DNA of 64,000 nucleotides from Oscillospiraceae bacterium (GTDB lineage: Bacteria > Bacillota > Clostridia > Oscillospirales > Acutalibacteraceae). Both the position numbers and the translations under genes were made by a program. Below the pieces are notes generated by a model. The model saw nothing but the letters and a program-made list of their open reading frames with translations. It was not told the DNA's origin and did not search any database. The DNA lies in NCBI GenBank assembly GCA_029012445.1, contig JAQXMC010000012.1, forward strand, positions 4,293-68,292, read 5' to 3'. The stretch's first letter is position 1. Each line of letters starts with the position of its first letter. Below, in pieces: positions 1 to 64,000 of this stretch.

Positions 1-830
1 ACAAGGTGAATGCAGTCCGTCGGAAGCACTTTCTCACCTTGTACAAATATATAGCCGTCTTTTATAAAGCTGTCGGCGTCGGTCGTGTCGAGACTGAATG
101 TCTCGATTCCGCATCTGACGGGGCAGAGCTTCGTGTATTTTTCGATCAGCTCGTCGTCCTTATTAAGCAAAAATGTGTCGCCGCCGCGCATATTTTCATA
201 AACACGGACCTTTGATCTGTAATATGCGTCGAGACTGCCCATGAAATCGACATGGTCCGGCGTCAGATTCAAAATGACCGCCGCCTCAGGGCGGAAGCTG
301 TCGATATTGACAAGCTGGAAATTTGATATCTCAAGGGCAATGTAGTGCCCCGCCTCATTGAGAAGCCCGTTTTCCATAACGATCTCGCAAAGGGGAACGC
401 CGATATTGCCGCAAAGGTGAGCCTTCCCCGGGAAAGCCTCGTTGAGAATGTCATAAACCAGTGTCGTTGTGGTGGTCTTGCCGTTGGTTCCGGTCACGGC
501 GACATAATGCTGAGGCTTCGCGGCCTGATACGCAAGCTCTATTTCGGTTATGATCGGGATCTTTCTTTCTTCAAGCCTTTTGACGATGGGGCTGTTGAGC
601 GGTATGCCCGGATTTTTCACAGCAAGGTCATAATCGCCCTCAAAGACCTCCTCGGTCTGACCGACGACGGTAACGCCCATTTCAAGAAGCTCTCCTATCT
701 CGCCGAGCTCATCTCTGCTTTTCCTTTCAGAAAGGGTTATCCTTGCTCCTAACTCATGCAGGACCTTTATTGCCGCCATTCCGCTTCGGGCAAGACCGAT
801 AACGAGAACCTTCTTATCTTTAAACTCCAT
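1..830 (-). CDS. murD: UDP-N-acetylmuramoylalanine--D-glutamate ligase, N-terminal ~276 aa (3' end beyond window edge)
   Basis: Minus-strand translation from ATG at 830 reads MEFKDKKVLVIGLARSGMAAIKVLHELGA, and later VTGTNGKTTTT (Mur-ligase P-loop). It is open to the window edge, so it is absent from the ORF track. Confidence 0.85.
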   Translation of the reverse strand, partial: MEFKDKKVLVIGLARSGMAAIKVLHELGARITLSERKSRDELGEIGELLEMGVTVVGQTEEVFEGDYDLAVKNPGIPLNSPIVKRLEERKIPIITEIELAYQAAKPQHYVAVTGTNGKTTTTTLVYDILNEAFPGKAHLCGNIGVPLCEIVMENGLLNEAGHYIALEISNFQLVNIDSFRPEAAVILNLTPDHVDFMGSLDAYYRSKVRVYENMRGGDTFLLNKDDELIEKYTKLCPVRCGIETFSLDTTDADSFIKDGYIFVQGEKVLPTDCIHL

Positions 831-1066
831 ATATAAACGCCTCCGTGACGCGCGGTTAATTCAGCTTTTCTCATAGCTTTCGGTAATGCTAATTATATTC
901 CAAAAAGCGGTAATTGTCAATTATGACTTGCCGTTCCGATCAAAGCGGAGCCGGCGGCTTTATGCCAGAAAACGGCGTTTCCCGACTGAGCGAAAGACTG
1001 CGGGCAAAAAAATATCCGTGACTTTGCTCGTCGGGCTCGGTCACGGATCTAATGCTTCTGAAATAA

Positions 1067-1483
1067 TCAGTTTCTGTCAACAAGCTGCTGCAAAAGCTTT
1101 ATCGCTTCGGAAAGACCGAAGAACAGAACGGCGACTGCAACGCCGACAACAATGCTGATCGTCAGATAAACAAAGCCGATATCTGTGGCGATCTGATAGA
1201 ACACTATTCCGGCAACAACGCCGATGACAAGCATCGCAATGCCGAAAGCGAAAAGAATATTCGCCATGAGGTTCTTGTCGGTCTTTGCCACCGAGCTGTA
1301 TTCTTTCTCGGCCTCAAGAACCGCCTCGTATTCATCGTCGGTCAGGATAAGAGGGATATCGTTCTTATTCTTCTTCTTGCCGTCGAAGCCCCACCTTGCG
1401 AGATTTTCCTCTCTCTGCTTTTTGAGCGCCTTTTTCTTCTGAGCATTTATCTGGCCTATTTTTCTTTCAACAGGTTCTATCAT
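1067..1483 (-). CDS. hypothetical membrane protein (charged N-terminal half, two C-terminal TM helices)
   Basis: 138-aa ORF with a GGAG SD upstream. Hydrophobic segments are ILFAFGIAMLVIGVVAGIVF and VYLTISIVVGVAVAVLFF. No family recognised. Confidence 0.6.
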   Translation of the reverse strand: MIEPVERKIGQINAQKKKALKKQREENLARWGFDGKKKNKNDIPLILTDDEYEAVLEAEKEYSSVAKTDKNLMANILFAFGIAMLVIGVVAGIVFYQIATDIGFVYLTISIVVGVAVAVLFFGLSEAIKLLQQLVDRN

Positions 1484-1593
1484 TTATATCACTCCGTTTG
1501 TTTCAAAATAATTTGCGAATAACTGTAACTTAGCATATCATATTTCGGGCCAATAATCAAGAGCTGAAAAAGATTTTACATATCCGACTGCCG

Positions 1594-2457
1594 TCAGAAA
1601 GCCATCATGACCGTTCCCGCAGTCATAGCGACAAGACCAATCGCTTCTTTTTTGCTCAATTTTTCGCCGAAAGCAAAATATGAGAAGCCTATCGTCACGA
1701 GAAGGCTGAGCTTGTCTATCGGGGCGACAACGCTTGCGGGGCCGTCCTTCAGGGCGCGGTAATAGAACAGCCACGAAGCTCCCGTTGCGAGTCCCGAAAG
1801 GCAGATGAAAAGAAGTTCCCTCTTGTCTGTACGCTCCGGCTTTTTTGCTCCGCCCGTCACGAGAACGACGAGCCACGCCATTATCAGCACCACGCCTGTT
1901 CTTATAGCGGTCGCGAGGTTTGAGTCAACGCCGGAAAGGCCTATCTTTGACAGGATAGATGTCAGGCTCGCGAATATAGCCGACAGCGCGGCGTATATAA
2001 ACCATGAACGGCTCTTGGCGGCGGCGCCGTTGTCGGTTTTCTTTCGTTTTATCATAAGATATGTACCGACAGCGATGAGAACGACTCCGACAAGCTTCGG
2101 TATGCTGACTGTTTCATGCAGAAAGATAAACGCGAAAATGATGGTCAGAACTCCGCTTGATTTGTCAACGGGAACGACCTTGTTGACATCGCCGAGCTGC
2201 AGCGCTCTGAAATAGCAAAGCCATGAAGCGCCCGTTGCAAAGCCGGATAGAATAAGAAATATCCACGACCGGCTGCTTATTGAGCCGATTCCGGACTGCG
2301 CTCCGGTGATGAACACCATAAGCCACGAAAACAGCAGAACGACTATCGTTCTTATTGCGGTTGAAAGATTTGAGTCTGTCTTTCTTATTCCGCATTTGGC
2401 GAGAATTGAAGTCAGTCCCGCAAAAACAGCCGAAAGAACGGCAAATAAAATCCACAT
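1594..2457 (-). CDS. EamA/DMT-superfamily transporter (two EamA repeats)
   Basis: Ten-TM-like hydrophobic profile with an internally duplicated pattern (LTSILAKCG.. / LTSILSKIG.., GASWLCYFRAL / GASWLFYYRAL). I prefer the ATG at 2457, which has a GAGG SD 6 nt upstream, over the track start at 2466. Confidence 0.8.
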   Translation of the reverse strand: MWILFAVLSAVFAGLTSILAKCGIRKTDSNLSTAIRTIVVLLFSWLMVFITGAQSGIGSISSRSWIFLILSGFATGASWLCYFRALQLGDVNKVVPVDKSSGVLTIIFAFIFLHETVSIPKLVGVVLIAVGTYLMIKRKKTDNGAAAKSRSWFIYAALSAIFASLTSILSKIGLSGVDSNLATAIRTGVVLIMAWLVVLVTGGAKKPERTDKRELLFICLSGLATGASWLFYYRALKDGPASVVAPIDKLSLLVTIGFSYFAFGEKLSKKEAIGLVAMTAGTVMMAF

Positions 2458-2773
2458 ACGCCCCACCTCAAACAGGTTTTATCCGGAAAATTATAGCACT
2501 TTTGCGAAAAAAGTGCAACAGCTTTCGCGAATATGGGGCCGCTTTATATCCTGCGCCGTTTTTGGCTCAGGGCGCAGTTTCGCTCATCTTGCGGCTATCA
2601 GCACGGTTTAGCGGACCTTTCAAGAGCCGGAAGGTTCTCTCCCGACAGCCCGAAGTGTTTGTCCTCCCTCCGGCGCTATAAACATTAAGTTATCAACAGG
2701 TCAAAAGTTTTCTGAATATAAAATAAAAACGCCCGAGGCGCCGTTGATATTCCGGTGCGCCTGAGCGTATTTT

Positions 2774-3128
2774 TGGTGGAGCCGGCGGTAATCGAAACCG
2801 CGTCCGAAAACCTCTCCACGCGACCTTCTACGAGTGTAGTTTATCCTTTGGGATTCCCCTCACGCATCATCGATAAACAGATTATGCGCTTCGGTATTCT
2901 CTTGTTCATGGCGGAAGCCGAGAAACTCCTCCGCTCACGTTCACTGCTGATCGACGCTTCTTGCCGGACCGCAGTTCTTCCGGCAGAAACGGGCGCTTAA
3001 ATTAAGCAGCCTTTAAAACTGTTTTGTTGTTGTCATTTAATATTTAAATGTGCGGCTTTTTGAAGCGGATACCGCCCCGCTACTCGCTTATCGCGCCTCA
3101 AGATCCCCGTCGAAATCCTTTCGGCCCC
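2774..3128 (-). ncRNA. ssrA: tmRNA (SsrA)
   Basis: The minus-strand 5' end is GGGGCCGAAAGGATTTCGACGGGG. The 3' end is GGTTTCGATTACCGCCGGCTCCACCA, a tRNA-Ala-like acceptor/T-arm with CCA. An internal tag frame ends ..GTT TTA AAG GCT GCT TAA. It lies next to smpB. Confidence 0.9.
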
Positions 3129-3217
3129 ATATTTATTTCGGTTTATCTTCGCTGATCGGGACTGCGGCGGCTTTTGCGGCCGGCAGACAGTCCGCGCGTA
3201 ACGAAAATCAGATAATT

Positions 3218-3682
3218 TCAGCGCCTTTCCTTTATGCTTCGCTCCATGCTGCGCTTTGCGTCTCTCTGAGCGGCAGTCTCGCGCTTGTCATAGTTTTTCT
3301 TGCCTTTGCAAAGGCCTATTTCGAGCTTTGCCCTGCCCTTGAGAAAATAGACCGTCAGCGGAACAATAGTCAGCCCCTCTCGGCGCACCTTGTCGAAAAG
3401 CCGGCGGATCTCTCTTTTGTGCATCAGAAGCCTTTTCTTGCGCAGCGGATCTCTGTTGAATATATTGCCCTGCTCATATGGACTGATATGCATTCCGCAG
3501 GCAAATATTTCTCCCTTTTCTATCTGGCACCATGAATCCTTGAGATTCACCCTGCCCCGGCGGATGCTTTTGACCTCCGTTCCGAAAAGCTCGATGCCGG
3601 CTTCATATTTTTCAAGCACAAAGTAGTCGTGCGCGGCTTTTTTGTTCTGCGCTATGATTTTGATATCGTCTGTGTTTTCCAT
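3218..3682 (-). CDS. smpB: SsrA-binding protein SmpB
   Basis: 154 aa containing IAQNKKAAHDYFVLEKYEAGIELFGTEVKS and a basic C-terminal tail, adjacent to the tmRNA. Confidence 0.95.
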   Translation of the reverse strand: MENTDDIKIIAQNKKAAHDYFVLEKYEAGIELFGTEVKSIRRGRVNLKDSWCQIEKGEIFACGMHISPYEQGNIFNRDPLRKKRLLMHKREIRRLFDKVRREGLTIVPLTVYFLKGRAKLEIGLCKGKKNYDKRETAAQRDAKRSMERSIKERR

Positions 3683-3711
3683 AATCGTTCACCGTTTAAC
3701 GGCGCAGCCGT

Positions 3712-4314
3712 TTATATTTCCCGTCGGCCCTCAAGAGCCTTTGTCAGCGTCACCTCGTCGGCGTATTCGAGATCGGCGCCGACCGGCACTCCGTAAGCCA
3801 GACGGCTGACATTTATGCCCATGGGCTTTATATATCTTGAGATCAGCATCGCCGTCGCTTCGCCCTCGACTGTCGGATTTGTCGCCATTATGACCTCCCT
3901 GATACTGTCGTCGCTCAGCCTTGATATCAGCTCCTTGAAGGTTATATCCTCGGGGCCGACGCCGTTCATCGGCGAGATAACGCCGTGAAGAACATGATAA
4001 AGTCCGTTGTATTCATGGGTGCGTTCAAAGGCTATCACATCTCTCGGATCCTCGACGACGCATATCGTGCTTCTGTCGCGCTCCGCAGACGAGCATATCG
4101 AGCAGACCTCGCCCTCCGTCAGATTGCAGCAGACCGAGCAGCGATGCACCCTCTCTCTTGCCGTCACTATCGCGTCGGCAAAGCTTTCCGCTTCCTCTTT
4201 GCTGAGGTTGAGTATATAAAAAGCCATTCGCTGAGCGCTTTTGTGGCCGACTCCGGGCATACGCTCGAACTGCTCGACAAGTCTCGCGAGCGCCGCTACA
4301 TTATACCCGGCCAT
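3712..4314 (-). CDS. recR: recombination protein RecR
   Basis: 200 aa with the LPGVG-like HhH (MPGVGHKSAQRMAF), a C4 zinc finger (CSVCCNLTEGEVCSIC) and a Toprim region. It sits in the dnaX-ybaB-recR order. Confidence 0.95.
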   Translation of the reverse strand: MAGYNVAALARLVEQFERMPGVGHKSAQRMAFYILNLSKEEAESFADAIVTARERVHRCSVCCNLTEGEVCSICSSAERDRSTICVVEDPRDVIAFERTHEYNGLYHVLHGVISPMNGVGPEDITFKELISRLSDDSIREVIMATNPTVEGEATAMLISRYIKPMGINVSRLAYGVPVGADLEYADEVTLTKALEGRREI

Positions 4315-4315
4315 A

Positions 4316-4657
4316 TCAGAACAGACCCGGAATATTCAGACCGGCCAGTCCGCCCTGAGCGGCTTCCATTTTGCTGCTCATTGCGTCTTCGGCCTTTTTG
4401 GTCGCCTCGTTAACGGCGGCAATGATAAGATCGCTGAGCATTTCAACATCTTCGGGATCAACAACATCGGGCTTGATATTCAGCGCCTTGAGCTCGTGAG
4501 CGCCGGTGACAACGGCTTCAACCGCTCCGCCGCCTGCGCTGGCTGTGAATTCGGTCGCTTCGACCTCCTCCTGAGCCGACTGCATATTGGCCTGCATTTC
4601 CTGGATTTTTTTCATCATATCGTTGCGGTTGGGCTGGTTTGGGATCCTTGCTTTCAT
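4316..4657 (-). CDS. ybaB: YbaB/EbfC nucleoid-associated DNA-binding protein
   Basis: 113 aa containing MMKKIQEMQANMQSAQEE...GGGAVEAVVTG, positioned between dnaX and recR. Confidence 0.9.
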   Translation of the reverse strand: MKARIPNQPNRNDMMKKIQEMQANMQSAQEEVEATEFTASAGGGAVEAVVTGAHELKALNIKPDVVDPEDVEMLSDLIIAAVNEATKKAEDAMSSKMEAAQGGLAGLNIPGLF

Positions 4658-4686
4658 TTTGGTTATCTCCTTATATATTTATACTT

Positions 4687-6336
4687 TTATTCATCATTAA
4701 AGGTGACCTTTATCTCCGATGACCGCATTTTTTCGATCAGATTGTCAAGCGGATCGTTTTCTTTTGCGGCCGTCTGCCCGCTGTCGGCTCTTTTATATAT
4801 TCCGAGCCTTTTTTTCTCGCCCGTCACCGCATAGACCGCTCTTTTGACATCGGCGGCGTTTGAGCCCTGTCTTATCAGCGAGCCGAAGGTCGGATAGCGG
4901 CAGTCAACGAGAACAAAGTCGCCGTGAATATAGGCCTCCGAATTGTCGAGCACGCCCCAAAGCGGAAGATTGGTCTTTTTGATCTCCTGAACGACCTCGG
5001 GCCACTGCCTGAACGACTCGTCTGCGTCGGCGGCGGGGGCTTCGACCTTTTGCTCCGCGCAGCGGGCTTCATCGTTCGTCTTTTCCGCTTCCGTCTTTTC
5101 CGCTTCCGCCTTTTCGGCCGGGAGCTTTGCTTCTTCTTTCGGCTTTTCCTCTTTTTCGGTATGCGTCACGGTGTGCGCTTGCGGCAGACTTGCGTTTCTG
5201 ACGATATCCTCAAGAGCGGCTACCCTTTCCGCAAGGGAGGCCGTGTTCTGCTTAAGTTCCGGAGATGAAAGCTTTATGACGGCCATCTCCATTTCTATTC
5301 TCTTGTTGACGCCTCGTTTCATATTCGTCAGCGCCTCCTGAAGAAGGTCGACGCACCTGAGAATGTTTTCAAGGCTGTATTCCTCGCTCTGGGCTTTCGT
5401 CTGCTCATATTCTTCCTTGGTGCAGACGAGTATCTCCTCGGCGCGCCTGACGGTTTTGACGACCATCAGCGAGCGGTAATGGTTGATAAGCTCGCTGCAA
5501 AGCCTTTCCATATCGCAGGAAGAGGAGTGCAGCTCGTCAAGTATCTCCATAGCGCCGGCGCAGTCGTTTCGGCAAAGCGCATGAGCGAGTCTGAACAGAT
5601 AGTCCTTGCTTGTCAGACCGGCGACGGAGCTGACAAGCTGTGCAGTGACATGCATATCTCTGCCCATGCACTGATCGAGAAGCGAAAGCGCGTCGCGCAT
5701 ACCGCCGTCAGATATTCTTGATATCAGCATTGCGGCGTCGCGGTCGAGCGTGATGCCCTCCTTGTCTGAAATATAGTTCATTCTTGCGATCATATCCTCG
5801 CTCGGGATACGGCGGAAATCAAATCTCTGACAGCGGGACAGTATCGTCGCAGGGAGTTTGTGTACCTCTGTCGTGGCAAGGATAAATTTAACATGCTCCG
5901 GCGGCTCCTCAAGAGTTTTGAGAAGAGCGTTGAAGGCTCCCGCGGAAAGCATATGCACTTCGTCTATGATATAGACTCTGTATTTGCACTTGGCGGGTGT
6001 GAAGTTTGCCTCCTGCCTGATGTCGCGGATATTGTCAACACCATTGTTGCTGGCGGCGTCTATCTCGATAACATCCATCACGGCGCCACTGTCGATCCCC
6101 CGGCATATTTCACATTCGTTGCACGGATCGCCGTTCACCGGGTGAAGACAGTTGACCGCCTTCGCGAGAATTTTGGCACAGGTGGTCTTGCCCGTTCCGC
6201 GCGAGCCCGTGAAAAGATAGGCGTGGGAATGTCTGCCGGTCCCGATCTCGTTTTTGAGCGTCGAGGTGATATGCGGCTGCCCGACCACATCGGAAAAAAC
6301 TCTGGGCCGCCATTTTCTGTATAGTACCTGATACAT
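4687..6336 (-). CDS. dnaX: DNA polymerase III subunit gamma/tau
   Basis: Contains MYQVLYRKWRP, Walker A GSRGTGKTT, a zinc module CNECEIC, DEVHML, and a low-complexity EK-rich linker. I prefer the ATG at 6336 (AGAGG SD 8 nt upstream) over the GTG at 6345. Confidence 0.95.
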   Translation of the reverse strand: MYQVLYRKWRPRVFSDVVGQPHITSTLKNEIGTGRHSHAYLFTGSRGTGKTTCAKILAKAVNCLHPVNGDPCNECEICRGIDSGAVMDVIEIDAASNNGVDNIRDIRQEANFTPAKCKYRVYIIDEVHMLSAGAFNALLKTLEEPPEHVKFILATTEVHKLPATILSRCQRFDFRRIPSEDMIARMNYISDKEGITLDRDAAMLISRISDGGMRDALSLLDQCMGRDMHVTAQLVSSVAGLTSKDYLFRLAHALCRNDCAGAMEILDELHSSSCDMERLCSELINHYRSLMVVKTVRRAEEILVCTKEEYEQTKAQSEEYSLENILRCVDLLQEALTNMKRGVNKRIEMEMAVIKLSSPELKQNTASLAERVAALEDIVRNASLPQAHTVTHTEKEEKPKEEAKLPAEKAEAEKTEAEKTNDEARCAEQKVEAPAADADESFRQWPEVVQEIKKTNLPLWGVLDNSEAYIHGDFVLVDCRYPTFGSLIRQGSNAADVKRAVYAVTGEKKRLGIYKRADSGQTAAKENDPLDNLIEKMRSSEIKVTFNDE

Positions 6337-6369
6337 TCCGGACACCTCTCTTTAACAAAATCGCAGCAA

Positions 6370-6526
6370 GACACATTAGCTTGGTCATGTTCCGTGCAGG
6401 CGGACTGTGGCGCACGGTCGTGTCGCTTAATGCTGCTCGGTTCCCCGCCTGACATGGTTCACGAAGTCCCGTCGCACAGGACCCGCACGGCACATGACCA
6501 AAATAACATATCTCACTGCCTTAGCT
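6370..6526 (-). ncRNA. ffs: signal recognition particle RNA (small 4.5S-like form; ends approximate)
   Basis: The minus strand carries the domain IV motif CATGTCAGGCGGGGAACCGAGCAGC inside a long hairpin closed by TTGGTCATGTGCCGTGC / GCACGGAACATGACCAA. It is directly upstream of dnaX, as in Bacillus scr-dnaX. Confidence 0.75.
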
Positions 6527-6531
6527 AAGTT

Positions 6532-6560
6532 ATTATAATACACGCAGAGTAAAAAATCAA
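6532..6560 (-). promoter_or_regulatory. sigma-A type promoter for ffs(-dnaX): TTGATT-17-TATAAT
   Basis: Read on the minus strand. The -10 hexamer lies about 6 nt upstream of the predicted SRP RNA 5' helix. Confidence 0.6.
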
Positions 6561-6676
6561 CCGTTTATTTATAAAATATTTTTCCATATTGCAAAACCGG
6601 AATTATTTATGAAATATTTTCCTTTTTCCGCGCTATAAAAGCTCCTTCAAAGGCGCCGAAGACCGAAAACGGGCGC

Positions 6677-6709
6677 AAAAAAGCAGCCGACGAAAAGGCG
6701 GCTGCTTTT
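6677..6709 (-). terminator. intrinsic terminator downstream of sORF-1
   Basis: GCAGCCG/CGGCTGC stem followed by a T-run on the minus strand. Confidence 0.7.
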
Positions 6710-6720
6710 CATAGGTTAAA

Positions 6721-6825
6721 TTATTTTGCTAATTCAAGAACCTTTTCCTTGACCATCTTGTAGAGCTTGTCGAAGAGCTCAACGATCTTAGCCCAGTTCT
6801 CCTGTACTAACTTTAAGAAATCCAT
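6721..6825 (-). CDS. sORF-1: 34-aa amphipathic-helix peptide MDFLKLVQENWAKIVELFDKLYKMVKEKVLELAK
   Basis: AAGGAGGG SD 7 nt upstream of the ATG, with its own promoter and terminator. It is below the ORF-track length cut-off. Confidence 0.6.
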   Translation of the reverse strand: MDFLKLVQENWAKIVELFDKLYKMVKEKVLELAK

Positions 6826-6904
6826 TATATTACCCTCCTTATTACTCAAGATTTTTATGGCCCGAAAGAGCCGATTGGTTAAAACATTCGTTTCATCCAT
6901 AACA

Positions 6905-6933
6905 ATTCTACAACAAAATTAAAAACTTGTCAA
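6905..6933 (-). promoter_or_regulatory. promoter of sORF-1: TTGACA-17-TAGAAT
   Basis: Consensus -35 hexamer, 17-nt spacer and a near-consensus -10 on the minus strand. Confidence 0.6.
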
Positions 6934-7140
6934 CATTTAGTTTGAATTTTTCTTCAATATTATTGAGATTTTTCAGCCAAAACGGCATATATTGAGCCTG
7001 TTGCCGGCCTGAAAAAATTTTTGCCGAAACTATCTTCATAAAGTGAAATATGTTTTCAGACATTTGTTGATGTTTTGTCCGTTCGGTGCGGCGGACCGAA
7101 AATTGCAAAAAATAGGCTCACCTTGTTTCAAGGAGAGCCC

Positions 7141-7390
7141 AGACTGTCGATAAAGGCGTCCGAACGCATATAAGCAAAAAAAAAGCAAAAGAAAATGTCT
7201 GATTCTTTAAAACACAAACCGCAAACAGTTTCGGCTACATGGGGTATATACCATGTAGCCGAAAGCTTATATGCTTGGCGTTTTTTCGGTCTCGGAGTAC
7301 CTTTGTACGCCTGTCGACCGAAGAAAATGCCATCGGTCATCCTTTATCGGCAGTCTCACAGCTTGTCGAAAATTGCTTTTTCGACAAGCT
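7141..7390. repeat. modular MITE-like intergenic repeat, copy 1 (modules A+B+C, 250 bp)
   Basis: Shares long near-identical blocks with 17899-17973, 23885-24010, 31851-32002 (inverted) and 38472-38537. It is flanked by two copies of one hairpin (7115-7140 and 7391-7417). Confidence 0.85.
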
Positions 7391-7430
7391 GGGCTCCCCT
7401 TGTTTCAAGGGGAGCCCGATGTTTTTGTTA

Positions 7431-7682
7431 TCAGTCGCTTACATAGGGAAGAAGCGCTACCTGACGGGCGCGCTTGATAGCTACTGTGAGCTCTCTCTGA
7501 TGACGCGCGCAGGTGCCGGTCACACGGCGGGGAAGGATCTTCGCTCTGTCGGAAGTGAACTTTCTGAGCTTAGCGATATCCTTGTAGTCGATCTCCTCAA
7601 CCTTGTCAACGCAGAAAGCGCAAACCTTTTTGCGGGGCTTTCTGGCCGGACGGCTGGGTCTTTCGCTCTTTTCATATGCCAT
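7431..7682 (-). CDS. rpsR: 30S ribosomal protein S18
   Basis: 83 aa containing [18 protein letters not shown]...[16 protein letters not shown]. Confidence 0.97.
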
Positions 7683-7728
7683 TGGAATTAACCTCCTTGT
7701 AAATTTAGTTGCTTTTGCGCCCGATTTT

Positions 7729-8157
7729 TCAGAACGGCAGATCTTCGTCGTCTGTTATTTCTTCAAAATCCGACGCGCTTGCGGTCTTGAGTGCGGGAGC
7801 AGCCTGTTCCTCGCGGAACGACGCACTGCCCGACTCTGCCTTTGAGCCGCAGAAGCTGACTCTGTCGGCAACGACCTCATAGGCGGTTCTCTTGTTGCCG
7901 TTCTTATCCTCATAATTGCGGGTCTGCAAAGAACCTGTGAGGGCTATCATCTGGCCCTTTTTGAAATAGCGGCAAACAAACTCGGCGCTCTGTCTCCAGG
8001 CGACGATATTGATAAAGTCGGTCTGTCTTTCTTCGCCGTTTCTGACATAAGGTCTGTCAACAGCGATTGTGAAAGTTGTCACGCTGAGTCCGCCGGTTGT
8101 GGTTTTAAGCTCGGGGTCGGCTGTCAGTCTGCCCATTAAAGTGACGCAGTTAATCAT
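7729..8157 (-). CDS. ssb: single-stranded DNA-binding protein
   Basis: OB-fold N-terminus [18 protein letters not shown] and an acidic tip DDEDLPF, located between rpsF and rpsR. Confidence 0.95.
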
Positions 8158-8170
8158 TTTAATGACCTCC

Positions 8171-8452
8171 TCAAGCCTTCTTGACTGTCAGCATTCTCAG
8201 AACGCCTTCTGTGATGTTGGCGACACGCTCAAACTCAAGCGGGAAGCTGGGATCGGCGGTGTAGTCGATAACGAAGTAATATCCTTCCGACTGATAGTCG
8301 ATATCATAAGCAAGTCTGCGCTTGCCCCATTCATCGACATTTGTCACCGTGCCGTTAGCTTCAACAAGAGCCTTGAACTTCTCAACTAATGCCTGAGTCT
8401 TTTCCTCACCTTCAGCAACAGTGAATACAAGCATGGTCTCGTAGTTGTTCAT
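8171..8452 (-). CDS. rpsF: 30S ribosomal protein S6
   Basis: 93 aa containing MNNYETMLVF...WGKRRLAYDI. Confidence 0.95.
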   Translation of the reverse strand: MNNYETMLVFTVAEGEEKTQALVEKFKALVEANGTVTNVDEWGKRRLAYDIDYQSEGYYFVIDYTADPSFPLEFERVANITEGVLRMLTVKKA

Positions 8453-8535
8453 GTTTTAAGCACCTCCTTCTGGACTTATGGCTCCGCAGCTTAAAGCGGA
8501 GCAAGGTGTCGCATGGATAATTTGCGACGGTGAAT

Positions 8536-8564
8536 ATTATACAGATATAAATTGAGCTTGTCAA
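8536..8564 (-). promoter_or_regulatory. promoter of rpsF-ssb-rpsR: TTGACA-17-TATAAT
   Basis: Perfect consensus hexamers on the minus strand. An ~80-nt structured leader follows before the rpsF SD, in the position of the known S6:S18-binding rpsF leader. Confidence 0.75.
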
Positions 8565-8573
8565 GACAAAAGC

Positions 8574-9251
8574 TCAATTTTTTTGCGGTACGCTCCCGGT
8601 TTTCATCTCACGGCGGGCGTTTCGTTCGGCGCTTTCTCTGAGCGAAAAAACGCAGCCGCAATAGTTCTGGCGATATAGTCCGAATTCCTTTGAAAGAACG
8701 ATCGACCGCTGATATCCGCCTTTTTTCTTGAAGTCGGACGGCAAATGCCTGACTCCGAATTTTTCGCCCGCTTTTTCTCCGGCTTCGTTGAGCGCCGCCG
8801 CATTTTTCAGCGGACTTATCGTCAGCGTGGTCGTGAAAAAGTCAAAGCCGTTTTCCTTAGCGTATTCAGCAGCCTTTTCAAGTCTCAGCTCAAAGCATTT
8901 CAGGCATCGCTCGCCGCCCTCCCGGCAATTTTCAAGGCCTTTTATCCTGCCATAAAATTCGCGGCTGTCGAATTCGGCGGTCACGAGCTTTATTTCTCTT
9001 TCGCCGCCGGAACGCAGGTTCATTTCTTTAATCAGCCTTTCCTCCTCCCTCGCTCTCTTGTCATATTCTTCTTCGGGATAGAGGTTGGGATTATAGAACA
9101 AAACGGTGATATCAAAATATTCCGACAGATATTCAAGGCAATAGCTGCTGCAGGGAGCGCAGCAGGCGTGAAGCAGCAAGCGCGGCCTTTTGCCTGACAA
9201 GGCGTTTTCCTGCGTTATTTTATCAAGCTCACGCTGATAGTTTCTTTCCAT
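8574..9251 (-). CDS. queH: epoxyqueuosine reductase QueH (DUF208)
   Basis: 225 aa containing LLLHACCAPCSSYCLEYL and a C-terminal YCGCVFS cysteine motif. Confidence 0.85.
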   Translation of the reverse strand: MERNYQRELDKITQENALSGKRPRLLLHACCAPCSSYCLEYLSEYFDITVLFYNPNLYPEEEYDKRAREEERLIKEMNLRSGGEREIKLVTAEFDSREFYGRIKGLENCREGGERCLKCFELRLEKAAEYAKENGFDFFTTTLTISPLKNAAALNEAGEKAGEKFGVRHLPSDFKKKGGYQRSIVLSKEFGLYRQNYCGCVFSLRESAERNARREMKTGSVPQKN

Positions 9252-9365
9252 TTTGTCGCCTCCTTTATTGCCGGCCGCCGGTCACAGCCGGTGACTGTTT
9301 ATAAGCCGAAACCCGCCTTGTACCCGAAAAACAGCGGACGGAAAGCCTCCGCCCGCCTGAGATTA

Positions 9366-10331
9366 TTAATCTTCTTTCTGACTTTCAAGCACCTTCGCCA
9401 GGTTCAGCTTTATGTATCCCTTCGGCATCTCAAAATATGAATCCGGAACATCGGACGAGATCGCCGTGATATTATAGACCGTTGACGAGCCGTCGGCGTC
9501 GATCAGATCCATTCTGACAAGATCGCCGTCGTAGTAATAGTAATTTTTGACCTCTCCGTTTTCATAGGAGAACGACTCGCAGGTGCATTCCCGACCGTTT
9601 ATCGAGACCTTATAGACCTTGACCTTCTTGTAGTCGTCGGCGCCGTCAACATCGAGCGCGCCCGAGGCCATATCGGAAACCATATCGTCGGGCAGGGTGC
9701 AATAGGTCCTCAGACTCGACAGAACGATAACGCCGGTTTTTGTCGTGTCGTTATATATGACCTTTGCCGGGATTCCCTCTATCGTCGTTTCCATATATAC
9801 GCTGCCGTTTTTGAACGCCGTCAGCACTTCGCCCGGAATATCGGGATCATCCGAGGTGAACTTCATTGAATATGTGCCCGACGCAAACAGCTTTCTGTAT
9901 TTATCGGTGAGATATTCCTTTTGTTCGTCCGCCTGAGTTTCTCCCTCCGCCGTCGTTTTGCCCGTTGAGTCAATGACGGAAACGGCTGCGTTATAGTTAT
10001 ATGTCGAGCCGGAATTGGTCTGGTTGACGGAAACGGCTGTTGTGTTATTCTTCGGCAAAGTGCCGTCGTAGCTGCCGACGACATAAAGCGAATCATCGAG
10101 AACGGGATATCCGTTTGAGTCTATCCTTGCGCCGTAAAGATTTCCGTTCATATCGGTTATTCCGGCGTAAACATTATTGTTCTGGTCAATGACGGCGAGA
10201 TATGTTATTCCGTCGGGATCGGTAACAGTCAGCGTTTTCTTGCTGCTGCCTTTAACGCTTTTGAAGCAAACGACTGCCGAAGCCAGAACAATGACAACCA
10301 TCAGAAAGATCAGTTTTTTATTTTTTTTCAT
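9366..10331 (-). CDS. secreted/membrane-anchored protein, paralog A (LolA-like C-terminal half, inferred)
   Basis: N-terminal signal/anchor. About 45-50% identical by eye to the next gene (DPDGITYLAV../DPQGVTYLAI.., KYRKLFASGTY/KYKKLFASGTY, VPDSYFEMPKGY/VPDSLFDLPKGF). Confidence 0.7.
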   Translation of the reverse strand: MKKNKKLIFLMVVIVLASAVVCFKSVKGSSKKTLTVTDPDGITYLAVIDQNNNVYAGITDMNGNLYGARIDSNGYPVLDDSLYVVGSYDGTLPKNNTTAVSVNQTNSGSTYNYNAAVSVIDSTGKTTAEGETQADEQKEYLTDKYRKLFASGTYSMKFTSDDPDIPGEVLTAFKNGSVYMETTIEGIPAKVIYNDTTKTGVIVLSSLRTYCTLPDDMVSDMASGALDVDGADDYKKVKVYKVSINGRECTCESFSYENGEVKNYYYYDGDLVRMDLIDADGSSTVYNITAISSDVPDSYFEMPKGYIKLNLAKVLESQKED

Positions 10332-10355
10332 CCTGCGTCTCCTTAGTCCGGCGGT

Positions 10356-11360
10356 TTAGTTTTTCTTTGTTGCGGTGGTTTCATCCTCCGACAGTTTATC
10401 AAGATCGAGCTTGCTGAGATTGAAAGGAATAAAGCCCTTGGGCAGATCAAACAGCGAATCCGGAACAGCGGACGATATCTTGTTGATATTCATTACCGAG
10501 GAAGCGCCGTCCTTGTCGATCTGATCCATTCTGACAAGTGTGTTTTTATAGAAGTAATAGGTCGAAATGCTGCCGTCCTTATTTTCATAGCTCTCGCAGA
10601 CGCAGTCTCTGTCGCCTATCGTCGCTTCATAGACCGTGACATCTTTGACCTCGCTCTTTGTGGAAAAGTCAGCCATGTCAAGCTCATCCATCATGCTCGA
10701 CGGCATCTTGCAATAAACACGGTAATCGTTGAGAATAATATAGACATTGTCTTTCGCTTTCTGATAGATCATCGTGCAGTTAAGGCCCTCCAGCTTGGTC
10801 TTCATATAGATATTGCCGTTTTTCACAGCCGCTGTTACGGGATCCTTCATATCATCGCTGTCGGTCGAAAATTCAATGTAATATGTGCCTGACGCAAACA
10901 GCTTCTTGTACTTATCGGCCATGAGCGTCTTTTTATCGCTCTTTGTCGTGGTGCTGCTCGCTTTCGTGGTCTTGTCGGCGTTAACTTTCGAGGTCGACGC
11001 ATTCTTTTCGGTGACGACCTCCCCGCTTGCGTAATTATATCCGTTCTGACTTTCGTTGACGGAAACTGCCGTTGTGTCATTCGCGGGCAGGGTACCGTCG
11101 TAATCGTCAACCTCATAAAGGTCGCCGTCCTTGAGGACATTGCCCTTTTCGTCGATCTCGGCGGCGTAAAGCTTTCCGCTAGCGTCAGTGACGCCGGCAT
11201 AGGTCTTTCCGTCGCTGCCTTCGATGGCGAGATATGTCACTCCCTGAGGATCGGTAACGGTATTTCCGTCGTTGCCCTTATTGCCGCAGCCGTAGAAAAC
11301 GCCGGCAATTATAAAGACGGTCATAAAAACCGCCGCAACTCTCAATATACCTTTTCTCAT
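10356..11360 (-). CDS. lipoprotein, paralog B of the 9366-10331 gene
   Basis: Signal peptide with a lipobox-like VFYGC. Same two-domain layout as paralog A, with a Ser/Thr-rich linker. Confidence 0.7.
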   Translation of the reverse strand: MRKGILRVAAVFMTVFIIAGVFYGCGNKGNDGNTVTDPQGVTYLAIEGSDGKTYAGVTDASGKLYAAEIDEKGNVLKDGDLYEVDDYDGTLPANDTTAVSVNESQNGYNYASGEVVTEKNASTSKVNADKTTKASSTTTKSDKKTLMADKYKKLFASGTYYIEFSTDSDDMKDPVTAAVKNGNIYMKTKLEGLNCTMIYQKAKDNVYIILNDYRVYCKMPSSMMDELDMADFSTKSEVKDVTVYEATIGDRDCVCESYENKDGSISTYYFYKNTLVRMDQIDKDGASSVMNINKISSAVPDSLFDLPKGFIPFNLSKLDLDKLSEDETTATKKN

Positions 11361-11609
11361 TCTTTTATTCTCCTTGTTTCTTCTGTTTATAATAGGCTGT
11401 TTATAGTGAAATGATAATACAAAAGGGGAATAAAATCAATAGAAAACTTAATGTTTCTTTGTGAACACTTTATTAAACTAATACGATAATGCTGAAGATA
11501 ACCCGTAGCCGGCGGGCGTTTTCGCGGCTTTGCCGTTCCGGAAAAAGCCGGAACGGCGGCAGACAAGGCTTCAAAAATACGGAACGCGAAAAATTTTTTG
11601 AAAAAAGAC

Positions 11610-11638
11610 TTGCAATCCGGCGGCGTTTTATATATAAT
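11610..11638 (+). promoter_or_regulatory. promoter of tRNA-Thr: TTGCAA-17-TATAAT
   Basis: The hexamers lie 22 nt upstream of the mature tRNA 5' end. Confidence 0.65.
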
Positions 11639-11660
11639 AGCTCTTGCAGTCTGCATAAAC

Positions 11661-11736
11661 GCTGGTGTGGCTCAGTTGGTAGAGCAGCGCATTCGTAATG
11701 CGCAGGTCATCGGTTCGAGTCCGATCACCAGCTCCA
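11661..11736 (+). tRNA. tRNA-Thr (anticodon CGT), CCA encoded
   Basis: Cloverleaf folded by hand: acceptor GCTGGTG/CACCAGC, anticodon stem GCGCA/TGCGC with loop TTCGTAA, T-arm ATCGG TTCGAGT CCGAT. Confidence 0.93.
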
Positions 11737-11743
11737 TGAAAAA

Positions 11744-11776
11744 CCTGAATTGTCTATCGGACAATTCAGGTTTTTT
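11744..11776 (+). terminator. intrinsic terminator after tRNA-Thr
   Basis: CCTGAATTGTC/GACAATTCAGG stem followed by TTTTTT. Confidence 0.85.
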
Positions 11777-12005
11777 CAATGATATCCGTTCCTTGCGGAT
11801 CGGGTGATATATGCCACGGCATATGTGAAACGGATATTATATCGCATTAGCGATATTAATTATATTGCAACGGATAATCAGGTTGGTTAAAATAAAATAC
11901 AGAGCCCGAAAAGGTGCAACGATTCTAAAAATCCCGTTCGCAAAATGCGAACGGGATTTTTACTTGTTTCTTAGCTATTCGCTTTTATCTGACTGCGCTT
12001 GGGGA

Positions 12006-12041
12006 TAAAAAAGCACCCGTCCGGATTTGATCGGACGGGTA
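12006..12041 (-). terminator. intrinsic terminator of rplM-rpsI
   Basis: ACCCGTCCG/CGGACGGGT stem followed by a T-run on the minus strand. Confidence 0.75.
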
Positions 12042-12059
12042 GATAAACAGATATAATTG

Positions 12060-12458
12060 TTATCTCTTGCTGAACTGCGGTGCACGGCGAGCGCCTTTGA
12101 GACCGTATTTCTTTCTTTCCTTCATTCTCGGATCACGAGTGAGAAGTCCGGCTTTCTTGAGCGTCGGACGAAGCTCCTCGTCATACTGAAGCAGGGCTCT
12201 TGCGATACCGTGGCGGATAGCGCCTGCCTGACCGGTAACTCCGCCGCCGTTGACGCGGCAAACTATATCGAACTTTTCGGTCGTGCCCGTGAGTGCGAGG
12301 GGCTGACGAACGATGAGCTTGAGCGTTTCGAGACCGAAATAATCGTCAATGTCTCTGTCGTTGATCGTGATCTTGCCTGTGCCGACATAAACTCTGACAC
12401 GAGCAACTGATTTCTTTCTGCGGCCGGTGCCGTAGAAGAACGGATTTGTTTCGTACAT
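12060..12458 (-). CDS. rpsI: 30S ribosomal protein S9
   Basis: 132 aa containing [12 protein letters not shown]...[19 protein letters not shown]...PQFSKR. Confidence 0.97.
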
Positions 12459-12477
12459 ATTATTTCAATCTCCTTTC

Positions 12478-12906
12478 TTAGAATTCGTGCTTTTCGGGCT
12501 TCTGGGCGGCCTGCTTGTGGTCGGGACCGGCATAAACTCTGAGTCTCGTCAGAGCCTGACGGCCGAGAGTCGTGTCGGGGATCATGCCCTTGACAGCCTT
12601 TGTAACGACGAACTCGGGCTTTTCAGCCATGAGAGTGCCGTATTTGACTTCCTTGAGGTTGCCGATGTAACCCGAATGATGATAATACATCTTCTGATCG
12701 AGCTTTTTGCCTGTGAGAACGATCTTTGAAGCGTTTATGATAACAACATGATCGCCGCAATCAACATGCGGTGTGAAGATGGGCTTATGCTTGCCGCGAA
12801 GAAGTACCGCAGCTTCGGCTGCGACGCTGCCGAGCGTTCTGCCTTCGGCGTCGATAAGGTACCACTTGCGCTCAACTTCGCCCGCTTTTGCCATAAAAGT
12901 TGACAT
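12478..12906 (-). CDS. rplM: 50S ribosomal protein L13
   Basis: 142 aa containing [15 protein letters not shown]...[19 protein letters not shown]. Confidence 0.97.
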
Positions 12907-12940
12907 AACTATACCTCCGATTAAATTTTAATGCTCGGAT

Positions 12941-12969
12941 ATATTAACACAAACGCATAGCTTTGTCAA
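12941..12969 (-). promoter_or_regulatory. promoter of rplM-rpsI: TTGACA-17-TAATAT
   Basis: Read on the minus strand upstream of the rplM SD. Confidence 0.65.
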
Positions 12970-13094
12970 CACATTTTCTTTGAAATTTTAATTTAGATTT
13001 CACTATCTCGCTTATGCTCCGTTTTTCTCGTTTTTTCATACTGTTTACTCACTTGCGAATTTTGTTTTTTATCGGATTCCGGCAATTTGCCGCT

Positions 13095-14573
13095 CTATTT
13101 CTTCACTCTGACGGCTTTTTTCTCCGACCACGCCGAATAATATCTGACCTTTTTTCCGTTTTCCGTGACCGTTTTATATGTGCGTATTCTTATATAATAC
13201 TTCTTCCCGCCTTTCAGGTGCCTGACGGTCGCCGAAGCCTCCCCGCCTTTTTTGACGGTCAGCTTTTTCACTTTGCCTTTCCCGAAGCTTTTATCGGTCG
13301 AGCACTCTATTTCGCAGCCGGATATCTGCTCTCCGGTCTTTTTCCATCTGACCTCTATCCTGTCTTTGCCGGCGGTGAGACTTTTAATTTTTGTTCCCTT
13401 CGGCTTTATCTCGAATGTCAGCGTCTTGCCGCCCGAATACTTTCCGATAAATTTCACCGTTACCATGTACCGCCCGACATTTTTGCAGCCCCGAGCGTAT
13501 TTAACGGTGTAATCCGTTCCGTTTTTCAGCTTTTTTCCGTTTGAATCCGTGACAGTGACCTTCGGCTTTTGAGCCTTGCCGTTATAGGTGAAGGTCTTTT
13601 CTGAAAGCGAAACCCTGCGTATTCTCGCGACGGTTTTCGGCGCCTTGACGGTCTTTCCGCAAACGGAGCAGACAGAGCCGCCGAAGCTGCCGTTTTTTGA
13701 TAATGTCGCCGCCGCATTGCGGGACGGGACCGCTTTATGACCGCATGGCGGAAGATCTTTCGTTTCCTTATAGCCGCAGTTTTTGCAGTGTCTTTCTTCT
13801 TTCCCTGCGCTCTCGCATTTCGGCGCGGTGACTACCGTCCACTGCCCCATTTCATGGTCTTTCTTCGGAATGACTTCCTGCTCCTCAAGCACTTTTCCAC
13901 ATTCGGAGCAGTGCTTTCCCTGCGTCTTTCCCTCTGCCGTGCAGGTTGCTTCAACTGCTTCGTCCGTCACCTCTGTGTGACCGTGGGGCGGAAGAATATT
14001 TGTTTCAGTATATTCGCAGTTTTGGCAGTGTCTTTCCTCTTTTCCCTCGTTCTCGCATTTCGGTGCGGTGACTACCGTCCACTGCCCCATTTCGTGGTCT
14101 TTCTTCGGAATGACTTTCTGCTCCTCAAGCACTTTTCCACATTCGGAGCAGTGCTTTCCCTGCGTCTTTCCCTCAGTCGTGCAGGTCGCTTCAACCGCTT
14201 CGTCCGTCACCTCTGTGTGACCGTGGGGCGATATCGTTTCGGTTTCAACCGTCAGGCACCTTTGGCAGGTTCTGTATCTGCTGCCGCTTTCACAGCAGGT
14301 TTCCGCCTGTGTGACGGTCCAATCGCCGAACGAGTGCTTCAAAGCCGCAATCTCCTCATGGCCGGATATCCACTCATCGCAGTCGAGACAATAGACTCCT
14401 TCGGTGTAGCCCGGTTCTGTGCAGGTGGGGCTTTTGGCGGCCATAGGGATGGTTTCTGAATGTTTACATCCGTCGGCGGCAAAGGTCAACACTGCCGCGC
14501 AGGCAGAAAACACAGTCATGAGCAAAATGACCGCAGCTGCCCTGACTCCGGTTTTATTTATCAGTTTTTTCAA
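13095..14573 (-). CDS. secreted Cys-rich repeat protein with C-terminal Ig/FN3-like modules
   Basis: Signal peptide, then repeated CxxC-containing units (HGHTEVTDEAVEATCT.EGKTQGKHCSECGKVLEE), then beta-rich modules (TFTYNGKAQKPKVTVTD.., IEVRWKKTGEQISGCEIECSTDKSF). Confidence 0.75.
   Translation of the reverse strand: MKKLINKTGVRAAAVILLMTVFSACAAVLTFAADGCKHSETIPMAAKSPTCTEPGYTEGVYCLDCDEWISGHEEIAALKHSFGDWTVTQAETCCESGSRYRTCQRCLTVETETISPHGHTEVTDEAVEATCTTEGKTQGKHCSECGKVLEEQKVIPKKDHEMGQWTVVTAPKCENEGKEERHCQNCEYTETNILPPHGHTEVTDEAVEATCTAEGKTQGKHCSECGKVLEEQEVIPKKDHEMGQWTVVTAPKCESAGKEERHCKNCGYKETKDLPPCGHKAVPSRNAAATLSKNGSFGGSVCSVCGKTVKAPKTVARIRRVSLSEKTFTYNGKAQKPKVTVTDSNGKKLKNGTDYTVKYARGCKNVGRYMVTVKFIGKYSGGKTLTFEIKPKGTKIKSLTAGKDRIEVRWKKTGEQISGCEIECSTDKSFGKGKVKKLTVKKGGEASATVRHLKGGKKYYIRIRTYKTVTENGKKVRYYSAWSEKKAVRVKK
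13739..14218. repeat. two near-identical 240-bp tandem units inside the Cys-rich protein gene
   Basis: 13739-13978 and 13979-14218 align base-for-base with only scattered substitutions. They encode two 80-aa repeats. Confidence 0.9.
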
Positions 14574-14884
14574 AGTGCATACTTCCTTTTTTCAATATTG
14601 ATATATGTTATATCTGAATAATGCTATCACCTGTCGATTTAAAAAACAAGAAAATTGTCGAAAAAAGAATATCTTTGTTAGAAACGGACAAAAACCGTTC
14701 AAATGTTTTGTTAAAAATTAAAAGTCCGGCTCGGGCATATGAGCTTCGGCGAGTCGGACTTTATTCAGGTCGGAACGGCAGACAGTCAAACGGAGAAAAT
14801 AAATTCCGAGGGCAACAGGAAAAACCGACGCAGCCGTTGCCGCGCCGGTTTGTCAAGTCCGAACTGTCTGATAGTATAAAAGAC

Positions 14885-15010
14885 TTACGCTGTTGTTGTT
14901 TCGTCATCGACAACATCAGGCTTTTCACCCTTAAGGAACTTCTGGAGGTCTGCAAGCATATCCTGAAGCCATTTGAGTGCCTTTAAGATGTAATCAAAAA
15001 ACTGATCCAT
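14885..15010 (-). CDS. sORF-2: 41-aa amphipathic peptide MDQFFDYILKALKWLQDMLADLQKFLKGEKPDVVDDETTTA
   Basis: GGGAGGG SD 7 nt upstream of the ATG, with its own promoter. Imperfect hairpin plus T-runs downstream. Confidence 0.6.
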   Translation of the reverse strand: MDQFFDYILKALKWLQDMLADLQKFLKGEKPDVVDDETTTA

Positions 15011-15045
15011 TCATAATCCCTCCCTGCAATTTTATTGATAAACAC

Positions 15046-15074
15046 ATGTTATCAGATTTTAAATTTTATGTCAA
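15046..15074 (-). promoter_or_regulatory. promoter of sORF-2: TTGACA-17-TAACAT
   Basis: Read on the minus strand. Confidence 0.5.
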
Positions 15075-15172
15075 TAAATTATATCTAATTTTAATAAAAA
15101 AACCAACTTTCCGCTAAACTTTAACGAGTTATTCGGCATTTTTGAATATCTGTATTTTTATTTTATTAACTG

Positions 15173-15202
15173 TTGAATTTTGGCGGCCGTTTTTGCTATA
15201 AT
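15173..15202 (+). promoter_or_regulatory. promoter of the serine dehydratase operon: TTGAAT-18-TATAAT
   Basis: Read on the plus strand, 85 nt upstream of the ATG. Confidence 0.5.
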
Positions 15203-15286
15203 TAAAGAAGCGGAGCTTGCGGCCGAAAAGTGCGTTTGCGTCGTATTCCGGCCTTTTATATCAGCCCCGATGCGGAGGATTAAGCT

Positions 15287-16489
15287 ATGCAGTCACTCAG
15301 ATATTTATACAGGATCGGCCGGGGGCCGTCGTCCTCACACACCATGGGCCCCGACAAGGCGGCTCATCGCTTTCTGTCAATGTACCCCGACGCGGAAAGC
15401 TATAAGATCGTGCTTTACGGCTCGCTTGCGAAAACGGGCAGGGGACACATGACCGACGCCGTTCTCAAACAGGCGTTTTCTGGCAGAAAGTGTGAAATAG
15501 TTCTTGACACCGAAACGCAGACAATACAGCACCCGAACACGCTCGATTTCACGGCGTATAAGGACGGTGAAGAAGTCACCAAGCGGTTTTTCAGCATCGG
15601 AGGCGGCGAGATACTGATGCAGGGCGAAAAGCAGCATGAGAGCGCAGAAATCTACGGTCTGAATAAATTCTCGGATATCTCCCGCTACTGCCGTGAGAAG
15701 GAGATCAGGATATGGCAATATGTTGAGGAGTGCGAGGGACCGGACATCTGGGCCTATCTCGAAACCGTCTGGACGGCGATGCAAAGCGCCATAAAGGAGG
15801 GGCTTGAGGCCGAGGGCGTTCTTCAGGGCGGAATCGGCACTCAGCGAAAGGCAAGATATCTTTTCAGGCAGCGCCACATCGACGAAAGCGAGGAGACAAA
15901 GGTCAACAGGCTCGTCTGCGCCTATGCTTACGCAGTCAGTGAACAGAACGCCTCGGGCGGCACGATAGTCACGGCTCCCACCTGCGGGGCAAGCGGAGTC
16001 GTTCCCGCAGTGCTCAAATTTTCTCAGAAGAAGCGCGGCTTTTCCGATGAACAGATTATTCACGCTCTGGCAACGGGCGGAATTATCGGCAACCTCGTCA
16101 AGACAAATGCTTCCATCAGCGGCGCCGAATGCGGATGTCAGGCCGAAATAGGAACAGCCTGTTCAATGGCGGCCGCCGCTATCGGGGAATTATATGAGCT
16201 TGATCTTGACCAGATAGAATATGCGGCCGAAATGTCGATAGAGCATCATCTCGGGCTGACCTGCGATCCTGTCAACGGCCTTGTTCAGATACCCTGCATC
16301 GAGAGGAACGCAGTCGCCGCAATGAGAGCGCTGAACGCCGTCAACCTCGCCGATTTTCTCGCGGACTCGCGAAAGATCAGCTTCGATATGGTCGTCGATA
16401 CAATGTACGAAACGGGAAAGGATCTCAAGGTCGTTTACAGAGAGACCTCCGAGGGCGGACTGGCTAAAAACTATAAAAAGGATAGATGA
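15287..16489 (+). CDS. sdaA: L-serine ammonia-lyase (iron-sulfur dependent, single chain)
   Basis: 400 aa containing YRIGRGPSSSHTMGP at the N-terminus and the Cys-containing alpha-domain motifs TAPTCGASGVVP and GAECGCQAEIGTACSMAA. Confidence 0.85.
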   Translation: MQSLRYLYRIGRGPSSSHTMGPDKAAHRFLSMYPDAESYKIVLYGSLAKTGRGHMTDAVLKQAFSGRKCEIVLDTETQTIQHPNTLDFTAYKDGEEVTKRFFSIGGGEILMQGEKQHESAEIYGLNKFSDISRYCREKEIRIWQYVEECEGPDIWAYLETVWTAMQSAIKEGLEAEGVLQGGIGTQRKARYLFRQRHIDESEETKVNRLVCAYAYAVSEQNASGGTIVTAPTCGASGVVPAVLKFSQKKRGFSDEQIIHALATGGIIGNLVKTNASISGAECGCQAEIGTACSMAAAAIGELYELDLDQIEYAAEMSIEHHLGLTCDPVNGLVQIPCIERNAVAAMRALNAVNLADFLADSRKISFDMVVDTMYETGKDLKVVYRETSEGGLAKNYKKDR

Positions 16490-17886
16490 AAGCAGGGGAA
16501 ATTAAAATGTTCGATCCGCATTTTGAAGATAATTATATAACAGGCAACAACGGCTTCGCTCTTTGCGACAAAGAGGTCGAAAGGTATATCTCTGTCGTTC
16601 CGAGCGAAAATCAGCTTAGCTATTCAAAAAAGCCGTTCAATGTGTTTATTCATTTCGGAATGAACACCGCAACGGGGAGAGAGTGGGGCAGCGCGCAGGA
16701 GACGCTTGATGATTTCACGATAAAGGATATCGACGCTCACCAGTGGATAAGCGTTATAAAGAAGTCGGGAGCGACGGGCGTCGTTCTCACCTGCAAGCAT
16801 CACGACGGCTTCTGCCTCTGGGACACGAAGCAGACGGATTTTTCCGTTATGAACACACCGCTCGGCAGAGATATCGTCCGCCTCGTCAGCGACGAATGCC
16901 GCCTGAACGGGCTTGATTTCGGCGTTTATCTCTCACCCTGGGATATGCACGAAAAAAGCTACGCCACGGACGGATATAACGACTTTTTCTGCGCCCAGCT
17001 GACCGAGCTTCTGACGAATTACGGCGACATTTTCGAGGTCTGGTTAGACGGCGCAAAGGGCGCCGACGCAACGGCGTTCAATTATGACTGGGAAAGATAT
17101 TATGAGCTTATCCGCCGCCTGCAGCCGAAAGCCAACATAGCCGTCTGCGGCCCGGATATCCGCTGGGTCGGCAACGAGGCCGGCAAATCCCGCAAGAACG
17201 AATTTTCGGTCGTACCGTTAAGTCTGACAGAGGCTAAGAAAACAGAAGAAAACTCACAGCATGATCTTTCGGGGAAAAGCGTTAAGAAATTCAGCGAGCA
17301 GACCGCCGATCTCGGCTCAAGGCAGGTTCTTCAGAGCGCGGACAAGCTTTGCTGGTACCCGGCGGAGGTCGATGTTTCGATAAGAAAAGGCTGGTTCTGG
17401 AACGAAAAGGACAACGGCAGCGTCAAAAGCTCCGGGAAGCTTTTCAGGATATATATCGGCTCGGTCGGCAACAACTGCGGCCTTTTGCTCAATGTTCCGC
17501 CGGCGGCTGACGGAAAGATACCCAAAAAGGAGGCAAAAGCTCTTATCGGTCTCGGCAAAAAAATCAGACGGATAAAAGAAAAGCCCGTTCTTGTTCAGAG
17601 CTTCGGCCAGCTCAAGGACGGCGTTGGATATCTCGAATTCAAGTTTAACAGCGTGAAAAAGCTTCGCTACTGTTTCATCAGGGAAGATATATCAAAAAGC
17701 CAGAGAATCGAGAAATTCGATCTTTATATCACAACGCCCAAAGGCAGACACAGGCGCGTCTGCAAGGGCAGCGTTATCGGCTCGGGGAAGATAATCCCGA
17801 TGCGCAGGCGGGCGATCGGCGCCGTTCTCGTCATCAGGCAGTCAAGGTCCGTTCCCTGCATTGAAGAGATCGGTTTCTATGAATAA
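16486..17886 (+). CDS. alpha-L-fucosidase (GH29)
   Basis: Contains FGMNTATGREWG, KHHDGFCLWDTKQTDF, YLSPWD and EVWLDGA. The ATG overlaps the sdaA stop (ATGA). An alternative start is at 16507. Confidence 0.8.
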   Translation: MKAGEIKMFDPHFEDNYITGNNGFALCDKEVERYISVVPSENQLSYSKKPFNVFIHFGMNTATGREWGSAQETLDDFTIKDIDAHQWISVIKKSGATGVVLTCKHHDGFCLWDTKQTDFSVMNTPLGRDIVRLVSDECRLNGLDFGVYLSPWDMHEKSYATDGYNDFFCAQLTELLTNYGDIFEVWLDGAKGADATAFNYDWERYYELIRRLQPKANIAVCGPDIRWVGNEAGKSRKNEFSVVPLSLTEAKKTEENSQHDLSGKSVKKFSEQTADLGSRQVLQSADKLCWYPAEVDVSIRKGWFWNEKDNGSVKSSGKLFRIYIGSVGNNCGLLLNVPPAADGKIPKKEAKALIGLGKKIRRIKEKPVLVQSFGQLKDGVGYLEFKFNSVKKLRYCFIREDISKSQRIEKFDLYITTPKGRHRRVCKGSVIGSGKIIPMRRRAIGAVLVIRQSRSVPCIEEIGFYE

Positions 17887-17898
17887 GCAACATTGAGG

Positions 17899-17973
17899 CG
17901 CAAACTTTTTCGGCGGCACGGTATCTAACCGTGCCGCCGAAAGCTTATATTCTTGGCGTTTTTCGACAAGCTT
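17899..17973. repeat. MITE-like repeat, copy 2 (module B hairpin plus ends of module C)
   Basis: CGCAAAC-TTTTTCGG[hairpin]CCGAAAGCTTATAT TCTTGGCGTTTTTCGACAAGCT matches copy 1 with an internal deletion. It abuts the terminator hairpin at 17974-17994. Confidence 0.8.
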
Positions 17974-18058
17974 GGCGCGGGCAAAGCCCGCGCCTTTTCT
18001 ATCTTTCCGCCGCATCGGAGTATTCTGTCAGAGCCGCCCTTGTTCAGGTCTGCGGTCC

Positions 18059-18084
18059 GGCGGCGCACTGAACCGCGCGCCGCC
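18059..18084. repeat. GC-rich REP-like hairpin GGCGGCGCACTGAACCGCGCGCCGCC, copy a
   Basis: The same 26-mer recurs at 19179-19201 (inverted), 19339-19370 and 24571-24596. Confidence 0.85.
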
Positions 18085-18100
18085 TAATTTCAAAAAACTA

Positions 18101-18129
18101 TTGCGCTTTTCGCTTTGCCGTGTTAAAAT
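18101..18129 (+). promoter_or_regulatory. promoter of asnA: TTGCGC-17-TAAAAT
   Basis: Read on the plus strand, 36 nt upstream of the ATG. Confidence 0.5.
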
Positions 18130-18165
18130 GACACTTGAATTTTTATTTTGAAAAGAGGCTGCGCC

Positions 18166-19170
18166 ATGAAACTTCTAATCCCCAAGGACTACGATCCCCT
18201 GCTTGACATCCGCCACACCGAGGTTGCCATCAAAAAGGTCAAGGACTTTTTTGAAAGGGATCTTGCAACACAGCTCAATCTGACGAGAGTTTCGGCTCCT
18301 CTGTTCGTCAAAACGGGAACGGGACTCAACGACAATCTCAACGGCGTTGAAAGGCCGGTTGGCTTTGATGTTCTCGAAACGGGCGACGAGGTTGAGATAG
18401 TCCATTCTCTCGCAAAGTGGAAAAGAGCCGCCCTCAAGCACTACGGCTTTAAGAAGGGCGAGGGACTTTATACTGATATGTACGCCATCCGGCGCGACGA
18501 GGAGACCGACAATCTCCACTCGATATATGTTGACCAGTGGGACTGGGAAAAAATAATCGCTAAAGAGGACAGAAACACCGAAACGCTCAAGAAAACGGTC
18601 CGCAGCGTTTATGAGGCTCTCAAGCACACTGAAAACTATATCGCCGGCGAATATGATTTTGTTCATAAATTCCTGCCCGAGGATATCTTCTTCATCACGA
18701 CTCAGGAGCTTGAGGACAGATTTCCCGACAAAACTCCCAAGGAAAGAGAAAACATTATAGCCAGAGAGCACAAGGCTGTTTTCATAATGAAAATCGGCGG
18801 CGCGCTCAGATCGGGCGAAATCCACGACGGCAGGGCGCCCGACTATGACGACTGGGAGCTCAACGGCGACATTGTTGTTTATTATCCCGTTCTCGATATT
18901 GCGTTTGAGCTTTCGAGCATGGGCATCAGAGTTGACGAGGAGGCTCTCAGAAAGCAGCTTGAAATAAGGGGCTGCCCCGAAAGAGCCGAGCTTCCGTTCC
19001 AGAAAGCGCTTCTCAACGGCGAGCTTCCCTACACGATCGGCGGAGGCATCGGTCAGTCGAGAATCAGCATGTTCTTCCTCAGAAAAGCGCACATAGGCGA
19101 GGTTCAGGCTTCCGTCTGGCCGGAGGAAATGAGAAAAGAATGTGAAAAGCACAACATAAATCTGCTGTAA
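18166..19170 (+). CDS. asnA: aspartate--ammonia ligase (asparagine synthetase A)
   Basis: Contains [50 protein letters not shown] and GGGIGQSR. I prefer the ATG at 18166 (AGAGG SD) over the TTG at 18148. Confidence 0.9.
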
Positions 19171-19178
19171 CAGGAGTC

Positions 19179-19201
19179 GGCGCGCGGTTCAGTGCGCCGC
19201 C
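19179..19201. repeat. REP-like hairpin, copy b (inverted relative to copy a)
   Basis: GGCGCGCGGTTCAGTGCGCCGCC followed by GGACTGCGG, which mirrors CTGCGGTCC before copy a. Confidence 0.85.
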
Positions 19202-19338
19202 GGACTGCGGTTTCGCAGAGAGCCGGAGCCGACGGAAAGCTCCGGTTTGAGGGAATGACCGACAAAGCCGGATGAAACGCAAGCGTTTCATCCGGCTTCA
19301 TGTGTTTCTGCGTTGATAATGTCTTCTCCCCGTGAGCC

Positions 19339-19370
19339 GGGGGCGGCGCACTGAACCGCGCGCCGCCCCC
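19339..19370. repeat. REP-like hairpin, copy c (extended GGGGG/CCCCC stem, T-run on plus strand)
   Basis: GGGGGCGGCGCACTGAACCGCGCGCCGCCCCC followed by TTTTT. Confidence 0.85.
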
Positions 19371-19376
19371 TTTTTA

Positions 19377-20837
19377 TTATTCAGCGTTTTTTCCTTCCGC
19401 TTTAGCTTCTTCTTTTGCCTTTGCCGCTTCCGCCTTTCCTTCCGGCGTGTCGCGGTAGTATTGCGTCATCGGGTTCGGGTGCTTGTTGTTCTTCCAGAGC
19501 TCCTCGGCCGTCGGCGCCCACTCTGCGGCGAAGCTGTCGCACTTTGAACACAGATGCTCCGCCGTCTCCTCCATAACAAGGTCAGTCGACTTCGCCCCCG
19601 TCTCTGCGACTATCTTTCTGAGATACTGCGGATTTTCAAGCATCGGGCAGGGCCTGAGGTGATTGTCGTTGAAGGGCTGACCTTTTCTGAAAGCCGTGAA
19701 CAGCGGACTTCTGAGTCCCTCGAGAATCGTGTTCTTTCTGATGTTTGAATCCGAATAGTGAATAAATACGCAGGGCTCCATATCGCCCGCCGAGTTTATG
19801 TGGAAATAGTTTCTTCCTCCCGCTATGCAGCCGCCGACATATTCGCCGTCATCCTGAAAGTCCATGACGAAGATCGGCTTGCCCGTGTGTGAATTTCTCG
19901 TCTCTCTGAGCCATTTATACATATGCACTCTCTGCTGCGGCGACGGAATAAGCTCCGGCACTGCGGCGTGTCCGACGGGCATATAGCAGAAATACATTCC
20001 GAACTTGACTCCTCTTTCTATCATCTCGTCGAGGAATTCGTCGCTCGTGACCGTTTCGACATTTTCGCTCGTGTAGCAGACCGACATTCCGAACAGGCAG
20101 CCCTTCGCTTTCAGAAGCGACATTGCCTTTACCGTTTTGTCGTAAGAGCCGGCTCCTCTTCTTGCGTCGGTCGTGTCTTTTGTTCCCTCAATGCTCAGCG
20201 CGAGCGTTAAATTGCCGACGCGCTTCATCTCGTCGCAGAATTTTTCGTCAATGAGAGTTCCGTTGGTGAACGCAAGAAACGCGCAGTCGGGGTGCTTTTC
20301 AGCGAGCTTTATGAGATCGTCCTTTCTTATCAGCGGCTCGCCGCCCGTGAACAGATAAAGGTGAGTGCCGAGCTCCACGCCCTGCTCAACAACGCTTTCC
20401 ATTTCGTCAAAGGTCAGGCTCTGCTTATAACCGTATTCCGCCGACCAGCAGCCCTTGCACTTGCAGTTGCAGGCGCTCGTGGGATCCATCAGGATAAGCC
20501 ACGGAATGTTGCATTTATATATTTCTCTGTTCGCCCTAACGGCTTTCGTTCCGTGATATCCGGCGCCAAGCCCCATTGCCAGCAGCATTTTTTTGAGAAC
20601 CTGTCTGTCAACATCGTGAAGGAAGTTCATCGCATACTGATAATAAACATTATTTTCATCCTGCACGGCGTTTCTCATTGCGTCGAGATATGATTTTTTG
20701 AATGTTCCGCCGAGGATCTTTTCCGATCTGTCAATGAGCTTGACGAGGTTTTTCTTCGGGTCCTTGTCAATATACTTGAGGATCTGATCTATCGTCAGCC
20801 CCGCGGCAGCTCTTTCGATTTTATCTTTGATATTCAT
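19377..20837 (-). CDS. radical SAM enzyme with C-terminal SPASM/twitch-like auxiliary-cluster region
   Basis: 486 aa. CX3CX2C is present as CNCKCKGC, followed by FTGGEPL. Later there is GGCIAGGRNYFHINSAGDMEPCVF plus further Cys residues (RPCPM, CSKC). About 125 aa of helical extension precede the core. Confidence 0.8.
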   Translation of the reverse strand: MNIKDKIERAAAGLTIDQILKYIDKDPKKNLVKLIDRSEKILGGTFKKSYLDAMRNAVQDENNVYYQYAMNFLHDVDRQVLKKMLLAMGLGAGYHGTKAVRANREIYKCNIPWLILMDPTSACNCKCKGCWSAEYGYKQSLTFDEMESVVEQGVELGTHLYLFTGGEPLIRKDDLIKLAEKHPDCAFLAFTNGTLIDEKFCDEMKRVGNLTLALSIEGTKDTTDARRGAGSYDKTVKAMSLLKAKGCLFGMSVCYTSENVETVTSDEFLDEMIERGVKFGMYFCYMPVGHAAVPELIPSPQQRVHMYKWLRETRNSHTGKPIFVMDFQDDGEYVGGCIAGGRNYFHINSAGDMEPCVFIHYSDSNIRKNTILEGLRSPLFTAFRKGQPFNDNHLRPCPMLENPQYLRKIVAETGAKSTDLVMEETAEHLCSKCDSFAAEWAPTAEELWKNNKHPNPMTQYYRDTPEGKAEAAKAKEEAKAEGKNAE

Positions 20838-21100
20838 TGCGATCGACTCCTTTATGAATATATGCCAGTATATCAGATTTTTTTATGATTGTCCACAACT
20901 GAGAAAAAATATAACAGAATATAAATCAAAAAAATATTATGTAATATTTTTTAATCGAATTATGGCGGTGCAAAGCACGAAACGGCGACAGCTTCAACGG
21001 AAATGTTGACCTTTTGCGCTTTTGTTATTCAAAACATATTGAATTTGCGGCATAATTTGGTATATACTATTTGTAATAATACTTTCGGGTTGGTATATAT

Positions 21101-21781
21101 ATGAAAGAAAAAACAAAGAGCACTCTTTTGCTTATTGCTAAAATACTTGTCGCCGCAGCTATCCTGACGGCGGTCATTCTCAATTACGACAGGCTGAAAA
21201 ATCTCGATGTACGGGCAATTGTCGAAAACGCCCCAAGCATATACGCGGCGGCGGGGATAGTTCTGGTGATTTTTTTCGCGAAATCGCTGCTGTTCGTCAT
21301 TCCGGCGTCGCTGATCTATATCTCGGTCGGAATGGCTTTTTCTCCGCTTCCGGCGATTCTGATAAGCTTCGCAGGAATAAGCGTTGAGGTTATGGCGACC
21401 TATCTTCTCGGCCGGTTTCTCGGCGGAGACGCCGTCAATAAGCTGCTGAGAAAAAGCAAAAACGGCCGGAAGCTCCTTGAAAAAAATGTTCAGGATAAAT
21501 TCGGCGTTCTGTTTCTGATGCGGTTTTCCGGTCTGCCGATTGATTTCACGAGTCTGTTTCTCGGCGCTTCGGGGTGCAATCCTCTGAAATATTATCTCGC
21601 TTCGATATCGGGCATCATGCCCAGAGTCATCGTTTTCACATTTCTGGGCGACGGAATATATGATATAGTGCCGATGGACCTGCTGATAAAAATAATCATC
21701 GGAATAATCCCCGCCGTGATAGCGGCGTTCGTCATAAAGCATATTCTTGACAGGAAAAAATCACCTGCCGCCGACAAGTAA
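21101..21781 (+). CDS. TVP38/TMEM64 (DedA-related) family membrane protein
   Basis: 226 aa, multi-TM, with the motif LLGRFLGGDAVNKLL and a following re-entrant-type segment. Confidence 0.7.
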   Translation: MKEKTKSTLLLIAKILVAAAILTAVILNYDRLKNLDVRAIVENAPSIYAAAGIVLVIFFAKSLLFVIPASLIYISVGMAFSPLPAILISFAGISVEVMATYLLGRFLGGDAVNKLLRKSKNGRKLLEKNVQDKFGVLFLMRFSGLPIDFTSLFLGASGCNPLKYYLASISGIMPRVIVFTFLGDGIYDIVPMDLLIKIIIGIIPAVIAAFVIKHILDRKKSPAADK

Positions 21782-21885
21782 ATTTTGCCGGCGCCCCGTT
21801 TCGGGGCGCCGGCGCTTGCATTTTTTGTCGTTTTGGTGTATAATGCGTATTTGTTATTGTATAACACCTAAAGGAGGCGAAGCCT

Positions 21886-23847
21886 TTGGCCGGGAAAAAC
21901 ACACGGGAAAAGAAAGAAAAAAGCTCTCTGCCAAATATTCTTTTATCGGAGAGTGAAAATAAAAACAACTCCTACGACGATGTTGATTATATTGTTTATG
22001 ACGAGCAGGAAGAAGCCGAGCAAGTCATAATCCCCATTGAAGAAGTTGAGGAAAAGCCCAAAAAGCGCGGACTCTCCGTTCCGGACGCAGCCGCCTTTAT
22101 TCAGGAGGCGGACGAGTGCGTCAACGATATCGGCGCCGTTACCGTCAGCGTTCTGACAGCCGTATTTCACGGCATTTTCGAAGCGCTGAAAATACCGTTC
22201 ATGCTCCTTTGGCAGAAGGTGCTGATGAAGGCGGGAATGGCTATAAGCGCGAAATTCTCTCAGGCTGTCAAGCGAATGAGGATCAAAGAATTCAAGCGCT
22301 TCGGCAGGGACGCCAAGAAATCCGCCAAGGTCATCAAGCAGACAAGGCAGAACGAGGACTTCAGAACTCTGATCAAAAATCTTGTTTTTGAGACGAAATC
22401 CTCCTTCAAAAAGCACCGGCGCGTCTGGCTTTCGATGGCAAATATCATTTTTCCTCTCGTTTGCGTAACGATTCTGATCGCGACTCTCGGAAAATACACC
22501 GACAGAATCTTCGCTTTGCAGGTCAACTATAACGGTCAGAATATCGGCTATGTCGAGAATGAAGATGTATATAACCAAGCTAAGGAATATGCCGCTCAGA
22601 GACTCGCTCTCAACAACGGCTCGCTGACACTTAATCCGCCGACCTATCAGATAAAGCTTCTGACTCTCAATAAGCTCAGCGACGCAAAAACAATTTGCGA
22701 CAAAATAATTGAAAACACCGACGGCGACTATATCAACGCCTGCGGAATTTATGTTGACGGAGAGTTCATCTGCGCCGTCAAAAACGAGGCGGACGCAAGA
22801 AATGTCTTTGAGCAGATACTCAAGCCCTACAAGGCGAAAGCGGGCTCAGACGCCACCGTTGCTTTCGTTGAGGAGATATCATATGTTCAGAGCTATTATC
22901 CCGACACCGACGAGGTCATCTGGGACACCGCAAAGCTCAAAAAAACTATGACCTCCACCAAGAGCAACGCCGTTTATCACACGGTCAAAGCGGGCGAATC
23001 CCTCTCAAAGATCGCAAGCGACTATAAAATGTATCTGTCGGATCTTCTTTCATATAACCCGAAGCTCACAGAGGAGACTCCTCTTCATGTCGGAGACAGG
23101 ATCGTTATTTCAAATCAGGTCAACTACATCAGAGTCAAGGTTATGAAAACCGAAACGAGAAAGGTCAAGATCGACTACGAGACCGAAACCAAGGAGTCAA
23201 AGACTCTTTATAAAGGTCAGTCGAAAGTCACAAGAAAAGGTCAGAAGGGCGTTGAGCGCATCACCGAGATGGTCACTTATATCGACGGCATCAAAAGCTA
23301 TGTCACGGAGATATCCTCCGAAGTCATCAAGAAGCCCGTCAACGAGATCGTCTATAAAGGCACCAAGGTGGTTGTCAGTGCCCCGTCCTACAGCGGAGGA
23401 CGATACAGCGGAAATTACAGCGAATACAAGACCGGCAACGGAGACACAACCTATTCCGGCGGCAAGCTCAGCTGGCCGAGCACCAGCGCCAGAATGGTAT
23501 CCTCGCCGTTTGGTTACAGAAGAATGGGCTTCCACGGCGGAGTCGATCTCTGCCGCCCCGGCGGATCAAGAGGCACCCCCGTTCTCGCAGCGGCGGGCGG
23601 CACCGTCGTCAGCTGCACGACATCGGGCAGCTACGGCTACTCGGTACTCATAGACCACGGCAACGGCCTTAAAACAAGATACGCTCATATGATTGCCGGC
23701 TCCGTCAGCGTCAGAGTCGGTCAGAAGGTTTCGACAGGTCAGCAGATAGGCAAAATAGGCTCAACCGGCAACGCATACGGCGCTCATCTTCACTTTGAGG
23801 TCATCAAAAACGGAAGACGCGTCAATCCCATGCCGTATCTTAGATAA
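21886..23847 (+). CDS. membrane-anchored LysM / G5 / M23-family metallopeptidase
   Basis: TTG start 8 nt after AAAGGAGG. LysM (YHTVKAGESLSKIASDY..), G5-like (KVKIDYETETKESKTLYKGQSKVTRKGQKGVE), M23 (HGGVDL...HLHFEV). Confidence 0.85.
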   Translation: MAGKNTREKKEKSSLPNILLSESENKNNSYDDVDYIVYDEQEEAEQVIIPIEEVEEKPKKRGLSVPDAAAFIQEADECVNDIGAVTVSVLTAVFHGIFEALKIPFMLLWQKVLMKAGMAISAKFSQAVKRMRIKEFKRFGRDAKKSAKVIKQTRQNEDFRTLIKNLVFETKSSFKKHRRVWLSMANIIFPLVCVTILIATLGKYTDRIFALQVNYNGQNIGYVENEDVYNQAKEYAAQRLALNNGSLTLNPPTYQIKLLTLNKLSDAKTICDKIIENTDGDYINACGIYVDGEFICAVKNEADARNVFEQILKPYKAKAGSDATVAFVEEISYVQSYYPDTDEVIWDTAKLKKTMTSTKSNAVYHTVKAGESLSKIASDYKMYLSDLLSYNPKLTEETPLHVGDRIVISNQVNYIRVKVMKTETRKVKIDYETETKESKTLYKGQSKVTRKGQKGVERITEMVTYIDGIKSYVTEISSEVIKKPVNEIVYKGTKVVVSAPSYSGGRYSGNYSEYKTGNGDTTYSGGKLSWPSTSARMVSSPFGYRRMGFHGGVDLCRPGGSRGTPVLAAAGGTVVSCTTSGSYGYSVLIDHGNGLKTRYAHMIAGSVSVRVGQKVSTGQQIGKIGSTGNAYGAHLHFEVIKNGRRVNPMPYLR

Positions 23848-23884
23848 AACAGATATATCCGGGCGCAGCGAAGGCTCCGTCCGG

Positions 23885-24010
23885 CAGACTGCCGATAAAG
23901 GCGCCCGAACGCATAAAAACGAAAGAAAAAGTCTGATTCTTTCAAGTGCAAACCGCAAACTGTTTCGGCGGCACAGTTCGATACTGTGCCGCCGAAAGCT
24001 TATATAGGCT
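23885..24010. repeat. MITE-like repeat, copy 3 (modules A+B)
   Basis: CAGACTGCCGATAAAGGCGCCCGAACGCATAAAA...GTCTGATTCTTTCAAGTGCAAACCGCAAACTGTTTCGG[hairpin]CCGAAAGCTTATAT aligns with 7141-7272. Confidence 0.85.
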
Positions 24011-24229
24011 AAGCCAAAATGGGTAACGGCGGCCGGAATAAACGGCAATTATCGCAAGGCTTCGGCGAAACGGGAAAAAGGATAAAATTCCGGAGTAGTA
24101 ATAAACGGAAAAAAGAAAAATGTCGGATATCCATTATACAAATGTCTTGGATTTTACCGTTTGTTAAAAATTTATACCAATTTTGTTATTATTTAATATA
24201 TAGTTTATTAACCATGTTTATAAACAACA

Positions 24230-24257
24230 TTGATAAAATATAAACGAAAGATAAACT
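24230..24257 (+). promoter_or_regulatory. promoter of sORF-3: TTGATA-16-TAAACT
   Basis: Read on the plus strand in an AT-rich spacer. Confidence 0.45.
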
Positions 24258-24280
24258 ATTTCTTAAGGAGATGTAAGAAG

Positions 24281-24385
24281 ATGTTTGAATTATTTGCAAA
24301 TGTGAAGAAAGAGGACGTTCTGCAGATTATAGATACGATTTTCCTTTTCTTCCGCACGCTTTTAGGTCTTGACAACAAAGACTGA
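24281..24385 (+). CDS. sORF-3: 34-aa peptide MFELFANVKKEDVLQIIDTIFLFFRTLLGLDNKD
   Basis: AAGGAG SD 9 nt upstream of the ATG, with a strong terminator 22 nt after the stop. Confidence 0.55.
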   Translation: MFELFANVKKEDVLQIIDTIFLFFRTLLGLDNKD

Positions 24386-24406
24386 TAAGCGAAATTAAAC
24401 AGAAGA

Positions 24407-24440
24407 AAACGCCGCAGAATGATTTCTGCGGCGTTTTTTT
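24407..24440 (+). terminator. intrinsic terminator of sORF-3
   Basis: ACGCCGCAGA/TCTGCGGCGT stem followed by TTTTTTT. Confidence 0.85.
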
Positions 24441-24570
24441 GTGGCATTCATATTTAAGCATAACGACAACCTCTGTTGAGGGGCGCGCCGGACCCGGCGC
24501 GCCCGTTGCGGCAGACGCCATCTGCCCCGACACATTCACAAAGCGCCGGCTGTCAGTTGAATTCCGGTTC

Positions 24571-24596
24571 GGCGGCGCACTGAACCGCGCGCCGCC
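24571..24596. repeat. REP-like hairpin, copy d
   Basis: Exact GGCGGCGCACTGAACCGCGCGCCGCC. Confidence 0.85.
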
Positions 24597-24718
24597 TGCT
24601 TTCTTCTCTCCTCATGTTTCCGCCTTATCCGACAGCAAAGCCCCGCCGAAATATCGGCAGGGCTTTGTTTGTTCTGCGCAAATTATAATGGCAGGTTTCT
24701 GTCTTGTTTCCGCCCGGT

Positions 24719-25627
24719 TTACTGCCAGGTGAATGTCCAGCTCTCGTCCATTCCGCCCTCAAATGAGGCGCTGCCGGTCAGGCCGATTATCTTAGCTTCG
24801 CCCGAACCGCTCATGGGGAACTTGCAGTCGTATTTATCAAGAAGTCCGTCCTTGTTGACGCATATCGTCACCGTTGAGCCGGGATAGGTCATGTCGGCTT
24901 TCGTGATATTAACTCCGCTGAGTCCGAGGCTGTTGACATCGAGATAACCGACAGCGACGGAGTGATTGGCGGGCGGAGTGTCAAGTGTTCCTGTTTCGGG
25001 AACGATCGTTATCGAAATCTTGTAGCCGCCGTCGCCGTAAGGATCACAGCTTGCGGCGGAAATGCCGGCCGCAGTTATAGAAGTTTCCTTGTTTGACGGG
25101 GGCAGCTCGCTGAGGATCGTCTGTCCTTCAGCTGTCGCTCCGTTAACGAAAGCGTAATCTGTCGACTTTTCACCGGTGAAGCCGTTGACGATCTTGTTGA
25201 CCATGCTCGTCAGTCTCGGAACCGAACAGTCAACAACCGTTATCTGAACATTGGTCGTTTTCTTAGCGTTGCAGTTCTGCTTCATGTTCTTCGTTTTGTT
25301 CATGGCGTCGTTGAACGCCTTGGCTATTTCCTCTTTAGTCTCGGGCTTTTTTGAAGCGCTGCTGTCCGGCTTGCTCTGCTTTGTCGTTGAAGCTGTTCCG
25401 GTTGAAGAGGTGTCCGCCTGTGACGGCGCGCTTGTCGCCTGTGTCGGCTCAGTTGAGGACAGCGCCACAGTCGGCGTTGTCGTCAGCTGCGACTGAGTCG
25501 TGTTTGCGTTCGACATTATCGAAGTGTTGATTGCCTTTCTCTCTCTATATGCGCCCAGCTCGATACCCATTGCGAATATCCAGACGCAAAGCACGATACT
25601 GACTATGATCTTCACTGTGCGGTTCAT
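24719..25627 (-). CDS. membrane-anchored extracellular protein with Ser/Thr-rich linker (unknown family)
   Basis: 302 aa. N-terminal TM (IIVSIVLCVWIFAMGI), a T/S/Q-rich low-complexity stretch, then a beta-rich C-terminal domain. Good SD (GAAAGGAG). Confidence 0.65.
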   Translation of the reverse strand: MNRTVKIIVSIVLCVWIFAMGIELGAYRERKAINTSIMSNANTTQSQLTTTPTVALSSTEPTQATSAPSQADTSSTGTASTTKQSKPDSSASKKPETKEEIAKAFNDAMNKTKNMKQNCNAKKTTNVQITVVDCSVPRLTSMVNKIVNGFTGEKSTDYAFVNGATAEGQTILSELPPSNKETSITAAGISAASCDPYGDGGYKISITIVPETGTLDTPPANHSVAVGYLDVNSLGLSGVNITKADMTYPGSTVTICVNKDGLLDKYDCKFPMSGSGEAKIIGLTGSASFEGGMDESWTFTWQ

Positions 25628-25943
25628 GGCGAATCGCTCCTTTCAAATATAAGCGTTTTGTTTGTCCGTTACCGCGTCGGCCGCAAGCCGGATTTTCGGT
25701 TTCACCCGCGCAGTCCGACGCTCTTCGTCAGCTTTCGGCGCGGCGCATTTTTCCGCAAACGGTATACGCACTTTTCATGTATCACTAAGCGTACAAAAAA
25801 ACAGAGGTTTTGTCAATAGCTATTGTGAATAATTAATACTAAATTTAAAAAACTTTCCTTGTTTTCCCCTTTTTTAACCGCCGTTCTATGCGTCGGATTT
25901 TCCGTCATAAGAAATTTACTGCGTACCGGTCGGAATCAGGGCG

Positions 25944-25979
25944 CAAAAATGCCGGCTTTCCGGAATTCGGCAAGCCGGT
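25944..25979 (-). terminator. intrinsic terminator downstream of the S1-domain gene
   Basis: 12-bp stem (one mismatch) followed by a T-run on the minus strand. Confidence 0.6.
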
Positions 25980-26015
25980 CTGATATATTTTCTCCTTTTC
26001 TGTCGGCGCTTTCCG

Positions 26016-26966
26016 TTATGCGCTTTCGGTTTCTTCTCTCGTGTCGAACACCGTCTCGATGACTTTCTCGCAGCATTCGGGCGAATAAACCCACCTGTCG
26101 ATATGCTCCGCCTGAGTGAAATATTCCACCGCGCTTTCGGGATATTCCGCGTCGAACGAATCGACTATTATCAGTTTGATTTTCATTCTCTCCGGGATCA
26201 GCGACTTCACATATACGCTTGCGTGCTGCCCCGGTCTGACATCGGGAACATATTCGGCCAGCCCCGCAAGGTTCGGCTTCAGCTCAACGAAAACGCCGTA
26301 TTTCTCGACCGAGCGTATAATTCCCGGAACTGTCTCGCCCGCCGAAAATTCACCGGCGTTCTGCTCCCATGTTCCGAGAAGCTCCTTGAAGCTGAGCGTG
26401 ATCCTGCCCTCTGAGTCAACGCACTTGACGACCGCCTTTATGTCGTCGCCCGTTCTGAACCTGACCGACGGGTGAGGGATCCTTGAAACGGAGATGCTGT
26501 CTATCGGCAAAAGCGCGCTGACTCCGGCGCCTATATCGGCGAACACGCCGAACGACTCCATGTGAGTCACCTTTGCGTTTATGACATCGCCCGGAACAAG
26601 ATGAGAGATATATTCTTTTATGCAGTCCTCCTGCACCTGCTTTCTCGACAGGATCGCAACGGTATGCCCCGACTCATCCTGCGTGAAGTCGGTTATTCTG
26701 AAAGCGACGGGCTTGTTCACCCTCGAAATAACGGCAATGTCCCTGACGGTGCCGTCGGATATTCCGATAGCGCCCTCCTCTCTCGGGATTATTCCTTTCA
26801 TCACCCCCAGGTCGACATGAAGATTGTGTTCCCTATCGCACATGACAGCCCTCGCTTCGATTATCTTTCTGCTGTAAAACGCTTCTTTGAGAAACGCTTT
26901 GGACGTCATTATGCTTAGGTTTTCCTTGGTTGAGATCAATGAGCCTTCCGGCATGAATTTTGTCAT
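26016..26966 (-). CDS. S1 RNA-binding domain protein (multiple S1 repeats)
   Basis: 316 aa with S1-type OB motifs: GDVINAKVTHMESFGVFADIGAGVSALLP and GETVPGIIRSVEKYGVFVELKPNLAGLAE. Confidence 0.8.
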   Translation of the reverse strand: MTKFMPEGSLISTKENLSIMTSKAFLKEAFYSRKIIEARAVMCDREHNLHVDLGVMKGIIPREEGAIGISDGTVRDIAVISRVNKPVAFRITDFTQDESGHTVAILSRKQVQEDCIKEYISHLVPGDVINAKVTHMESFGVFADIGAGVSALLPIDSISVSRIPHPSVRFRTGDDIKAVVKCVDSEGRITLSFKELLGTWEQNAGEFSAGETVPGIIRSVEKYGVFVELKPNLAGLAEYVPDVRPGQHASVYVKSLIPERMKIKLIIVDSFDAEYPESAVEYFTQAEHIDRWVYSPECCEKVIETVFDTREETESA

Positions 26967-27117
26967 GATTTTGTCCTTTCCGCCGTGAGACGGCTTTAAA
27001 GTCTTTGACTTCCATGGTATTTATATGCAGGTCATGAGCCTGATTATTAACGATTTCACTTTTTTCGGCCGCTCTGCCGCGAATACCGAAATAATTGAGC
27101 CTCCCTTTCGTCAGCGG

Positions 27118-27146
27118 TTGCGTTTTTCCTTTTCAGGTGTTATAAT
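27118..27146 (+). promoter_or_regulatory. promoter of DUF951-prfA region: TTGCGT-17-TATAAT
   Basis: Read on the plus strand, 29 nt upstream of the GTG start. Confidence 0.55.
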
Positions 27147-27174
27147 ATAATATAAATTTTCGGGAGGTCTTTTC

Positions 27175-27366
27175 GTGGATATAAGAGTAAACGATGTTCT
27201 CGTTATGAAGAAAAATCATCCCTGCGGCTGCAACCGGTTTGTCGTTGAGCGCTCCGGCATGGATTTTAAGCTCAGATGCGAAAAATGCGGTCATGAGATA
27301 ATGATCCCGAGAAGCAAGGCGGAAAAAAGAATAAAGCAGGTCGTGCGGGAAGAAAATGAGAAGTAG
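27175..27366 (+). CDS. DUF951 family small protein
   Basis: 63 aa containing VNDVLVMKKNHPCGCNRFVVERSGMDFKLRCEKCGH. GTG start after a GGGAGG SD. Confidence 0.75.
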   Translation: MDIRVNDVLVMKKNHPCGCNRFVVERSGMDFKLRCEKCGHEIMIPRSKAEKRIKQVVREENEK

Positions 27367-27418
27367 CAAATAAATTCTTGACTTTTAACCAACGCTTTAT
27401 ATCGAAAGGAATTTATTT

Positions 27419-28492
27419 ATGCTTGAAAAATTAAAAAATGTTGAGAAACGGTATGAAAAGCTGAGCGCCGAGCTGTTCAAGCCCGAGGTGATAAGCGACC
27501 GGGAAAAATACGCGGCGCTGATGAAAGAGATGAAATCACTCTCGCCCGTTGTCGAAAAATACCGCGAATACATCAGGGCGGACGAAGCCGCCGCAGAGGC
27601 AAAGGAGCTTCTCGAGCAGGGCGGCGCCGACAAAGAGCTTCACGAAATGGCGAGACAGGAGCTTGAAGAAGAAAAAGCCCTGCGAGACAAATGCCTTGAG
27701 GAGCTGAAGCTGCTGCTTCTTCCCAAGGACCCGAACGACGAAAAAAATGTTATAGTCGAAATAAGAGCCGGAGCGGGCGGTGAGGAGGCTTCTCTGTTTG
27801 CCGGCTCGCTTTATAGAATGTATTCAATGTACGCCGAGGCGAAGAACTGGAAATGCGAAACGCTGAACTCGAACCCGACCGAGCTCGGCGGCTTCAAGGA
27901 GGTCAGCTTTATGATCTGCGGCGAGGGCGCATATTCGAGGCTCAAATTCGAAAGCGGCGTTCACAGGGTCCAGCGGGTCCCGAAAACGGAGTCCGGCGGC
28001 AGGATCCACACCTCGACGGCAACGGTCGCCGTTCTGCCCGAGGCTGAGGATGTTGACATTGAGATAAACCCCGCCGATCTTCAGATAGACACCTTTCGCT
28101 CAAGCGGCGCCGGCGGTCAGCATATCAACAAGACCGAATCGGCGATCAGAATAACCCATATTCCGACGGGAACCGTCGTCGAATGTCAGGATGAACGCAG
28201 CCAGTATAAGAACAAGGATAAGGCAATGCGGGTTCTCCGCTCCAAAATACTCGAAGCGGAGAGAGAAAAACAGCAAAGCTCAATAGCCGGCGAGCGCAGG
28301 GCGCAGGTCGGAACCGGCGACAGAAACGAGCGCATCAGAACCTATAATTTCCCGCAGGGGCGCGTCAGCGACCACAGAATAGGACTGACGCTCTATAAAA
28401 TAGAAAGCGTCATGAACGGTGAGCTTGACGAGCTGATAGACGCTCTGATCACCGCCGACGCAGCCGAAAGGCTGAAAGCAAACGAGGAATAA
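27419..28492 (+). CDS. prfA: peptide chain release factor 1
   Basis: 357 aa with the PKT-type recognition region ([17 protein letters not shown]) and GGQ ([14 protein letters not shown]). Confidence 0.95.
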
Positions 28493-28494
28493 AA

Positions 28495-29511
28495 ATGCAG
28501 ACAAAAATACTTTCAACAAGCGATGAGGATATAAAATACGCAGGCGGCGTTATCAGAAGCGGCGGACTTGTCGGATTTCCGACCGAGACGGTCTATGGCC
28601 TCGGAGCCAACGCTCTCGACGGCGAGGCTGTCAGAAAAATATTCGCCGCGAAAGGCAGGCCCGCCGACAATCCGCTGATAGTCCACATTTCCCGCTTTGA
28701 GCAGTGGCAGTCTCTGGTCACGGAAATACCGGAAAAGGCCGAAAGGCTCGCGGAAAAATTCTGGCCCGGCCCGCTCACGGTCATACTCAGAAAAAAAGAT
28801 ATAGTCCCTTACACAACGAGCGGCGGTCTCGACACCGTTGCGGTCAGAATGCCGAGCGACGAAACGGCCCGCCGTCTGATCGACGCAGCGGGCGTACCGA
28901 TAGCGGCGCCGTCGGCCAACACCTCGGGCAAGCCGAGTCCCACCTCGGCAAAGCATGTTTTTGACGATATGAACGGAAAGATCGAAGCGATAATAGACGG
29001 CGGAAAATGCGGCGTCGGCGTTGAATCGACAGTCGTCACCCTCGTTTCCGATGTTCCGACTCTGCTAAGGCCCGGCGGCGTCACACCCGAAATGCTCGAG
29101 GAGGTGCTCGGCGAAATAAACATAGACGAAGCCGTCTATTCAAAGCTCAGGGACGGCGTTAAGGCGACCAGCCCCGGCATGAAATATAAGCATTACTCGC
29201 CCAGAGCGAGCGTTGTTCTGCTCAAGGGAGAATTTGATAAATTCAAAGAGTATATTTCTTCTCACGCGGACGAAAATACCGTTGCGCTCGTCTTTGACGG
29301 CGAGGAAAACGGGCTCGGCGTCAAAGCCATAGCCTACGGCAGGCAGGACGATTCCCTGTCTCAGGCGCAAAAGCTCTTTGCCGCCCTGCGCGCCGTTGAT
29401 GAGCTCGGGGCCGATAAGGCCTATGTCAGGTATCCCAACAGAGAGGGCGTCGGGCTTGCGGTCTATAACAGGCTTATCCGGGCGGCGGCGTTTGAGGTGA
29501 TCGAGCTGTGA
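28495..29511 (+). CDS. tsaC: L-threonylcarbamoyladenylate synthase (Sua5/YwlC type)
   Basis: 338 aa containing GGLVGFPTETVYGLGANA, KGRPADNPLIVHI and a Sua5 C-terminal domain. Confidence 0.9.
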   Translation: MQTKILSTSDEDIKYAGGVIRSGGLVGFPTETVYGLGANALDGEAVRKIFAAKGRPADNPLIVHISRFEQWQSLVTEIPEKAERLAEKFWPGPLTVILRKKDIVPYTTSGGLDTVAVRMPSDETARRLIDAAGVPIAAPSANTSGKPSPTSAKHVFDDMNGKIEAIIDGGKCGVGVESTVVTLVSDVPTLLRPGGVTPEMLEEVLGEINIDEAVYSKLRDGVKATSPGMKYKHYSPRASVVLLKGEFDKFKEYISSHADENTVALVFDGEENGLGVKAIAYGRQDDSLSQAQKLFAALRAVDELGADKAYVRYPNREGVGLAVYNRLIRAAAFEVIEL

Positions 29512-30095
29512 TAATCGGATTGACGGGAAAAACCGGCAGCGGCAAAAGCACGGTCGCCGGACTGCTGCGCAAAATGGGCTTTTATGTCTGCGACGCCGAC
29601 CTCGTTGCGAGAGAGGTTATGGAAAAGGGCTCGGCTCTTCTCCCGAAGCTCGCGGAGGCCTTCGGCGGCGATATAATAAACGAAAACGGTGAGCTTGACA
29701 GAAAAAAGCTCGCCGCAAGGGCGTTTTCAGGCCGGAGCGAAACCGAAAAGCTGAACGCTCTGACGCATCCGGCGATCATTGAAAAAAGCTTTGCCGAGAT
29801 GAAAAACGCTCTTGATAACGGGTACAAGGCGGCTTTCTTCGACGCGGCGGCTCTTTTTGAGAGCGGCGCAGCCTCCCGATGCGACTTCACCGTGTGCGTC
29901 ACGGCTCCCGAAAGCGTGAGATTTTCGCGCATTATCGAAAGGGACGGTCTGTCGCCCGATGAAGCAGAAAGAAGAATGAACGCTCAGAAAGCGGATGACT
30001 TTTACACCGGTCGGTCGGACTTCGTCATTGATAATTCTCCGGGGAGGGATCTTGCTTCTCAGGTCGGCGAGCTTGTCCGACTGCTGAAATTATAA
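29508..30095 (+). CDS. coaE: dephospho-CoA kinase
   Basis: MIIGLTGKTGSGKST P-loop. GTG start overlaps the tsaC stop. Confidence 0.9.
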   Translation: MIIGLTGKTGSGKSTVAGLLRKMGFYVCDADLVAREVMEKGSALLPKLAEAFGGDIINENGELDRKKLAARAFSGRSETEKLNALTHPAIIEKSFAEMKNALDNGYKAAFFDAAALFESGAASRCDFTVCVTAPESVRFSRIIERDGLSPDEAERRMNAQKADDFYTGRSDFVIDNSPGRDLASQVGELVRLLKL

Positions 30096-30229
30096 CTCAG
30101 CAGGCATAGATAACCTTGTCGAAGTTTAAGAGCGGAAAAAATTTCGTTTTCACAGCTGCGGTTTCGTCCGTTCCGAGGGCGGAAAAGCAGCATAATCAGA
30201 TAATAATATTTTTAAAGGAGCGATATAAA

Positions 30230-31636
30230 ATGAGTGAAAAATCACAGGCTAAGGAGCTGAAAGAAAAGCTCTTTCTCAAGAGAGAGCACTGCTCGAAGGT
30301 CCTGAGCGATGAAGAGGTCAGAGTCTGCGACGAGTTCTGCGAGGGCTATAAAAAGTTTCTTATGAACGCAAAGCTCGAGCGCGACGCCGTTGATGAAGCG
30401 GTCAGAGAGGCCGAGAGCCGGGGCTTCAGTCCCTTTGACAAAAACAAAAAATACAAGGCGGGCGACAAAGTCTATCTCAACAACAGAGGCAAAGCGATAA
30501 TCCTCTGCGTTTTCGGAACGCAGAGCCTTTCGGGCGGCGTTAAGATAGCGGCGGCTCATGTCGATTCTCCCAGGCTCGACCTCAAGCCCAATCCGCTTTA
30601 TGAGAGCGACGAGATAGCTCTTTTCAAAACGCATTACTACGGCGGAATCAAAAAATATCAGTGGCCGACAATCCCCCTTGCCCTTCACGGCGCCATCGCC
30701 CTTGAGGACGGCTCCGTTATCAGAGTCAATATCGGCGAGGACGCGGGCGATCCGCAGTTTGTCGTCACCGATCTTCTGCCTCACCTTGCCTATGATCAGG
30801 TCAAGGAGCCTTTAGGCACGGCTATCAAGGGCGAAGAGCTGAATGTTCTTGTCGGCAGCCGCCCGTTCAGAGACGATGAGGAAAGCGAGCTTGTCAAGCT
30901 CAACATTCTGAATATCCTGTTTGAAAAATACGGAATAACCGAAAAGGATTTCCTTTCCGCCGAGCTTGCTATGGTTCCCGCCTATGAGGTCAGGGATATC
31001 GGCTTCGACAGAAGCATGATAGGCGGCTACGGCCACGACGACAAGGTCTGCGCCTATCCCGAAATGAGAGCTATCTTCGATGTCGGAACACCGAAATATA
31101 CCTCTCTTTGCATCTTCGCCGACAAAGAGGAGGTCGGCTCTATCGGCAACACCGGTATGCAAGCCGCCTTCCTAAGGTACTTTATAGCCGACATAGCCAA
31201 AGCCGAGGGACTTGACGCAAGAGATGTTCTCTCAAAGTCGGAGTGCCTTTCGGCTGATGTCAACGCCGCTTTCGATCCCACTTTCGCAAATGTCAGCGAA
31301 AAGAACAACACCGCTTATATCAACCACGGAGCGGTCATCACCAAATACACCGGCTCAAGAGGCAAGAGCGGCTCAAACGACGCAAGCGCCGAATTTATGA
31401 GCAAGGTCAGACGCATACTCGACAAAAACAATGTCGCCTGGCAGACGGGCGAGCTCGGCAAGGTCGATCAGGGCGGAGGCGGAACGGTCGCTCTCTATAT
31501 CTCAAACCTCGATGTTGATGTCGTTGATCTCGGCGTTCCCGTTCTTTCGATGCACGCGCCTTTCGAGGTCGTTGCAAAGTTCGATGTTTATATGACCTAT
31601 AAGGCCTGTCTTGCGTTCTTCGGCGACGACGAATAA
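30230..31636 (+). CDS. M18-family aminopeptidase
   Basis: Contains AAHVDSPRLDLKPNP, HYYGGIKKYQW, GHDDKVC, DKEEVGS and LSMHAP. I prefer the ATG at 30230 (AAGGAG SD) over the track start at 30116. Confidence 0.85.
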   Translation: MSEKSQAKELKEKLFLKREHCSKVLSDEEVRVCDEFCEGYKKFLMNAKLERDAVDEAVREAESRGFSPFDKNKKYKAGDKVYLNNRGKAIILCVFGTQSLSGGVKIAAAHVDSPRLDLKPNPLYESDEIALFKTHYYGGIKKYQWPTIPLALHGAIALEDGSVIRVNIGEDAGDPQFVVTDLLPHLAYDQVKEPLGTAIKGEELNVLVGSRPFRDDEESELVKLNILNILFEKYGITEKDFLSAELAMVPAYEVRDIGFDRSMIGGYGHDDKVCAYPEMRAIFDVGTPKYTSLCIFADKEEVGSIGNTGMQAAFLRYFIADIAKAEGLDARDVLSKSECLSADVNAAFDPTFANVSEKNNTAYINHGAVITKYTGSRGKSGSNDASAEFMSKVRRILDKNNVAWQTGELGKVDQGGGGTVALYISNLDVDVVDLGVPVLSMHAPFEVVAKFDVYMTYKACLAFFGDDE

Positions 31637-31653
31637 GGAATATCCCCGTTCAC

Positions 31654-31682
31654 TTGACAAAAACGAATTTCGGTAGTAAAAT
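31654..31682 (+). promoter_or_regulatory. promoter of sORF-4: TTGACA-17-TAAAAT
   Basis: Read on the plus strand, immediately after the aminopeptidase stop. Confidence 0.6.
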
Positions 31683-31711
31683 ATTCCTATCAATTTAAGG
31701 AGGAAAACACT

Positions 31712-31813
31712 ATGACGCTGGAACATTTCTTAGAGCTTATTTTTCTCGATTTCTTCGGCTACGCAAACAGATTTCTCGATTGGATCAAAGTGAATATTCT
31801 TCATCTTTCATGA
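31712..31813 (+). CDS. sORF-4: 33-aa peptide MTLEHFLELIFLDFFGYANRFLDWIKVNILHLS
   Basis: AAGGAGG SD 8 nt upstream of the ATG. A GC hairpin lies 12 nt after the stop. Confidence 0.55.
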   Translation: MTLEHFLELIFLDFFGYANRFLDWIKVNILHLS

Positions 31814-31850
31814 GAAGAAACCCCGAGCGGCAGGCAAGGCCTGCCGCTCG

Positions 31851-32002
31851 CAGCTTGTCGAAAGCACTTTTCGACAAGCTGTGAGACTGCCGGGAAATGA
31901 TGACCGATGGCATTTTCTTCGGTCGACAGGCGTACAAAGGTACTCCGAGACCGAAAAAATGCCAAGCATATATGCGTTCGGGCGCATTTATCGACAGTCT
32001 GT
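31851..32002. repeat. MITE-like repeat, copy 4 (modules C+A, inverted relative to copy 1, no module B)
   Basis: The reverse complement aligns end-to-end with 7141-7174 plus 7273-7390. It is flanked by duplicated hairpins at 31825-31850 and 32003-32028. Confidence 0.85.
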
Positions 32003-32112
32003 GAGCGGCAGGCAGAGCCTGCCGCTCGCTTTATTTATTTCTGCGGCTGTTGCGCCGAGCCTGCTTTCATGCTATAATATTTCAAATGATGTTATTCTCA
32101 ACGGAGGTAAAA

Positions 32113-32787
32113 ATGAAACTCAGATATAAATGTCTTGTCCTCGACCACGACGATACAACCGTCAGAAGCACCCCCGAGATCCATTATCCGCAGTGGCTTG
32201 AAACTCTCGCCGCTCTCCGCCCCGGAACAAAGATGAGTCTTAAGGAATTTATGAGCTATAATTTCGATATCGGCTTTTTCAGAATGTGCCGCGAGGTGAT
32301 GAATTTCACACCGGAGGAAACGGCCGTTCAGGATAAAATGTGGCGCGAATACACATCAAAGCGCGTCGCGCGTTTCTATGAGGGAATGCCCGAAATAATC
32401 AGCGATTTCAAGGCGGCGGGCGGCGTTCTCTGCGTTTCGACTCATTCGGGCGCCGAGAACATCAGGCGTGATTATGCGGCGCAGTTCGATATTCAGCCGG
32501 ATATGATCTTCGGCTATGATCTCGGCGAGGATAAAATAAAGCCCTCGCCCTACGCTCTCAACGAGATCATGAGGATATACGGCTTCAGGCCGGAGGAAAT
32601 GCTGATGGTCGACGATATGAAGCCGGGCTTCGATATGGCCGGAAGCGTGGGGGTTCCGTTCGCCTGCGCCGGCTGGTCGCATATTGTTGAGCATATAAAA
32701 GAATATATGAAAAATTTCTGCGACTTTTATCTTGAAAGTACAGACGAGCTGCGCGGTCTGCTGTTTGAGGACGCGGAGCGAAAATAA
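32113..32787 (+). CDS. HAD-superfamily hydrolase
   Basis: Motif I LVLDHDDTTV and motif IV MVDDMKPG. ATG at 32113 after a GGAGG SD. Confidence 0.75.
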   Translation: MKLRYKCLVLDHDDTTVRSTPEIHYPQWLETLAALRPGTKMSLKEFMSYNFDIGFFRMCREVMNFTPEETAVQDKMWREYTSKRVARFYEGMPEIISDFKAAGGVLCVSTHSGAENIRRDYAAQFDIQPDMIFGYDLGEDKIKPSPYALNEIMRIYGFRPEEMLMVDDMKPGFDMAGSVGVPFACAGWSHIVEHIKEYMKNFCDFYLESTDELRGLLFEDAERK

Positions 32788-32877
32788 TTGTTAAATATAG
32801 TGCTTTTTTGTTTTCATTGTGTTATAATAAATCAGATATGGCTGTTTTTCGGCCGATAATATTCAAGAGGTGATAAA

Positions 32878-35622
32878 ATGGGACTTTTCAAAAAGGTTTT
32901 CGGCGACTACTCGACCAGAGAGGTCAAAAGAGTAATGCCGATCGCGAACAAGGTCCTCGGCTTGGAAGAAGAGTATAAAAAGCTGACTGACGAAGAGCTC
33001 AGAAACAAGACCGATGAATTTAAGGAAAGACTCGCAAACGGCGAGACTCTTGACGATATTTTGCCCGAAGCTTTTGCGACCTGCCGTGAGGCGTCGGCGA
33101 GGGTACTTCAGATGAGGCACTTCCCCGTTCAGGTCATCGGCGGCATTATTCTGCATCAGGGCAGAATCGCCGAGATGAAAACAGGCGAGGGCAAAACTCT
33201 TGTTGCGACTCTCCCCGCTTATCTTAACGCACTGAGCGGAAAGGGCGTTCACATCGTCACGGTCAACGACTATCTTGCCCGCCGTGACAGCGAATGGATG
33301 GGCAAGGTCTACCGTTTTCTCGGTCTGACCGTCGGCCTCGTCGTCAACGGACTTGAGACGGACGAGAGAAGAGAGGCTTACGCCGCCGATATAACCTACG
33401 GAACAAACAACGAAATGGGCTTTGACTATCTTCGTGACAACATGGTCCAATATATCGAAGAAAAGGTACAAAGAGGTCACAACTTCGCCATAGTCGACGA
33501 GGTGGACTCGATTCTCATAGACGAGGCGAGAACGCCCCTCATCATTTCGGGCATGGGCGGAGAATCCTCCGTTCTCTATAAGCAGGCGGACGACTTCGCA
33601 AAACGGCTGAAAATGGCCAAGGTGACGGAGATCGACTCAAAGGAAAATGTTGAGGATATCAAGGATCTCGACGCCGACTATGTTGTTGATGAAAAGGCCA
33701 AAACGGCGACTCTCACAAAAAGCGGTATCGCCAAGGCCGAAAGCTACTTCGGAGTTGAAAATCTGACCGACCCCGAAAATCTCACCCTCGCTCACCACAT
33801 CAACATTGCGATCAAGGCGCGCGGCGTTATGAAAAGAGATATCGACTATGTCGTCAAGGACGGTCAGGTGCTCATCGTTGATGAATTCACCGGCCGCATC
33901 ATGATAGGCAGGCGCTATAACGAGGGACTTCACCAGGCGATCGAGGCCAAGGAAAATGTCAAGGTCGCCAGAGAAAACAAGACTCTCGCAACGATAACCT
34001 TCCAGAATTATTTCCGCCTTTATAAAAAGCTTTCCGGTATGACCGGCACAGCTCTGACGGAGGCTGACGAGTTCCAGCAGATATATTCTCTCGACGCTGT
34101 CGCCATTCCGACAAACAAGCCGCTCATCAGAAAGGACGACGACGATGTTATATATATGACGGAGGACTTCAAGTTCAACGCCGTTATAGACCAGATAATC
34201 GCCTGCCACGAAAAAGGGCAGCCCGTTCTTGTCGGCACGGTATCCATCGAAAAGAGCGAAAAGCTCAGCCGGGCTCTCAAGAAGAGGGGTATCAAGCATA
34301 ATGTTCTCAACGCCAAGTATCACGAAAAAGAAGCCGAGATCGTCGCTCAGGCCGGCAAGCTCGGCGCCGTCACCATAGCAACGAACATGGCCGGCCGAGG
34401 CACGGATATCATGCTCGGAGGAAACGCCGAATATCTCGCGAAAAGCGAGATGCGCCGCCTGGAGTACCCCGAGGAGCTTATCGCCGAGGCAACGGGCTTT
34501 GCCGAAACGGAGGACGAGAGCATTCTCGAAGCGAGAGAGACCTTCAGAAATCTCGAGAATAAATATAAGGAAGAGATAAAGGACGAGGCCGACGAGGTCA
34601 GAAAGGCCGGCGGTCTGTTCATTATAGGCACGGAAAGACACGAGTCACGCCGGATAGATAACCAGCTCAGAGGCCGTTCCGGCAGACAGGGCGATCCCGG
34701 CGAAAGCCGCTTCTATCTCTCAATGGAGGATGATCTTATCCGGTTGTTCGGCGGCGACAGAATGATGAGCATTATGAAGAGTATGCCTATCGACAACGAT
34801 ATGCCGCTTCAGATAGGCCTTCTGACCAAGGGCGTCGAGAACGCCCAGAAGAAGATGGAGGGCAACAACTTCGCTATCCGACTTCATGTTCTCAGCTATG
34901 ACGATGTCATGAACCACCAGAGAGAGATAATCTATGCTCAGAGGGATCAGGTCCTCAGAGGCGAGGATATGAAGCCCGTTATCTCAAAGATGATAGACGA
35001 GTCGATAAACGACAGCCTTGACCTTTATTGCTCCGACAGCATCGGCAAAGAGGATTGGAATTACGCCGGACTTCGCAGCGCTTATTCGTGGCTGATATCA
35101 GACAGCGACGAGATAGAAGAAATGACAAGAGACGAGATCGAGGAGCTTCTCACAAGCCGGGCGCACGCTCTCCACGAGAAGAAAGAGCAGGAGTTCGGCG
35201 CCGAAATGATGAGAGAAGCCGAAAGATCGATTCTTCTGCGCTGCGTCGATGTCAACTGGATGGATCATATCGACGCCATGGACGAATTCAAGCGCAGCGT
35301 CGGTCTGAGAGCCTACGGTCAGCAGGATCCCGTCGTCGTCTTCAGGCAGGAAAGCTATGATATGTTCGATCAGATGACGGCGAATATCCGCGACAGCGCA
35401 GTCAGAATGATCCTCAATCTCAGAATCCGCACAGAGGCCGATGTCAAGCGCGAGCAGGTCGCAAAGATCACAGGCACCTCAGGCGCGGGCGACGGCAGCG
35501 AAAAGGGGAAGACCGTCCGCAACAAGGAGAAAAAGATCGGCCCGAACGATCCCTGCCCCTGCGGCAGCGGAAAGAAATATAAAAAGTGCTGCGGCAATCC
35601 CGCAAACAGAAACAACGGCTGA
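32878..35622 (+). CDS. secA: preprotein translocase ATPase SecA
   Basis: 914 aa containing [39 protein letters not shown] and [10 protein letters not shown], with the C-terminal zinc motif [14 protein letters not shown]. Confidence 0.97.
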
Positions 35623-35720
35623 TAAAAGGCGGCGCAGATATGCTTCCCGCCGGCCGACACATCAGGGTACGCACCGAGCCGGTGCGTACCGGATAAAAAA
35701 CTAAACGGAGGAAAACAACC

Positions 35721-36698
35721 ATGACAAGACTTTTTCCGCTCATCGCCTATAAGGTGATGACAGTGATGCTCTCGATCATGTCCGCTCTCGGAATGATCTC
35801 AACGCCCTCGATCGACACGCCTGTTTCAACTGTCGATCCCGACACGGTCCAGATGACCTTCGCCGCCTGGGGCGACCCTCAGGTGTCAAACTATCTCTAT
35901 AAAAGAGAAGCGAGACTCGTCTCCGCCTGCAGCGATATCAAAAATTCTTCGGTTAAGCTCGACGCTCTCGTTATCGCCGGCGATATCGCCGAAAACGGCC
36001 TCGAAAGCGAATACAGAGTGGTCGCCGAAAACCTCAACGCTCTGAAAGACAAGGTCGACAACTTCATCATCGCCTACGGCAACCATGACTCAAGACTCAA
36101 GGCCTATCCGCTTCAATCAAAGAGAATTATGAAATTCCACAACAGCGTTTCAACAAAGCATCAGCTCACCGATCACCTCTACTATTCGGCAGAGGTCAAG
36201 GGCTACAAATTCATCGTTCTCAACAACGATAAAACCATGTTTGAAGAGGGCTATTACAGCCCCGAGCAGCTTGAATGGCTCGACAGCGAAATTGCTTCGA
36301 CTCAGGGCAGCGGAAAGCCCGTTTTCGTCGTCAACCACCAGCCGCTGAAAAAGTCTCACGGCCTTCCAAAAACATGGAACGCTCCCGAATGTCTGGACAA
36401 GGGCTCTATCGGCGAACAGTCAGATCAGATTCAGGCTATCTTTGAAAAATACAACAATGTTATTTTCATCACCGGCCACTTACATATGGGCTTCGGTCAA
36501 TACACCTATGAAGATCGCGGCTCCTATAAGCTGATAAATCTCCCCACGATCGGCTGCAGCAATTCCGACGGCTATGACGCCGACGGTCAGGGCTATATCT
36601 TTGAGGTTTATCCCGACAGGATCATCGCCAGAGCGAGAGTTTTCTCAACAGGCGAATATATGCCGCAATATGACATCACGATCCCGCTCAATTATTGA
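35721..36698 (+). CDS. secreted calcineurin-like metallophosphoesterase
   Basis: Signal-like N-terminus. Motifs are AAWGDPQ, AGDIAENG, GNHD and GHLH. Confidence 0.75.
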   Translation: MTRLFPLIAYKVMTVMLSIMSALGMISTPSIDTPVSTVDPDTVQMTFAAWGDPQVSNYLYKREARLVSACSDIKNSSVKLDALVIAGDIAENGLESEYRVVAENLNALKDKVDNFIIAYGNHDSRLKAYPLQSKRIMKFHNSVSTKHQLTDHLYYSAEVKGYKFIVLNNDKTMFEEGYYSPEQLEWLDSEIASTQGSGKPVFVVNHQPLKKSHGLPKTWNAPECLDKGSIGEQSDQIQAIFEKYNNVIFITGHLHMGFGQYTYEDRGSYKLINLPTIGCSNSDGYDADGQGYIFEVYPDRIIARARVFSTGEYMPQYDITIPLNY

Positions 36699-36721
36699 TA
36701 AATAATCAAGAATCAAAAATC

Positions 36722-36759
36722 AAGGCTTTGCGCAATTTTGTGCAAAGCCTTATCTTTTT
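36722..36759 (+). terminator. intrinsic terminator after the metallophosphoesterase gene
   Basis: AAGGCTTTGCGCA/TGCAAAGCCTT stem followed by a T-run. Confidence 0.75.
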
Positions 36760-36827
36760 ATCTGATATGAATTTGCCCGATTTTATTGATTTTTAACAAT
36801 TTTTTATGTTTTTTATCCGGTTTTCTG

Positions 36828-36856
36828 TTGCCATGAAGTGAATAAAGCGTTATAAT
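36828..36856 (+). promoter_or_regulatory. promoter of the LCAT-like gene: TTGCCA-17-TATAAT
   Basis: Read on the plus strand, 35 nt upstream of the ATG. Confidence 0.6.
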
Positions 36857-36891
36857 ATTAAAGATATTTTTAACTGACGGAGGAAAAGGAT

Positions 36892-38472
36892 ATGAAAAGA
36901 TCAATAAAAAAAATCACGTCTGTTTTTCTCGCCGCGCTTCTGATATTCTCAGTCGCCGCTCCCGCAGCCTACGCTTATAACGGCAGCGCAAACAGAGTTC
37001 CGATCATTCTGGTCGGCGGCAGAAACAGAAATATGCCGATATACACGCCCGAGGGCGAAAGGGTGTTCCCCATCGGTGACACTCTCGACAAGAAAAAGAT
37101 CGGCGAAGCGGTGCTTCACTGCATTCCCTATCTCGGCGCCGGCATGATCAGCGGAAACTATAAGCCGTGGGTTGATGAATTTTATGAAGCCATCGCCCCG
37201 TATTATGAAAACATTCTCTGCGACGGCAACGGTGAGATCGCCGAAACAAGCCTTGAAACCACTTATGATTACACCAATCCGCAGAGAACGCCTTCAAATG
37301 AATGTGACTATTCTTTCAGCTATGACTGGAGAATTGACCCCTGCAAGGCGGCGGATTATCTCGACGCCTATATAGACACAATTATGAAAGCTACCGGCAG
37401 CAGCAAGGTCAGCCTCGTCGGCCGCTGCTACGGCGGAACGGTCATTTCTGCTTATCTTTATGAATACGGCTGCTCAAAGATTGACACCGCCGTTTATTAC
37501 ACATCTATATCTCAGGGCACGGGACTTCGCAGCAGCGAGATCTTCGCCGGAAAGTTCATGTTCGACTCAAAGGCTATCGAAGATATGTTCCTTGATCCGG
37601 ATATAGAGAAATATTTTGAAAAGGCGATTGACGATCCCGTCATGAGAGAGCTGATTCTTTCGTTCCTGAGCCTGCTCAACTCAATGGACGCTCTCGACAT
37701 TCCCATGAGCGCCCTGACGCAGTTCATCAACAAGGTCTATCCCGAGCTTGCCCCGAGAATAGTTCCCGCAACCTACGGCACATTCCCCTCAATCTGGAGC
37801 ATGGTCGCCGCCGAGGATTATGAACAGGCGAAGGCTCTCATTTTCAAGGGGCAGGAGGATAAATATGCCGGTCTTATCGAGAAGATCGACCACTATCACT
37901 ATGACATTCAGGCCAATGAAAAAACGATGCTTGCCGATCTTCAGAAGCAGGGACTGAGAATTGCCTTTGTCACAAAGTACAATGTACCGTCCTGCACACC
38001 GTTCACTGTCAGCGCGAGAGTCAACGGAGACAACGCGGTCGAGCTTTTCAGAGCTTCTCTCGGCGCGACTGCCGCAGATTACGGCAAGGTGCTGACAAGC
38101 GAGCAGATCAGCGCCGCCAACCCGAAATATCTTTCTTCGGATCACATTGTTGACGCAACGACCTGCGCATTTCCTGAATACACATGGTTCATCAAGGGCT
38201 GCGATCACTCAACATTCGCCAACAGCATCGACAAGCTCAACGCCGCTATCTGCAACAGCGAAGAGCCGATGACGGTCGACAGCGACCCGAATTATCCGCA
38301 GTTTCTCAAATTTGATCCGGACACCGCAGCTATTTCACCTCTCGCAGATGAGCCTGAAAAAGAAACAGGAAAGAGAAACAGCATCTTCGACATTCTCGGC
38401 AAGCTGTTCGACTTCCTCAAGCCGCTGTTCGAGACGCTCAAAAATTTCTTCAACAAGCTGTTTTCAAAATAA
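36892..38472 (+). CDS. secreted LCAT/lipase-like alpha/beta hydrolase with Cys at the nucleophile elbow and an amphipathic C-terminal tail
   Basis: Signal peptide ending AYAYN. Motifs are VPIILVGG, FSYDWR (LCAT-family hallmark), VSLVGRCYGG in place of GxSxG, NGDNAV and GCDHS. The tail is IFDILGKLFDFLKPLFETLKNFFNKLFSK. Confidence 0.7.
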   Translation: MKRSIKKITSVFLAALLIFSVAAPAAYAYNGSANRVPIILVGGRNRNMPIYTPEGERVFPIGDTLDKKKIGEAVLHCIPYLGAGMISGNYKPWVDEFYEAIAPYYENILCDGNGEIAETSLETTYDYTNPQRTPSNECDYSFSYDWRIDPCKAADYLDAYIDTIMKATGSSKVSLVGRCYGGTVISAYLYEYGCSKIDTAVYYTSISQGTGLRSSEIFAGKFMFDSKAIEDMFLDPDIEKYFEKAIDDPVMRELILSFLSLLNSMDALDIPMSALTQFINKVYPELAPRIVPATYGTFPSIWSMVAAEDYEQAKALIFKGQEDKYAGLIEKIDHYHYDIQANEKTMLADLQKQGLRIAFVTKYNVPSCTPFTVSARVNGDNAVELFRASLGATAADYGKVLTSEQISAANPKYLSSDHIVDATTCAFPEYTWFIKGCDHSTFANSIDKLNAAICNSEEPMTVDSDPNYPQFLKFDPDTAAISPLADEPEKETGKRNSIFDILGKLFDFLKPLFETLKNFFNKLFSK

Positions 38473-38537
38473 GCTGTGAGACTGCCGTGAAAGGATGACC
38501 GGTGGCATTTTCTTCGGTTATCACTTGTCGACAATCT
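38472..38537. repeat. MITE-like repeat, copy 5 (truncated module C, same orientation as copy 4)
   Basis: AGCTGTGAGACTGCCGTGAAAGGATGACCGGTGGCATTTTCTTCGGT matches 31878-31924. It starts at the stop codon of the LCAT-like gene. Confidence 0.75.
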
Positions 38538-38579
38538 GCGGCGGACGGGCTGAAACAATTCAGCCCGTCCGCCGCTTTT
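38538..38579. terminator. strong GC hairpin between convergent genes (T-run on plus strand)
   Basis: GCGGCGGACGGGCTGA/TCAGCCCGTCCGCCGC followed by TTTTATATTTT. Confidence 0.75.
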
Positions 38580-38607
38580 ATATTTTCCGCCGAAGCTCAG
38601 GCGGCTT

Positions 38608-40308
38608 CTATCTTCCGCCGCGCGTCGGCAGAGCGTTTATCATCTCAATAAGATTATCATAGAACTCATGCGTCAGCTCGGCCGATCTGTTCATTCCGAT
38701 GGCAGTTCCGTGATCTCCCACTATCGTCGGCATCACATTCCACACGCCCGGTCTGATCCTGTTTTCGTCAAAGTCGGTGAAAGCATCACCGAAAGGATAT
38801 TTTGCCGAAACGACATTGACGAGTCCGTCGTTTTCCAGCCATGTCTTGTCTATCGGGAAATCCGTCTGCTTGTTGACGCTGTAATTGCCGATAAGAAGTG
38901 CGGTCGCCTTGAGAACAGGCAGTGTTGAGGATATCGGCACCTGCGCGTCGGAGCGGGTTGACTTTTCCGTCGTGCAATAGGAATATGAGAAATAATAGAC
39001 ATTTTTGACAAGCGTTATTCTTTCGTTGAGCTTTTGCGCTCCGTCGGGAGAAAGATCATATATCGCGTTATCGTCGGAGCTGCTGATGACCTTTGCGACA
39101 GCGTTGAGATTGGCGCTGTTCGCCCCGGCGTCTTTCAGACCGAATTGCTCAAGGTGAAAGTCATAGAACTTCTGAAAGCTTGTGTTCTGAGACAGTCCGG
39201 CTATCGAGAAGCAAAGACCGAGGGCATATGAAGTCAACCCGTAATCCTCGGAAATATAATAGAGCGTCGAGCCGTTGTGCGGCGAACAGAGCGTCGTCAC
39301 GCTGTTGACGAGCTTTCCCTTGCCGCCGGTGAAAAGGCCGCTTGTGGTTTCATCAGTCTCTGCCAACTCCTCCGGCGCGCCGTATTCAAGCAGGTGCGTG
39401 AAGAGTCTGACCGTGTTTCCGCCGAAGGAATGACCGACAAGATTGATCTTCACCGTCCTCCCGTTTTCGTCCTCCTCGCCCCATGAGGGAACGAGCGGCT
39501 TTTCATATTTTCTGCCGAAGCGCGAATGGGAGTGCTGCTTTGAGTGGACCTCGCCGTAATCGACCTGAGTCCCCGTCAGCTCGGCGTAAAGCTCGCAGGC
39601 TCTGTCCCAGCAGCTGGAAAACGGACCGACATTCGCTTCATAAACGCTGTTGCCCTGCTTGTTCAGATATTCCGAAAGGCTGCCCGAATCGGCTCCCCAA
39701 TAAGGTGCAACCTCGTTTATCTTTGAGCCTGAGCCCCAGCCGCCCATGCCGTGAACGAGAACATAGGGGTAATCCGTTCCGCCGAAGATCATGGCGGCGA
39801 GTCTGTCATAGCCGCCCGTGAAATAGGGAACGACTGCGGCCGATATGAGCGCCGCGCAGACGACAAGTGATATCACTATCTTCAGGTACGCAGGCAGCGC
39901 TCTTCTGTATTTTCGCTTTTCAGCCGCCGCAGCCTCCTGCGGAATTTCGCTTTGCGCCGCAGCCTGTCCGTCCTCTTTCACAGTCAGAGCGGCGGCCGGC
40001 AGCTCTCCGGTGTCAAATTCGCTCCCGTATTCCGAAACGGGTGCGCCGCTGAAAGAGGAAATATCCTCGAAAGCGTCCTGTTCGTCTTCGGCGCCGTCTG
40101 AAATTATTCCGATGTTATCCTTAACGAGGGTGTCGGTGCTGACTGAAAATATCTCGCTTAGCATCAGCACTTTGTCAAGGTCGGGCATGACATTGCCCGA
40201 CTCCCATTTTGAAACCGACTGCCTTGAAACGCCGAGCCTTTCGGCCAGCTCCTCCTGCGAAAGGCCGTTTTCTCTTCTCAGAATAAATATTTTTTCGCCA
40301 AGTGTCAT
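38608..40308 (-). CDS. XRE-type HTH / single TM / extracellular family-I.5-like triacylglycerol lipase fusion protein
   Basis: HTH GLSQEELAERLGVSRQSVSKWESG; acidic linker; TM IVISLVVCAALISAAVVPYF. The lipase part has YPYVLVHGMGGWG, FSSCWDRACELYAELTG, NLVGHSFGGNT, ENDGLVNVVS and GDHGTAIG. AGGGAGG SD. Confidence 0.85.
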   Translation of the reverse strand: MTLGEKIFILRRENGLSQEELAERLGVSRQSVSKWESGNVMPDLDKVLMLSEIFSVSTDTLVKDNIGIISDGAEDEQDAFEDISSFSGAPVSEYGSEFDTGELPAAALTVKEDGQAAAQSEIPQEAAAAEKRKYRRALPAYLKIVISLVVCAALISAAVVPYFTGGYDRLAAMIFGGTDYPYVLVHGMGGWGSGSKINEVAPYWGADSGSLSEYLNKQGNSVYEANVGPFSSCWDRACELYAELTGTQVDYGEVHSKQHSHSRFGRKYEKPLVPSWGEEDENGRTVKINLVGHSFGGNTVRLFTHLLEYGAPEELAETDETTSGLFTGGKGKLVNSVTTLCSPHNGSTLYYISEDYGLTSYALGLCFSIAGLSQNTSFQKFYDFHLEQFGLKDAGANSANLNAVAKVISSSDDNAIYDLSPDGAQKLNERITLVKNVYYFSYSYCTTEKSTRSDAQVPISSTLPVLKATALLIGNYSVNKQTDFPIDKTWLENDGLVNVVSAKYPFGDAFTDFDENRIRPGVWNVMPTIVGDHGTAIGMNRSAELTHEFYDNLIEMINALPTRGGR

Positions 40309-40413
40309 CTGTCTGCCTCCCTTTGGTCTGATTATATACCTTGAATCCCGAAAAAGCCATAAAGCCGGCTGTATATTTTAAAACAGCGCCGTAAAGCCGG
40401 CTTGACAGCGAAA

Positions 40414-40881
40414 TTAACTGTATCTGACTTTGTTCTCAACGCAGATAATTCCCTTCGCCGTGATGTCTATCACACCGTAGTTCCCGTCGCGCAGGCTCCC
40501 CGGGTTAAAAAGATAAAGTCCGTCGCAATAGTCGGTCTGCGGTGTGTGAGTGTGGCCGAAAACGGCAATTTCGGCGTCATGCTCCCTTGCGGCGCAAACA
40601 AGAAGGCTCAGACCGTATTTCACTCTTTCGGCATAGCCGTGAGTGAGATATATTTTCTTTCCGCCGACCGAAACCGTCTCGCTGGCGCTCAGCTGAGAAG
40701 AAAAATCGCAGTTGCCTCTGACGCGGACAAAGGTTCTGTCCGGATAGAACGGGATCAGATCTTCAATATCGTCCGCCCCGTCGCCGAGGTGAAAAACATA
40801 TTTTGCCTCCGGCTGCTGTTCGATGGCGAGAGAAGCGCTGAAGCGGTCGCCGTGACTATCCGACATAACGAGTATTCTCAT
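40414..40881 (-). CDS. YfcE/MJ0936-family metallophosphoesterase
   Basis: 155 aa containing MRILVMSDSHGD, HLGDG, GNCD and FGHTH. Confidence 0.85.
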   Translation of the reverse strand: MRILVMSDSHGDRFSASLAIEQQPEAKYVFHLGDGADDIEDLIPFYPDRTFVRVRGNCDFSSQLSASETVSVGGKKIYLTHGYAERVKYGLSLLVCAAREHDAEIAVFGHTHTPQTDYCDGLYLFNPGSLRDGNYGVIDITAKGIICVENKVRYS

Positions 40882-40990
40882 TCATATTTCTCCCTTAAAA
40901 TGAATATTATATCTTGATCCGCCTGAACCTGCGCAAAGGCCGGCACCGGACGGATACCCTCCGGTATATCAATTATATCATCAGAAAGAA

Positions 40991-41215
40991 GTGATTTCAA
41001 TGGATAACGGCACGCTTAACGAACTTATGAAAAAAATAAAGAACAAGGAGTCCTCCTCACCTCATGAGGTCGACGATTTTATCAACAAAAATCTGACGCC
41101 GTCGCAGGCGGCGACGGTCAACAAAATATTGCAGGATCCTCAGATGATAAGCCGTCTGCTCTCAAGCGAACAGGCAAAGCAGCTTCTCGGCAGGCTTGCG
41201 GATAAGGAGGAATAG
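40991..41215 (+). CDS. hypothetical small protein (helical; start uncertain, ATG at 41000 also possible)
   Basis: 74-aa ORF. It is the first of three tightly packed small ORFs. Confidence 0.5.
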   Translation: MISMDNGTLNELMKKIKNKESSSPHEVDDFINKNLTPSQAATVNKILQDPQMISRLLSSEQAKQLLGRLADKEE

Positions 41216-41217
41216 GC

Positions 41218-41574
41218 TTGGATTTCAGCGATATTCTTTCCTCGCTCAGCGCCGAGGACATGAAAAATCTGCAGAATATAGCCGCGTCGCTGGCAGGCTC
41301 GGCGCAGCCCGACGCAGGAAACGCCGCAAAGCAGCCACCGCCGCCGGCGTCGGGAGGAATCGACCCGAAGACCGTCAGCAATATAGCGAGCGTGATGTCG
41401 AAGCTGAACGGAGCCGGCAGTGATCCCCGCTGTCAGCTTATATCCGCTCTCAAGCCAATGCTTTCACCCGAAAGACGGCAAAGAGCCGACGAAGCCATCA
41501 GAATATTGAAGCTCATTGATCTTATCCCCGTTCTGAAGGACTCGGGGCTGCTGAAAGGAGTGATCGGTCTGTGA
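41218..41574 (+). CDS. hypothetical small protein
   Basis: TTG start 7 nt after AAGGAGG and 2 nt after the upstream stop. 118 aa with a low-complexity middle and a conserved-looking C-terminus LKPMLSPERRQRADEAIRILKLIDLIP. Confidence 0.55.
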   Translation: MDFSDILSSLSAEDMKNLQNIAASLAGSAQPDAGNAAKQPPPPASGGIDPKTVSNIASVMSKLNGAGSDPRCQLISALKPMLSPERRQRADEAIRILKLIDLIPVLKDSGLLKGVIGL

Positions 41575-41915
41575 CGGAGTATTCCTACAACGACCTTATG
41601 CAGATGCAGGAGCAGGCTATCCGCCGCGTCAGAGAAATGCAGGAGAGAGCGAGAATGACCGTCAGGGAAAATCCTATCCCCGAGCTTGACGGGCCGAAGC
41701 CCGAAGAAAAGCCGCCCGAAAAGCCTAAGCCGGAGCGTACCTCACAAAAGCGCGAAGAAAAACCGGAGCCGCCCGAAAAGCCCCGCCCGAAAAAGCAGGA
41801 CAAGGTTTTCCCTCACGACAGCGACAAGGCTATCCTTTTGCCGCTGATATTGCTTCTCAGCGAAGAGAACGCCGACAAAATGCTCATATTCGCCCTGTTA
41901 TATATTCTTGCGTGA
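41571..41915 (+). CDS. hypothetical small protein with P/E/K-rich linker and hydrophobic C-terminus
   Basis: GTG start overlaps the upstream TGA (GTGA). 114 aa. Confidence 0.5.
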   Translation: MTEYSYNDLMQMQEQAIRRVREMQERARMTVRENPIPELDGPKPEEKPPEKPKPERTSQKREEKPEPPEKPRPKKQDKVFPHDSDKAILLPLILLLSEENADKMLIFALLYILA

Positions 41916-41979
41916 TTGACAGTCAGAGAAAATTGTATTATTATATTCGTGTCAAATCAAGGAATCGAGGTAAAAGCAT

Positions 41980-42240
41980 ATGTTCGTTTATAAACCCAAG
42001 GGTGTTTGCTCAAGAGAAATCAGAATAGAGCTCGACGGCGACACGATTAAAAAGGTCGAATTCGAGGGCGGCTGCAACGGCAACACTAAAGGCATTGCCG
42101 GTCTCGTTGAGGGAATGAAGATAGACGATGTCATCGGCCGTCTCGAAGGCATAAGGTGCGGCTTCAGAAGCACTTCCTGCCCCGACCAGCTTTCAAAGGC
42201 CCTGACCGCCGCCCGCCGGGCGCAGTCTAATGACGAATAA
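41980..42240 (+). CDS. TSCPD-domain protein (TIGR03905-like)
   Basis: 86 aa containing GGCNGNTKGIAGLVEGM and RSTSCPDQLSKAL. Confidence 0.8.
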   Translation: MFVYKPKGVCSREIRIELDGDTIKKVEFEGGCNGNTKGIAGLVEGMKIDDVIGRLEGIRCGFRSTSCPDQLSKALTAARRAQSNDE

Positions 42241-42267
42241 CCTCAGACAGGGCGCAGCGAATAAAAT

Positions 42268-42302
42268 AACGGAGATCCGTTTTCGGACCTCCGTTTGTTT
42301 TA
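42268..42302. terminator. bidirectional terminator between TSCPD gene and tagD
   Basis: AACGGAGATCCG/CGGACCTCCGTT stem, T-run on plus and A-run before it. Confidence 0.65.
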
Positions 42303-42320
42303 TGCCTGACAAAACCGGCG

Positions 42321-42743
42321 TTATATGTCTTTGTTCTTTATTTTCTCCCTGAGCATAGTTGATGAAACCTTCTTGGTGTAGGGGAAGTAGACGATATCAA
42401 CGCCCTTTTTCTTGAATTCCTCCTCAAGCTTGTTCCACTTTTCGGTGCCTTTCCAGTCGTCGCCGACGAACATGACATCGAAGTGATATTTTTCCCACGC
42501 GGCCATTTTATCCATGCTGACCTGAGGAACGGCCTTGTCGACATATCTGATTGCCTCGACTATCTGGATCCTGTCCTCAAACGGAATGACCGCCGTTTTG
42601 TGTTTATATGAGGTCAGCTCGTCGACCGTGACGGCGACTATCAGATATTCGCACTGTTCCTTTGCTCTTTTGAGAAGATTGAGATGACCGACATGGAAAA
42701 GGTCATAAACGCCGGCCGTGTAACCTATCTTATATTTTTTCAT
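42321..42743 (-). CDS. tagD: glycerol-3-phosphate cytidylyltransferase
   Basis: 140 aa containing GYTAGVYDLFHVGHLNLLKRAKE (HxGH). It overlaps the upstream gene by 14 nt. Confidence 0.85.
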   Translation of the reverse strand: MKKYKIGYTAGVYDLFHVGHLNLLKRAKEQCEYLIVAVTVDELTSYKHKTAVIPFEDRIQIVEAIRYVDKAVPQVSMDKMAAWEKYHFDVMFVGDDWKGTEKWNKLEEEFKKKGVDIVYFPYTKKVSSTMLREKIKNKDI

Positions 42744-52010: not shown

Positions 52011-52814
52011 ATGTCAATACCACAGGAAGCATTATATTCAAACAAAATATTCTTAAATGCTGCTCTTCCCCTCGTTAAGGTCATTGCAACCGATGTTCCG
52101 TCTCTTGCGAAGAAGTTTGAACACGCTCACGCGGTCATTCAGGTCAGCTGTCTCAACCCCGAGGTACCGGAAGGAAAAGTCGGTATGCACTTCGTTGTCA
52201 ACAGCGGCGAATGGCTCGTTCACACCTGCCTGACGAAGGACCCCCACATCGAGCTTCAGTTCAAGAGCGTTGAGGCTCTCAACGGCTTTTTCAAGGGTAA
52301 CATCACACTCGGCGCAATCCCGAAAATTCACGGCATAAAGAAAGCCGGAGTGCTTGTCGCCTTTGTTCAGGTTCTTCTCAAGATGGCCTCCCTTCTCGGC
52401 GCGGACAAAGCCCCCGAAGATGAAGAAACACAGAAGCTCATGGTCAAATGCTTCTTCTATCTTCTCACGAGCGGTATCAGCCAGCTTAATAAGATGGGCC
52501 ACCCCGAGATCCACGAGTGGGCTTCAAAATCGCCCGACAGAGTTTATGCTCTCGCGGTCAACGATCACCCCGAGGTTTCGGCTTATATCAGAGTCAAGGC
52601 GGGCAAAACAAGAGCCGGCAGAGGCGAATATAAGAGAGCCATGCCCTTCTTCACACTGCGTTTTGACTCCTTCAAGAGTGCGCTCGGCATTCTTCTCGGA
52701 ACAGACGATATGCTTGAATCAACAAAGAACGGAAAGCTCATCATGGACGGTGCTCCGGAATTCGGCGCGCAGCTCGGCGGTTTCCTTCTGATGATCGGCG
52801 ATCTCGCAAAATAA
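52011..52814 (+). CDS. SCP2-like double-module protein, paralog 2
   Basis: 267 aa with the same layout as 47968-48726 (IELQFKSVEALNGFFKG.., TLRFDSFKSALGILLGTDDMLESTKNGKLIMDG). Confidence 0.5.
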   Translation: MSIPQEALYSNKIFLNAALPLVKVIATDVPSLAKKFEHAHAVIQVSCLNPEVPEGKVGMHFVVNSGEWLVHTCLTKDPHIELQFKSVEALNGFFKGNITLGAIPKIHGIKKAGVLVAFVQVLLKMASLLGADKAPEDEETQKLMVKCFFYLLTSGISQLNKMGHPEIHEWASKSPDRVYALAVNDHPEVSAYIRVKAGKTRAGRGEYKRAMPFFTLRFDSFKSALGILLGTDDMLESTKNGKLIMDGAPEFGAQLGGFLLMIGDLAK

Positions 52815-52827
52815 GCAATATTTTGTT

Positions 52828-52864
52828 AAAAGCGTTGTATCTCTGCGATACAGCGCTTTTTTTC
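52828..52864 (+). terminator. intrinsic terminator of the SCP2/aminotransferase/transketolase operon
   Basis: AGCGTTGTATC/GATACAGCGCT stem followed by TTTTTTT. Confidence 0.8.
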
Positions 52865-52978
52865 TTTTCCGTTGCGTATTTTTTGATTTTTCCGTCCGTT
52901 TCGGTGATTTTAACTATTTAAAGCTTCCTACACGGCCATAATTTTTCTGTTTTTGAGGCTCGTTTTCGTTTAATTTTC

Positions 52979-53007
52979 TTGCATATTCATCTGTTTTCTG
53001 CTATAAT
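52979..53007 (+). promoter_or_regulatory. promoter of dnaA: TTGCAT-17-TATAAT
   Basis: Read on the plus strand, 56 nt upstream of the TTG start. Confidence 0.6.
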
Positions 53008-53063
53008 AAAGTGTATGCTTTTATTGTGTGTTATTGTATTCATTTATATAAGGAGGAATAGCT

Positions 53064-54407
53064 TTGGACTCTTTTTCGGAATTGTGGGAGCTTGTCAGAG
53101 AGGATATGAAAGTTTCCGTTAAAGAAGCCGCTTATAATGTCTGGCTCGAGCCTCTTGAGTTTGTTAAATATGAAAATAATAAAATTACTCTGAGAATAAA
53201 TGCCGATTTCAAAAGAAATGTTATTCTTGATAAATTTTCGACCGTTATAAGAGATTCTGTTGAAAATGTTTTCGGTTTTGCCGTTGACATTGAAATAATT
53301 CTTCCCGGCGAAGAAAAAATAGAAGAAGAAGGAAAAATTGATTCCGCAACGAAAAAGGCAATGAATAAATATAACTATTCTTTTGATAATTTCGTTATCG
53401 GTTCATCAAACAAATTTGCTCACGCCGCCGCTCTCAATGTTGCCAACAACCCCGGCGGTTCATATAATCCTCTTTTTATCTACGGTCATTCGGGACTGGG
53501 CAAAACCCATCTTCTCTGCGCAATTCAGAAGCAGATATTAAAAAACAATCCCAAGGCCAACATAATTTATACAAGCGGCGAGCTTTTCACAAATGAGCTC
53601 GTTCACTATATCAGTCTGAGAGACACCCACACCTTCCACGAAAAATACAGAAATGTCGATGTTCTTCTGATAGACGATATTCAGTTCATATCAAAAACCG
53701 TCAGCACTCAGGAGGAATTTTTCCACACCTTCGACTATCTCATTCAGAAGGGAAAACAGGTCGTTCTCACCTCGGACAGGCCCCCGAAAGAAATGGTCAC
53801 TCTTGAGGAAAGACTGAGAAACCGCTTCGAGTGGGGACTCATGGCCGACATTCAGCCGCCCTCGGTCGAAACGAGAATGGCAATCGTCAAGCTGAAAAGC
53901 GACGAGCTTGGAATCACACTTTCAGACGATATCATCAAATACATAGCGGAACACATCAAAAAGAATGTCCGTCAGCTTGAGGGAATCGTTAAAAAGATGG
54001 AGGCCTATTATAACCTTTATATGGTAAGCCCGACTCTCGAGGATGTCAGAAACATGATCTCGGACCTCATAAACGACGATCAGCCGTATCCCGTCACGGT
54101 CGACAACATTATCAAAGAGGTCGGCCGGATATTCGATGTTTCACCCGTTGAAATAAAATCTGAAAAAAGAAACGCCAATATTGTTCTCGCAAGGCAGGTC
54201 GCTATGTATATCGTTCACGAAACCACAAATTTGTCTCTTCAGAATATCGGCAACGAATTCGGAAAAAAGCATTACACAACTGTTATGCACTCACTGAGTG
54301 AAATAGAAAGCAAGATGGCAAAAAATGTCACGCTGAGAGCGACGGTGGACGATGTTCTTAAAAATCTGATGGAAGATTACAACATTGATAACGGCTTTCA
54401 CGATTGA
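53064..54407 (+). CDS. dnaA: chromosomal replication initiator protein DnaA
   Basis: TTG start 7 nt after AAGGAGG. Contains NPLFIYGHSGLGKTHL, LLIDDIQF, and the C-terminal DNA-binding helix HYTTVMHS. Confidence 0.97.
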   Translation: MDSFSELWELVREDMKVSVKEAAYNVWLEPLEFVKYENNKITLRINADFKRNVILDKFSTVIRDSVENVFGFAVDIEIILPGEEKIEEEGKIDSATKKAMNKYNYSFDNFVIGSSNKFAHAAALNVANNPGGSYNPLFIYGHSGLGKTHLLCAIQKQILKNNPKANIIYTSGELFTNELVHYISLRDTHTFHEKYRNVDVLLIDDIQFISKTVSTQEEFFHTFDYLIQKGKQVVLTSDRPPKEMVTLEERLRNRFEWGLMADIQPPSVETRMAIVKLKSDELGITLSDDIIKYIAEHIKKNVRQLEGIVKKMEAYYNLYMVSPTLEDVRNMISDLINDDQPYPVTVDNIIKEVGRIFDVSPVEIKSEKRNANIVLARQVAMYIVHETTNLSLQNIGNEFGKKHYTTVMHSLSEIESKMAKNVTLRATVDDVLKNLMEDYNIDNGFHD

Positions 54408-54694
54408 AACAAAAGAGTTTTCCACACTTTTCCATGTGGAAAAGTAAAAAGTTATTCATGTTTTTAATAATTTCTTGAAAGCAAATATAATAACTTAAAA
54501 TTTTCCTTTTCTTTTCAACATGGTCTGAATTGCTTTCAGACGCCCTAAAATATAGCCCCGAAGAGAGTTATCCACATTTTCTCATGTACTACTAATACTA
54601 CTAAATAAATTATTTCATTCTTATGTTTTTTGAGTGAAAAAATCGGACGAAAAAATAATCTTCATATTTTAAAACACGATCGGAGGTCAAAAAA
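54408..54694. other. oriC-like region in the dnaA-dnaN spacer (DnaA boxes, trinucleotide array, AT-rich stretch)
   Basis: TTTTCCACA at 54418-54426, inverted TGTGGAAAA at 54435-54443, and a perfect TTATCCACA at 54568-54576. These are followed by TACTACTAATACTACTAAA at 54587-54605 and an AT-rich run. Confidence 0.75.
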
Positions 54695-55813
54695 ATGAAA
54701 ATCGTTTGTGAGACAGCAGTTTTATATAAGGCGTGTCAGAATATCCAGCGTTCCGTTTCAACAAAGGGTACGCTTCCGGCTCTCGAGTGTATTTTGCTCG
54801 ACGCTCTCGGGGACGGCGTCAATCTGACGGGATACGACCTTGAAATAGGCAGTGAAACATATATTCCGGCGTTTGTTGAAGAAAAGGGAAAAATAGCTCT
54901 TAACGCCAGACACCTTTGCGATATTCTCAGACTTCTGCCCGGAAACAAGGTGCTTCTCTCGACAGACGAAAAAAATGTCTGCACTATTTCAAGCGAGGAC
55001 ACTGAATATTCAATTATAGGAACAGACGCCGAGACATATCCGGACCTTCCGAGCGTCAACGGAGTTTTCCCGATAGTTGTCAATCAGGGCGTACTCAAGG
55101 ATATGATAAGAAAGACTATTTATGCCGTTTCTATCGTTGACACAAAGCCCGTTCACACGGGAATAAAATTTGAAATAAGCAAAGGTCAGATAATTTTAGT
55201 CGCTCTCGACGGCTTCCGCCTCGCAATCAGAAGAGAGCATATTGACTATGACGGCGATTTTATGCAGTTCGTCGTTCCCGCCAAGACGCTCAACGAAATT
55301 CTGAAAATATCCGATGACGACGAGGGAGTTTTCACTATCAGCGTCGGAAAAAGACACATCGTTTTTCAGGTCGGCGAATACAAGATAATTTCAAGACTTC
55401 TCGAGGGAGAATTTCTTGACTATAAATCGGCAATCCCGACTTCCTACACAACAAAAATAACCGTTGACACAAAGGATCTCATCGAAAGCGTTGAAAGAGT
55501 TTCACTTCTTGTTTCTTCGGAAAAAATAAAAACGCCGATACGCTGTCTCGCCGAGGACAATATGATAAACCTTTCAAATATCACCTCTGTCGGCAGAGCA
55601 AAGGACCGCTGCATCGCCGACACAACGGGCAACAGCATTGAAATCGGCTTTAACGCAAGATATATGCTCGACGCTCTGAAGGTCTGCGACGAAGAAAGAG
55701 TCAATATTGAACTGAACAGCAGCGTCAGCCCGATAATAATAACACCGATTGAAAAAGATAATTTTCTGTTTCTGATATTACCGATGAGGCTTAAAAATGA
55801 GATTGAAAGTTAA
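54695..55813 (+). CDS. dnaN: DNA polymerase III beta sliding clamp
   Basis: 372 aa with a three-domain clamp pattern, positioned after dnaA. Confidence 0.95.
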
Positions 55814-56042
55814 GATAGCTGATAAAGAAGAAAAAATTCTTGAGATAACAACTGAATTTATCCGCCTTGACAGCGCAATGAAGCTTGCGGCCATAGCCGG
55901 AACCGGAGGAGAAGCAAAAATGCTCATTCAGGACGGTCTGGTTAAGGTCAACGGCGAAAAATGCGAGAGCAGAGGAAAAAAGCTACGGGACGGGGACAGC
56001 TTTGAATTCAAGAGAACCGTCTGGAAAATAAAAAACATTTGA
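55797..56042 (+). CDS. yaaA: S4-domain RNA-binding protein YaaA
   Basis: 81 aa containing [46 protein letters not shown], located between dnaN and recF. Confidence 0.85.
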
Positions 56043-56052
56043 GGAAAAGAGA

Positions 56053-57144
56053 ATGAAGCTGACACAGCTCAATATAGAAAATTTCAGAAATATAGAAAAA
56101 ATGAATATTGAGCCCTGCGATAAAGTCAATGTCATTTTCGGTGAAAACGCCCAGGGCAAGACAAATATTCTTGAGGCAATCTGGCTTTTCACAGGCTGCC
56201 GCTCATTCAGAGGAACAAAGGATAAAGAGCTTATCACCTTTGATAAAGACAGGGCGGAGCTTTCCGTCGGGTTTTTCTCAGAGGGCAGAGAGCAATATAT
56301 GAATATCACCATAGACGAAAAGAGAAAAATATCCAAAAACGGAATAGCTTATCCCTCCTGCGCGAAAGCGGTCGGCGAGTTTATCTGCGTCGTTTTTTCT
56401 CCGGCGCATCTGTCTTTGATAAAGCAGGGACCGGCGGAAAGAAGAAAATTCGCCGATATAGCGATAAGTCAGCTCAAACCCAACTATGCGCTGCTTCTGA
56501 CCGAATACAACAGAGCGGTCAGACAGAGAAACTTTCTTTTAAGAGACGCCGCTTTCCACAGCGAGATATATGACACTCTCGACATCTGGGAGGACAGAAT
56601 TGCTCACTACGCGTCAAAAATAGCGAAATACAGACTCAGCTATATTGATAAGCTGAGAGAAGAAGTTACCGGGATTTACCGGGGAATATCATCAAACAAA
56701 GAAGAAATAGAGCTTGAATATGTTCAGTCGGAGGATAAGAAAAATTTCACCTCAAAGGAAGAATACAGAGAAAGGCTGAAAAAAGCGAGAAAAGAAGATA
56801 TGGCTTCAGGCAGCACCTCGGTCGGAATTCACAGGGACGATATCGAGATAAAAATAAACGGAGTTTCGGTGAGAAAATTCGGCTCGCAGGGGCAGCAGAG
56901 ATCGGTGGCTCTTGCGCTCAAGCTCGGCGAAGCGGGCGTTATAAAAAGCGTGACCGGCGAACAGCCCGTTGCCCTTCTTGATGATGTTATGAGTGAGCTT
57001 GATATTTCAAGACAAGACTATATACTGAACCGGATCAGAGACTGGCAGGTATTCATAACCTGCTGCGACCCGAACACGATAAAGCACCTCAAAGAAGGAA
57101 AAAGCTTTGAAATAGAAAAGGGCAGAATAAAAGACTGCGGGTGA
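56053..57144 (+). CDS. recF: DNA replication/repair protein RecF
   Basis: Contains LNIENFRNIEKMNIEP, GENAQGKTNILEAI, the signature GSQGQQRS and LLDDVMSELD. Confidence 0.95.
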   Translation: MKLTQLNIENFRNIEKMNIEPCDKVNVIFGENAQGKTNILEAIWLFTGCRSFRGTKDKELITFDKDRAELSVGFFSEGREQYMNITIDEKRKISKNGIAYPSCAKAVGEFICVVFSPAHLSLIKQGPAERRKFADIAISQLKPNYALLLTEYNRAVRQRNFLLRDAAFHSEIYDTLDIWEDRIAHYASKIAKYRLSYIDKLREEVTGIYRGISSNKEEIELEYVQSEDKKNFTSKEEYRERLKKARKEDMASGSTSVGIHRDDIEIKINGVSVRKFGSQGQQRSVALALKLGEAGVIKSVTGEQPVALLDDVMSELDISRQDYILNRIRDWQVFITCCDPNTIKHLKEGKSFEIEKGRIKDCG

Positions 57145-57148
57145 AAAT

Positions 57149-57415
57149 ATGTTTTTACATTTAGGCAACGCAACCGTCGTTCATCAGGACGATATAATCG
57201 GAATTTTTGACCTTGATAACACAACCGTTTCAAAGGCGACAAGAGATTATCTGGCGAAAGCCGAAAAGGCCGGCAGAGTGGTCAATGTTTCGGCGGAGCT
57301 GCCGAAATCGTTTATTGTCTGCGAAAACGAAAAGAAAGAAATAACCGTCTATATCTGTCAGCTGTCGACTGCGACGCTGTTAAAAAGAATAGACAGCTTA
57401 GTTGATATAAAATAA
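57149..57415 (+). CDS. remB: DUF370 / RemB-like protein
   Basis: 88 aa containing GIFDLDNTTVSKATRDYL, located between recF and gyrB as in Bacillus. Confidence 0.8.
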   Translation: MFLHLGNATVVHQDDIIGIFDLDNTTVSKATRDYLAKAEKAGRVVNVSAELPKSFIVCENEKKEITVYICQLSTATLLKRIDSLVDIK

Positions 57416-57448
57416 AAAACGAAACCGAATTCAAACGGAGGAAAATAA

Positions 57449-59455
<2,007 letters not shown>

Positions 59456-59503
59456 GAGCTTTCTGCCCGAAAGGAAAAAAGAACAAACGGAAAGGGTAAG
59501 AAA

Positions 59504-60070
59504 ATGAAAGAAACAACACTGATATATAAACAATCCCTGGATGAAAACATAAACGAAGAGCTGAAATATCAGAAGAAATACGGAGCGCTCACAAAAAAGA
59601 AGCTCCTGTCGCCGATTCTGTTTTATCTTGCGCTGTCGGCCGCAATATTTCTGCTTTCTTTGTTTGATAACAGCCGGGAGCTCGGCTCCGATCCCGTTAT
59701 GATCGCCATGCTGGTGATAATCATAATTGCGGGCGCTGTCATTCAGCCAATATTATCAAAAAAATCCACCGAAAAAAATATAATTTCAAAAGCTGCCGTT
59801 TATTATGATTTCAGCCTTGACTCAAAAAAGCCGAATCAGATAACGCTCAGCGAAAACGGAATCGAGCTTCTCTCTCCCTACGGCAAAGCCCATGTTCCCT
59901 ATGAGGAGGCGGAAAGAGTCATCAGCGACAAATTCTGCTTTGTGATAAAGCTCAAGGGAACAGATCAGATGCGGGTTATACCGAAAAGAGGGCAGGACCC
60001 CAAGACACTTTTCGATTTTGATAATATTTTCAGAGAAAAGCTCGCCGACCGGTTTGTTTATGAAATGTGA
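59504..60070 (+). CDS. YcxB-like membrane protein, copy 1
   Basis: 188 aa with two central TM helices and a C-terminal beta-rich module. Confidence 0.6.
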   Translation: MKETTLIYKQSLDENINEELKYQKKYGALTKKKLLSPILFYLALSAAIFLLSLFDNSRELGSDPVMIAMLVIIIIAGAVIQPILSKKSTEKNIISKAAVYYDFSLDSKKPNQITLSENGIELLSPYGKAHVPYEEAERVISDKFCFVIKLKGTDQMRVIPKRGQDPKTLFDFDNIFREKLADRFVYEM

Positions 60071-60080
60071 GGGTGAGAAA

Positions 60081-60650
60081 ATGAGCGAAATAACACTAAG
60101 ATACAGACTGACCCTTGAGGATCTGCTGAATTTCAACAAAATCGCGCTCAGCGGCAATTTCAGATCAATGAGAATAGCCTCAATGTTTCTCGCCGTTCTG
60201 ACCGGCGGCCTGTTCATAGCAACGGGAATGAAGCTGACGGGCATTGGCTTCGCTGCGGCGTTTCTGCTTTCGGGGCTAATTTATCCGGCAATAGTCCGCA
60301 GAAAAACAAAAAAGGCTCTCGGCTCTTCGTTCTTTCTCAGCCACGATCTGCAGCTTGAATTTTATAACGATCACCTCGTTGAAAAAATGCTGCCGACTCA
60401 GGAAAGTGCGCTTGAAACGGAAAATCACATTCCGTTTGAAAAGATAATCCATATCACCGAAAGCGACGATCTGTTTCTTTTCCTAATTTCGCCGCTTGAA
60501 GCGATAGTTGCGCCGAAAAGAGCTTTCTCGGATGAGGACAGAAAAAAGCTTTTTTACCTGATTCAGAATCTGTTTTCTGATAAATTTGACAGGATAAATC
60601 TTGATAAAATCATGAAAGAAGATAAATCCAACAAAGGAAAAAGAGGTTAA
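60081..60650 (+). CDS. YcxB-like membrane protein, copy 2
   Basis: Same layout as copy 1. I prefer the ATG at 60081 (GGGTGAG SD) over the track start at 60018. Confidence 0.6.
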
Positions 60651-60655
60651 AGAAT

Positions 60656-63166
60656 ATGGATAATATCACGAACCCATACGAAAACCAAAAAATTATAAAT
60701 GTCGATCTCAACAAAGAGATGAGAAAATCCTTCCTTGACTACTCGATGTCGGTCATCACCTCCCGCGCTCTGCCCGATGTCAGAGACGGAATGAAGCCCG
60801 TTCACAGAAGGATACTCTACACGATGTTTGAAAATAACCTTTATCCCGATAAGCCGTACCGCAAGTGCGCGGACACGGTCGGCTCGGTGCTCGGCCGCTA
60901 TCATCCCCACGGCGACGCCTCTGTCTATGACGCAATGGTCAGACTGGCGCAGGATTTTTCCACAAGATATATGCTCGTGGACGGTCACGGCAACTTCGGC
61001 TCGGTCGACGGCGATCCCCCGGCGGCTTACCGTTACACAGAAAGCAGAATGAGCAAGATATCGCTCGAAATGCTCACCGATATCGACAAGGATACCGTCG
61101 ATTTCATGCCGAACTATGACGACAGACTGAAAGAGCCGACTGTTCTCCCGTCGAGATTCCCGAATATTCTTGTCAACGGCTCAACGGGCATTGCCGTCGG
61201 CATGGCGACAAATATCCCGCCGCACAACATGAGAGAAACGATAGACGGAATGTGTTATCTCATCGATAATCCGGACGCTTCTCTCGAAGAGCTGATGGAA
61301 TATATCAAAGGCCCCGATTTTCCGACCGGAGGCATCGTTATGGGCAGAGCCGGAATAAGAGCGGCCTACGCCACCGGGCGGGGCAAGATCCTTGTCAGAG
61401 CAAAGACAGAGATAAAAGAGGGCAAAAACGGAAAATATCAGATAGTCGTTTCAGAGCTGCCATATCAGGTCAACAAAAAGCGACTGATCGAATCCATCGC
61501 CGACCTTGTCAAGGATAAAAGAATCGACGGAATTGCGGATATCAACGACTACACCGACAGAAAGGGAATGCACCTTGTTATCGATCTGAAAAGGGACGCA
61601 AACCCCCAGGTGCTTCTGAATCAGCTTTTCTCTCTGACTCAGCTCCAGGTCACCTACGGAATAATTATGCTCGCCCTTGTTGACGGCGTTCCGAAAATTC
61701 TTTCGCTGAAGGATATTCTGACGAACTACATAAAGTTCCAGGAAGAAGTCATCACAAGAAGAACAAGATATGACCTTAAAAAGGCGCAGGAGAGAGAACA
61801 TATTCTTGAGGGACTCAAAAAGGCGCTCGACTTTATCGACGAGGTCATCGCAATTCTCAAAGCGTCGAAGGATCAGGCGTCTGGCAGAGCCGCCCTCATG
61901 GAGCGTTTTGATATCGACGAGGTCCAGGCTCAGGCGATAGTCCAGATGAGACTCGGCCAGCTGACCGGACTTGAAAGAGAAAAAATAGAGGCTGAGCTTC
62001 TTGAATTGAAAGAAAAGATAGCCGAATTTCAGGATATTCTTTCAAGCGAAACGAGAGTTCTTCAGATAGTCAAAAACGAGGCGAAGAAGATCGGCGACAA
62101 ATTCGGCGACGACAGACGGACGGAGATAGTCAATGTCAGCGGCGAGGTCGATATAGAAGATCTCATTCCCGTTGAGGACTGTGTTTTCACGATGACGAAC
62201 ATGGGCTATATCAAGCGCCAGCCCGTTGACGCATATTCTATCCAGAACAGAGGCGGCAGAGGCATAAAGGGCATGAACCGCCGGGAAGAGGATATCGCAA
62301 CAACGATGTTCACCTGCGGCTCACATGATTATATAATGTTCTTCACCTCAAAGGGCAAGGCTTACAGACTCAAGGGTTATGAAATCCCCGAGGGAAGCAG
62401 AACGAGCCGCGGAACGAATATAATAAATCTTCTGCCTATCGAGACTGACGAAAAGGTCAGCGCAATGATAAGAATACCGCATTATGAAGAGGGGCAGTAT
62501 CTCGTTATGGTAACGAGAAAGGGCATTATCAAGAGAACAAGTCTCGACGCATATAAGAACCTGAGAAAGTCGGGCGTTATTGCGATAAATCTCGATGAGG
62601 ACGACGAGCTTGCATGGGTAAAGCTGACAGACGGAGACAGCGATATCATCGTGGCAACGAGAAAAGGAATGAGCATACGCTTCAGAGAGACCGACGCCAG
62701 AGAGCTGGGCAGAACGGCGAGAGGCGTTAAGGCTATCACACTCAGAGATGACGACGAGGTCGTCGGCATGGGCATTGTCGAAGAGGGCAAGAAGATCCTC
62801 ACTGTCACCGAGACGGGCTACGGCAGACTCAGCGATCCGGAGGATTACAGGCTTCAGTCAAGGGCCGGCAAGGGCGTCACCAACTACAAAACCGACAAAT
62901 ACGGCCTTGTTGCTTCGATAAATATAATTGATGATAAAAACGACTTGATTATTATTTCTTCAGATGGTATAATCATTCGTATTCCCGCTTCACAGATCAA
63001 CACCGTTGCCAGAGGCGCAAAGGGTGTCCGGGTCATGAAGGTCAATGAAAATGAAAGAATAGTTTCTGTTGCGGCGGTGGAAACCGCGCAGGAGAGCGAA
63101 GAAGAGAAAGCCGCTGACGGCGAAGAAGCCGCCGGAAGCGAGAACAGCGGACCCGAGCAGGAATAA
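60656..63166 (+). CDS. gyrA: DNA gyrase subunit A
   Basis: Contains [34 protein letters not shown] (QRDR) and the catalytic-Tyr context AAYRYTE, with beta-pinwheel repeats and an acidic tail. Confidence 0.97.
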
Positions 63167-63193
63167 ATCAAAATATCTTAGGGATGTGAAAAA

Positions 63194-64000: not shown

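Follow-up and report, generated by a model that had tools for sequence, protein, structure and literature searches.

Membrane-tethered regulators that act on DNA are an established class, the transmembrane transcription regulators (TTRs), and its members, such as ToxR, TcpP, CadC and TfoS, have been surveyed by Demey et al. 2023 (PMC10269533). HTH_3 occurs in about 9% of the catalogued TTRs and is their fourth most common DNA-binding domain, while the census tables hold no lipase domain and few Abhydrolase or Glyco_hydro entries (PMC10269533). How such proteins find DNA and convert a signal into transcription is poorly understood, and the few studied cases have non-enzymatic sensors. The protein analyzed here, an XRE-type helix-turn-helix (HTH) fused through one transmembrane (TM) helix to a lipase, carries a DNA-binding domain and a TM helix on one polypeptide as TTRs do, with the same order of cytoplasmic N-terminal DNA-binding domain, flexible linker, single TM helix and outer domain, and it is proposed to act likewise on a promoter while membrane-bound. 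Unlike ToxR, CadC and TcpP, which combine an OmpR-type winged helix with non-enzymatic periplasmic sensors, the HTH-lipase has an outer domain with an intact lipase triad, and the only target seen for it, in contrast to TTRs, is its own promoter. No Trans_reg_C domain was found in the protein by Pfam and, because its DNA-binding domain is not an OmpR-type winged helix, it stands outside the ToxR family proper.

Three further systems are close in one respect or another. BcrR combines an XRE-type HTH with four TM helices, lacks an outer domain and regulates the neighboring bcrAB genes. This one-component transmembrane bacitracin sensor of Enterococcus faecalis (PMC3968067) resembles the HTH-lipase in that both are Firmicute membrane proteins with the HTH at the N terminus, one-component regulation being proposed for the HTH-lipase too, but the HTH-lipase has one TM helix, a 390-aa outer enzyme and no conserved neighbor. 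The RsgI anti-sigma factors of Clostridium thermocellum, including RsgI6 with its GH10 outer module (PMC4711584, PMC10328401), belong to the same bacterial class and share the N-in single-pass topology and an outer enzyme-family domain, which in RsgI reports insoluble substrate to the transcription machinery inside. However, RsgI binds a sigma factor and signals by autoproteolysis and intramembrane cleavage, and RsgI6-GH10 is nearly without catalysis, whereas the HTH-lipase triad is invariant; neither the RsgI_N sigma-binding domain nor a juxtamembrane autoproteolytic module had a Pfam match in the protein. Trigger enzymes such as PutA and BirA (a concept used in PMC3715855 and PMC3178575) likewise combine catalysis with DNA-binding regulation in a single protein under autogenous control, as proposed for the HTH-lipase, but the known ones are cytoplasmic or peripheral, whereas the two parts of the HTH-lipase are predicted to lie on opposite sides of the membrane. 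In a full-text literature search, neither an HTH-lipase fusion nor the P1/P2 operator described below turned up. An earlier sequence-only reading of this DNA had known of no described system of the kind, which needs narrowing: the broader TTR class is published (PMC10269533), although the lipase combination is not listed there.

The features of the locus, which lies within the 64-kb window (the whole stretch of DNA analyzed), are given in Table 1. HTH_3 was matched at residues 10 to 60 with an E value of 1.2e-15 (57.6 bits against a gathering cutoff of 23), the other Pfam matches on this region being HTH_19 and HTH_31, and the AF2 model places five helices there with pLDDT above 90. The sigma-A promoter and its transcription start site (TSS) were inferred by reading the sequence alone, and the layout of this promoter is the same in 64 related loci. 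The hairpin at the 3' end is common to the lipase gene and a convergent gene (36892-38472).

Table 1. Features of the HTH-lipase locus (positions in the window)
Feature	Position	Strand	Basis or remark
Complete ORF, 566 aa, HTH - linker - TM - lipase	38608..40308	minus	ATG start; Pfam and PDB sequence matches
XRE/Cro-C1 HTH, residues 1-65, recognition helix VSRQSVSKWESG	40114..40308	minus	HTH_3 match
Acidic, predicted disordered cytoplasmic linker, residues 66-139	39892..40113	minus	Low pLDDT, low family identity
KRKYRR positive patch, single TM helix and short juxtamembrane helix, residues 140-172	39793..39891	minus	AF2 model, hydrophobicity
Predicted extracytoplasmic Lip_C lipase domain (family I.5/I.6-like), residues 176-566	38611..39783	minus	Pfam, T1 lipase 2z5g alignment
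Catalytic codon Ser294	39427-39429	minus	
Catalytic codon Asp494	38827-38829	minus	
Catalytic codon His533	38710-38712	minus	
Zn ligands in lipase domain: D235, H255, H261, D418			
P1 operator candidate, TGTCAAGCCGGCTTTACG on gene strand	40390..40407		Centre about -74.5 from inferred TSS
P2 operator candidate, TATACAGCCGGCTTTATG	40358..40375		Inverted repeat; abuts and overlaps -35 box; centre about -42.5
Inferred sigma-A promoter	40331..40359	minus	-35 TGGCTT 40354-40359; 17-nt spacer; -10 TATAAT 40331-40336
Ribosome-binding site GGGAGG, 9 nt before ATG	40318..40323	minus	Sequence
17-bp GC-rich hairpin, T/A runs on both sides	38538..38575		Bidirectional terminator

The lipase assignment is based on several matches. 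Lip_C (PF24708) covers residues 179 to 553 (E 2.3e-62, 211 bits against a gathering cutoff of 27), and residues 179 to 555 match the NCBIfam staphylococcal YSIRK lipase model NF047351 (E 2.6e-76) with 257 bits, below its 650-bit equivalog cutoff, only the catalytic part being matched (model positions 332 to 697) of a full model that also takes in the YSIRK signal and pro-region. Among solved lipases, residues ∼176 to 561 matched 8yye (1.9e-71), 5ah0 (4.6e-69) and 5ah1 (1.1e-68), and more weakly Geobacillus T1/L1 (about 1e-58) and Staphylococcus 2hih (1e-52). Identity to the I.5 lipases of Geobacillus (T1/L1/BTL2), the I.6 lipases of Staphylococcus, and 8yye, 5ah0 and 5ah1 is about 40 to 45% over about 385 residues, and the Ser-Asp-His triad, the HG oxyanion motif and four Zn ligands are shared. 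The motifs HGMGGW (H186-G187), GHSFG (S294), NDGLV (D494) and GDHG (H533) align with the catalytic residues of T1 lipase, where the counterparts of the triad are S113, D317 and H358; S294, D494 and H533 were invariant in an alignment of 23 sequences reaching down to 48% identity. The four Zn ligands align with the T1 tetrad D61, H81, H87 and D238 and were invariant or at least 90% conserved in the same alignment. Thus, all the catalytic landmarks named in the sequence-only reading are present, and the domain is apparently active, its residues being those of a catalytically competent enzyme. Differences from the I.5/I.6 lipases were also observed, in that the pentapeptide is GHSFG in 23 of the 23 aligned members, neither AHSQG (I.5) nor GHSMG (I.6), the Ca-site residues that come after the catalytic His in those lipases are not retained, and the N terminus consists of HTH, linker and TM helix in place of a signal or pro-peptide.

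The linker of the window protein contains 24% D+E and is predicted to be disordered (pLDDT about 30). KRKYRR stands before the sole hydrophobic segment, which includes the only strongly hydrophobic 19-mer of the protein and corresponds to an AF2 helix at residues 140 to 164; about 15 residues separate the TM helix from the lipase core. An N-in topology is predicted because K+R residues are more frequent before the TM helix than after it, with means of 5.6 and 1.75, respectively, in 15 residues across 81 family members. The outer lipase is accordingly placed, by prediction, close to the cell surface on a single-pass TM helix. Release of the lipase by signal peptidase, which would make the protein a secreted-enzyme precursor and leave an HTH-TM stub in the membrane, is very improbable: small residues at the outer TM end (ISA|A; family consensus IAA) do resemble an AXA site, but the hydrophobic segment, at about 23 residues, has the length of a stop-transfer anchor and not that of a signal-peptide core, there is a conserved Pro shortly after it, and some of the genomes also encode secreted lipase paralogues that have ordinary signal peptides. 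The anatomy proposed from the sequence (XRE HTH, acidic linker, KRKYRR, one TM helix and I.5/I.6-type lipase) was therefore confirmed by Pfam, AF2 and PDB matches.

The fusion is a recurrent gene. Both HTH and Lip_C were present in 120/120 best protein clusters (496 to 609 aa), and the full-length fusion was encoded in all 80 of the fetched species genome loci, mostly from Acutalibacteraceae and "Ruminococcus" assemblies of gut metagenomes. Orthologues split into separate HTH and lipase genes, which the sequence-only reading had named as counterevidence, were not the pattern found, and this recurrence across many independent assemblies refutes an assembly or sequencing artefact merging two genes, to which we assign virtually no probability. 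No relative of the protein was found among the viral contigs searched, and a phage origin was dropped. Mean pairwise identity in the family was 65% for the HTH, the highest of any segment, 60% for the lipase and 17% for the linker, which ranges from 17 to 114 aa with about 30% D+E. In the closest non-fused relatives, a TM helix, SLH repeats or a Cu_amine_oxidN1 domain holds the protein at the surface, and anchoring can thus be regarded as a family theme. On that ground the N terminus might do no more than anchor the lipase, with the HTH as a protein-docking module or inert ballast. RodZ, which has HTH_25 and DUF4115 and binds MreB, offers the same topology of N-terminal HTH, one TM helix and extracytoplasmic C-terminal domain. 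However, the HTH here is of the HTH_3 type, Pfam detected neither HTH_25 nor DUF4115 in the protein at E≤0.01, and, unlike in RodZ, a cognate-looking DNA palindrome accompanies the gene. Moreover, the HTH is the most conserved segment, a plain TM anchor alone is already enough in the relatives P0123 and P0128, and the phased operator pair described below would be left unexplained, so that mere tethering is considered quite unlikely. The evidence favors the DNA-binding reading over the RodZ-like one, the two alternatives originally put forward; of the ToxR-like proposal, the DNA-binding topology is backed by HTH_3 and a phased operator travelling with the gene, and the lipid-sensing part is speculative.

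The operator candidates are two palindromes. P1 is an 18-bp palindrome, TGTAAA-N6-TTTACA, which may equally be written with N4 between 7-bp arms (ATGTAAAC-N4-GTTTACAT); it was found upstream of the gene in about 70 of the 80 loci at ≤2 mismatches and exactly in 55 to 56 of them, counts that overstate independence because the loci are phylogenetically related. In most loci, 100 to 135 nt separate it from the start codon, its centre falls near -75, -85 or -95, and it is kept whatever gene lies upstream. Outside the upstream region, 18 matches at ≤2 mismatches occurred in 1.13 Mb of loci, of which about half were gene-associated (misplaced start codons or an intragenic copy) and the remainder were near the estimated chance rate. 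P2 is a related AAC-N4-GTT-type palindrome near -42 that touches the -35 box. In the window, both copies fall in the upstream stretch (40360-40402) that had been flagged before the family was compared: P1 departs from the family consensus by 2 mismatches, a closeness that no other site in the 64 kb reaches, and lies 62.5 bp from the -10 box, within the main spacing class of the family, while P2 is degenerate (about 4 mismatches), lies 10 bp upstream of the -35 box centre and can be aligned to the P2 sequence TGTAAAGCCTGCTTTATG found in L201 and L202, two relatives with 58% identity. A search of the upstream region in Rfam returned nothing credible and no known RNA element. Across 63 distinct P1 sites the arms are invariant and the centre is variable, positions 7/12 being non-complementary in about 30% of sites, and the hairpins that P1 would form in RNA have low stability (-4.7 to -8 kcal/mol, one clade excepted); P1 thus looks like a protein site rather than a hairpin.

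The position of P1 follows the DNA helix. For the phasing test only, the related loci were collapsed to 20 clades, in which the P1 centre lay 42.5, 62.5 to 66.5, 71.5 to 76.5, 82.5 to 85.5 or 124.5 bp from the -10 box; periodicity was supported at 10 to 10.5 bp (Rayleigh p about 1e-4) and was not significant at 7 to 8 bp. The P1-to-promoter distance is therefore one that shifts by whole helical turns, in steps of about 10.5 bp. In the clade of L068, L077 and L079, the left half of P2 reads TGTAAAC, and from this half-site P1 and P2 would share a binder. The arrangement recalls the lambda cI, P22 c2 and 434 repressors, which have the Cro/C1 HTH fold (P22 c2 being among the PDB sequence matches of the HTH), an 18-bp palindromic operator and paired cooperative sites, cooperativity in the HTH-lipase being our inference; at lambda PRM, one site lies at about -42 with an upstream partner. 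Those repressors are soluble phage proteins with a C-terminal dimerization domain, whereas the HTH-lipase has a TM helix and an ectoenzyme in that place.

The palindrome co-occurs with the recognition helix, to which it looks cognate. P1 was missing at L001, whose recognition helix is VSVQSVFDWESG, and at the second paralogues in L036 and L071 (KCVSDWEDG), while the canonical copies in these same genomes have it; this covariation of HTH and P1 comes from only two deviant lineages. In addition, in an independent sample of 120 metagenome matches to the exact P1 motif, the only recurrent adjacent gene family was this HTH, represented by the HTH-lipase L128 and by L093 and L096, two unrelated XRE-TM proteins that share its recognition helix, each with P1 70 to 120 nt upstream. 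Since a matching palindrome is kept at the gene's own promoter in many species, self-regulation from the membrane is most likely. We therefore read the protein, with somewhat better than even confidence, as a single-pass transmembrane transcription regulator with a lipase as its outer domain that would control its own gene through P1 and P2. Alternatively, P1 and P2 might be genuine regulatory sites for some other, unlinked transcription factor, in which case the fused HTH would have other targets or none. The degenerate P1 and P2 of the window would agree with this, as would the closeness of the recognition helix VSRQSVSKWESG to the generic HTH_3 consensus, owing to which its conservation alone is weak evidence. 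However, the sites stay beside the gene whichever of its many unrelated neighborhoods it occupies, are gone in lineages with a changed recognition helix and are seen again in front of other XRE-TM genes that share the helix of the HTH-lipase; self-regulation needs the fewest assumptions, and an unlinked factor is unlikely.

No partner gene was shared when the 24 window neighbors were compared with the 80 loci by tblastn, and all-against-all clustering of the 80 neighborhoods gave no conserved operon, the best neighbor family occurring in 23/80. The recurrent neighbors were housekeeping-like (amidohydrolase/deaminase-like, MtnA-like, nucleoside-phosphorylase-like and galactokinase-like), as judged by eye from the sequence alone. 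Away from the promoter, sites resembling P1 were as frequent as expected by chance, both in the 64-kb window and in the 1.13 Mb of loci, and no regulon member and no other conserved target gene was found in the DNA scanned. The evidence thus supports autoregulation only, as far as genome comparison can indicate. With the neighborhood unconserved and no second target, the minimal circuit would be a feedback loop from the amount of surface lipase to the promoter of its own gene. For so conserved a domain, self-regulation alone may look like a small benefit.

As for the mechanism, membrane-tethered HTH dimers would reach the chromosome via the flexible acidic linker and bind P1 and P2 cooperatively, controlling transcription of their own gene. 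Repression by looping would be argued by the near-consensus core promoter and the extra intragenic P1 of one subclade, and activation by the -42/-75 layout, as with lambda cI at PRM. That intragenic P1, at +314, occurs in six loci that are 88 to 95% identical to one another and so represent one event only. Regulated proteolysis provides another route to the DNA, in which the membrane form is inactive and a signal from the lipase domain leads to cleavage in or near the TM helix, freeing a soluble HTH to bind P1 and P2. RsgI proteins, single-pass N-in regulators in Clostridia, work so (PMC10328401, PMC12203970), and the long disordered linker and small TM residues (ISAAVV) would permit cleavage. 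However, Pfam showed no autoproteolytic or SEA-like module, no conserved protease gene lies nearby, and many transmembrane regulators act without release (PMC10269533); we regard this route as improbable, and it would alter only how the HTH gets to DNA, not its target. Its logic would be RsgI/RIP-like or CREB-H-like.

Returning to a regulator that stays in the membrane, lipid engagement (lid opening, acyl-enzyme formation or product binding) may alter dimerization across the membrane, and altered dimerization could tune DNA binding, which would make the enzyme its own sensor. That the lipase is indeed the sensor, with interfacial activation or acylation on dietary or host lipid changing its dimer state and, through the single TM helix, switching the XRE domain on or off at P1/P2, is a tentative idea that we hold to be rather doubtful. 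If it were true, catalysis outside the cell would be read directly at a promoter by a membrane-spanning "trigger enzyme," gut Acutalibacteraceae would gain a one-protein system for lipid sensing and degradation, and XRE-TM-P1 would serve as a common module that has been combined with different outer domains, as in L093 and L096. The family is well suited to testing how tethered regulators work, considering that the outer activity is easily assayed and mutable (S294A), that a strongly conserved, helically phased candidate operator pair is available, that linker lengths form a natural series from 17 to 114 aa, that natural specificity variants exist, and that the predictions are open to trial in a heterologous Bacillus host. 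Moreover, it is common in uncultured gut and rumen Acutalibacteraceae, whose commensal lipid handling is little known, and it would provide an example of a surface enzyme under direct feedback control without a partner gene.

A different role for P1, as the terminator of the upstream gene, was considered as a general explanation and dropped, given that P1 is present beside divergent upstream genes; conservation in the arms concerns the sequence and not the pairing, and the weak hairpins, the phased spacing and the intragenic copy speak further against it. In the clade of L002 to L012, GCG/CGC lengthens P1 and a T-run comes after it, and in these loci P1 may double as a terminator.

Pfam assigned residues 10 to 60 of the window protein, here termed HTH-lipase, to HTH_3 (E = 1.2e-15) and residues 179 to 553 to the lipase domain Lip_C (PF24708; E = 2.3e-62), with only one strongly hydrophobic segment, bearing out the HTH-TM-lipase architecture proposed for this open reading frame by a sequence-only reading. 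Solved lipases (8yye, 5ah0, and 5ah1; E ~1e-70) aligned across the entire lipase part, which also matched the Geobacillus T1/L1 lipases (E ~1e-58) and a Staphylococcus lipase (E ~1e-52). The catalytic landmarks, previously claimed to be intact, were confirmed by residue-by-residue alignment to T1 lipase (2z5g): S294 (in GHSFG), D494 (in NDGLV), and H533 (in GDHG) align with the catalytic Ser, Asp, and His (S113, D317, and H358 in T1 numbering), H186-G187 occupies the position of the oxyanion HG, and D235, H255, H261, and D418 match the four Zn ligands. A 23-sequence alignment gave an AlphaFold2 model with the five-helix HTH predicted confidently (pLDDT >90), residues 65 to 135 disordered (pLDDT ~30), a helix at 140 to 164, and an alpha/beta domain. 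Since the hydrophobic segment is single and flanked, as a family mean, by 5.6 Lys+Arg in the 15 residues before it versus 1.75 after it, the HTH is predicted to be cytoplasmic and the lipase to lie outside the cell, with only ~15 residues between the membrane and the start of the catalytic core.

Coordinates of features in the window and in genome loci or metagenome contigs (L handles)
Feature	Source	Positions	Strand	Description
HTH-lipase	window	38608-40308	-	ATG start, 566 residues
P1	window	40390-40407		TGTCAAGCCGGCTTTACG on gene strand; two mismatches to consensus
P2	window	40358-40375		TATACAGCCGGCTTTATG on gene strand
-35 box	window	40354-40359	-	TGGCTT
-10 box	window	40331-40336	-	TATAAT
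Convergent neighbor	window	36892-38472	+	526-aa secreted protein; LCAT, Abhydrolase_1, and PHA-synthase matches, all weak
Metallophosphoesterase	window	35721-36698	+	calcineurin-like; one of two flanking the lipase pair
Metallophosphoesterase	window	40414-40881	-	calcineurin-like, small, YfcE-like, Metallophos_2; just upstream of HTH-lipase
Second HTH-TM-lipase paralogue	L036	1448-3178		conserved TCAAATCAGTTGA element at -35 box in place of P1
Second HTH-TM-lipase paralogue	L071	6024-7739		same element in place of P1
Membrane XRE protein	L093	450-1322	-	290 aa, HTH and several TM helices
Membrane XRE protein	L096	1821-2285	-	154 aa, HTH-linker-one TM
Signal-peptide lipase paralogue	L041	2892-4154		420 aa
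Signal-peptide lipase paralogue	L046	2878-4140		420 aa
Signal-peptide lipase paralogue	L049	2868-4130		420 aa
Signal-peptide lipase paralogue	L052	2875-4137		420 aa

The HTH-lipase fusion is real and widespread. A search of a 5.8-billion-protein collection returned 1,596 relatives, and each of the best 120 clusters (496 to 609 aa, identity as low as 46%) contained both HTH and Lip_C; named ones were "helix-turn-helix domain-containing protein" of Clostridia or Eubacteriales. When GTDB species were scanned with one genome each, 188 stretches encoded a relative, mostly in Acutalibacteraceae, Ruminococcus sp. CAG, Candidatus Fimenecus, or Clostridia of the human, ruminant, or horse gut, and the best 80 all carried the full-length fusion; these two results rule out a fusion artefact, a concern of the earlier reading, and establish the conservation of the architecture across genomes. 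No relatives were found among the viral contigs searched. Within a library of representatives at 50% identity, the fusions made up a small clade (~10 to 12 representatives) among ~400 lipase relatives (E < 1e-30), and their closest non-fused relatives were likewise surface-anchored, with a homologous N-terminal TM helix, SLH repeats, or a Cu_amine_oxidN1 domain. Mean pairwise identity over 81 family members was 65% for the HTH, 60% for the lipase, 42% for the TM, and 17% for the linker (17 to 114 aa long), making the DNA-binding domain the most constrained segment. The catalytic triad was invariant in the 23-sequence alignment, which shows that catalysis itself is under selection. In two members (P0111 and P0113), VSGMGG replaces VHGMGG, so that the oxyanion HG His becomes Ser, with the triad intact. 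The query HTH matched another protein, P0177 (1,002 aa), at 11 separate places, suggesting a tandem XRE HTH array.

The palindrome P1 (TGTAAA-N6-TTTACA) occurred with at most two mismatches in ~70 of the 80 loci, mostly 100 to 135 nt 5' of the start codon, and matches of equal quality elsewhere in these loci (1.13 Mb) were near the chance rate once gene-associated ones were removed. Among 63 distinct sites, the outer six bases of each arm were essentially invariant, which is partly circular because the sites were picked with the motif itself; the central bases varied, with positions 7 and 12 unpaired in ~30%. The count of exact 12-base matches (55 to 56 of 80) is free of that circularity. P1 was kept regardless of the upstream gene, including at seven loci where that gene is divergent. 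P1 is followed by a promoter close to consensus, with a -35 box of TAGACA, TTGAAA, or TGGAAA separated by 17 nt from TATAAT, and directly adjoining this -35 box is the palindrome P2, centered ~10 bp upstream of the hexamer center. P2 forms include TATCAAC-N4-GTTGATA, TGTAAAG-N4-CTTTATG, and TGTAAAC-N4-GTTGATT, the last of which occurs in one clade and indicates a half-site common to P1 and P2. The window P1 and P2 are weaker copies of these family sites. Nowhere else in the 64 kb does the P1 consensus match with two or fewer mismatches, and the distances from P1 to the -10 box (62.5 bp) and from P2 to the -35 center (10 bp) are exactly in the family register. In two relatives at 58% identity (L201 and L202), P1 is exact and P2 takes the same form.

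As an RNA hairpin, P1 was weak (-4.7 to -8 kcal/mol) except in one clade, where the hairpin was lengthened and a T-run added, and the window promoter region matched no Rfam family. With loci collapsed to 20 clades, the P1 center lay 42.5, 62.5 to 66.5, 71.5 to 76.5, 82.5 to 85.5, or 124.5 bp from the -10 box, with one- or two-turn differences also within clades; a Rayleigh test gave p ~1e-4 at a period of 10 to 10.5 bp and nothing at 7 to 8 bp. Such phasing is expected of a P1-bound protein that must face a promoter partner and not of a terminator. A further copy, ATGTAAA-N6-TTTACAT, was observed at +314 in L029, L041, L043, L046, L049, and L052, within the part of the gene that codes for the otherwise variable linker (peptide DVKPALH), with invariant arms and varying flanks; these genomes are 88 to 95% identical and thus represent one evolutionary event.

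Three lines of evidence single out the fused HTH as the candidate binder of P1. The recognition helix VSRQSVSKWE(S/T)G was nearly invariant wherever P1 occurred, and L001, the lineage nearest the window with a changed helix (VSVQSVFDWESG), lacked P1. P1 was missing, too, from the additional HTH-TM-lipase paralogues of L036 and L071, whose helix reads KCVSDWEDG and which may represent a specificity-diverged duplicate circuit; in the same genomes the canonical copies have an exact P1. Across 120 metagenome contigs with exact TGTAAAC-N4-GTTTACA (668 kb, mostly environmental chance matches), the sole gene family recurrently beside the motif was the HTH of this family, once as HTH-lipase (L128) and twice as other membrane proteins (L093 and L096), each with the motif 70 to 120 nt upstream; no other strong HTH match occurred in the sample. 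Moreover, P1 accompanies the HTH-lipase gene through unrelated genomic contexts. From this co-variation, adjacency, and persistence of the site with the gene, P1 and P2 are read as the protein's own putative operators, and the XRE-TM-operator unit is read as a chassis that received a grafted TM-anchored lipase. L093 and L096 have in common a VSRQT(I)xKWE(S/N)G helix and the exact motif 70 to 93 nt upstream, L096 also carrying a P2-like TGTCAAC-N4-GTTGGTA. The conventional signal-peptide paralogues, ~5 kb from HTH-lipase in four closely related genomes, each have a P1-like TGTTAAC-TTAA-GGTAACA at ~-80, one base per half-site off P1; they could belong to the regulon, or the palindrome could be the site of another factor.

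The reading best supported by these comparisons is that HTH-lipase would be an autoregulated transmembrane transcription regulator, whose membrane-tethered HTH may reach its own promoter via the flexible acidic linker and bind P1 and P2 cooperatively. Counted from a start inferred 7 nt past the -10 box, P2 is centered near -42 and P1 near -75, -85, or -95. Lambda cI at PRM uses the same site geometry, an analogy that suggests activation; the near-consensus core promoter and the additional intragenic P1 of one subclade suggest repression with looping. A minimal model would have copy number feed back on a surface lipase that could damage its own cell. A more interesting alternative would have lipid gate DNA binding, with the lipase as sensor, which is speculative. 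Of the two earlier options, a ToxR-like HTH acting on DNA and a RodZ-like tether, the operator pair and the lack of HTH_25 and DUF4115 favor DNA binding and reject RodZ identity, but without Trans_reg_C the protein falls outside the ToxR family. RsgI identity was also rejected by Pfam search, and unlike HTH-lipase with its invariant triad, RsgI6 has a nearly inactive GH10 sensor (PMC4711584). The earlier reading knew of no described system that couples an extracellular lipase to a DNA-binding domain, and a full-text literature search returned no description of the fusion or of the P1/P2 operator. The class of transmembrane transcription regulators is already known: Demey et al. catalogued them, with ~9% using HTH_3, and their domain tables list few hydrolase domains and no lipase (PMC10269533). 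The operator pair is newly recognized, and the regulatory reading is directly testable.

The HTH-lipase gene is a stand-alone unit. Its window neighbors, the same-strand YfcE-like gene upstream and the convergent secreted alpha/beta-hydrolase-like gene downstream, were not kept beside orthologues in the 80 loci, where the most frequent neighbor family reached 23 at most and recurrent neighbors, judged by eye, resembled unrelated housekeeping genes. The convergent protein has G-R-C-Y-G at the expected GxSxG nucleophile elbow and a conserved YDWR motif; its family (~130 unnamed Clostridia protein clusters) is adjacent to HTH-lipase at just 2 of the 80 loci, and the elbow Cys is in the consensus but outside the columns conserved at ≥90%. 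Of the two flanking metallophosphoesterases, one has a signal or TM-like N-terminus and the other is the small YfcE-like protein, with whose gene a strong promoter-like site (40972-41000) is associated. Directly upstream of the gene for P0005, a protein 57% identical to the window protein, L202 encodes at 198-1160 a weak match to Zn_dep_PLPC (zinc-dependent phospholipase C), seen at this locus only.
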